From IMG/VR virus record IMGVR_UViG_3300014885_000009, positions 1 to 30,113 of that record: DNA of 30,113 nucleotides; one strand, 5' to 3'. Of this stretch, positions 1 to 30,113 are shown in pieces. A model generated the notes under the pieces. The model saw only the letters and a list, made by a program, of their open reading frames with translations. It was not told the DNA's origin and did not search any database. Each line of letters begins with the position of its first letter. The first letter of the stretch is position 1. The translations under genes and the position numbers were made by a program. The DNA comes from a virus. Lineage: Duplodnaviria; Caudoviricetes.

Positions 1-1277
1 CGGACCCGCCGTATGGACTCGAATTCATGGGGAAGGAATGGGACCGCCTTGACGTTAGGCAACCGGGCGATGACACGTTTCACCAATCAGGCGCTGGCCC
101 ATTCGACCGGGCGAAGGTACGGCACTCAAGCGCAGCGAGCTACGGCGGTGGCGTTGGCGTGGCGATTCAGAAATGGCATCACGCTTGGGCGCTAGAAGCC
201 CTGCGCGTTCTCAAGCCGGGAGGTCACTTACTAGCCTTTGGTGGGTCACGAACCTATCACCGTCTCGCGTGCGCAATCGAGGACGCTGGCTTCGAGGTCC
301 GCGACTGCATCATGTGGATTTACGGCAGCGGCTTCCCGAAGTCGATGGACGTGAGCAAGGCGATTGACAAGGCGGCTGGTGCGGAGCGGGAACGCATACG
401 GGGCGTTAGATCTGGCGTCGTAGCATCTACCTACGCGCAAGACGCTTGGTCAAAAGAGTTCAAAGACTCGGTTCTATCGGCTGAGCCAATAACCGATGAC
501 GCTCGCCAATGGTCAGGCTGGGGCACGGCCCTCAAGCCGTCACATGAACCAATCATCGTCGCCCGCAAGCCGCTGAATGGGACCGTGGCCGCGAATGTTC
601 TGCGGCATGGGACAGGGGCAATAAACATCGACGGATGCAGGGTGGTTCCGACTGGCGAGGTACTTGGCGGTTCTCATGTCTCGACAAAAACGGAAGGCTG
701 GGATCGTCCATGGAAACATGATGTAGAGCATATTGCAAGGAGACAGGCCGAATGGGATGAGGCCGATCGCAAGGCAACGCAACTTGGCCGCTGGCCCGCG
801 AACGTCATTCACGACGGCAGCGATGAAGTCACGGCGGGATTTCCAGAATCGGATGGCCAGCAAGGCTACGTGGGGCCAGAGCAAGGACTGAGGCCCAGCG
901 TCAACGGCATCTACGGCGACTTTGGCGCACGTCCACCGTCGCCCCCTCGAGCGGACTCCGGCAGTGCGGCTCGATTTTTCTACTGCGCGAAGGCTGACGG
1001 AAGCGAGAGACGCGACAGCAAGCACCCCACGGTTAAACCGCTGACGCTCATGGAATACCTAGTGAGACTTGTGACTCCGCCATCGGGGATCGTGCTGGAT
1101 TTGTTCATGGGTAGTGGCACGACGATTGAAGCCGCATATCGCCAGAACTTTCGAGCCATCGGCATCGAGCGAGAGTCCGGCTACTTCCCAGATTGCATAG
1201 CCCGCATAGAGGACAACCGTGCCCCGCTATTCGAGCCACCCCCACCCATCCAGCGGCAGCTAATAGAAACAACTTAA
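1..1277 (+). CDS. Site-specific DNA methyltransferase (N4-C/N6-A, beta class), 5'-truncated by the window edge
   Basis: The frame is open from nt 3, reading DPPYGLEFMGKEWD (motif IV DPPY). It also has HPTVKP and a C-terminal DLFMGSGTT (motif I, FxGxG). Catalytic-before-SAM-binding order defines the beta class. Confidence 0.95.
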   Translation, partial: DPPYGLEFMGKEWDRLDVRQPGDDTFHQSGAGPFDRAKVRHSSAASYGGGVGVAIQKWHHAWALEALRVLKPGGHLLAFGGSRTYHRLACAIEDAGFEVRDCIMWIYGSGFPKSMDVSKAIDKAAGAERERIRGVRSGVVASTYAQDAWSKEFKDSVLSAEPITDDARQWSGWGTALKPSHEPIIVARKPLNGTVAANVLRHGTGAINIDGCRVVPTGEVLGGSHVSTKTEGWDRPWKHDVEHIARRQAEWDEADRKATQLGRWPANVIHDGSDEVTAGFPESDGQQGYVGPEQGLRPSVNGIYGDFGARPPSPPRADSGSAARFFYCAKADGSERRDSKHPTVKPLTLMEYLVRLVTPPSGIVLDLFMGSGTTIEAAYRQNFRAIGIERESGYFPDCIARIEDNRAPLFEPPPPIQRQLIETT

Positions 1278-1413
1278 CTGCTACAACTTAATGAAAATAA
1301 ATTGCCACGGCGACACGCTGGATTTGAGCGTGCATACTTCCAAATGAGGGACACCAGGAGCGCGGCGTGCGCGGTTAAAAGGATGGCGCTTACCATTTCT
1401 GGGGACGCCTCCC

Positions 1414-2295
1414 ATGTCAGACAATTTGAGGCACTGGATTTTCGAGAGGTACTTGCCGCAGAATCTAAAAGTCAGAAACGAAGCGACCCGCACCAACTAC
1501 CGCCACGCCGTCAACGACTTGGCGGAGCTGCTGGGGCGCGAACCGCTGCTATCCGATCTGACCGACGAGACCTTGACCTCGCTGATTCTGCATCTACTGG
1601 GTCCGCGTAAGCTGGCAGAGACGACGGCCAACGAGCGCGCCGGGCGAATCAAAGCCTTCTGGACGTGGGCGGCGAAGAAACGCCACGTCGATCAATGGCC
1701 CACGTTCTCATTCGTGGCTGAGCCCGAGAAGATTCCGCGGGCGTGGCGCGAAGCGGAGATGGTCAAGCTGTTCAACGCCTGCCGATCAGCGCGCGGCGAG
1801 ATTGACGGCATTCCGGCCTGGCGGTGGTGGTTCACGCTGCACGGTTGGCTGTGGTGTACGTCGGAGAGGATCGGCGCGACTCTGGCCCTGCGCGTTGAGC
1901 ATCTATCGCTCGATGAGGGCGTAGCCGTTGTGCCGGCCAGCATACGCAAGGGGAAGCGTAAGGCAGCGATCTATTCGCTCTGGCCGGACCTCGTGGAAAT
2001 GGTTCGGATGATTCTGCCTCCGCACGCGCCCGCCCGCGACTTGGTTTGGCCCTGGCCGCTGGACCCGACCTCGTTCTATAACCACTACTCTCGCTTGCTA
2101 ATGCGTGCTGGGCTGCCTCACGATCGAACGTGCAAGCCGCACCGGATGAGGGTTAGCCATGCAAGCTGGAAGCATTACGCTGGCTTGGACGCTACGGCGG
2201 CGCTGGGACATTCGAGCGAGGAGACCACGAGGCGGAGCTACCTGGACCCGACGATTTGCAAGCCCGATGAGAAGCAGCTATTCCGTCCGTGGTGA
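1414..2295 (+). CDS. Tyrosine recombinase / phage integrase
   Basis: The catalytic residues are present in order: R (TSERIG), K-rich loop (RKGKRK), HxxR (PHRMR), LGH, and Y (RRSYL). The N-terminus looks like a core-binding region (TRTNYRHAV). Confidence 0.9.
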   Translation: MSDNLRHWIFERYLPQNLKVRNEATRTNYRHAVNDLAELLGREPLLSDLTDETLTSLILHLLGPRKLAETTANERAGRIKAFWTWAAKKRHVDQWPTFSFVAEPEKIPRAWREAEMVKLFNACRSARGEIDGIPAWRWWFTLHGWLWCTSERIGATLALRVEHLSLDEGVAVVPASIRKGKRKAAIYSLWPDLVEMVRMILPPHAPARDLVWPWPLDPTSFYNHYSRLLMRAGLPHDRTCKPHRMRVSHASWKHYAGLDATAALGHSSEETTRRSYLDPTICKPDEKQLFRPW

Positions 2296-2358
2296 GATCC
2301 CCTGGCACTTCCCAGATGCAGGTTAGCCATTGGCAAGCGGATTCAATACAATCATTTC

Positions 2359-2637
2359 ATGGCAGCGCTCGACTCACTCCGCACCCACGGCTGGTCCTAC
2401 CACGCCGGCTACAGCCACCAGTTCAAGAAGTTCCACGCGCGGGCATGGAAGCCGCTGGACAAGCCCAAGACGGTCAAAGCTCTGGGCGGCGGTGATATTC
2501 AAATCTTCCAGTATGTCGTCGGTGCGCTGGCTGACGACATCGAAAGCGCTGCCCTGGAATGCTTTTACAAGGCAGTGAAGGAAGAGGGCAGCGGATACTA
2601 CTGGGAATATCTGCCGATCAAGAAGGTCGCTCACTAG
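2359..2637 (+). CDS. Hypothetical protein, 92 aa
   Basis: ATG-started ORF with protein-like composition just downstream of the integrase. Confidence 0.65.
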   Translation: MAALDSLRTHGWSYHAGYSHQFKKFHARAWKPLDKPKTVKALGGGDIQIFQYVVGALADDIESAALECFYKAVKEEGSGYYWEYLPIKKVAH

Positions 2638-2644
2638 GCCCAAC

Positions 2645-2675
2645 AAAAAAGCCCCCGCAGTTAGCGTGCGAGGGC
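2645..2675 (-). terminator. Rho-independent terminator (leftward transcripts)
   Basis: The minus strand reads GCCCU-CGCA-CGCUAAC-UGCG-GGGGC-UUUUUU, a 9-bp stem followed by a U-tract. Confidence 0.7.
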
Positions 2676-2783
2676 CAGAGTGTAGCTCAGCACCCCAAGC
2701 CTACCCCCGGCAACCGCCGCTGGCAAGGCGGACAACCACAACCAGTTGTCAGGCGCTAGACAACCGGGGGAGGGTGTCAGCAC

Positions 2784-2861
2784 AAAAACCGCCCCGCCGC
2801 CCGTTGCCTTGCGGCAGCCTGGTTAGTTAGGCCGGGCGCGGACGGCGGGGAGGGAGAAACG
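2784..2861 (-). ncRNA. Putative 3'-UTR small antisense RNA (three-way junction plus U-tract)
   Basis: Minus strand: single-stranded tail CGUUUCUCCCU; 12-bp stem CCCCGCCGUCCG/CGGGCGGCGGGG; hairpin GCCU-AACUAACC-AGGC; hairpin UGCC-GCAA-GGCA (GNRA tetraloop); then CGGUUUUU. The tail and loop are complementary to motifs in four upstream leaders. Confidence 0.6.
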
Positions 2862-3077
2862 CTAATCAGTGACGGTTGCCCGCCCTACTTTGTTTCCATT
2901 AATGTCGATCAGCGGCCAATCTTCGTCATCGACAATCAGGCCGCAGTTGCCAATCGTGTTTGCCAGCTTGTTCAGGATGCGCACCACCTCATCGACGCGC
3001 ACGTGATTGCACTCGTCGGGTTGGTCGTCGTCGTGGAATGCGGCATTGTCCATTTGGAGGGTTATGGTGAGTGTCAC
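2862..3077 (-). CDS. Hypothetical phage protein, 71 aa
   Basis: GTG start with a GGGAG RBS. The DNAAF...EVVRIL...DINGNKVG pattern resembles small phage early proteins I recall. Confidence 0.75.
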   Translation of the reverse strand: MTLTITLQMDNAAFHDDDQPDECNHVRVDEVVRILNKLANTIGNCGLIVDDEDWPLIDINGNKVGRATVTD

Positions 3078-3079
3078 GG

Positions 3080-3601
3080 CTAGTTGCTCCCTTCCGAAAA
3101 GTCGGGCGCGATGATCCCATAGCCGCCCATGTCGGAATGCAGCCGCAAATCGAGTCGCCGCATATCCTCATCATCGATCTTGAGCGCGTAGCCACGAGGA
3201 TCGCGGTTCAGCAAAACGCGGATAAGCGGCTTGGCCTGCCTGATCGTGCGGAAATCCACCACCATGCCAGTACCCTCGCACGATGGGCAGTTGTCGCGCT
3301 GCACGCCAGGACGGCACGAGCATTTAGCGCCAGTTTTCGGCTGATACTCGTGGCGGTTGCCCAGCAGCGCATTAACTTGCGACAGGATCGCGTCAGAAAC
3401 TTTATCCGCCTCATCGTAGCCGCCTGCAAACTCCGGCCCATTGCAGAGCCGCAGGCCCAGCGCTGCCCCTTTAGCCTCCAGCCGTCGCAGCCGCTTGCAT
3501 AGGCTCACTGGGTCGCGATCGGTGGCATTCGGGAAGATAGCCAGCAGTTGCCGGCCGTGCTTCTCAATCGCCTCATACATTCGTTCTTGTTTCGTGGTCA
3601 T
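3080..3601 (-). CDS. Hypothetical phage protein with a Cys-rich (CSC...CPSC) insert, 173 aa
   Basis: Start moved to ATG 3601, which has the RBS GGGAGAAAUGAA. The longer ORF runs through a structured intergenic RNA. Contains NRDPRGYALKI and DMGGYGIIAPDF. Confidence 0.75.
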   Translation of the reverse strand: MTTKQERMYEAIEKHGRQLLAIFPNATDRDPVSLCKRLRRLEAKGAALGLRLCNGPEFAGGYDEADKVSDAILSQVNALLGNRHEYQPKTGAKCSCRPGVQRDNCPSCEGTGMVVDFRTIRQAKPLIRVLLNRDPRGYALKIDDEDMRRLDLRLHSDMGGYGIIAPDFSEGSN

Positions 3602-3630
3602 TTCATTTCTCCCGTTAAAGGTTGCAAACA

Positions 3631-3650
3631 CCCCTGGAACTACCAGAGGG
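3631..3650 (-). promoter_or_regulatory. UAGUU-loop leader hairpin (copy 4)
   Basis: Minus strand CCC-U-CUGG-UAGUU-CCAG-GGG, about 30 nt upstream of ATG 3601. Confidence 0.6.
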
Positions 3651-3655
3651 ACAGC

Positions 3656-3700
3656 GCGCCGGCCACCGTCGAAAGTGGCACCCCGCCTATCGGGCGGCGC
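3656..3700 (-). ncRNA. tRNA-like three-way-junction element (not a tRNA gene)
   Basis: Minus strand GCGCCG / CCCG-AUAGG-CGGG / GU / GCCAC-UUUCGACG-GUGGC / CGGCGC. A 6-bp closing stem is directly adjacent to a 5-bp arm whose loop contains UUCGA. Confidence 0.4.
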
Positions 3701-3707
3701 TGGTGGG

Positions 3708-4253
3708 CTATTCGGCGGTAGCCGTCCTTTCAACTCGTGGCGTAACCTCGACGCTGTATTTATGGTTTCGCTTGCGTTTCTTCATGCGTCCCTCTAGAAA
3801 CGCCGTCTCTAGTTCGCGGCGCTGACGTGTGGCCTCAGCGCTGGCAATATCCTGAACAGCATCGCAAATGTAATGGCAGGCGTCCCATCGCTGTCCCTCG
3901 TCAGGAACGGCAGCGATTATCAGCGGCAGCGAAGTTTCGCACCGTTTTCGGTTGTCGTCGGTTACGATCCAGCCGACACCGCCGCCATGCCGCCAGCGAA
4001 TTGCGACATACGCGCCGCCAAGTTTACGTTCTTTAGTGAAAATGTCGTAGCGGTGGCTCGATCCGGTCCATTTTGTGTTACTGTTCGGAAAACCCCAACA
4101 GGGCCGTCCCTCGCCAAAGCAGCACCGCGCAACGTGCGTCCACTCTGCTGTGGTGACTTCGGTTTTTCCATAGACGCCAATCTGGCCGCCGTGGTTTTCG
4201 ACGTAGGCCGGTTCGCGTTCTTGCATGATCGGTAGTTGCGGTTCTTCTCGCAT
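3708..4253 (-). CDS. Hypothetical protein, 181 aa
   Basis: ATG with a GAGGAG RBS overlapping the end of the upstream gene. Confidence 0.75.
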   Translation of the reverse strand: MREEPQLPIMQEREPAYVENHGGQIGVYGKTEVTTAEWTHVARCCFGEGRPCWGFPNSNTKWTGSSHRYDIFTKERKLGGAYVAIRWRHGGGVGWIVTDDNRKRCETSLPLIIAAVPDEGQRWDACHYICDAVQDIASAEATRQRRELETAFLEGRMKKRKRNHKYSVEVTPRVERTATAE

Positions 4254-4259
4254 TGGTAT

Positions 4260-4475
4260 TTACTCCTCGCAAGCCCGCTCAGCGGCCTGCCTGGTTTTGT
4301 GACGACTCTTAATGTACTCACCAGCTCCCAGCTTGCGCACGGCAAGCCAGTAATGCCCCAACGAGGGGCTTTTGACTTCGACAACCGCCCAGTCACCGCA
4401 AGCGCTTTCATAGCGGCGCGTGGTGGCTAGTTCGGTACGTTTGACTTTGGCACGGCGCGGGAAGGTGGCAATCAT
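4260..4475 (-). CDS. Hypothetical protein, 71 aa
   Basis: ATGA overlap with the upstream gene and a GGAGG RBS. Confidence 0.7.
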   Translation of the reverse strand: MIATFPRRAKVKRTELATTRRYESACGDWAVVEVKSPSLGHYWLAVRKLGAGEYIKSRHKTRQAAERACEE

Positions 4476-4714
4476 TGCTGCACCTCCTCAATTGGCTGTG
4501 CAGTCCAGTAGGACGGCGCGAGTACCATTAGCCCTTCGTCAAAGCGTTCGACGGTGTAGCCTTCAGGGTCGGCGATATTCCAGCCGACTGAAATCAGGTC
4601 GTTTACGTTCTGATGGCTGGCACGCCCGGCATAATAGGCCGGAATGGCAACCAGCGAGCCGACGATAATTGCCGTAACGATCACGGCGCATTTCAGGTCG
4701 CGCGTTGTGGTCAT
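4472..4714 (-). CDS. Small membrane-anchored hypothetical protein, 80 aa
   Basis: N-terminal hydrophobic helix (AVIVTAIIVGSLVAIPAYY) and ATGA overlaps at both ends. Confidence 0.7.
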   Translation of the reverse strand: MTTTRDLKCAVIVTAIIVGSLVAIPAYYAGRASHQNVNDLISVGWNIADPEGYTVERFDEGLMVLAPSYWTAQPIEEVQQ

Positions 4715-5361
4715 TTGCCACCGCCTACCGCCAGCAATTCGCCAGCCTCAATCCGCCCCAGTATCTCCCGCATCGAATTCCTACAATCCTTTGCCAATCG
4801 CAGATAGCGTTCGGCAGGCTGACCGTCTAACCCCTCAGCCGCGGCAATCTCCCGCGCTCGCGCTGCAAATGCCTCAGCAAGCCCGCGATGCGCCATGGGT
4901 ATCTCTTCGCACCTGGACAACAGCGGGTGCGCGTCGAGCTGCTCATCGAACAATCCCGCCTTAGCTTCGGAAGTCGTGGTAAAAATGACCGTCAGCCACG
5001 GGGGTAGATTCTCAAGCAGCCCCAATAGCCGCGTGATCGTCGCCCCGCGCATGCTGTGTGCTTCGTTGATAATCCAGCAGACGCCACGGCCGAATGGTCG
5101 CATTTGCTTATCGTGGCCGATTTCCCGCAGAGTATCGGCGGTCACTTCAGACCCGTCAATTTCCGTCGTCCCGTGATCGTCCGCCACTTCTGCGGCAATT
5201 AGACGGGCGAGCGTAGTCTTTCCCGTGCCGGTCGGGCCAGCCATGAAATAGGCGCGCCCAGATAGACCGCGCTTTCGCAGCCGGTCTATGGTTTCGATTG
5301 CCTTTGCCTGCCCGACTACTTCGGACCATTGGCGCGGGCGGTATGCCTCACTTAGTCGCAT
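4711..5361 (-). CDS. Clamp-loader-clade AAA+ ATPase (DnaX/RFC-like, AAA+ module only)
   Basis: YRPRQWSEVVGQ (RFC box II), Walker A GPTGTGKTT, Walker B variant IINEAH, SRC arginine finger (LLSRC) and sensor-2-like NSMRE. Confidence 0.88.
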   Translation of the reverse strand: MRLSEAYRPRQWSEVVGQAKAIETIDRLRKRGLSGRAYFMAGPTGTGKTTLARLIAAEVADDHGTTEIDGSEVTADTLREIGHDKQMRPFGRGVCWIINEAHSMRGATITRLLGLLENLPPWLTVIFTTTSEAKAGLFDEQLDAHPLLSRCEEIPMAHRGLAEAFAARAREIAAAEGLDGQPAERYLRLAKDCRNSMREILGRIEAGELLAVGGGK

Positions 5362-5380
5362 TGTCGTTTCTCCTGTATTC

Positions 5381-5395
5381 GCGGTAACTAACCGC
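5381..5395 (-). promoter_or_regulatory. UAGUU-loop leader hairpin (copy 3)
   Basis: Minus strand GCGGU-UAGUU-ACCGC, about 20 nt upstream of ATG 5361. Confidence 0.65.
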
Positions 5396-5401
5396 TAGGT
5401 T

Positions 5402-5463
5402 TGCCCTGTCATCGTCAGTAGCGGGTGGGCATTCCGCTAGACCGGCGCGGGGCCGGTTTCGAC
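5402..5463 (-). ncRNA. Type II hammerhead ribozyme
   Basis: Minus strand GUC-GAAA-CCGGC(CCCGC)GCCGG-UC^-UAGCGG(AAUGCCCAC)CCGCUA-CUGACGA-U-GAC-A-GGGCA. The full core is present (CUGAnGA, GAAA, GUC triplet), with stems I-III and a loop-I UGCCC/3' GGGCA pseudoknot. Predicted cut between 5440 and 5439. Confidence 0.9.
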
Positions 5464-5781
5464 TTAGATCGGGTACATATCCCGCATATCGGCGCAGTGC
5501 CGGTAATGGTCGCCCGCGCCGACGTTGCCTTTGGCATACTCGGCATCCGCCAGCAGGTCGAATTGCTCGCGATTTTCAACGTGCTGCGAGCTAATCACGC
5601 GCTGCCTTGCGCCTTGCGTGATGGTCACCAGCACGCGCTGCCAGCATTCCGGCCGGTCGGGATGACGCGCCTTCAGATTGGCGAATATCTCCGGCAGCTT
5701 GTTGCTGCAATCGCGCTGGCATTCGGCCAACGTGTCGCCAGTCGCGAATGAGACATTTCCGTTGAGCCATGCGATAAACAT
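5464..5781 (-). CDS. Hypothetical protein, 105 aa
   Basis: ATG with an AGGGGAAAC RBS. The stop codon abuts the hammerhead. Confidence 0.75.
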   Translation of the reverse strand: MFIAWLNGNVSFATGDTLAECQRDCSNKLPEIFANLKARHPDRPECWQRVLVTITQGARQRVISSQHVENREQFDLLADAEYAKGNVGAGDHYRHCADMRDMYPI

Positions 5782-5795
5782 TGATCGTTTCCCCT

Positions 5796-5875
5796 ATGGT
5801 TGCTGGATTGTGACAGCGCTGGGAACTACCCAGCCCGCATTACCGCCCACGTGGGGCGTCGCTCTGCTAAGCCAA
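5796..5875 (-). ncRNA. Twister-like ribozyme (circularly permuted, P5-type), with UAGUU hairpin copy 2 as P3
   Basis: Minus strand A-GCA-GAGCG-A-CGCCC(CACGU)GGGCG-G-U^AA-UGC-GGG-CUGGG(UAGUU)CCCAG-C-GCUG(UCACAAUC)CAGC. P1, P2 (UGC/GCA), P3, P4 with an 8-nt loop, UAA and GAG are all placed as in twister. Deviations are an A.C mismatch in T1, a G.U pair in T2 and A.G at the end of P1. Confidence 0.55.
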
Positions 5876-6250
5876 TACTCTGCCGCGCGCCGATACCTTG
5901 AACCACCGGCCTGATTGCCATTCCAGCGGCAGTCGAGTCTTGGGCCGCGGGGCGTCGCGCTGCTCCGTCTGGATCGACTGAGTAGAGCCACCGTTGACTA
6001 GCGGCAGATAAGAACCACTGGCAAAGCGCTGATTGTCCTGTTTCGCGTAGTACTCGCCCGGTCTGCTCTGGGTGACAATCCAGCCGGATAGCTGCTCTGC
6101 TGTCTGCTCGTGATACTTAAGGAAGTCGAAGGTGCGGATTGTAGTCGGCCAATAGACTGCGGTGAGCATAGGCGCGTTGTAATCAGGAGACTCTGCGCGA
6201 ATGCAGAGCACACCGCCAACGTCTGCTAGTGAGTAGGTCGTATTTGTCAT
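5867..6250 (-). CDS. Hypothetical protein, 127 aa
   Basis: ATG with a GGAGA RBS, within the leftward operon. Confidence 0.75.
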   Translation of the reverse strand: MTNTTYSLADVGGVLCIRAESPDYNAPMLTAVYWPTTIRTFDFLKYHEQTAEQLSGWIVTQSRPGEYYAKQDNQRFASGSYLPLVNGGSTQSIQTEQRDAPRPKTRLPLEWQSGRWFKVSARGRVLA

Positions 6251-6295
6251 GGTTTAATTCTCCAATTTGGTGTTTGTGGGAAGGATGGCAGGGAT

Positions 6296-6805
6296 TTAGA
6301 CAATAGCCCAAATCTCTTTACACTCGCCATTCTCGCAAGCGTAGAGCGAGGCATTGCCATGATCGTTGACGTGGAGAACTTCGCCAGAATAATCCGCTGG
6401 GACTTCCGACAGATCATCCACGCGCAAACCGTCGAAGTCCTCTAGCGAATCGGACGACAGCCAAAAACCGTAATCGCTGCCATCCCCCTCATGCGCGCCG
6501 AAGTGAAAGTAGGGCAGCGCGAAAGTACCAAGTTCGTCAAACAAGTCCGATAGATCGGAGTCGCTGTCATCGTCAGCGCTGTAGTACCGATCATCGCCAG
6601 AATTCATGCGCTCTTCGATTTGGCCAAGCATCTTGTCCAGTCTGGCAAATTCCTTTGTCGCTTCTAGTTCGTTCGCAAAATGTTTCTGCCATTCCAGCGA
6701 GCGCTCTTCATTCAAGTCGCTCAAGAGATCAACGAAACACGGAATCAAGTCCTCATTCCGCATTGTGCCGTGAGATACACTTCCGATTAGTTTGTTCGCG
6801 TTCAT
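6296..6805 (-). CDS. Highly acidic hypothetical phage protein, 169 aa (first gene of the leftward operon)
   Basis: ATG with a GAGGGAG RBS. Contains SHGTMRNEDLI and FGAHEGDGSDYGFW. About 39 D/E versus about 11 K/R by hand count. Confidence 0.85.
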   Translation of the reverse strand: MNANKLIGSVSHGTMRNEDLIPCFVDLLSDLNEERSLEWQKHFANELEATKEFARLDKMLGQIEERMNSGDDRYYSADDDSDSDLSDLFDELGTFALPYFHFGAHEGDGSDYGFWLSSDSLEDFDGLRVDDLSEVPADYSGEVLHVNDHGNASLYACENGECKEIWAIV

Positions 6806-6831
6806 GCTGTTTCTCCCTCTTTGCGGTGTTT

Positions 6832-6850
6832 CCCAGGTAACTAGGCTGGG
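6832..6850 (-). promoter_or_regulatory. UAGUU-loop leader hairpin (copy 1)
   Basis: Minus strand CCCAG-CC-UAGUU-AC-CUGGG in the predicted 5' UTR of the operon. Confidence 0.5.
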
Positions 6851-6852
6851 CG

Positions 6853-6914
6853 TTGACTAAAGGCAGCCAACATGTGTAGAGTATGGTATCGGATACTAGT
6901 CGTCAATACCATAC
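6853..6914. promoter_or_regulatory. Overlapping divergent sigma70-type promoters with an inverted-repeat operator
   Basis: Leftward promoter: TTGACG (6906-6901)-N17-TACTCT (6883-6878). Rightward promoter: TTGACT (6853-6858)-N18-TAGAGT (6877-6882). A perfect 9-bp inverted repeat GTATGGTAT (6881-6889)/ATACCATAC (6906-6914) overlaps them. Confidence 0.65.
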
Positions 6915-6931
6915 GTCAAAGATTTCCAAAG

Positions 6932-7147
6932 ATGGCAGAAACAAGCGGCAAACTGGCGGCAAAGATCAAAGCAGCCGTTGAGAAGGACACTCGCTCTATC
7001 TACGCGCTGGCTCATGCCGCGGGCATCGGTCGCACCCAGCTTGGCATGTTCATGCGCGGCGAATCCGATATGACGCTCACCATTGCCGCTCGGCTGTGTG
7101 AGGTGCTGGGGCTGGAATTGACGGATAAGAAAATCCGAAAATCTTAA
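6932..7147 (+). CDS. XRE/Cro-family helix-turn-helix regulator, 71 aa
   Basis: SIYALAHAAGIGRTQLGMFMRGESDMTLTIAARLCEVLGL is an HTH_3-type pattern. The gene is divergent from the early operon. Confidence 0.85.
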   Translation: MAETSGKLAAKIKAAVEKDTRSIYALAHAAGIGRTQLGMFMRGESDMTLTIAARLCEVLGLELTDKKIRKS

Positions 7148-7205
7148 ATCGGCCGCAAGCTGGACAGTTGGTATATTGGACTATTCCAGCCCAGTTTCTA
7201 CGCGC

Positions 7206-7289
7206 CGACCGTCTAACGTTGTGCGTCGATAGTCGTACTGGTCACGCCGTGCGCCGAGCATCGACCGTCTACCCAGCATGATCGACCGT
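7206..7289 (+). repeat. Three short direct repeats CGACCGT(CTA)
   Basis: CGACCGTCTA at 7206-7215 and 7262-7271, and CGACCGT at 7283-7289. Confidence 0.5.
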
Positions 7290-7425
7290 TGATTGTGGGC
7301 TGTTTGGCCGCTGTTGTGGCCTAGCGTGGCCGCGGTGGCCTGACGTACCAAAAACAGCCATTTTGCGTACCCCAGATTACCTAAACACCCCATACACAAC
7401 ACTGGTGGTACATGCTAGTTTGTCG

Positions 7426-7450
7426 TAAGTCGTTGTGGCATAAGGAGTTA
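7426..7450. promoter_or_regulatory. Imperfect palindrome, candidate DNA-bending-protein or recombinase binding site
   Basis: TAAGTCGTTG-TGGCA-TAAGGAGTTA. Each half resembles the (C/T)AA-N4-TTA core of IHF-type sites, in inverted orientation. Confidence 0.4.
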
Positions 7451-7999
7451 GGTTGTGATGCACGATTGCAAATGCAATTGAATTGCAATAGAAACGCATT
7501 CAAGAGCACCTTTCCGCTGTCCGGCTTGCCGCAACTCGCTGCTATGACAGTGTTTACGTCGAGGGAGTGCATCGAAATGTACACAATCTAGATAGGGGTC
7601 ATGGCCCCCCGGCGGCCGGCCGTACTTATGTTATATTCCCCTCCGACACTTTTTCACCTATCTGGGACAAGTGGCCTGTAACGCACCAGAATCGCTCAGA
7701 ATCGACGCTGATGAGGGCGCTCGTCCCTGGTGCCACGTCTGCTGGCAGGTCGTCCTCGGCGCGCAGTGGTGCCAAATTTCACCGCATTTGTTTTCGCTGT
7801 TGCACTCAGCCATCGAAGGCTCCTCCAGCGCCCATGCAAAGTGAGTCCGCACGCTCGAACCTTTGCATGAAAACCAAACACCTGTTAACGGCTTTCCCGT
7901 CTTCTGTAGGTGATTTCTTTGGTGGCAGTCTTTTGCGTGGTTGTGGCGACCCGCTTATACGGCGACTACTTGTCCGGTGCCTCGTCGCGATAGGGAGGC

Positions 8000-8338
8000 T
8001 TATGTGTCGGCGGAGTGTACCGCCTGATCTGGGCTGATTCCGTTTTCTCTCTCGAACTTCTTGGCAGCGTTGAGTTTAAGGCATGACAGAAACGTGCCAC
8101 ACTGCGCACACAAGAGCTTAGAAAATGGCCTACTGATCGAGTCTGACCAGTATTCGATAGAGCCTGATTCGCAACCGCATTCGCATGGTTTGCTTAGCGG
8201 ATATGCCAGTGGTATGGCTCTCAAGAACTTCGTGGATTTCTTCGCTCGTCGTGGCTTTGGATCGTCGTGCCTGCGGAGTAGAGTCCGCTTGGCGGCGTCT
8301 TTTCTGGCGGCTTTAATCCAGCCGAACTTATGCGACAC
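8000..8338 (-). CDS. Hypothetical basic protein with a Zn-ribbon-like CECGC...CAQC motif
   Basis: 112-aa ORF with paired Cys motifs. The start is uncertain. Confidence 0.55.
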   Translation of the reverse strand: MSHKFGWIKAARKDAAKRTLLRRHDDPKPRRAKKSTKFLRAIPLAYPLSKPCECGCESGSIEYWSDSISRPFSKLLCAQCGTFLSCLKLNAAKKFERENGISPDQAVHSADT

Positions 8339-8504
8339 GCGAAGCCAGCCTTTCTAGGCCCGCTTCGTAAAGATGAGCTATCGCGTGTGGGTTGATAGGC
8401 GCGGCGCAAGGGCCGGGCTGTGGAAGATGCTTGATTTCGTTCCTGCGCGGCAGAGCGCAGCCCGGCCGAGAGAATCGGTCGAACACCCTGACGCACATAA
8501 CGAA

Positions 8505-8804
8505 TCAAGCGTCAGAATCTTTGCCTACCTGCCCCTCAGAAGTCAAGGGCTCGTCGTCAGAAACGGCCAGCAGCATCGCCTCTGAGTCCCTGCCGAACAG
8601 CCAGTTTTGAGCGTGGCTGTAGCATTCACAAATGCCAGCTCTGGTTCCGTGTAGCGTGAACTTGGATTCCTGCGGTTCGATGCTCGGCGTCTCATAGCAA
8701 ACCCAGCCGCCCCAGAATAACGCCTGGATCACTCGTGATGTTTGCCGACACCAGAACGTCGGAGGCGATTCGCAGATGGTGGTGACGGTCAGTTCCTCGC
8801 TCAT
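8505..8804 (-). CDS. Hypothetical protein, 99 aa
   Basis: Start moved to ATG 8804 (MSEELTV), giving an ATGA overlap with 8801-8983. Confidence 0.6.
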   Translation of the reverse strand: MSEELTVTTICESPPTFWCRQTSRVIQALFWGGWVCYETPSIEPQESKFTLHGTRAGICECYSHAQNWLFGRDSEAMLLAVSDDEPLTSEGQVGKDSDA

Positions 8805-8983
8805 TCCCCCGGCTCCTGTGCCAACCCCTCTGCGGCTTGCTCCACCGCCACATTCGGAAACTGATCCTTCGGAATTTCCTGGCCGGTAGCGGAGTCGCAC
8901 CACTTGCCGTCCTTGAAGATTAGGAATTGCTTGGTTGGCGGATTGCCGAATTGCTTGGGTGGTTCTGGTAATGGTTCGGTCAT
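8801..8983 (-). CDS. Hypothetical protein, 60 aa
   Basis: ATGA overlaps at both ends and a GGAGG RBS. Confidence 0.6.
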   Translation of the reverse strand: MTEPLPEPPKQFGNPPTKQFLIFKDGKWCDSATGQEIPKDQFPNVAVEQAAEGLAQEPGE

Positions 8984-9213
8984 ACTTCCTCCACGCTGCC
9001 GGGAACGATGCGCCAGCCGTCAAACCATTTCTTATCGTAATAGACTTCGCGTTCTGGAATGGCGGTTCTGGAGCCAAGATATTCTGATGGTCGAATGCCA
9101 TTGTGAATGATTATGGTGAAATCGGACGGTATATCTGCGCAGGTGCATCTCATCACCAGCGGCCCTGCCACTCCAGCCGCTATCGTACCACCGATGAATT
9201 CACGACGGTTCAC
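8980..9213 (-). CDS. Small protein with a twin-arginine-like N-terminus
   Basis: MNRREFIGGTIAAGVAG. GTG start with a GGAGG RBS. Confidence 0.65.
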   Translation of the reverse strand: MNRREFIGGTIAAGVAGPLVMRCTCADIPSDFTIIIHNGIRPSEYLGSRTAIPEREVYYDKKWFDGWRIVPGSVEEV

Positions 9214-9423
9214 TTACGCACCTCCCAAGCTTACATCGCCGTAATAGTCCTCGATTTCCTTATTAGTTCGTTTGCTGTATTTCACTGCTGTCGCGTATAG
9301 GTCATTAACCAGCTCCGCCTCCTTCGTGGCCCTATCCGCAAGCACCATAACAACGAAAGCATCGACCAAGCAACTGAAAGCGTAGTTGATCGGCAAGTGA
9401 ATTTTATCGGACTTTCGGCTCAT
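9214..9423 (-). CDS. Hypothetical protein, 69 aa
   Basis: Coupled to both neighbours (ATGA overlap and abutting stop/start). Confidence 0.6.
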   Translation of the reverse strand: MSRKSDKIHLPINYAFSCLVDAFVVMVLADRATKEAELVNDLYATAVKYSKRTNKEIEDYYGDVSLGGA

Positions 9424-9608
9424 GGTTGCTCGCCTTCCTCCAACGGCGTTTCCTCAATCTGCCCGCCAAAGTACAGGATATGGCCTAGCATCTCCTGATG
9501 CAGCTCGAAGCTGCACTGGGGACAGAGAGCGGCTTCTGTCGGTTCGATGGTCAGGCTGAAGTAGCTGACGCGCACGGTGGCTGTGGATGGGCAGTTGGTG
9601 CAGGTCAT
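9420..9608 (-). CDS. Small Zn-finger-like protein (CTNC...CPQC)
   Basis: Start moved to ATG 9608, giving an ATGA overlap with 9605-9808. Confidence 0.6.
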   Translation of the reverse strand: MTCTNCPSTATVRVSYFSLTIEPTEAALCPQCSFELHQEMLGHILYFGGQIEETPLEEGEQP

Positions 9609-9808
9609 TCTTCCGCAATCTCCAATAGATTCTCTGCCCTGTAAATCACCAGCCATTGATCGAAGTGAAAAGACCGTCCTTCAACAAAACTATCGAACGC
9701 TTCTTTGATTGTGCCAATGAGATGTGCCGTTGGGTCGTGGTTAACGCAATCGACCATTCTCATTGCGTTTGAGATGGAGTCCGTTTGGTAAATGTGCAAG
9801 CCTCTCAT
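9605..9808 (-). CDS. Hypothetical protein, 67 aa
   Basis: ATGA overlaps at both ends. Confidence 0.6.
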   Translation of the reverse strand: MRGLHIYQTDSISNAMRMVDCVNHDPTAHLIGTIKEAFDSFVEGRSFHFDQWLVIYRAENLLEIAEE

Positions 9809-10092
9809 TTCGCCCTCAGTAATTCAGGTCCAAACAACCGAACTCGCTCCCATGTTTTTGATGGCGTGATGCGAAATGTCCTTACCACAAAATCGACGCC
9901 ATGCTTTGGATCGTGCGGCTGCCAGAGACAGCGAGCGGTCCTGCCTTGCAATAACTCCACTACGCCTGTCCTTTCTTCGATAGTCTCAGCCCACTGGATC
10001 ATGGACCAAATGCACATTCCGGCTCTTGGCTTCGGATAAATCACAGCCATCGGCAGTGCGAAAAGGGCAACGAAAAATGTTCTTCTGCTCAT
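9805..10092 (-). CDS. Small protein with a twin-arginine-like N-terminus
   Basis: Start moved to ATG 10092 (MSRRTFFVALFALPMAVI), giving an ATGA overlap with 10089-10346. Confidence 0.6.
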   Translation of the reverse strand: MSRRTFFVALFALPMAVIYPKPRAGMCIWSMIQWAETIEERTGVVELLQGRTARCLWQPHDPKHGVDFVVRTFRITPSKTWERVRLFGPELLRAK

Positions 10093-10346
10093 CCGATTGA
10101 CCTCGAACCCCAGATTCCTCGCCACGCTGCCCGCCGAAGCTTGTGACGTGCCCTTGTTTCTGGCGTTAGTATTGCCCGGTAGTCAGCGGTCGGCTTTGGC
10201 AAGATTACTGGTTTCCAATAATCCTTCTTTACGCCGTTTGAAAATCTGACTGTAACAGTGCGATAACCGGCTGGCGCGGCACGCTTGCCGGAAATCAGCC
10301 AAAGCAACGAAGATAATGCAGTCGCGAAGAATGTGCGGCGGTTCAT
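10089..10346 (-). CDS. Small protein with a twin-arginine-like N-terminus
   Basis: MNRRTFFATALSSLLWLISG, with ATGA overlaps. Confidence 0.6.
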   Translation of the reverse strand: MNRRTFFATALSSLLWLISGKRAAPAGYRTVTVRFSNGVKKDYWKPVILPKPTADYRAILTPETRARHKLRRAAWRGIWGSRSIG

Positions 10347-10891
10347 TTCTTTTTTAAACCTCTCTTGACCTTGCGTTTTATAGCTACCCTCTTCTTTCGA
10401 GTGCTAATAGCTCTATTTAATTTCGAGAATCTTAATTGGCAAATCGTCCGAACAAACGCAATCTCGCCCAAGAGTTTCTTGCAGTCAGCGGTATGGCTTG
10501 CTAAAGCCTCGTCGGTGCGTTTAATCCTGGCCAGCATTACATTTTCCAGCACACTCAGGTCTCGATACGAAGGCTTCTCCTCAAAGGATGAGACGGACGA
10601 GGAGAGCGATGAGATAGAGCGATTGATTTCCAGTAAGTCTTGAGAGAATCTGCGCACATCGGTAAGTTTTTTCAGGACGTTTTTTGTTTCTTCGATATTC
10701 GCTATAAGTCCCCCAATCGCCTGACGAGTCCACGTGTCGCAGCCGATTAGATTGCTGATTTCATGGGCGAGCTGAACCGCATCGCTTGTAACAGGCGGTG
10801 TGTATTGTGCTTTTGGCGTTGCGCAGTACAGGCACAGCCTTCGTTCTTGGCCGTGCACACACAATGGGATCTTCGCAGTGTCATAGATCAT
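10343..10891 (-). CDS. Hypothetical protein, 182 aa (N-terminal CxH...CxxC, helical body, basic tail)
   Basis: ATGA overlaps at both ends. Confidence 0.65.
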   Translation of the reverse strand: MIYDTAKIPLCVHGQERRLCLYCATPKAQYTPPVTSDAVQLAHEISNLIGCDTWTRQAIGGLIANIEETKNVLKKLTDVRRFSQDLLEINRSISSLSSSVSSFEEKPSYRDLSVLENVMLARIKRTDEALASHTADCKKLLGEIAFVRTICQLRFSKLNRAISTRKKRVAIKRKVKRGLKKK

Positions 10892-11088
10892 GCTACTGGC
10901 ACCTCAACCGGCACCTCCACGAAACTCACCGGCCTGAAAAACGCCGTAATCACCCGATCGTCTCGGTGAAACTCAAGCCAGCCGGTCTCGTCCTTCGAGA
11001 CGCAATCGGCTTCGACCGTCACGTGGGTTCCACCGGAACCAAGGACTTCGTACTTCCGAACGACCTTCGCGATTTTAGCCTTACTCAT
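10888..11088 (-). CDS. Hypothetical protein, 66 aa
   Basis: ATG with an AAGGA RBS, and an ATGA overlap downstream. Confidence 0.65.
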   Translation of the reverse strand: MSKAKIAKVVRKYEVLGSGGTHVTVEADCVSKDETGWLEFHRDDRVITAFFRPVSFVEVPVEVPVA

Positions 11089-11111
11089 TTTGGTTTCCTT
11101 TCAGAAATAGA

Positions 11112-11576
11112 TCACCCAGACAGTTCTCTCCAGTGCGGCACTGTGTATTCGCGATTTCTGGCGCTCTCGATGAACTTGCATCTTCGCACCTCACGCTCAA
11201 CCTCCCAGCCGAATCGTTTGGCCAGGAAATCCAATTCGTGTTGATCGTAGCGACCGTAAGCCAGCATCCTCGCGTCAAAGCTGAGCGTCATTCGGTAGGT
11301 GTCACCTTTTGTGCGGTCCCACTCTACCTGACTTCCTCGCTTGAGTATTGCGTCTATAGCTTGTCCCTGCTTCTCAAGTTCTTCGGCGTGTGCCTCCGAT
11401 TGGCGCTTTAGCCGTTGTTCCAAGTGCGCCTCTCGCTTTTTGTATTCCGCCTCTTGAATATCAAGCGACCTCTTTTGGCCCTCAATCAACTCGTCGCCCC
11501 ACTCCTTAACCGCATCTTCCATCGTGGACTTCCACACCAGCGGCCACCATTTGAGGAATCTGGCGATGATTGTCAT
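11112..11576 (-). CDS. Coiled-coil hypothetical protein
   Basis: Start moved to ATG 11576 (GGAGG RBS, ATGA overlap with the DUF1580-like gene). The central region is E/K/Q-rich. Confidence 0.7.
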   Translation of the reverse strand: MTIIARFLKWWPLVWKSTMEDAVKEWGDELIEGQKRSLDIQEAEYKKREAHLEQRLKRQSEAHAEELEKQGQAIDAILKRGSQVEWDRTKGDTYRMTLSFDARMLAYGRYDQHELDFLAKRFGWEVEREVRRCKFIESARNREYTVPHWRELSG

Positions 11577-11818
11577 GCTTCCTCCCCGCACCCGTTCAGG
11601 CGAGCGATGAAGCGGCCGTAAGCCTCCATCGTCGTGTGACGGCCACCAGTGAGGCGCACAGTTTCAAGTTTGACGCGCTTGCCACCTGGGCAGCCGCGAT
11701 CTGCGAGAAGGCCGCGTTTCCACCATTTGCGAACGGTGTCGTAGTCGCGCGGTTCTTGAAGGTGCCTACCGAAGACGCGCAGCAGAATGGGCTTTTCAAC
11801 CCGGAGATCAATGCTCAC
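11573..11818 (-). CDS. DUF1580-like small DNA-binding (excisionase-like HTH) protein
   Basis: TVRKWWKRG...RVKLETVRLTGGRHTTMEAYGRFI matches the pattern I recall for DUF1580 proteins of Planctomycetota. Confidence 0.75.
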   Translation of the reverse strand: MSIDLRVEKPILLRVFGRHLQEPRDYDTVRKWWKRGLLADRGCPGGKRVKLETVRLTGGRHTTMEAYGRFIARLNGCGEEA

Positions 11819-11937
11819 AGGGCAGAACTCAGAAGATTCCTAACGCCCTCTACCGCGATTAGCATCATGCCAATGCCAGATTCTACCAAACTTCCGTGTG
11901 CGACCGCAAGTATCTCCCACGCGATACGGAAGCTTTC

Positions 11938-12969
11938 ATGGCCGAAACCGCTACTCCTGTTGACCCGGCAGCCGCGCCGCCTCCACCGCCCGCAGCGCCC
12001 CAACTATCGCCGGGGCAAAAGCTCCTGCAAGCCGCTCCGCTGGAACAACAGCCGCCGGTTGAGACTCCGCCGCCCGCCGAACCGCCGGCGCTCTCGCCAC
12101 GCCTTGCCAAGCTGAAAGACGAATTCGGGTTCGAGAACGTAGCCGACGAAGACGAGGCGTTCGACCGGCTGGTGGACTACACGAAGAACCTGAAAAACGA
12201 GTTCAGCGCCCAGCTTCAATCGGCGATTGCGGAACTGAAGCAGACCCAGCCGACCACGGTTGCCCCGCCTGCGCCGACGCAAGACGCCAAAGGCAAATGG
12301 ACTTGGGCACCACCCGCAGTTGACCCCACGATCGTTTCGCAGTTCCGCACCGCCGATGGCTGGAAGCCGGAGACCCCAGCCGACATCAAAGCCGCCGCCG
12401 AAGCCCGTCAGGCGTATCTCGATAGCTTCGCCCGCAAGTTCGTGAACGATCCGGCCGGAACACTCAGGCCGCTCTTGGAGGACACGTTCGGAGAATTCTT
12501 CGACCAGCGGTTCGGTGACATCGCCTCGCAGCAGCAGCAGCAGTCGTATCAGCAGCAGGTGTTTTCCGAGAATCCCTGGCTCTGGGAAAAAGACCCGGTA
12601 TCCAACCAGCCGCAAATCGGCAGGCTCTCCGCCGAAGGCCAGTTGCTCAACCAGCACTTCGTCGAAGCCGAGCGGAGCGGCATGAGCTTCGATATGGCCT
12701 GGAAGTATGCCCATGCGATGCACACTGCGGCGAAGCTGGCCACTCAGAACAAAACCGACGCCTCCTCGCAGACGGCCGCCGAAGTCAACGCCCAGCAGAA
12801 GGCCGACCTGCTGCGCCGCGCCGGCAATCCAACGCCGAGTCGTGGCGCGAGTCTGCCAGCGCCAGCCGCCACGAACCAGACGCAAAACCGGCACTTGAGC
12901 TTTGGCGAACGCTTACGACAGAACGCCCAGCGTAACGGCGTGCCGCTTCACCCACTTGAATCAGCCTAG
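11938..12969 (+). CDS. Capsid scaffolding protein
   Basis: Pro/Ala/Gln-rich, helical and acidic, directly upstream of the major capsid gene. Start taken at ATG 11938 (MAETATP). Confidence 0.7.
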   Translation: MAETATPVDPAAAPPPPPAAPQLSPGQKLLQAAPLEQQPPVETPPPAEPPALSPRLAKLKDEFGFENVADEDEAFDRLVDYTKNLKNEFSAQLQSAIAELKQTQPTTVAPPAPTQDAKGKWTWAPPAVDPTIVSQFRTADGWKPETPADIKAAAEARQAYLDSFARKFVNDPAGTLRPLLEDTFGEFFDQRFGDIASQQQQQSYQQQVFSENPWLWEKDPVSNQPQIGRLSAEGQLLNQHFVEAERSGMSFDMAWKYAHAMHTAAKLATQNKTDASSQTAAEVNAQQKADLLRRAGNPTPSRGASLPAPAATNQTQNRHLSFGERLRQNAQRNGVPLHPLESA

Positions 12970-13012
12970 CCCGGCGCGCCAGCGCCGAATCAACAAGTAA
13001 GGAACCGAAACC

Positions 13013-14167
13013 ATGACCGGCGTGACCTACCAGGGCTACACCAATACCGATTGGGCGCGTACCGCCGCAACCACGCTTGCCGATCACATCCGCGACGAGG
13101 AGCAGGCGTGGATGAAGAACTACCAGCTCGGCGCGCTGCTCGAAGCCAACGGGCGCATTTCGTACAACCACGGCGGCCGGGGCATGACCTGGCCAGTTCG
13201 CTATCGCAAGCACGCGATGGAAGGCAACACCGGGGAAACGCCGCGCAACTTTGCCCGCAAGAATCTGTGGAAGGTCGCGGCGCTGCCCAACAAGCGCGGC
13301 TATCAGGCGACCGACAGCATCAGCAAGGGCGAAATGCTGGAGAACCGCGGGGAACCGGCCATCATCAAGCTCTTTGACGACTTCGTGGAGCGCATCAGCG
13401 AGTCCATGAAGCAGGGCGTCGGGCCGGAGTTCTACATCGACGGCAACGCCACCGGCAACGAGCAGTCATGGCACGGATTGGAATCGGCCTTCGGTGCCAC
13501 GCAAACCGTGACCGCCGGCACCGCCGGCGCAGTCGCCCGCACCGCGAACGCCGCGGACTTCGTGGGCTACCCCAACGATACCTACGCCGAACTATCGACG
13601 GTCCTCGGCAATGAAGGCGGCGAAGGCGATCCGGTCGCCACCTGGCCCAACGGAGTCAACGACCCAGAGTTCGATTTCTGGTCGCCGCTGCTGGTGAACT
13701 ACACCTGTAGCGGATTCAGCGGTGCCGCCGACACGTGGGCCGCGCAGGGCGATGAAGCGCTGCGGTTCGGCATCATCCACGGCCAGCGCAACAGCCTGCA
13801 AGACGGGCAGATGACCAACGTGCTGCTGGACCGCAACTTGTATTTCCAACTGCTTAATTTAATAGACAACAAAGAGCAGTTAAACGTGAACAGGGGAGAG
13901 GATTGGAGCCTCGTGCGCCTCGGCTTCAAGAACGTCGTCGGATTCGACGGCATCGAAGTTTCGTGGGAGACGGGCATTCCGGCGAACGTCGGATACGGCC
14001 TGAACTACAAGAACATCGAACTGCGGTGCATGGAAGACACGATCTTCAAGAGCGAAGGTCCGTTCTACGACGAGCACACGCAAAATTACAATGCGGTCGT
14101 GTACACGCTCTCGAATATGAAGCTCAATAGCCCCAGGAACTTCGTTAAATATCTGACGCTCGCATAG
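13013..14167 (+). CDS. Major capsid protein (HK97 fold, podovirus-type family)
   Basis: 384 aa with an AAGGA RBS. TTL...LLEANGRISYNHGGRGMTWPVRY and the C-terminal LNSPRNFVK resemble that capsid family. It follows the scaffold gene. Confidence 0.85.
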   Translation: MTGVTYQGYTNTDWARTAATTLADHIRDEEQAWMKNYQLGALLEANGRISYNHGGRGMTWPVRYRKHAMEGNTGETPRNFARKNLWKVAALPNKRGYQATDSISKGEMLENRGEPAIIKLFDDFVERISESMKQGVGPEFYIDGNATGNEQSWHGLESAFGATQTVTAGTAGAVARTANAADFVGYPNDTYAELSTVLGNEGGEGDPVATWPNGVNDPEFDFWSPLLVNYTCSGFSGAADTWAAQGDEALRFGIIHGQRNSLQDGQMTNVLLDRNLYFQLLNLIDNKEQLNVNRGEDWSLVRLGFKNVVGFDGIEVSWETGIPANVGYGLNYKNIELRCMEDTIFKSEGPFYDEHTQNYNAVVYTLSNMKLNSPRNFVKYLTLA

Positions 14168-14221
14168 GCGACTCAACTCACCAACTCACCTTCGGCACTT
14201 TGCGCCCAAGAGGATACTGAA

Positions 14222-14878
14222 ATGCAAATCAACGATCTCCCGTGCCCAATCGGCGAATCACTCGCCGGTAAGGACGCCGCCGGCACTCTGGTAAACACCG
14301 ACAAGTGCGGTCGGCCATATGTCATCCCGGCCAACCGGATGACGGCTCTGCTGCGAGGCAACAAGCAACGCTTCACCGGCAAGCCGTTGATTGGCGTGCT
14401 GATGCGGAACACGTCGGGCCTGACGATGCTCGGCAAGCGCTTGGTGCAGATTGTCCGGGCCGCCGGCTACACCATGACGCAGGAGTTCGACGGCTACTCG
14501 GCCACCTTGGCGAACAAGGGTGTCGGCTTGCTGGACCCGTACCTGCCCACGACTGGCGTGGTGGACGACGACATCGCTTGGGTGTTCTTCGGCGGCCCGC
14601 TGCCGTGCCTGCTGCCGCTGGTCGCATCGGACCATACGGCGGACATCGCGGTTGGCGACGGCCTCGTGGCAGCCACCGGCACGACCACGGGCGTCACGAC
14701 GAGCGGACGAATTACCCACGTTCGGTTCGTGAACTCGACGGCCGGCGGTACGCAAGCATCACTGAACGCCTACGACATGAGCGTGGGCTTGCTGGGCCGG
14801 GCGATGAGCGCGCGGACCTCGCAAGAGACGACTGCCGGGGCGGACCTGCTGGTAGATTTTTTCATTAAATATTGGTAG
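14222..14878 (+). CDS. Probable capsid decoration/cement protein
   Basis: 218 aa, G/A/T-rich, immediately after the capsid gene and before the terminator. Contains an IAVGDGLVA motif. Confidence 0.6.
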   Translation: MQINDLPCPIGESLAGKDAAGTLVNTDKCGRPYVIPANRMTALLRGNKQRFTGKPLIGVLMRNTSGLTMLGKRLVQIVRAAGYTMTQEFDGYSATLANKGVGLLDPYLPTTGVVDDDIAWVFFGGPLPCLLPLVASDHTADIAVGDGLVAATGTTTGVTTSGRITHVRFVNSTAGGTQASLNAYDMSVGLLGRAMSARTSQETTAGADLLVDFFIKYW

Positions 14879-14972
14879 GAGCCTCAGTCCGACAATTCAA
14901 TGTGCCACGACCAGTATGGTGGAAGTGGCCGCACGATTGTGATGCTCGCTTCACGGTGAGCCATCGCGTGGG

Positions 14973-15010
14973 GCCGGATGTGGAACCATACACCACATTC
15001 GGCTTTTTTT
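14973..15010 (+). terminator. Rho-independent terminator after the capsid genes
   Basis: GCCGGATGTGG-AACCATACA-CCACATTCGGC-TTTTTTT, an 11-bp stem followed by T7. Confidence 0.85.
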
Positions 15011-15022
15011 ATGAGATGAACT

Positions 15023-15256
15023 ATGGCAACTATTACACACCAGCCGGCTGTTTACAGACTTGAAATGACGCGGGAAGAAGCGGCTGGTTTTGCGGCACTG
15101 TGCAGTATCAACCTTAAAGTAATGCTGCAAGTTCTCCGCAAGGAAATGGGCAACGTCATTGTTGATCCGTCATGTGACGAAGGGCTGCAAAGTCTTTTTG
15201 ATTCGTGCCGGAAGAATGATTCGCTCAAGGAATTCAGGAGAGTGGAGTTCCGCTGA
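15023..15256 (+). CDS. Hypothetical protein, 77 aa
   Basis: ATG-started ORF between the terminator and the endonuclease gene. Confidence 0.55.
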   Translation: MATITHQPAVYRLEMTREEAAGFAALCSINLKVMLQVLRKEMGNVIVDPSCDEGLQSLFDSCRKNDSLKEFRRVEFR

Positions 15257-15330
15257 GTGCAACAAAACAACCCCGCTGTTTGAGCAACGGGGTCTAACCA
15301 GCATCACCTGAAGTTACCAGGAGAGTGGCT

Positions 15331-15966
15331 ATGGAAAGCGTAGTCGAGACGAAGGTTTGCAGGAAGTGCGGGAATGAAAAGCCAATCAGCGAGTTTCGGA
15401 TTCACAAGGAGCGATACAAGGACAGGACGTATTTCTATCGCGAAAGTAACTGCGGAGACTGCGAGAGAGCGTACAGCCGACAGAACACAGCAAAGTACAA
15501 CGCCAAGAATAAAGAACTAATCTCGGCTAAATACAAAAATAAATACAGAACCAATCCGGCCTTCAGGGAGGCCATTAAAGAACGAGAGAAGATTCGATAC
15601 TTGAAACGAAAGGAGGCTATCCGGGAATACGGAAAGCAGTATCGGCAAAGCAACTCGGTTGTGATTGCAGCCAAGAAGCGAAAGTACCATCTGCTGAACA
15701 CGTATGGACTGACAGAAGAACGGTACATGGAAATGATCGCTGAGCAGGATGGCGTCTGTGCTATTTGCGAATGCGACATCGGCGATGGATTGTTCCACGT
15801 GGATCATTGCCATAGTACCGGAGCAGTGCGCGGGTTGCTGTGTTTTAGCTGCAACGCCGGCATTGGGCACCTGAAGGACGATGTAGATCGCTTGCTAAAA
15901 GCGGTCGGTTATTTAGAACAACACGCGAAAACAAATCACACGAATGAGCAAAAAACCTCCACTTAG
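15331..15966 (+). CDS. Endonuclease VII-family (His-Me finger) free-standing endonuclease
   Basis: YGLTEERY...QDGVCAIC...HVDHCHSTGAVRGLLCFSCNAGIG, with an N-terminal KVCRKC...CGDC module. AGGAG RBS lies 7 nt before ATG 15331. Visibly more AT-rich than its neighbours. Confidence 0.9.
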   Translation: MESVVETKVCRKCGNEKPISEFRIHKERYKDRTYFYRESNCGDCERAYSRQNTAKYNAKNKELISAKYKNKYRTNPAFREAIKEREKIRYLKRKEAIREYGKQYRQSNSVVIAAKKRKYHLLNTYGLTEERYMEMIAEQDGVCAICECDIGDGLFHVDHCHSTGAVRGLLCFSCNAGIGHLKDDVDRLLKAVGYLEQHAKTNHTNEQKTST

Positions 15967-17653
15967 GCTTTCGATTTTCATAGCCCATCCGTCCTATGGC
16001 GGAAACGGTGGCATCTCGTCGGAGCATCCAGACATCCGCGAGTGGGCCGTTGAAACCGCCTTGAAGATGCGGGCCGATCCGCGGGTCGAGTCGTTCTGTT
16101 CGGCGACGATTGCTGACACGCCCATCACGATGGTCAGGAATGAGTTTGTGCGACGTGCGCGAGAAGCCGGCTGTGACCTTTTGCTATTCGTGGACAGTGA
16201 CCAATCACCCAATCTGCACAAGAAAGAGAGGTGGTTCAAGCCATTCTGGGACGAAGCGTTCAACTTCATCTACGACCGCTACCAAAAAGGTCCGCACGTG
16301 GTCGTTGCGCCGTACTGCGGCCCGCCGAACGGGACCGAGAATGTATACGTGTTCAAAGCAGTAGGTCTGGGCAATCATGCCCAGGAAACGTCTTGGAAGC
16401 TCGATTCCTACAGCCGCGACGAAGCCGCGATGATGACCGGGATTCAGGAATGCGCTGCTGGTCCGACCGGCTTGAGCCTGTGGGATATACGGGCGTTCGA
16501 TCTGATTGAGCCGGTCCCTCTGAAAAAAGAGCAAATCATCGACAGGCTAATGACTGGGCAGATGACAAGGGATGAGACGCTACACGCGCTTCGTGACGGC
16601 TACTTCTACTATGAATGGAAGGACCAGCGGGCGGACCACAAAGACAGCACCGAAGACGTGACGGCCACGCGCGACATCGCCTTGGCCGGCTTGGCGAAAC
16701 TGGGCTACAACCCGCTGTACTGCGCGTGGGACTCGTGGATCGGGCATCACAAGCCTTGGAACGTCGGCAAGCCACAGCGGTACACGCTGCAAAACGTCAA
16801 CGCCTCCTACCGCAAGGCCGTGTTGGATAACGTCGATGGCCGCGAGCGAATCGTGGATTTGACTCCGCAAGGTGACGATCCGCTATCGAAGGAAATCCGC
16901 GCTTTGATGGCGGCGGTCGATTCTCAGTTTCCGGCAACCGCCGAGCGACTCAACGGCCATAAGGGCAACGGCTCTGTCGTTAAGCAAGAACACGGAAAGC
17001 TGATGCGGGAAACAAACGGACCTTGGTTCGTTCACGGAGGCGCACCGCCAGAGCAACTACTGGCCCTTCAAGATCAAGTGCGCTCTCACGGCCATTGCTT
17101 CAGGCGGCCTATGCGGATTCTGGAAGTCGGCACATGGCTCGGAGGAACTGCTATCGCGATGTCTGATGCGATGATCGGAACATGCGTGCATTGCGTCGAT
17201 ACGTGGGAAGGCTCACCGACAGATTGCACTGGCGAGTGCGCGAAAGAAGCGGGTGGGGCAGATGCGGTATTTGAAGAATTCAAGAAGCGTATCGGGCAAC
17301 GACTAGACAAGACGATCTTTCCGTGGCGCAAGCCGTCTCTGGAAGCCGCCGCTATGGAGTGGCAGCCGTTTGACATCATCTTCATCGACGCCGAACACAC
17401 CTACGAAGCCGCCAAGTCGGACATCCTGGCGTGGTGGAAGCATCTACGTGACGACGGCGTGATGGTTGGACACGATTACGAAACTAGCGGCTGCATGGGC
17501 GTGACCAAGGCCGTTAAGGAATTTTTCGGAGATTCCGTGGAGACGTTTGGTTGGGACGCTCAGGGCGCGATGTGGAAGGTTCGCAAGACCGACTACCCGA
17601 ATATGGATGCACTCGCTGAGGAGTATTTCCGTGACGCCGCGTCAGTTAGCTAA
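15944..17653 (+). CDS. GT-A (GT2-like) glycosyltransferase fused to a class I SAM methyltransferase (Methyltransf_24-like)
   Basis: The N-terminal half has RNEFV...LLFVDSD (DxD), TEDV and IGHHK. The C-terminal half has LEVGTWLGGT, CVDTW and DIIFIDAEHTYE...GHDY. Confidence 0.82.
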   Translation: MSKKPPLRLSIFIAHPSYGGNGGISSEHPDIREWAVETALKMRADPRVESFCSATIADTPITMVRNEFVRRAREAGCDLLLFVDSDQSPNLHKKERWFKPFWDEAFNFIYDRYQKGPHVVVAPYCGPPNGTENVYVFKAVGLGNHAQETSWKLDSYSRDEAAMMTGIQECAAGPTGLSLWDIRAFDLIEPVPLKKEQIIDRLMTGQMTRDETLHALRDGYFYYEWKDQRADHKDSTEDVTATRDIALAGLAKLGYNPLYCAWDSWIGHHKPWNVGKPQRYTLQNVNASYRKAVLDNVDGRERIVDLTPQGDDPLSKEIRALMAAVDSQFPATAERLNGHKGNGSVVKQEHGKLMRETNGPWFVHGGAPPEQLLALQDQVRSHGHCFRRPMRILEVGTWLGGTAIAMSDAMIGTCVHCVDTWEGSPTDCTGECAKEAGGADAVFEEFKKRIGQRLDKTIFPWRKPSLEAAAMEWQPFDIIFIDAEHTYEAAKSDILAWWKHLRDDGVMVGHDYETSGCMGVTKAVKEFFGDSVETFGWDAQGAMWKVRKTDYPNMDALAEEYFRDAASVS

Positions 17654-18215
17654 GACCCCGACCGGAATGAAAGTTTGCGGGAAGTGCCAACGGGAACTCC
17701 CCAAGAACACGGACTTTTTCGCTCGCGACAACGAGAAGGAGGACGGATTCAAAAGCTGGTGCAAGGTGTGCCGGAAAGAGAGTCGCGACTTAGCCAAGGC
17801 AAAAGAAGCCGCTGAGGTTTTGAAAACGCTCGATATGGGCATCTTGAGGAACTTGGCCGAAGCAAAGCCTGGAGGAACAACCGTTCCACACGTTGCCGAG
17901 ATTTACCAGAACGTGATGGCGCTGCTCGGCGGAGTTCAGGGGTTCTCAATGCACCTTGTTGCCAATTTGCACGCCGCCCCACCAGGAGGGCAAATCCGAC
18001 AAAGAATACTCCACGACGTTCTGAAGATGGGAGAGGCGGTATCGGACTCCAACAAAGTGTCGATGCCGGCAGAGCTAATGAGCGAAGACGATTTGGAAAC
18101 CGAAATCAAACGCCGCGAGGACCGGATGAAGATTGTGTCCGGCAAGTTCACTGAAGTAACTGACGATGAATCCGACCGACAACCCGAATCAGGACGTGAC
18201 GCGGTTGCTGGATAG
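17631..18215 (+). CDS. Probable terminase small subunit with an N-terminal Zn-finger
   Basis: Overlaps the TerL start. GTG 17631 has a GAGGAG RBS (alternative ATG 17667). KVCGKC...WCKVC is followed by a helical body ending MSEDDLETEI. Confidence 0.55.
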   Translation: MTPRQLAKTPTGMKVCGKCQRELPKNTDFFARDNEKEDGFKSWCKVCRKESRDLAKAKEAAEVLKTLDMGILRNLAEAKPGGTTVPHVAEIYQNVMALLGGVQGFSMHLVANLHAAPPGGQIRQRILHDVLKMGEAVSDSNKVSMPAELMSEDDLETEIKRREDRMKIVSGKFTEVTDDESDRQPESGRDAVAG

Positions 18216-19968
18216 CGCCAGCGGCAAGGTCACAGACTGGGAGAAGAAACAGCATCGCAGGCTGGTAGCGGAGAAGCTGCGCCGCGAGTGCGAGGCGTTG
18301 CGGGTGTACGAACCTCTCGACTTCCAAGAGGAGTTCCACCGCTGCACTGCACAGCAAGCCCTGATTCAGAAAGGGAACCGGACTGGTGGATCGACCGCCT
18401 TGATGGTGGAAGTGGCCCGCGCGTTCACTGACCAAGATCCGCATAACAAGTATCCCAAGCGCGGCGGGCGGATTGTATTGCTTGGCTACGGCGAGAAGCA
18501 CATCGGCCGCGTGTTCTACGACAAGTTGTTCCGGGCCGGGGCGTTCAAAATCATCCGCGATAAGGACACCGGCAAGTGGCGTGTCTATCGCCCGTGGGCA
18601 GATTCAGATCGGGAATCGGAATCCAAGCCTGCCCCGCCGCTGATTCCGCAGCGGTTCATCGAAGGCAAGATTTCGTGGGAGAAGCGCTCAGAGCGCGTGT
18701 TCTCGGTCGTCCGCTCCACGGTGGACTGGGAAATCTACGCCACCAACAGCGCCGGCGATCCAGGCCAAGCGCAGGGCTTCAGCGTCAACCTGTACGGCAT
18801 CGACGAAGACCTGGCGACCAGCGGGTGGTACGAAGAAGCCGTTGGTCGTATCGCGGACTGCGGCGGGTTTATTCGCTGGTCAGCTTTGCCGCACGCCAAG
18901 AACGATGACCTGATGCAACTCGTATCTCTGGCCGAAAAAGAAGCTGAAAAACCAGAACCAACGGCAGTCATCATTCGGTCGTCGATCTTCGACAACAAAT
19001 ATCTGCCACGGCAATCGGTTGAAAACTCGGTGACGGCTTGGAAGTCTCAGGGCGACGACATTTACCGCAAGCGGGCGCTGGGTGAAATCAACATCAACTC
19101 CACGCTCATGTATCCATCGTTCAGCAAGAACGTGCATGACGTGATGACCAGCCCCACGCTTGTCGAGGATCAACAATACCTGGCCGCCAACAACGGCAAG
19201 ATTCCAGACGACTGGACAGCGCCCAGAATTCTCGCCGCCAGAATGGGTGAGCCGCCCGACGACTGGACCCGGTACGTCAGCATCGACCCTGGCTCAACTG
19301 TCCTGGCGATTGAATTCCTGGCAGTACCACCGGAGCAACTTGGCGACCAGATTTTCCTCTACGACGAATCGTATATCCGTGACCCGTCAGTTCCGACAGA
19401 GGCATTCGGAGATGCGATGCAAATGAAATGCTCGGACAGGGTAATCCAGGCGTTCATTTTCGATATGCACGGCGGGAGGCTCCGCAGCATCGCTACTGGC
19501 CAACAGCCGGTGACTCAGTACCAAAGCGCCTTGGAAGTTCGCGGCGTCAAGTCTGTGGCAACCGGCCACGGTTTTCGTCACGCCTTTGACGACCGCAAAC
19601 AACGAGAAGAAGACATGCGTTCTGCGCTGGCCATTCGTCGTGACGGTCAGCCAAGGCTGATGATCGTGGCTGGCAAGTGCCCCAGCTTCGTGTGGGAGAT
19701 GGAGCGTTTCAAGAAGAAGGTCGTCAAGCAGTGGGGCAAAGAGGTTCCCATTGACGAAGGCGACCGGCGCGTAGGAACGCACGCCATCGACGCCATAGAA
19801 GGTGCTATCGCACTGGACCTCCCATATATCAAGCCACGCAAGCAATCTCTGGTGGCTGAATACATCAACCACTTCAAGTCGTGGGGTGATCGAATGCGTC
19901 GCCGAGAAAATGGCCAAGCCGGCGAATCGCAACACATTTCACTTGGCCCTATTGGAGTTGAATCGTGA
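18166..19968 (+). CDS. terL: Terminase large subunit
   Basis: Q-motif (FQEEFH), P-loop KGNRTGGST, Walker B YGIDED, motif III SALP, nuclease SIDPG and C-terminal HAIDA. Confidence 0.9.
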   Translation: MNPTDNPNQDVTRLLDSASGKVTDWEKKQHRRLVAEKLRRECEALRVYEPLDFQEEFHRCTAQQALIQKGNRTGGSTALMVEVARAFTDQDPHNKYPKRGGRIVLLGYGEKHIGRVFYDKLFRAGAFKIIRDKDTGKWRVYRPWADSDRESESKPAPPLIPQRFIEGKISWEKRSERVFSVVRSTVDWEIYATNSAGDPGQAQGFSVNLYGIDEDLATSGWYEEAVGRIADCGGFIRWSALPHAKNDDLMQLVSLAEKEAEKPEPTAVIIRSSIFDNKYLPRQSVENSVTAWKSQGDDIYRKRALGEININSTLMYPSFSKNVHDVMTSPTLVEDQQYLAANNGKIPDDWTAPRILAARMGEPPDDWTRYVSIDPGSTVLAIEFLAVPPEQLGDQIFLYDESYIRDPSVPTEAFGDAMQMKCSDRVIQAFIFDMHGGRLRSIATGQQPVTQYQSALEVRGVKSVATGHGFRHAFDDRKQREEDMRSALAIRRDGQPRLMIVAGKCPSFVWEMERFKKKVVKQWGKEVPIDEGDRRVGTHAIDAIEGAIALDLPYIKPRKQSLVAEYINHFKSWGDRMRRRENGQAGESQHISLGPIGVES

Positions 19969-20396
19969 CCGCTACCGCCGAAATGCCAGTCAGCCCCGTG
20001 ACCAACGTATCCAAGCTGACGGTCAAAGAACAAGCCGAAGCCGATCTGCGAACCAGAGCCGAGGCATACGTGATGCCCAAGCCGCAGAAGGGTTCTGCTG
20101 TGCTGTGGTATCCACACGCCAGCAAGACCGATAGCCCCGAAGTCGGCTTCGTCTGGAAAGCCGGGCATCGCAACATCGTCGTGCAACTGATCGCCGGAAC
20201 CGTCAAGGAAACCGTGCGGCATATCGACGACCCCAAGCTGCAAATGGGAACGTCGCAGCGCGAGAACGGGGCGTGGGATTTCACCGACAAAGACAAGGCC
20301 GACATCAAACGTGACGAGAAGTTGGCGGCCCTCGAAGCCAAGTTCACCGAATTGGAAGACCTCGTTTCCGGTGGGAAGAAAAAGAAGCCTGAGTAA
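19965..20396 (+). CDS. Hypothetical protein, 143 aa
   Basis: GTGA overlap with terL, GGAG RBS, and a stop that overlaps the portal start. Confidence 0.75.
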   Translation: MTATAEMPVSPVTNVSKLTVKEQAEADLRTRAEAYVMPKPQKGSAVLWYPHASKTDSPEVGFVWKAGHRNIVVQLIAGTVKETVRHIDDPKLQMGTSQRENGAWDFTDKDKADIKRDEKLAALEAKFTELEDLVSGGKKKKPE

Positions 20397-22537
20397 TGCC
20401 CAAGAACGCTGACCTAACATCGCATCCGATGCGCTCGATTTGTGACGCCTGGCTGGCGAAAATCCAGCTTGCGCTCAAGGTCCGCCACGAGAAGTTCGGC
20501 AGCAGCGCTGAAGAATGCTCGCGGTTCTACGACGGCAATACCAACTGGATGTGGGACGACAAATACTCCCGCGGAACCAGCGGGTTTCTCGACAAAGAAG
20601 GCGGCGTGCTGCCGACGTTCCGTGTCACGATCAACAACGTGTTCAAGGCCGTCGCCCTGTTCGGGCCGGCGCTGTACCACCAGAATCCGACCGTGCTGGT
20701 GTCGCCGCTGCCACGCGACCAGTACCCACCGGAAGCATTGGGCATCGACCCCAACGATCCTTACGGAATGCAGCAATACGAACTGCTGGCAATGGAAGAG
20801 GATCGGGACTGGAAAACGCAAGAAGCCTGCGCCTCAGTCAAGAGCCGCTACATCAACTGGATACAGCAAGAGACGGACAAGAAAACTCACGCCCGCCGGG
20901 CCATCACGGAAGCCATCGTCGCTGGTGTCGGCTATCTGGAAACTACTGTCTTCCAGCCGCCGGCCAGTCAGATCGTCATGCCCCGCTCGACCTACCTCTC
21001 CTGGTGGGACGTGGCACTCGATCCCGACGCGGACTACTACGAGGACTTGCAGTGCATCTACATCCGCCGTGTGCAGCCGGTGAACCTTGCCGAGAGACGG
21101 TTTGGTTTGGAGCCGGGCGACCTCAAGGGTCACATGCAATCGTTCGAGGCGCAGGCCAGCCCGTCCGCCAAGAAGGAGGCCAGGCAAAACCGCAACGGCC
21201 GGACGTTCGACCTGATTGAATACTGGGAAGTGTTTTCCAAGAACGGGTTTGGCGACAAGCTGCATGACGAAACCAAGAAAGAACACGACTTCGATTACTC
21301 ATCGCTGGGCGATTACTGCTGGATTGTCGTGGCGAAAGGAATTCCCTATCCGCTCAACTGCCCAACTAGCGTGCTGGCAGAGAACGATGCTGAGGCCATG
21401 AAGGCGATGGTGCAGTGGCCCGTTCCATATTGGAACGACCAAGGCGGCTGGCCTATCTCGCGGCTGACGTTCTACGAGAACCCGAAGTCGGTATGGCCGG
21501 TGAGCTTGTTCAAGCCTGCCATCGGTGAGATGCGGTTTGTCAACTGGTGCATGTCGTTCCTGGCAGACAAGGTGGCGTCGAGTTGCACGACCTACGTGGG
21601 CATCCTCAAGGCCGCTGGCGCACAGATTCAGAAACAGATTTCCGGCACCAGCACGCCGTTCACCGTTGTCGAAATTGCCGAAGCGCTGGGAATTAAGAGC
21701 ATCAACGAGGCGATTTCCTTCATCCAAGCCCCTAATTTCCCCGGTGACATTTGGAAGATGTTGGCGGAAGTCGGTCAGGAGATTGACGAAAAAACAGGCG
21801 TCACCGAACTGCTGCAAGGCTTGACCAGCCACGCGATGCGCAGCGCCGCTGAAGCCAACATGAAAAACGAGCGGGTGTCCGTGCGACCCGATGACATGGC
21901 ATCCCGCACCGAAGATTTCCTGAGCGAAGTGGCGGTGCGTGAGATTCAGGCTGCCCGCTGGTTCTGCGAGGTCAATGACGTAGCACCGTGCGTTGGCCGG
22001 ATGGGTTCGATCATCTGGCAGAACTATGTGCTCTCTCAAGACCCGGACGAAGTGGTGCGCGGCTTCACCTATCGTGTGGAAGCCGGTTCGACTCGCAAGC
22101 CGAACAAGCAAACCAAGATTGCCCAACTCACGGAGCTGATGCAGTACATGCCCACGGCGTTCCAGACGTTCATTAGTACAGGGGAAGTCGGGCCGTACAA
22201 CGCCCTGATGACGGAATACTGCAAGGCCAATGATATGGACCCGCAGCCGTTTCTCGTTCAACCGCCGCAACAGGAAGGCCCGTCGCCAGAGCAGCAAGAA
22301 CTGCAAGCGGAAATGGAGTTCAAGATCGCTGAGCTTCAGTTGAAGGTTCAGGAAATGGAAGCCCGGCTCGGCATGGAAGCCAGGGCGCAGGATCAGGAAT
22401 TGGAGCACGAACGAGAGATGCACAAGCTCGACATGACCGCCAAGCGGGAAATGTTGACGCTCAAGAAGCGGGAATCAAAGGCCAAGCAGCAGGCCACTAA
22501 ATCCAACGGTAAAGCCAAAGCAGGAGCAAAGCGATGA
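20396..22537 (+). CDS. Portal protein (P22-like, with C-terminal coiled-coil)
   Basis: 713 aa downstream of terL. Contains FYDG, TINNV, LDPDA, TGVTELLQG, SAAEA and VEAGST, and ends in a long E/Q/K helix. Confidence 0.85.
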   Translation: MPKNADLTSHPMRSICDAWLAKIQLALKVRHEKFGSSAEECSRFYDGNTNWMWDDKYSRGTSGFLDKEGGVLPTFRVTINNVFKAVALFGPALYHQNPTVLVSPLPRDQYPPEALGIDPNDPYGMQQYELLAMEEDRDWKTQEACASVKSRYINWIQQETDKKTHARRAITEAIVAGVGYLETTVFQPPASQIVMPRSTYLSWWDVALDPDADYYEDLQCIYIRRVQPVNLAERRFGLEPGDLKGHMQSFEAQASPSAKKEARQNRNGRTFDLIEYWEVFSKNGFGDKLHDETKKEHDFDYSSLGDYCWIVVAKGIPYPLNCPTSVLAENDAEAMKAMVQWPVPYWNDQGGWPISRLTFYENPKSVWPVSLFKPAIGEMRFVNWCMSFLADKVASSCTTYVGILKAAGAQIQKQISGTSTPFTVVEIAEALGIKSINEAISFIQAPNFPGDIWKMLAEVGQEIDEKTGVTELLQGLTSHAMRSAAEANMKNERVSVRPDDMASRTEDFLSEVAVREIQAARWFCEVNDVAPCVGRMGSIIWQNYVLSQDPDEVVRGFTYRVEAGSTRKPNKQTKIAQLTELMQYMPTAFQTFISTGEVGPYNALMTEYCKANDMDPQPFLVQPPQQEGPSPEQQELQAEMEFKIAELQLKVQEMEARLGMEARAQDQELEHEREMHKLDMTAKREMLTLKKRESKAKQQATKSNGKAKAGAKR

Positions 22538-22809
22538 CCGCAGAAGAACTAAAACGTGACTTGGAAGTGTCTGCCAAGTACATCTTAGACTCGATAGACC
22601 GGATTCCAACCATCATGGCTGCCGGCGAGTTCTCGCCCGTGCGGAAGGTCGCGACGGCGATTCTGGAGTTCTCGCTGTGGATCGACACGCTACCAGTGCC
22701 TCCAGAGCCATCGCACGCTGAGGCGCTGGTTGACGAGAAGCCAGAGAAGCGTCCGCACGCCATACACCAGCCTCAAAAGCACAAAGGAGCGAAGCACGAT
22801 GACTCCTGA
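22534..22809 (+). CDS. Hypothetical protein, 91 aa
   Basis: ATGA overlap with the portal gene and an AGGAG RBS. Confidence 0.65.
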   Translation: MTAEELKRDLEVSAKYILDSIDRIPTIMAAGEFSPVRKVATAILEFSLWIDTLPVPPEPSHAEALVDEKPEKRPHAIHQPQKHKGAKHDDS

Positions 22810-23179
22810 AGAAAAAGCCGCCGCCGATAAAGCCAAGTCCGATGCCGAACGCCAGGCGCTCAACGACGCCCTCAACGTCGATTGGGACACGTTGGAGGGA
22901 AAGTTGAACACCAAAGTCAAGGTGTTTCTGGAACACTTGGGACGCCACGTAAAGAACGGAAACGCCGAATCAACGGCAGAGGTCACGGTCAACGACAAGC
23001 CGTACTACTTCACACTGTCGATGCGGGCTAAGGCACCGCCTGAGCTAAAGAGGTTTCCCCGGTTCGTGATGTGGCAAGGCAATAAAGTCTCCTTTGCCTT
23101 CACCGAACTAGAGCGTTCGACATTCCTCGACGCCAATCCGACCTACCAGTACGCGCAGATTCCGCAGGAGCAACCGTGA
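22799..23179 (+). CDS. Hypothetical protein, 126 aa
   Basis: Start moved to ATG 22799 (AAGGAG RBS). Confidence 0.7.
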   Translation: MTPEEKAAADKAKSDAERQALNDALNVDWDTLEGKLNTKVKVFLEHLGRHVKNGNAESTAEVTVNDKPYYFTLSMRAKAPPELKRFPRFVMWQGNKVSFAFTELERSTFLDANPTYQYAQIPQEQP

Positions 23180-23784
23180 GCGGCATTTCCAGAGAAGTCC
23201 GATTAGAGCAACTGCAAGCCGACGCCGATGCGTGCGGTCCCGCTGCTCGTGCGCTGTTCGACCGCCTGATTGCGGAAGGGAAGACGCCCGAAGCCGCCGC
23301 CATGTACGCCTGCCAGCAAGCGCCGGGAGCCAGAAACACCGACCGGGCGTTCTGCCAGGGGGCGCATCGCCAGATGGAATCCATGACTCCGATCAACCGC
23401 GATGCCATTCAGCGGATTGCCAAGCGGGCCGGAATTGCCACGCAAGGCAAGTTCTACAAAGGTTCGCTCGGACGCTACGACGATCCGGCAGCCTGGGTGA
23501 GTTGCGCCCAAGACGTTGTGACCGCCGCCAAAGCCAAGCGACTCGACATCGACGGCGTGGTGAAATGCAACGGCGTGATCCGCGACGACCTCCCGCCACC
23601 GCCAAGTACGCCGCTGGCCCCTGACCTCGTGCAGAGCCTAGCGGCGGATTACATCACCAGCGACCCTGCTCTGGCGGAGAAGTGCCGCAAGAGCAAGCAC
23701 GCTCGGATGGAACTGAGGGAGCGAATCATTGAAACGCATGGCCGCAAAAAGCGCGTCAAGAAACCTAATCGTCTGGTGAAATAG
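23176..23784 (+). CDS. Hypothetical phage protein, 202 aa
   Basis: GTGA overlap and an AGGAG RBS. Confidence 0.75.
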   Translation: MSGISREVRLEQLQADADACGPAARALFDRLIAEGKTPEAAAMYACQQAPGARNTDRAFCQGAHRQMESMTPINRDAIQRIAKRAGIATQGKFYKGSLGRYDDPAAWVSCAQDVVTAAKAKRLDIDGVVKCNGVIRDDLPPPPSTPLAPDLVQSLAADYITSDPALAEKCRKSKHARMELRERIIETHGRKKRVKKPNRLVK

Positions 23785-24601
23785 TTTCCACAATCACAGG
23801 AATAGCATCGGCAGGAATTGGACAAGCCTCATGCGAACCGTTGGGAAGCACAAAGTTGTTTTCGGCAGCGCGGCACCACTTGGCGAAAGTGGGGATTGTC
23901 CAGCGCTTGCCTTTCGTCGCGCCAGTAATCTGCTTGAGTCCGATGCTGTTGCAGTATTGGGATGCCTGGGTGTAGCTGAGTTGCCCTTGACGCATGATAC
24001 CGGCAAGTTCGCGAGCGAGGCGGCGCGACAACTGATCCTCGACGAAATAGCGCTGGGGGCCGGTAATTCCAGGGACACTGGCAACTACGATCTTCCAGCC
24101 AACGGGGGGCTTGCTCCAGGGGCGACCCAGACGTTTACGGTGGGCCTTGCTTTCGCGCGTTCTGCGGCGGATGTCCAGAACCTCCAGTCGCTTGAGCTGG
24201 GCCATGATGACAAAGAATGTCTCGCCCATCGGCGTAGTGGTATCGAGCTGCATCCCGCCGAAGTCGAGAATCCAGAGATTGATCTTGTGTTGATGAATGT
24301 AGTCCATCGTGTCCACGGCGTCTCGCACTCCAGCGATCAGTCGGTCGAAGTTAGAGACGGCAATCACGTCTCCCGGCTTGCACGCAGCGAGAATGAGGCT
24401 GCCGCAATGTCTTTCCCTGAAGCAACTCTCCCTCCCAGTAGCTTCGTCTGCAAGCCACCCGCCCCACTCAGCGTCACGCCACAGCGGGTCGTTTGCCTTT
24501 CTGAGCGCGAAAGCGTCTGTGACCTTAGCGTGCTGCTGGTCGGTCGAGAGGACTTGGTGGCTCTTGGAGGCCCGCCCGTAACCGTAAACGGTAACTGCCA
24601 T
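23765..24601 (-). CDS. Serine recombinase (resolvase/invertase family)
   Basis: VYGYGRAS (catalytic Ser), GDVIAVSNFDRL, DTTTPMGETFF...E...IRRRTRE and PPVGW. GGGAG RBS. Confidence 0.88.
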   Translation of the reverse strand: MAVTVYGYGRASKSHQVLSTDQQHAKVTDAFALRKANDPLWRDAEWGGWLADEATGRESCFRERHCGSLILAACKPGDVIAVSNFDRLIAGVRDAVDTMDYIHQHKINLWILDFGGMQLDTTTPMGETFFVIMAQLKRLEVLDIRRRTRESKAHRKRLGRPWSKPPVGWKIVVASVPGITGPQRYFVEDQLSRRLARELAGIMRQGQLSYTQASQYCNSIGLKQITGATKGKRWTIPTFAKWCRAAENNFVLPNGSHEACPIPADAIPVIVETISPDD

Positions 24602-24747
24602 TTCATTACTCCCTGCCTAGAGGAAATTGGAAATGGGACTGGGCCGATACCGTCCAGCGGTGCCAACAGGCAGAAGAGCGCCGAAAGACAGGATCATTTA
24701 TGACGTGGATCAGACGCCAACCCAATCCCTGCCGAACATTGTAAGCC

Positions 24748-25935
24748 ATGCCCGTCATCCAATCCAGCACAGAAATCCAGACGTACTCAGACGCCGTTCA
24801 GTACGTTCTCGACGCGCACGCGCTGGGCCGCACTCCCACAAACGAACGCCACGCACGCTCCGCCATCCGCCGCGCCTATCGCGACCTCCCCAACAAGCAC
24901 GCCTGGAACTATTACTACCGCCAGCGGTTGCTCCAAACCGTCGCGGACTATGCGACCGGGACCATCGTATTCGATTTTGCAGGCGGGGCACACGAACGGA
25001 TGTTGACGCTCACCACGGGAACCTGGCCATCGTGGGCAGCCTATGGTCGCGTCATTATCGACGACGTGCATTACGAAGTGGACGACCGCAAATCGGACTC
25101 CATCATCACCCTCACCGAAACCAGCAACCCCGGCGCTGACGTAGCCTCGACTACATTCACCATTTACCGCAACTCCTATCCGCTGCCGGCAGTGTTTGGA
25201 GTCATGGTCGGCCTCTGGGAAATTGGCGATCGGCTGCCCATCCACTTCGTAGATCAGAGAAACCAGCACCAATCCCTGCAAGAGTTCTACGAGAATCCTG
25301 GCACTCCCTGTCACGCCACGATCAGGGCCACTGGGAAATACCTAAGCGGGCAGGAAATTGTCTTTGGTCCGCCACCGTCTGAGGCGCTGACCTACGACAT
25401 GCTGTTCCAGTCGTACCCGCGCCCATTGAACATCGAGGAGTACAGCAACGCCACGGTGTCGATTACCTCTGGGGCGGCGACGGTCACAGGGGCCACTGGG
25501 GTCGTGTTCCCGACGACCTGCGCCGGTTCCGTGATTCGCTTCTCGTCTGGTGCGGTAAAGCCGACCGGGCCGCTGGGAGCGATCGACGGTGCAGAAAACC
25601 CGTTTGTCCATCAGGGCGTCATCAAGTCCAGGGATACCGCCACGCAACTGACGCTGGAAGAAGTCATGCCGACGACGATAGCCACCTTATCGGCCGTCGG
25701 CTACACGATCAGCGATCCCATCGACATCGACACGAACCGGATGCTGAGCGCTTTCCAACTGGCCTGCGAGGCGGATTTCTCCAGGCTGGCGGCACGCAAG
25801 GACATGCTGGAGAAGTCCCAAATGGCTGCTAGCGCCCTGCGGTTAGCGATGGAAGCCGATGAGCTAGTCGTCAACGCGCGCGGGAACGCCGTTCACGATC
25901 CATTCAAACGGACGCACGTAACCACTGAAGCGTAA
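24748..25935 (+). CDS. Probable head-tail adaptor / tail tubular protein with beta-rich insertions
   Basis: Helical N-terminus with AIRRAYRDL...HAWNY, YPLP and FGPPP motifs, and a helical C-terminus, as in gp4-like adaptors. Confidence 0.6.
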   Translation: MPVIQSSTEIQTYSDAVQYVLDAHALGRTPTNERHARSAIRRAYRDLPNKHAWNYYYRQRLLQTVADYATGTIVFDFAGGAHERMLTLTTGTWPSWAAYGRVIIDDVHYEVDDRKSDSIITLTETSNPGADVASTTFTIYRNSYPLPAVFGVMVGLWEIGDRLPIHFVDQRNQHQSLQEFYENPGTPCHATIRATGKYLSGQEIVFGPPPSEALTYDMLFQSYPRPLNIEEYSNATVSITSGAATVTGATGVVFPTTCAGSVIRFSSGAVKPTGPLGAIDGAENPFVHQGVIKSRDTATQLTLEEVMPTTIATLSAVGYTISDPIDIDTNRMLSAFQLACEADFSRLAARKDMLEKSQMAASALRLAMEADELVVNARGNAVHDPFKRTHVTTEA

Positions 25936-26396
25936 TGGACGTTCACGAAAAATTCCTTGATGAACTGGTCGAAAAAACCAAAGGACTCGCGCTCGGCTTC
26001 CCAGAGTCGGAAATACGCAATCGCCGCCTGGAGCATAAAGTTGAATCCGATGGCCGTGTTACAATCCAGACCTGGGAACAGGGCGTCACATTTTTCCCGA
26101 TGCAGGAGGCCGAATCAGCCGGAACCAACCTACGAGAAGACATAGGCTACGGGTGCGGGTGCGTGATCGTGCTACCAGCCGATCATGGCTCCGCCGACAA
26201 TCTTGGGAAGGTGCTTGAAGCCCGCTCCAAGATTCGCCGCAAGTTCATTCATCAGCGGATGGATGCACTGCTGTCAGGCGGCATGTACCTGACAACGAAG
26301 GTGCAGCACCTTCCAATCAACCAACCACGCGATGGCCATCAGTACGAAGCGAGTTCTCTGTTAATCCGTTGCTGGATTCGGGAACCGCGAGGCTGA
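25935..26396 (+). CDS. Hypothetical virion protein (possible tail completion protein)
   Basis: 153 aa between the adaptor and tail tube genes. The functional call is positional only. Confidence 0.5.
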   Translation: MDVHEKFLDELVEKTKGLALGFPESEIRNRRLEHKVESDGRVTIQTWEQGVTFFPMQEAESAGTNLREDIGYGCGCVIVLPADHGSADNLGKVLEARSKIRRKFIHQRMDALLSGGMYLTTKVQHLPINQPRDGHQYEASSLLIRCWIREPRG

Positions 26397-26397
26397 C

Positions 26398-27312
26398 ATG
26401 GCTAGTGATGCACAAGGGGCACTTACTCGATTATTTGTCGAGCCTGGGGCTGCTCCGCACACATTCGACTCTAGCAGTGAAAGCTACGAGTACGTTTCGG
26501 AGTCGGTAAAGAAGCGTGGGCGAGTAATCGGGGCCACCGGGATTCGCGGCACGCGATCCAGTCCCAAGGAACGGGCGCGGCTGGGCGCTTACACCGTGGG
26601 CGGGCGGATCGTCTTCAATGTTGACCCCGGAATGCTCGACCTCTGGCTGCCTCGCATCTTGGGTGGCACGGAGAGCGTTGACGTTTTCCCGCTGGCCGAG
26701 ACGCTGCCTGAGTTCGGGCTGCTCTTTAACCGCGTCACAACGACGTTTGAATACAAGGCGTGCCAAGTAGCGCGGACTATGTTCCACGGGCAGGCTGGTC
26801 CTGGCGACGGCGACGTGAACTTGATCGAGATGGTGATCGAGGTCATGGCCAAGGATGAGGCCACCGGAACCAGCGCCCCCAGCGTAACGCTCAGCACGTC
26901 TGCGAACACAGCGCCCTACGTCCACTCCGACGCCACGTTCTCGTTCAATAGTGGCGCGCGTCAGCCGCGGGAATGGTGGGTGATGATTGACAACCACCTG
27001 CAAGCCAGGTGGGTCAACTCTCTGACGGCCACTCGAATCAGCGCCCGCGACCGTACCGTGGTCTGCCGTATCGCAGTTCCCTACGACGACGACGCGGCCA
27101 ACCTTTATACGCAATCAGCGGACGGCGCTTCAGGAACGGTCACGCTCACCAACGGCAACATGAGCACGCTGTTCACGTTTGCCAATCTCAAGCCCGTCAC
27201 GGAAAGCCCGGTGACGCCAGGTAAGACCGAACTCGAACTCTACGTGAACATGGTAGCTCGCATGGATGGAAGCACTCGCGAGCTTGTTGTGACCTCGGAT
27301 TCAACAGCCTAA
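26398..27312 (+). CDS. Phage tail tube protein
   Basis: 304 aa and beta-rich. SESVKK...GIRGTRS...VGGRIVF and FEYKACQV resemble tail-tube families. Confidence 0.7.
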   Translation: MASDAQGALTRLFVEPGAAPHTFDSSSESYEYVSESVKKRGRVIGATGIRGTRSSPKERARLGAYTVGGRIVFNVDPGMLDLWLPRILGGTESVDVFPLAETLPEFGLLFNRVTTTFEYKACQVARTMFHGQAGPGDGDVNLIEMVIEVMAKDEATGTSAPSVTLSTSANTAPYVHSDATFSFNSGARQPREWWVMIDNHLQARWVNSLTATRISARDRTVVCRIAVPYDDDAANLYTQSADGASGTVTLTNGNMSTLFTFANLKPVTESPVTPGKTELELYVNMVARMDGSTRELVVTSDSTA

Positions 27313-27903
27313 ATGCCACTCCCAGATGACATTCTCCCCGAAGACCCAAAAGACCCGCTTCCGCAGGGTGTTCAGCCTGCTGCGCCGCAAGAGAGCGAGG
27401 AGGTCGAGCAGACTTCCCAAGAGCAGCAGATCGAGGCCGATAGTTCGTTCGACGACCTGCGGCAGATTTCACAAAACACGTTTGAGGCGATGCAGGAAGC
27501 GGCTACGCCTGCCGAGCCGGATGAAGAACCGGAACTAGAGCCTCCGCCGCCACGCCAGCCGCCGCCGAATTCCGAGCCACCAGAAACCGCCAAGGCGTTC
27601 GACGAACTGAAGCAGCGGACAACTGCCGAGTTTCAAAGCAACGAAGAACCGCCCGGCACGCTTCAGGAGTATCTGGAGAAGCAGGCCGAGAGCGAGCCGG
27701 AAGAATTCGACACCAGTGAAATGCAGGATCAGCCGTTCGACGTTGACCTGAGCAGCATGGAAAGCGGTGGCGGTGGCCAAAAAGAAATTGGCTCGATCCT
27801 GAATTCCATCCTAGCCGTGGACACGGCCCAGACTGATATGCTGCTCGACCTGGAACAGAAATTCAACATGCTGCTCAGAAGGCTCGAAACGGGGAGGCTC
27901 TGA
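27313..27903 (+). CDS. Acidic Pro/Glu-rich low-complexity protein
   Basis: 196 aa abutting both neighbours, with a short C-terminal helix. Confidence 0.7.
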   Translation: MPLPDDILPEDPKDPLPQGVQPAAPQESEEVEQTSQEQQIEADSSFDDLRQISQNTFEAMQEAATPAEPDEEPELEPPPPRQPPPNSEPPETAKAFDELKQRTTAEFQSNEEPPGTLQEYLEKQAESEPEEFDTSEMQDQPFDVDLSSMESGGGGQKEIGSILNSILAVDTAQTDMLLDLEQKFNMLLRRLETGRL

Positions 27904-28653
27904 GTGGCAAGCCAGTTGATTTTTGGCAGTTTCGCATTCGAGGAAAACGAAGCCAACCTCGTTGGCGTTTCTAAGCGCACGCAGTACAGCCAGCGCAACA
28001 AAAAGCTCCAGCTAGTGAGGGAATGGAACGTCGAAGGCGAGATCAACGCGGCAACTCCGGCTGCCATCATCGCCCGCATCCAGGCGATCGAGAACGCTCT
28101 TGCCGTGGACGGCGGACAGGCTACTTACTCCATCGACGGCGCGGTAGCCCATCAACTCACCGCCAATTCCACCTCTGGCGTGCGCGTTGCCTATTCGGCA
28201 TTTCCCAAAGGTGACGCTGCGGAACTCTGCACGACGCGCACATTCGCCTTCAAGCTCCGGGCCGTGTACGACGCCCAGACGGAAGCCGGTGGCGACGACC
28301 TCGTGTTCTTCCAAGAGTCGATCAGCACGGAAGGCGACGGCAGCCCGTTGGTAATCGTCGTCACGGAATATCCCGGCGTGCAGACGGTAGGCGGATTGAG
28401 CGCCGTGGAGTTAGCGCCGCGCACGGCCGTTTATTACACGCAAACCGGAACGGCTGTCGGCTACTCGACTTATCCAGTTGCACCGCCGCCGTTCAATCCA
28501 GACGGGTTGTTTGGATACCTGACTCGCATCACTCGCATTGGCGGCCGGCAAGTCGGCAACGGCATCAGATTTTTTACGACCAAGTGGTTTTATCGGATGG
28601 GGAGGGACGTGGCAATTTTTGGCACCCTCGACCCTATCCCGACATCGAAATGA
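27904..28653 (+). CDS. Hypothetical tail-region protein, 249 aa
   Basis: GTG start with a GGAGG RBS, beta-rich. Confidence 0.65.
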   Translation: MASQLIFGSFAFEENEANLVGVSKRTQYSQRNKKLQLVREWNVEGEINAATPAAIIARIQAIENALAVDGGQATYSIDGAVAHQLTANSTSGVRVAYSAFPKGDAAELCTTRTFAFKLRAVYDAQTEAGGDDLVFFQESISTEGDGSPLVIVVTEYPGVQTVGGLSAVELAPRTAVYYTQTGTAVGYSTYPVAPPPFNPDGLFGYLTRITRIGGRQVGNGIRFFTTKWFYRMGRDVAIFGTLDPIPTSK

Positions 28654-28661
28654 GGTGAGTA

Positions 28662-30011
28662 ATGGCTACGCGCAGCTTCATCGGTGCCGGGGCAAATGTT
28701 CGGCAAACCTATTCCATTACGATGGCCGGCACGGGCGATTGGGTCGCAGCGGATACGGTTACCGCCACGGTCGCCAACATTGCTTTCGTGACCACGATCG
28801 GCTCGCTCCTCACCGACGCCCAAGTAGCCACAACGGTATTCCAGACGCTCAGCGGGGCTACTCTCACTGACACAACCGCCTCCGCCACGATTGGCACTGG
28901 TGACGTTGGCGCTACCGCTATCCCGCAATTCGGCACGTCCGAGTTCAACGCGACCAATCCTTCAACGGGAGTCGTGCTGCTCACGGGCGGCCCGGCCAGC
29001 CCCAGCCCGGCTTGGCTCGCTGGTAAGCCGTTCACGATTGCGATCACGGAAAATACAACCGGCGACGAAACAGCCACCGGGGCCGCAGTCGTCACTCCCA
29101 CCAGCCAGGCCCATTGGGACCAGCCGGATAATTGGAGCGGCAACACCGTCCCGATCGACAGCGACATAATCGCTTTCGACACCGGGAACGTAGACCTGCT
29201 CTACGCGCTGACGACTGCCATTCAGCCGCTCACGGTCAACAAGAGCAAGCAGTACACGGGCAGTGTAGGACTGGCGTATATCAACGTCGATAATCCGGCC
29301 AAGCCTTACGCCGAATATCGCACGCCCCTCTATCTCACATTCGACGACAACAGCATCACCACGACGCTGAATCTGGAAACAGGTACAGGGCAGGGCAGCA
29401 GCCGGTTCATGGTGGACAACGGAGCCGGGCAGGCGGTGGTAAACGTGCTTGGCAAGGGGTCGCGCAAAGACCTCGGCACACCTTGCATTCTGTGGAAGGG
29501 GACGAATGCGGCTAACATCGTGCGGAACATCGCTGGCGACATTGGCATCGCCTTCTACGCTGGAGAAACCGCAGTCGTTGCCACGCTGACGACCGGCGAT
29601 AGCTCGACCTCCCAAGCCGAGACAGTCTGCGGCAGCGGCGTCACGCTCACGACTGTCACGCTCAACGGCGGGAAGCAAGAGACGAGTTCTGCGATCACCA
29701 CGGCGGTTCAGAACGGCGGCAACTGGACGCATCTGCTGGGCACGGTCACGGCGCTGACGATCAACACGGGAACCCACTACCCCAACGGCGCAGCGACCTA
29801 CACGACTATCACCGTCCGCACTGGCGGCAAGCTCGACTGCTCAAAGGGGACGGCCAGCTTCGTCGTCACCAACCCGATTCAGCTTTTCAAGGGTGCAATT
29901 ATCAACGACCCCAATGGCCGGATGGGGAACTTCGCGTTCGTCTTGAACGGCTGCAACCTGGAAGACGTGACGATCATCACGCCGTATGGAAAAACTTTAA
30001 CTTTGTCGTAA
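28662..30011 (+). CDS. Thr/Gly/Ala-rich virion structural protein (possible spike/fibre, beta-solenoid-like C-terminus)
   Basis: 449 aa with a GAGGTG RBS. Contains WDQPDNWSGNTVP...D and repeated VTLTTVTLNGG-type strands. Confidence 0.65.
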   Translation: MATRSFIGAGANVRQTYSITMAGTGDWVAADTVTATVANIAFVTTIGSLLTDAQVATTVFQTLSGATLTDTTASATIGTGDVGATAIPQFGTSEFNATNPSTGVVLLTGGPASPSPAWLAGKPFTIAITENTTGDETATGAAVVTPTSQAHWDQPDNWSGNTVPIDSDIIAFDTGNVDLLYALTTAIQPLTVNKSKQYTGSVGLAYINVDNPAKPYAEYRTPLYLTFDDNSITTTLNLETGTGQGSSRFMVDNGAGQAVVNVLGKGSRKDLGTPCILWKGTNAANIVRNIAGDIGIAFYAGETAVVATLTTGDSSTSQAETVCGSGVTLTTVTLNGGKQETSSAITTAVQNGGNWTHLLGTVTALTINTGTHYPNGAATYTTITVRTGGKLDCSKGTASFVVTNPIQLFKGAIINDPNGRMGNFAFVLNGCNLEDVTIITPYGKTLTLS

Positions 30012-30113
30012 TGGCACCACAAATCGTAATCGACTACGGCGGCCTTACGGGTCGCGGCCTGACGGGCACCTTTACGCGCGGGGTTAGCCCCAGCACGTTC
30101 ACCCTCTACTGCA
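30011..30113 (+). CDS. Start of the next tail-region gene (3'-truncated)
   Basis: TAATG overlap, reading MAPQIVIDYGGLTGRGLTGTFTRGVSPSTFTLYC open to the window end. Confidence 0.55.
   Translation, partial: MAPQIVIDYGGLTGRGLTGTFTRGVSPSTFTLYC

Follow-up and report, generated by a model that had tools for sequence, protein, structure and literature searches.

Can the RNA made at the end of a phage operon control the genes transcribed before it? The question is raised by a 30,113-nucleotide stretch of phage DNA (IMG/VR record IMGVR_UViG_3300014885_000009), here called the window, which contains a leftward early operon with nine leaders. Four of these have a UAGUU hairpin and the ribosome-binding-site (RBS) word GGRGAAA, and the RNA past the operon's last stop codon carries the complements of both words. 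From the sequence analysis described below it seems rather probable that this operon-end RNA, the tail, is an antisense RNA that pairs with the four leaders of its own operon and blocks their RBSs. The best reading is that of a C4-like two-site antisense RNA, which would give delayed negative feedback on the operon.

The operon and its marked leaders

The phage, which encodes a repressor and an integrase, is by its gene content temperate. The HTH repressor gene (6935..7147, plus strand; Pfam HTH_3 and PHROG repressor families), whose start we place at 6935 in a longest ORF running from 6872, is divergent from the operon, and the tyrosine integrase gene (1414..2295, plus strand; Pfam and PHROG) is convergent with it. 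Between the operon and the repressor gene is a promoter-like sequence on the minus strand, TTGACG-17-TACTCT (6878..6914), overlapped by a 9-bp inverted repeat that is predicted to be the operator. A consensus promoter scanner did not list this site. Its counterpart in a close relative, L005, is TTGACA-18-TACTAT with an altered inverted repeat, and the L005 repressor is 77% identical.

All four marked leaders are on the minus strand. Leader 1 (6806..6871) has a 5' hairpin, the UAGUU hairpin at 6832-6850 and the RBS word at 6809-6819, and precedes a 169-aa gene (6296..6805, minus strand) that matches phrog_29605, a phage protein of unknown function; the look-alikes of this protein in the Atlas are all hypothetical and viral. 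The RBS word of leader 2, GGGGAAACG (5786..5794), precedes a 105-aa gene (5464-5781). Leader 3 (5362..5395; UAGUU hairpin 5381-5395, RBS word 5365-5373) lies before an AAA+, clamp-loader-like gene (4711-5361, minus strand), and leader 4 (3602..3650; UAGUU hairpin 3631-3650, RBS word 3604-3613) before a 173-aa gene (3080-3601). Upstream of leader 4 the RNA is predicted to fold into a three-way junction (3655..3705, minus strand), which has no Rfam match at E<=5 and is no tRNA; that it might be a processing signal is a guess.

The tail and its complementarity to the leaders

The tail (2784..2861, minus strand) follows the last gene of the operon, a 71-aa gene of the phrog_9027 family (2862..3077, minus strand), and its anti-RBS arm (2850-2861) begins two bases past the stop codon of that gene. 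A long GC-rich stem separates the arm from a loop with AACUA (2824-2828), and a U-run at 2784-2788, predicted to be a terminator, closes the element. In the predicted fold the arm is mostly open and AACUAACC is displayed in the apical loop; the fold has a stability z of -3.45, with 1 of 200 shuffles as stable.

With leader 1 the tail can form 11 perfect base pairs (6809-6819), with leader 2 nine including one G.U (5786-5794), with leader 3 nine perfect (5365-5373) and with leader 4 eight perfect (3606-3613), or ten if one G.U is allowed; the pairing includes the Shine-Dalgarno (SD) core itself. The tail loop (2821-2829) can make nine pairs with the loop of leader 3 (5385-5393) and six, five and five with the remaining three leader loops. 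The RBS pairings, apart from the ten-pair variant, and the nine-pair loop match had been listed in the initial annotation, and every pairing stated there is exact, base for base. GGRGAAA occurs ten times on both strands of the 30 kb, four times in the target leaders and once as the reverse of the tail.

The summed RBS-run score of the tail is 39, whereas the best of 14,795 control windows of the genome reaches 35; the statistic was picked after the case had been seen. None of 1,500 shuffles reached its two-site score. The co-folding energy summed across the four targets gave a weaker result, 5 of 300 shuffles reaching the value of the tail. When 49 leaders are ordered by accessible hybrid energy, three targets take ranks 1-3 and the fourth rank 16; the binding of leader 2 to the tail, at -5.2 kcal/mol, is no better than that of non-targets, and a non-cognate leader from L005 gives -10.5 kcal/mol with the window tail. 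On co-folding, the arm pairs with the RBS while both loops stay free in all four leaders of the window, and likewise in that of L005.

Predicted ribozymes at two of the leaders

It is likely, from covariance-model matches, that leaders 2 and 3 sit in or behind self-cleaving ribozymes. A twister-P5-like element (5802..5868, minus strand; Rfam RF02684) scores 35.0 bits against a gathering threshold of 37.6 (E 7e-4) and contains an inserted hairpin, an extra arm that is the UAGUU hairpin of leader 2 (5818-5834). Its cut is predicted at 5842/5841, following what we take to be twister chemistry, and, compared with what we take to be the twister fold, inspection shows one mismatch in a pseudoknot helix. 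Ahead of leader 3 is a hammerhead type II-like element (5400..5464, minus strand; Rfam RF02276; predicted cut 5440/5439) that scores 35.6 bits against a threshold of 37 (E 8e-4); the core words are present, with one extra base that is also found in another phage. Cuts at these elements would leave two of the four targets on RNA pieces other than that of the tail. Neither element is mentioned in the initial annotation.

Covariation and other loci

A search of IMG/VR with the tail pattern gave one match, L005, and the family that shares these words consists of the window and this close relative. The two are 96.5% alike in TerL and about 92-94% in structural genes, and the tail region, at 84%, is no better conserved than the latter. 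The words have changed together: GGAGAAAC and GUUUCUCC of the window correspond to GGGGAAAC and GUUUCCCC in L005, which is one intermolecular compensatory change, and in the tail stem there is a swap from C-G to U-A. For both tails the binding energy favours the AAA leader of the same phage (-13.1 vs -8.8 and -10.9 vs -8.4 kcal/mol). Leader 3 is kept in L005, there behind a twister-P1. L005 has a second tail and leader pair with other words (L005-B), matched by 9 of 1,500 shuffles; its single-target pair (L005-A), taken alone, is matched by 130 of 1,500 and is not significant.

To look further afield an automated two-word scan was run on AAA+ entries (12 of 108 were dropped as duplicated loci, and of the 96 left 23 lacked a testable window). 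Seven of the 73 testable loci pass, the window included, where 0.95 loci would be expected from shuffled sequences and about one window from swapped leaders; none of the 32 genome loci in the scan passed. Scanning with one word showed hardly any enrichment (2 vs 0.59 and 4 vs 3.2 loci). Five of the passing loci have a different repeated RBS word, the complement of which occurs once, just past a stop codon. In L012 AAACGGGAG is found nine times, three of them downstream of the element, and its complement once, in a loop past a stop codon; a second loop beside it matches leader hairpins (0 of 1,500 shuffles). The single-target pair L012-1 alone is not significant (389 of 1,500). L019 displays both complements in two loops, and in L056, L060 and L183 the RBS word is repeated 5-8 times with one complement 5-38 nt past a stop. 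Local stems tie up part of the anti-RBS in L012-1, L056, L060 and L005-B. Covariation had been named in the initial annotation as a check on its proposal, and it is seen both in the compensatory pair of L005 and in the changed words of L012, L019, L056, L060 and L183.

The tail model independently selects the elements of L012 (E 0.019) and L060 (E 0.69); across 122 sources (1.4 Mb) it found only the window, L005 and a weak match in L012. Bait searches with the 173-aa gene, the integrase and the HTH gene gave no further operon. No UAGUU leader or tail is present in 45 metagenome AAA+ loci among the matches listed, which came from 46 of 64 parts of the collection, and, L005 aside, the 26 distinct loci with a member of the 71-aa family show no anti-RBS tail; none of 401 genomes matches that family, and INPHARED gave only a hammerhead look-alike. 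Among the sequencing runs listed for this sequence none is of RNA, and two DNA runs contained short fragments that do not differ from the window. Among candidates set aside as weak, L043 passes the scan with a word that is not unique, and L053 and L184 are single-target matches chosen out of 760 windows. L170 is a weak candidate too.

Relation to C4 and the proposed mechanism

In the C4 RNA of P1 and P7 one loop pairs with an RBS and another site, upstream, sets the specificity (PMC5320573). The window element likewise has two short sites, one for the RBS and one upstream, and, as described for C4, it is phage-encoded, would be part of a longer transcript or released from one, and has sites that vary among related phages (PMC5320573, PMC12197685). 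The tail is nevertheless not a member of the C4 family. In place of the three-stem fold of C4 it shows a single apical loop and leaves its 5' arm free, a three-stem, two-loop form being seen only in L019; it lies at the 3' end of an operon with at least four targets in that operon; and the targets are hairpin loops near predicted self-cleaving ribozymes. No C4-type Rfam match was found in the window (E<=5), in L005 (E<=1) or in L019 and L060 (E<=0.05). C4 itself is matured by RNase P and keeps lysogeny in place by acting on an antirepressor operon. The suggestion in the initial annotation of a two-site antisense RNA on own-operon leaders, working like C4, is supported by the sequence evidence, and its view that the motif set lies outside described families agrees with the lack of an Rfam family match. 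The arrangement is undescribed in the literature searched, mostly open-access articles, with the motif tables of PMC5737381 covered through Rfam only.

On this reading, relief of HTH repression would start a single transcript whose leaders are translated before the tail has been made. The twister and hammerhead would then cut the message into pieces, so that the tail could reach leaders 1 and 2 only in trans, and for leaders 3 and 4 either cis or trans pairing would be open to it. The tail loop AACUA would meet a UAGUU loop, and the free 5' arm would pair across the RBS; the loop-loop kissing as first step is a conjecture, with 5 bp available for two of the targets and no clear counterpart in L060. 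Translation of the marked genes would fall, giving a pulse, and the word pair would act as a specificity code that differs between phages. As each transcript has one tail and four targets, the tail would have to outlast its targets. The delay timer proposed in the initial annotation is consistent with the position of the element at the operon end.

RNA I and RNA II of pAD1 par are likewise described as meeting loop to loop and then pairing at a second site, over the translation start, and the tail loop contains a YUNR word (CUAA) like that of the par RNAs; these are transcribed convergently across shared repeats and control one toxin, whereas here both partners are on the same strand and there are several targets (PMC7472228). 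A par/Fst-like type I toxin-antitoxin system is not indicated, the element being on its targets' strand and the targets being proteins of 105-216 aa without such a toxin family.

Alternative explanations

The tail might act in cis only, folding back on the leader of the same RNA piece and inactivating or protecting it. In aapA-type type I toxin mRNAs a far-downstream anti-SD is described that masks the SD once the transcript is complete, in cis, for one gene, and is undone by 3' trimming (PMC6733600). Two of our loci would allow this: tail A of L005 and its sole target are the two ends of one piece behind the twister, and in L012 the leader at 10749 and the element at 11156 are both between two hammerheads. 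Here, however, several leaders are concerned, some predicted to be on separate pieces. Four to eight leaders are too many for one tail in cis, and active ribozymes would sever leaders 1 and 2 of the window from the tail, as well as four L012 leaders, which lie upstream of the element beyond two above-threshold hammerheads. We think an action confined to cis unlikely.

The other role suggested in the initial annotation was an RNA-based immunity layer. The tail would then be a lysogeny or superinfection-immunity RNA like C4, made in the prophage and silencing incoming phages with the same words. The transcription signals do not support this: neither promoter scanning nor inspection gave a promoter-like site immediately before the tail, whose arm lies two bases past a stop codon, so that the tail would be made only while the repressed operon is on. 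A second promoter-like site, TTGCCA-17-TAGGCT (within 2650..2726, minus strand), is conserved in L005, as is a canonical terminator (2650-2676, minus strand), but it is downstream of the tail. Nor was an antirepressor family identified among the four targets by Pfam or PHROG, three of them having no known function. The phage being temperate, the variation of the words among phages as immunity types vary and the setting of P1/P7 heteroimmunity by C4 (PMC12197685) speak for such a role, which we consider improbable all the same.

It is doubtful, to a slightly greater degree, that the words in the leaders are SAS-like repeats, for protein binding or for a strong RBS, and the tail an inverted leader copy, read from the plus strand or functionless. 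The window tail does fold equally well on the plus strand (-44.3 vs -42.1 on the minus strand), a GTG opens a 45-codon frame after the inverted word, and the hairpin loop word of L060 has no clear complement. Yet only the two words are retained, without the stems and spacers; the GTG is 12 nt from GGAG, compared with 7-9 nt in real leaders, and the frame that it opens is a shadow frame over the 71-aa gene. Moreover, a U-run follows the tail on the minus strand in both the window and L005, the L005 and L060 elements fold better on the operon strand than on the opposite one, and five relatives have the complement only once, just past a stop codon. The precedent is the start-associated sequences (SAS) of Cluster K mycobacteriophages, an RBS word repeated in a subset of genes that extends past the 16S pairing and frequently has an inverted repeat upstream of it, with rare single inverted copies on the opposite strand, the partner of which is given as unknown (PMC3203893). 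Words and hosts differ from ours: the 13-bp Cluster K consensus is absent here, where the word is GGRGAAA(C), the authors concluded that the ESAS repeats are not RNA hairpins, and they proposed no antisense partner (PMC3203893).

Least probable among these is pairing with a positive or neutral effect, stabilising ribozyme-cut pieces, which have 5'-OH ends (PMC6765202), or unlocking the anti element so that the next gene is turned on; in L184 the anti-RBS keeps the following gene's RBS locked, and that of L005-B pairs locally beside the next RBS, but no gene follows the U-run that closes the window tail, and the SD core itself is within the stretch that the tail would pair with. An integron attC reading of the tail was rejected, inspection against what we take to be the attC motif showing no paired core sites.

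Wider implications

More tentatively, and with the odds in our view against it, the antisense reading could be extended to a pulse circuit made of RNA only, in which a private two-word code marks chosen early leaders, ribozymes cut the message into pieces and the complementary RNA, made last, is the shut-off. The pieces would be gene-sized with the code near their 5' ends, and several independent codes could coexist in one operon. The circuit predicts antisense partners for the unexplained start-associated repeats of other phages. The antisense reading itself, if true, would be a compact, re-codable means of confining phage early genes to a pulse with no protein regulator, and it would directly test whether a phage RNA binds such repeats, a question raised by PMC3203893. 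Up to nine natural word pairs, from seven loci, are a ready set for comparing cross-specificity.

Such a circuit would also give one purpose to phage ribozyme clusters. Hammerheads and twisters of interchangeable classes are described between small phage genes, as here, with the suggestion that they process polycistronic mRNA (PMC6765202), and the antisense reading, if true, would allow a direct test of their role; what differs here is a recognition hairpin in or directly behind the ribozyme, with a matching RNA downstream. The same variant of the hammerhead core separates a stop codon from an RBS in an unrelated phage record.

Predicted pairing between the tail and the leaders

The pairings proposed in the initial annotation between the anti-leader RNA after the operon's last stop codon (the tail) and the leaders of the 169-aa, 105-aa, AAA+ and 173-aa genes (leaders 1 to 4) were all exact when checked base by base. 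The RBS word occurs ten times in 60 kb (both strands), four times in the target leaders and once as the reverse of the tail. The predicted fold of the tail has a mostly open 5′ arm, a long stem, an AACUA loop and a U-run. Its score of 39 lies above all 14,795 control windows (maximum 35), and its two-site score was reached by none of 1,500 shuffles. The energy tests were less clean-cut than these scores: among 49 leaders three targets ranked 1-3 and the fourth 16, the summed co-folding energy with the targets was equalled by 5 of 300 shuffles, leader 2 gave a weak co-fold (-5.2 kcal/mol) and a non-cognate leader from the related phage L005 gave -10.5 kcal/mol. Co-folding places the tail arm over the RBS and leaves both loops free, which permits, but does not demonstrate, kissing. 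The 3′ foot of the tail, GCGGU (2784-2791, minus strand), pairs in the co-folds with ACCGC of leaders 1 and 3, a possible third contact.

A close relative with changed words

L005 (record G002) has terminase, portal and capsid proteins 96-99% identical to those of the window. Its early operon is mostly unlike the window's, with the AAA+ leader, last gene and tail retained. The RBS and tail words are GGGGAAAC and GUUUCCCC in L005 and GGAGAAAC and GUUUCUCC in the window, and the tail stem shows a C-G to U-A swap between the two. Both RBS variants occur in the window, whose tail carries a U able to pair with either. Of the covariation among relatives raised in the initial annotation, one intermolecular change appears and tail identity is no higher than background, so that this single compensatory change lends the pairing modest support. 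The leaders of the first two L005 genes carry another loop and RBS word, with complements after the second gene's stop; the score of this word pair was reached by 9 of 1,500 shuffles, 61 of 29,161 genome windows equal or exceed the score of this second element, whose arm also pairs locally. At L005 6001-8636 the AAA+ gene is shortened to 84 aa, its leader retained, and the DNA behind the tail carries two inserted genes, one for a tRNA and one of the Ro60/TROVE kind.

Recurrence of the layout

Same-word searches of relatives did not find the window's words outside the window and L005. The layout, unlike the words, recurs in AAA+-linked loci (AAA+ protein 39-51% identical). When 640 post-stop windows were scanned automatically (73 of 96 loci testable), seven loci passed, the window among them; shuffled windows gave 0.95 expected loci (maximum three in 20 rounds) and swapped leaders about one passing window. 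Two results weigh against generality: none of 32 planctomycete genome loci passed (291 windows), and a one-word scan was barely enriched over control.

The phage locus L012 has nine copies of AAACGGGAG and a single copy of its complement, which sits in the loop of a hairpin following a stop; an adjoining second loop matches the leader hairpins (score reached by 0 of 1,500 shuffles). Two hammerheads above the Rfam threshold lie between four targets and this element, which argues for action in trans and against a fold-back of the tail in cis, a reading we regard as unlikely. Three of the nine copies of the word are downstream of this element, which counts against generality. A second L012 element with a single target was picked up by the tail model and does not reach significance by itself (389 of 1,500 shuffles). 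The L012 RBS word overlaps the GAAAC-stem sequence of the hammerhead and may therefore stem from duplication. The stretch 9390-11320 contains hammerhead-like units, two of them intact and one or more decayed, and a HicB-family gene lies upstream of the anti element.

Locus L019 folds into three stems, with two loops that display both complements (14 of 1,500 shuffles), and L060 has the arm-plus-stem form of the window (6 of 1,500), though its hairpin word has no clear complement, again against generality. L056 and L183 hold six and eight word copies respectively, each with a single complement, 38 nt downstream of a stop. No ribozyme reached the Rfam threshold in these four loci, which likewise weighs against generality. 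An additional word of 10 nt, TAGGTCACTA with its variants, is repeated about ten times in operon spacers at L060 10640-14660 and is possibly a protein site. Weaker anti-RBS candidates were seen at L184 1740-1833, where the following gene (AAA+) has its RBS locked by the element, at L170 2480-2550, where a very stable hairpin (z -7.0) displays the complement in its loop, and at L053 11273.

Ribozyme candidates beside the leaders

The initial annotation overlooked two ribozyme candidates just below the Rfam gathering score, one hammerhead type II-like (5400-5464, minus strand) and one twister-P5-like (5802-5868, minus strand). Leader 2 has its UAGUU hairpin inserted in the latter, the hairpin of leader 3 comes directly after the former, and in L005 a twister-P1 occupies the hammerhead's position. 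Leader 1 begins at a predicted transcription start and leader 4 is preceded by a three-way junction without a family (3655-3705, minus strand; no match with Rfam or ARAGORN), so that a predicted RNA 5′ end lies close to at least three of the four UAGUU hairpins. The junction loops loosely resemble a tRNA elbow.

Processing of polycistronic phage mRNA has been proposed as a role of such ribozymes, but is left undefined in the part of PMC6765202 consulted. If active, the cuts would split leaders 1 and 2 off from the tail and leave the 105-aa gene as its own RNA piece. This gene and its leader lie between the two predicted cuts (5440-5841, minus strand), giving a predicted 402-nt piece to which L012 10670-11260 is similar. 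The ends left by such cuts could be joined into a circle by RNA ligases. A 6-nt word at the foot of the leader 3 hairpin (5391-5397) repeats a strand of hammerhead stem I (5434-5439, both minus strand), so that hairpin and hammerhead could compete for one partner.

Proposed mechanism and comparison with known systems

The words, predicted folds, complementarity, position and change of words between phages are established in the sequence, and the anti-leader feature is real; it is likely to be a functional antisense circuit. The operon would be transcribed with the tail made last, and its message cleaved by the ribozymes; the tail loop would then contact a leader hairpin loop and the arm mask the RBS, shutting off the leader genes. 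None of the sequencing runs listed as containing this stretch is an RNA run. No promoter-like site was found directly upstream of the tail, which is therefore expected to be made only once the operon has been read; this favours delayed negative feedback over C4-type immunity. Of the timer and immunity roles suggested initially, it would seem probable that the tail acts as the former, on its own operon, while the latter is improbable.

In the P1/P7 antisense RNA C4, the b′ loop covers the RBS and the a′ loop sets specificity (excerpts of PMC5320573 and PMC12197685). This working principle is like that proposed for the tail, yet the tail fails both the C4 model and the C4 fold, in keeping with the initial annotation, which recognised no described family in the motif set. 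The circuit is likely a variation on C4-like two-site phage antisense RNAs, set apart by its operon-end position, several own-operon targets, code-word turnover and ribozyme link in three phages. From partial texts, the tail also has in common with pAD1 par the proposed loop-then-RBS order (PMC7472228) and with aapA toxin mRNAs a far-downstream anti-SD (PMC6733600). SAS repeats of Cluster K mycobacteriophages resemble the leader words in kind; portions of PMC3203893 leave their partner open, RNA or protein, and single inverted copies occur. That the tail is simply an inverted copy, or the leader words a protein site, appears very unlikely, and a positive effect of pairing least likely of all. 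A literature search found no description of an operon-end anti-leader arrangement; the main-text sections of PMC5737381 and PMC5415839 consulted hold nothing on it.

Setting of the operon

Genes for an integrase, an HTH repressor, a methylase and a resolvase lie on the 30-kb virus record, together with ORFs assigned by inspection as terminase-, portal- and capsid-like. Named homologs of the AAA+ gene and matches in 11 of 401 planctomycete-class genomes suggest that the host is likely a planctomycete. The operon with the anti-leader feature runs leftward, comprises nine small genes and is flanked by the repressor on one side and the integrase on the other. An operator-like inverted repeat differs between the window (6881-6914) and L005 (4683-4717), although the repressors are 77% identical. 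Downstream of the tail (window 2650-2726, minus strand; L005 9200-9460) both phages keep a promoter-like site (TTG..-17-TAGGCT) and a canonical terminator and have a 9-nt word in common; together these may mark a second small RNA. The 9-nt word is complementary, possibly by chance, to a D-arm stretch of the L005 tRNA.
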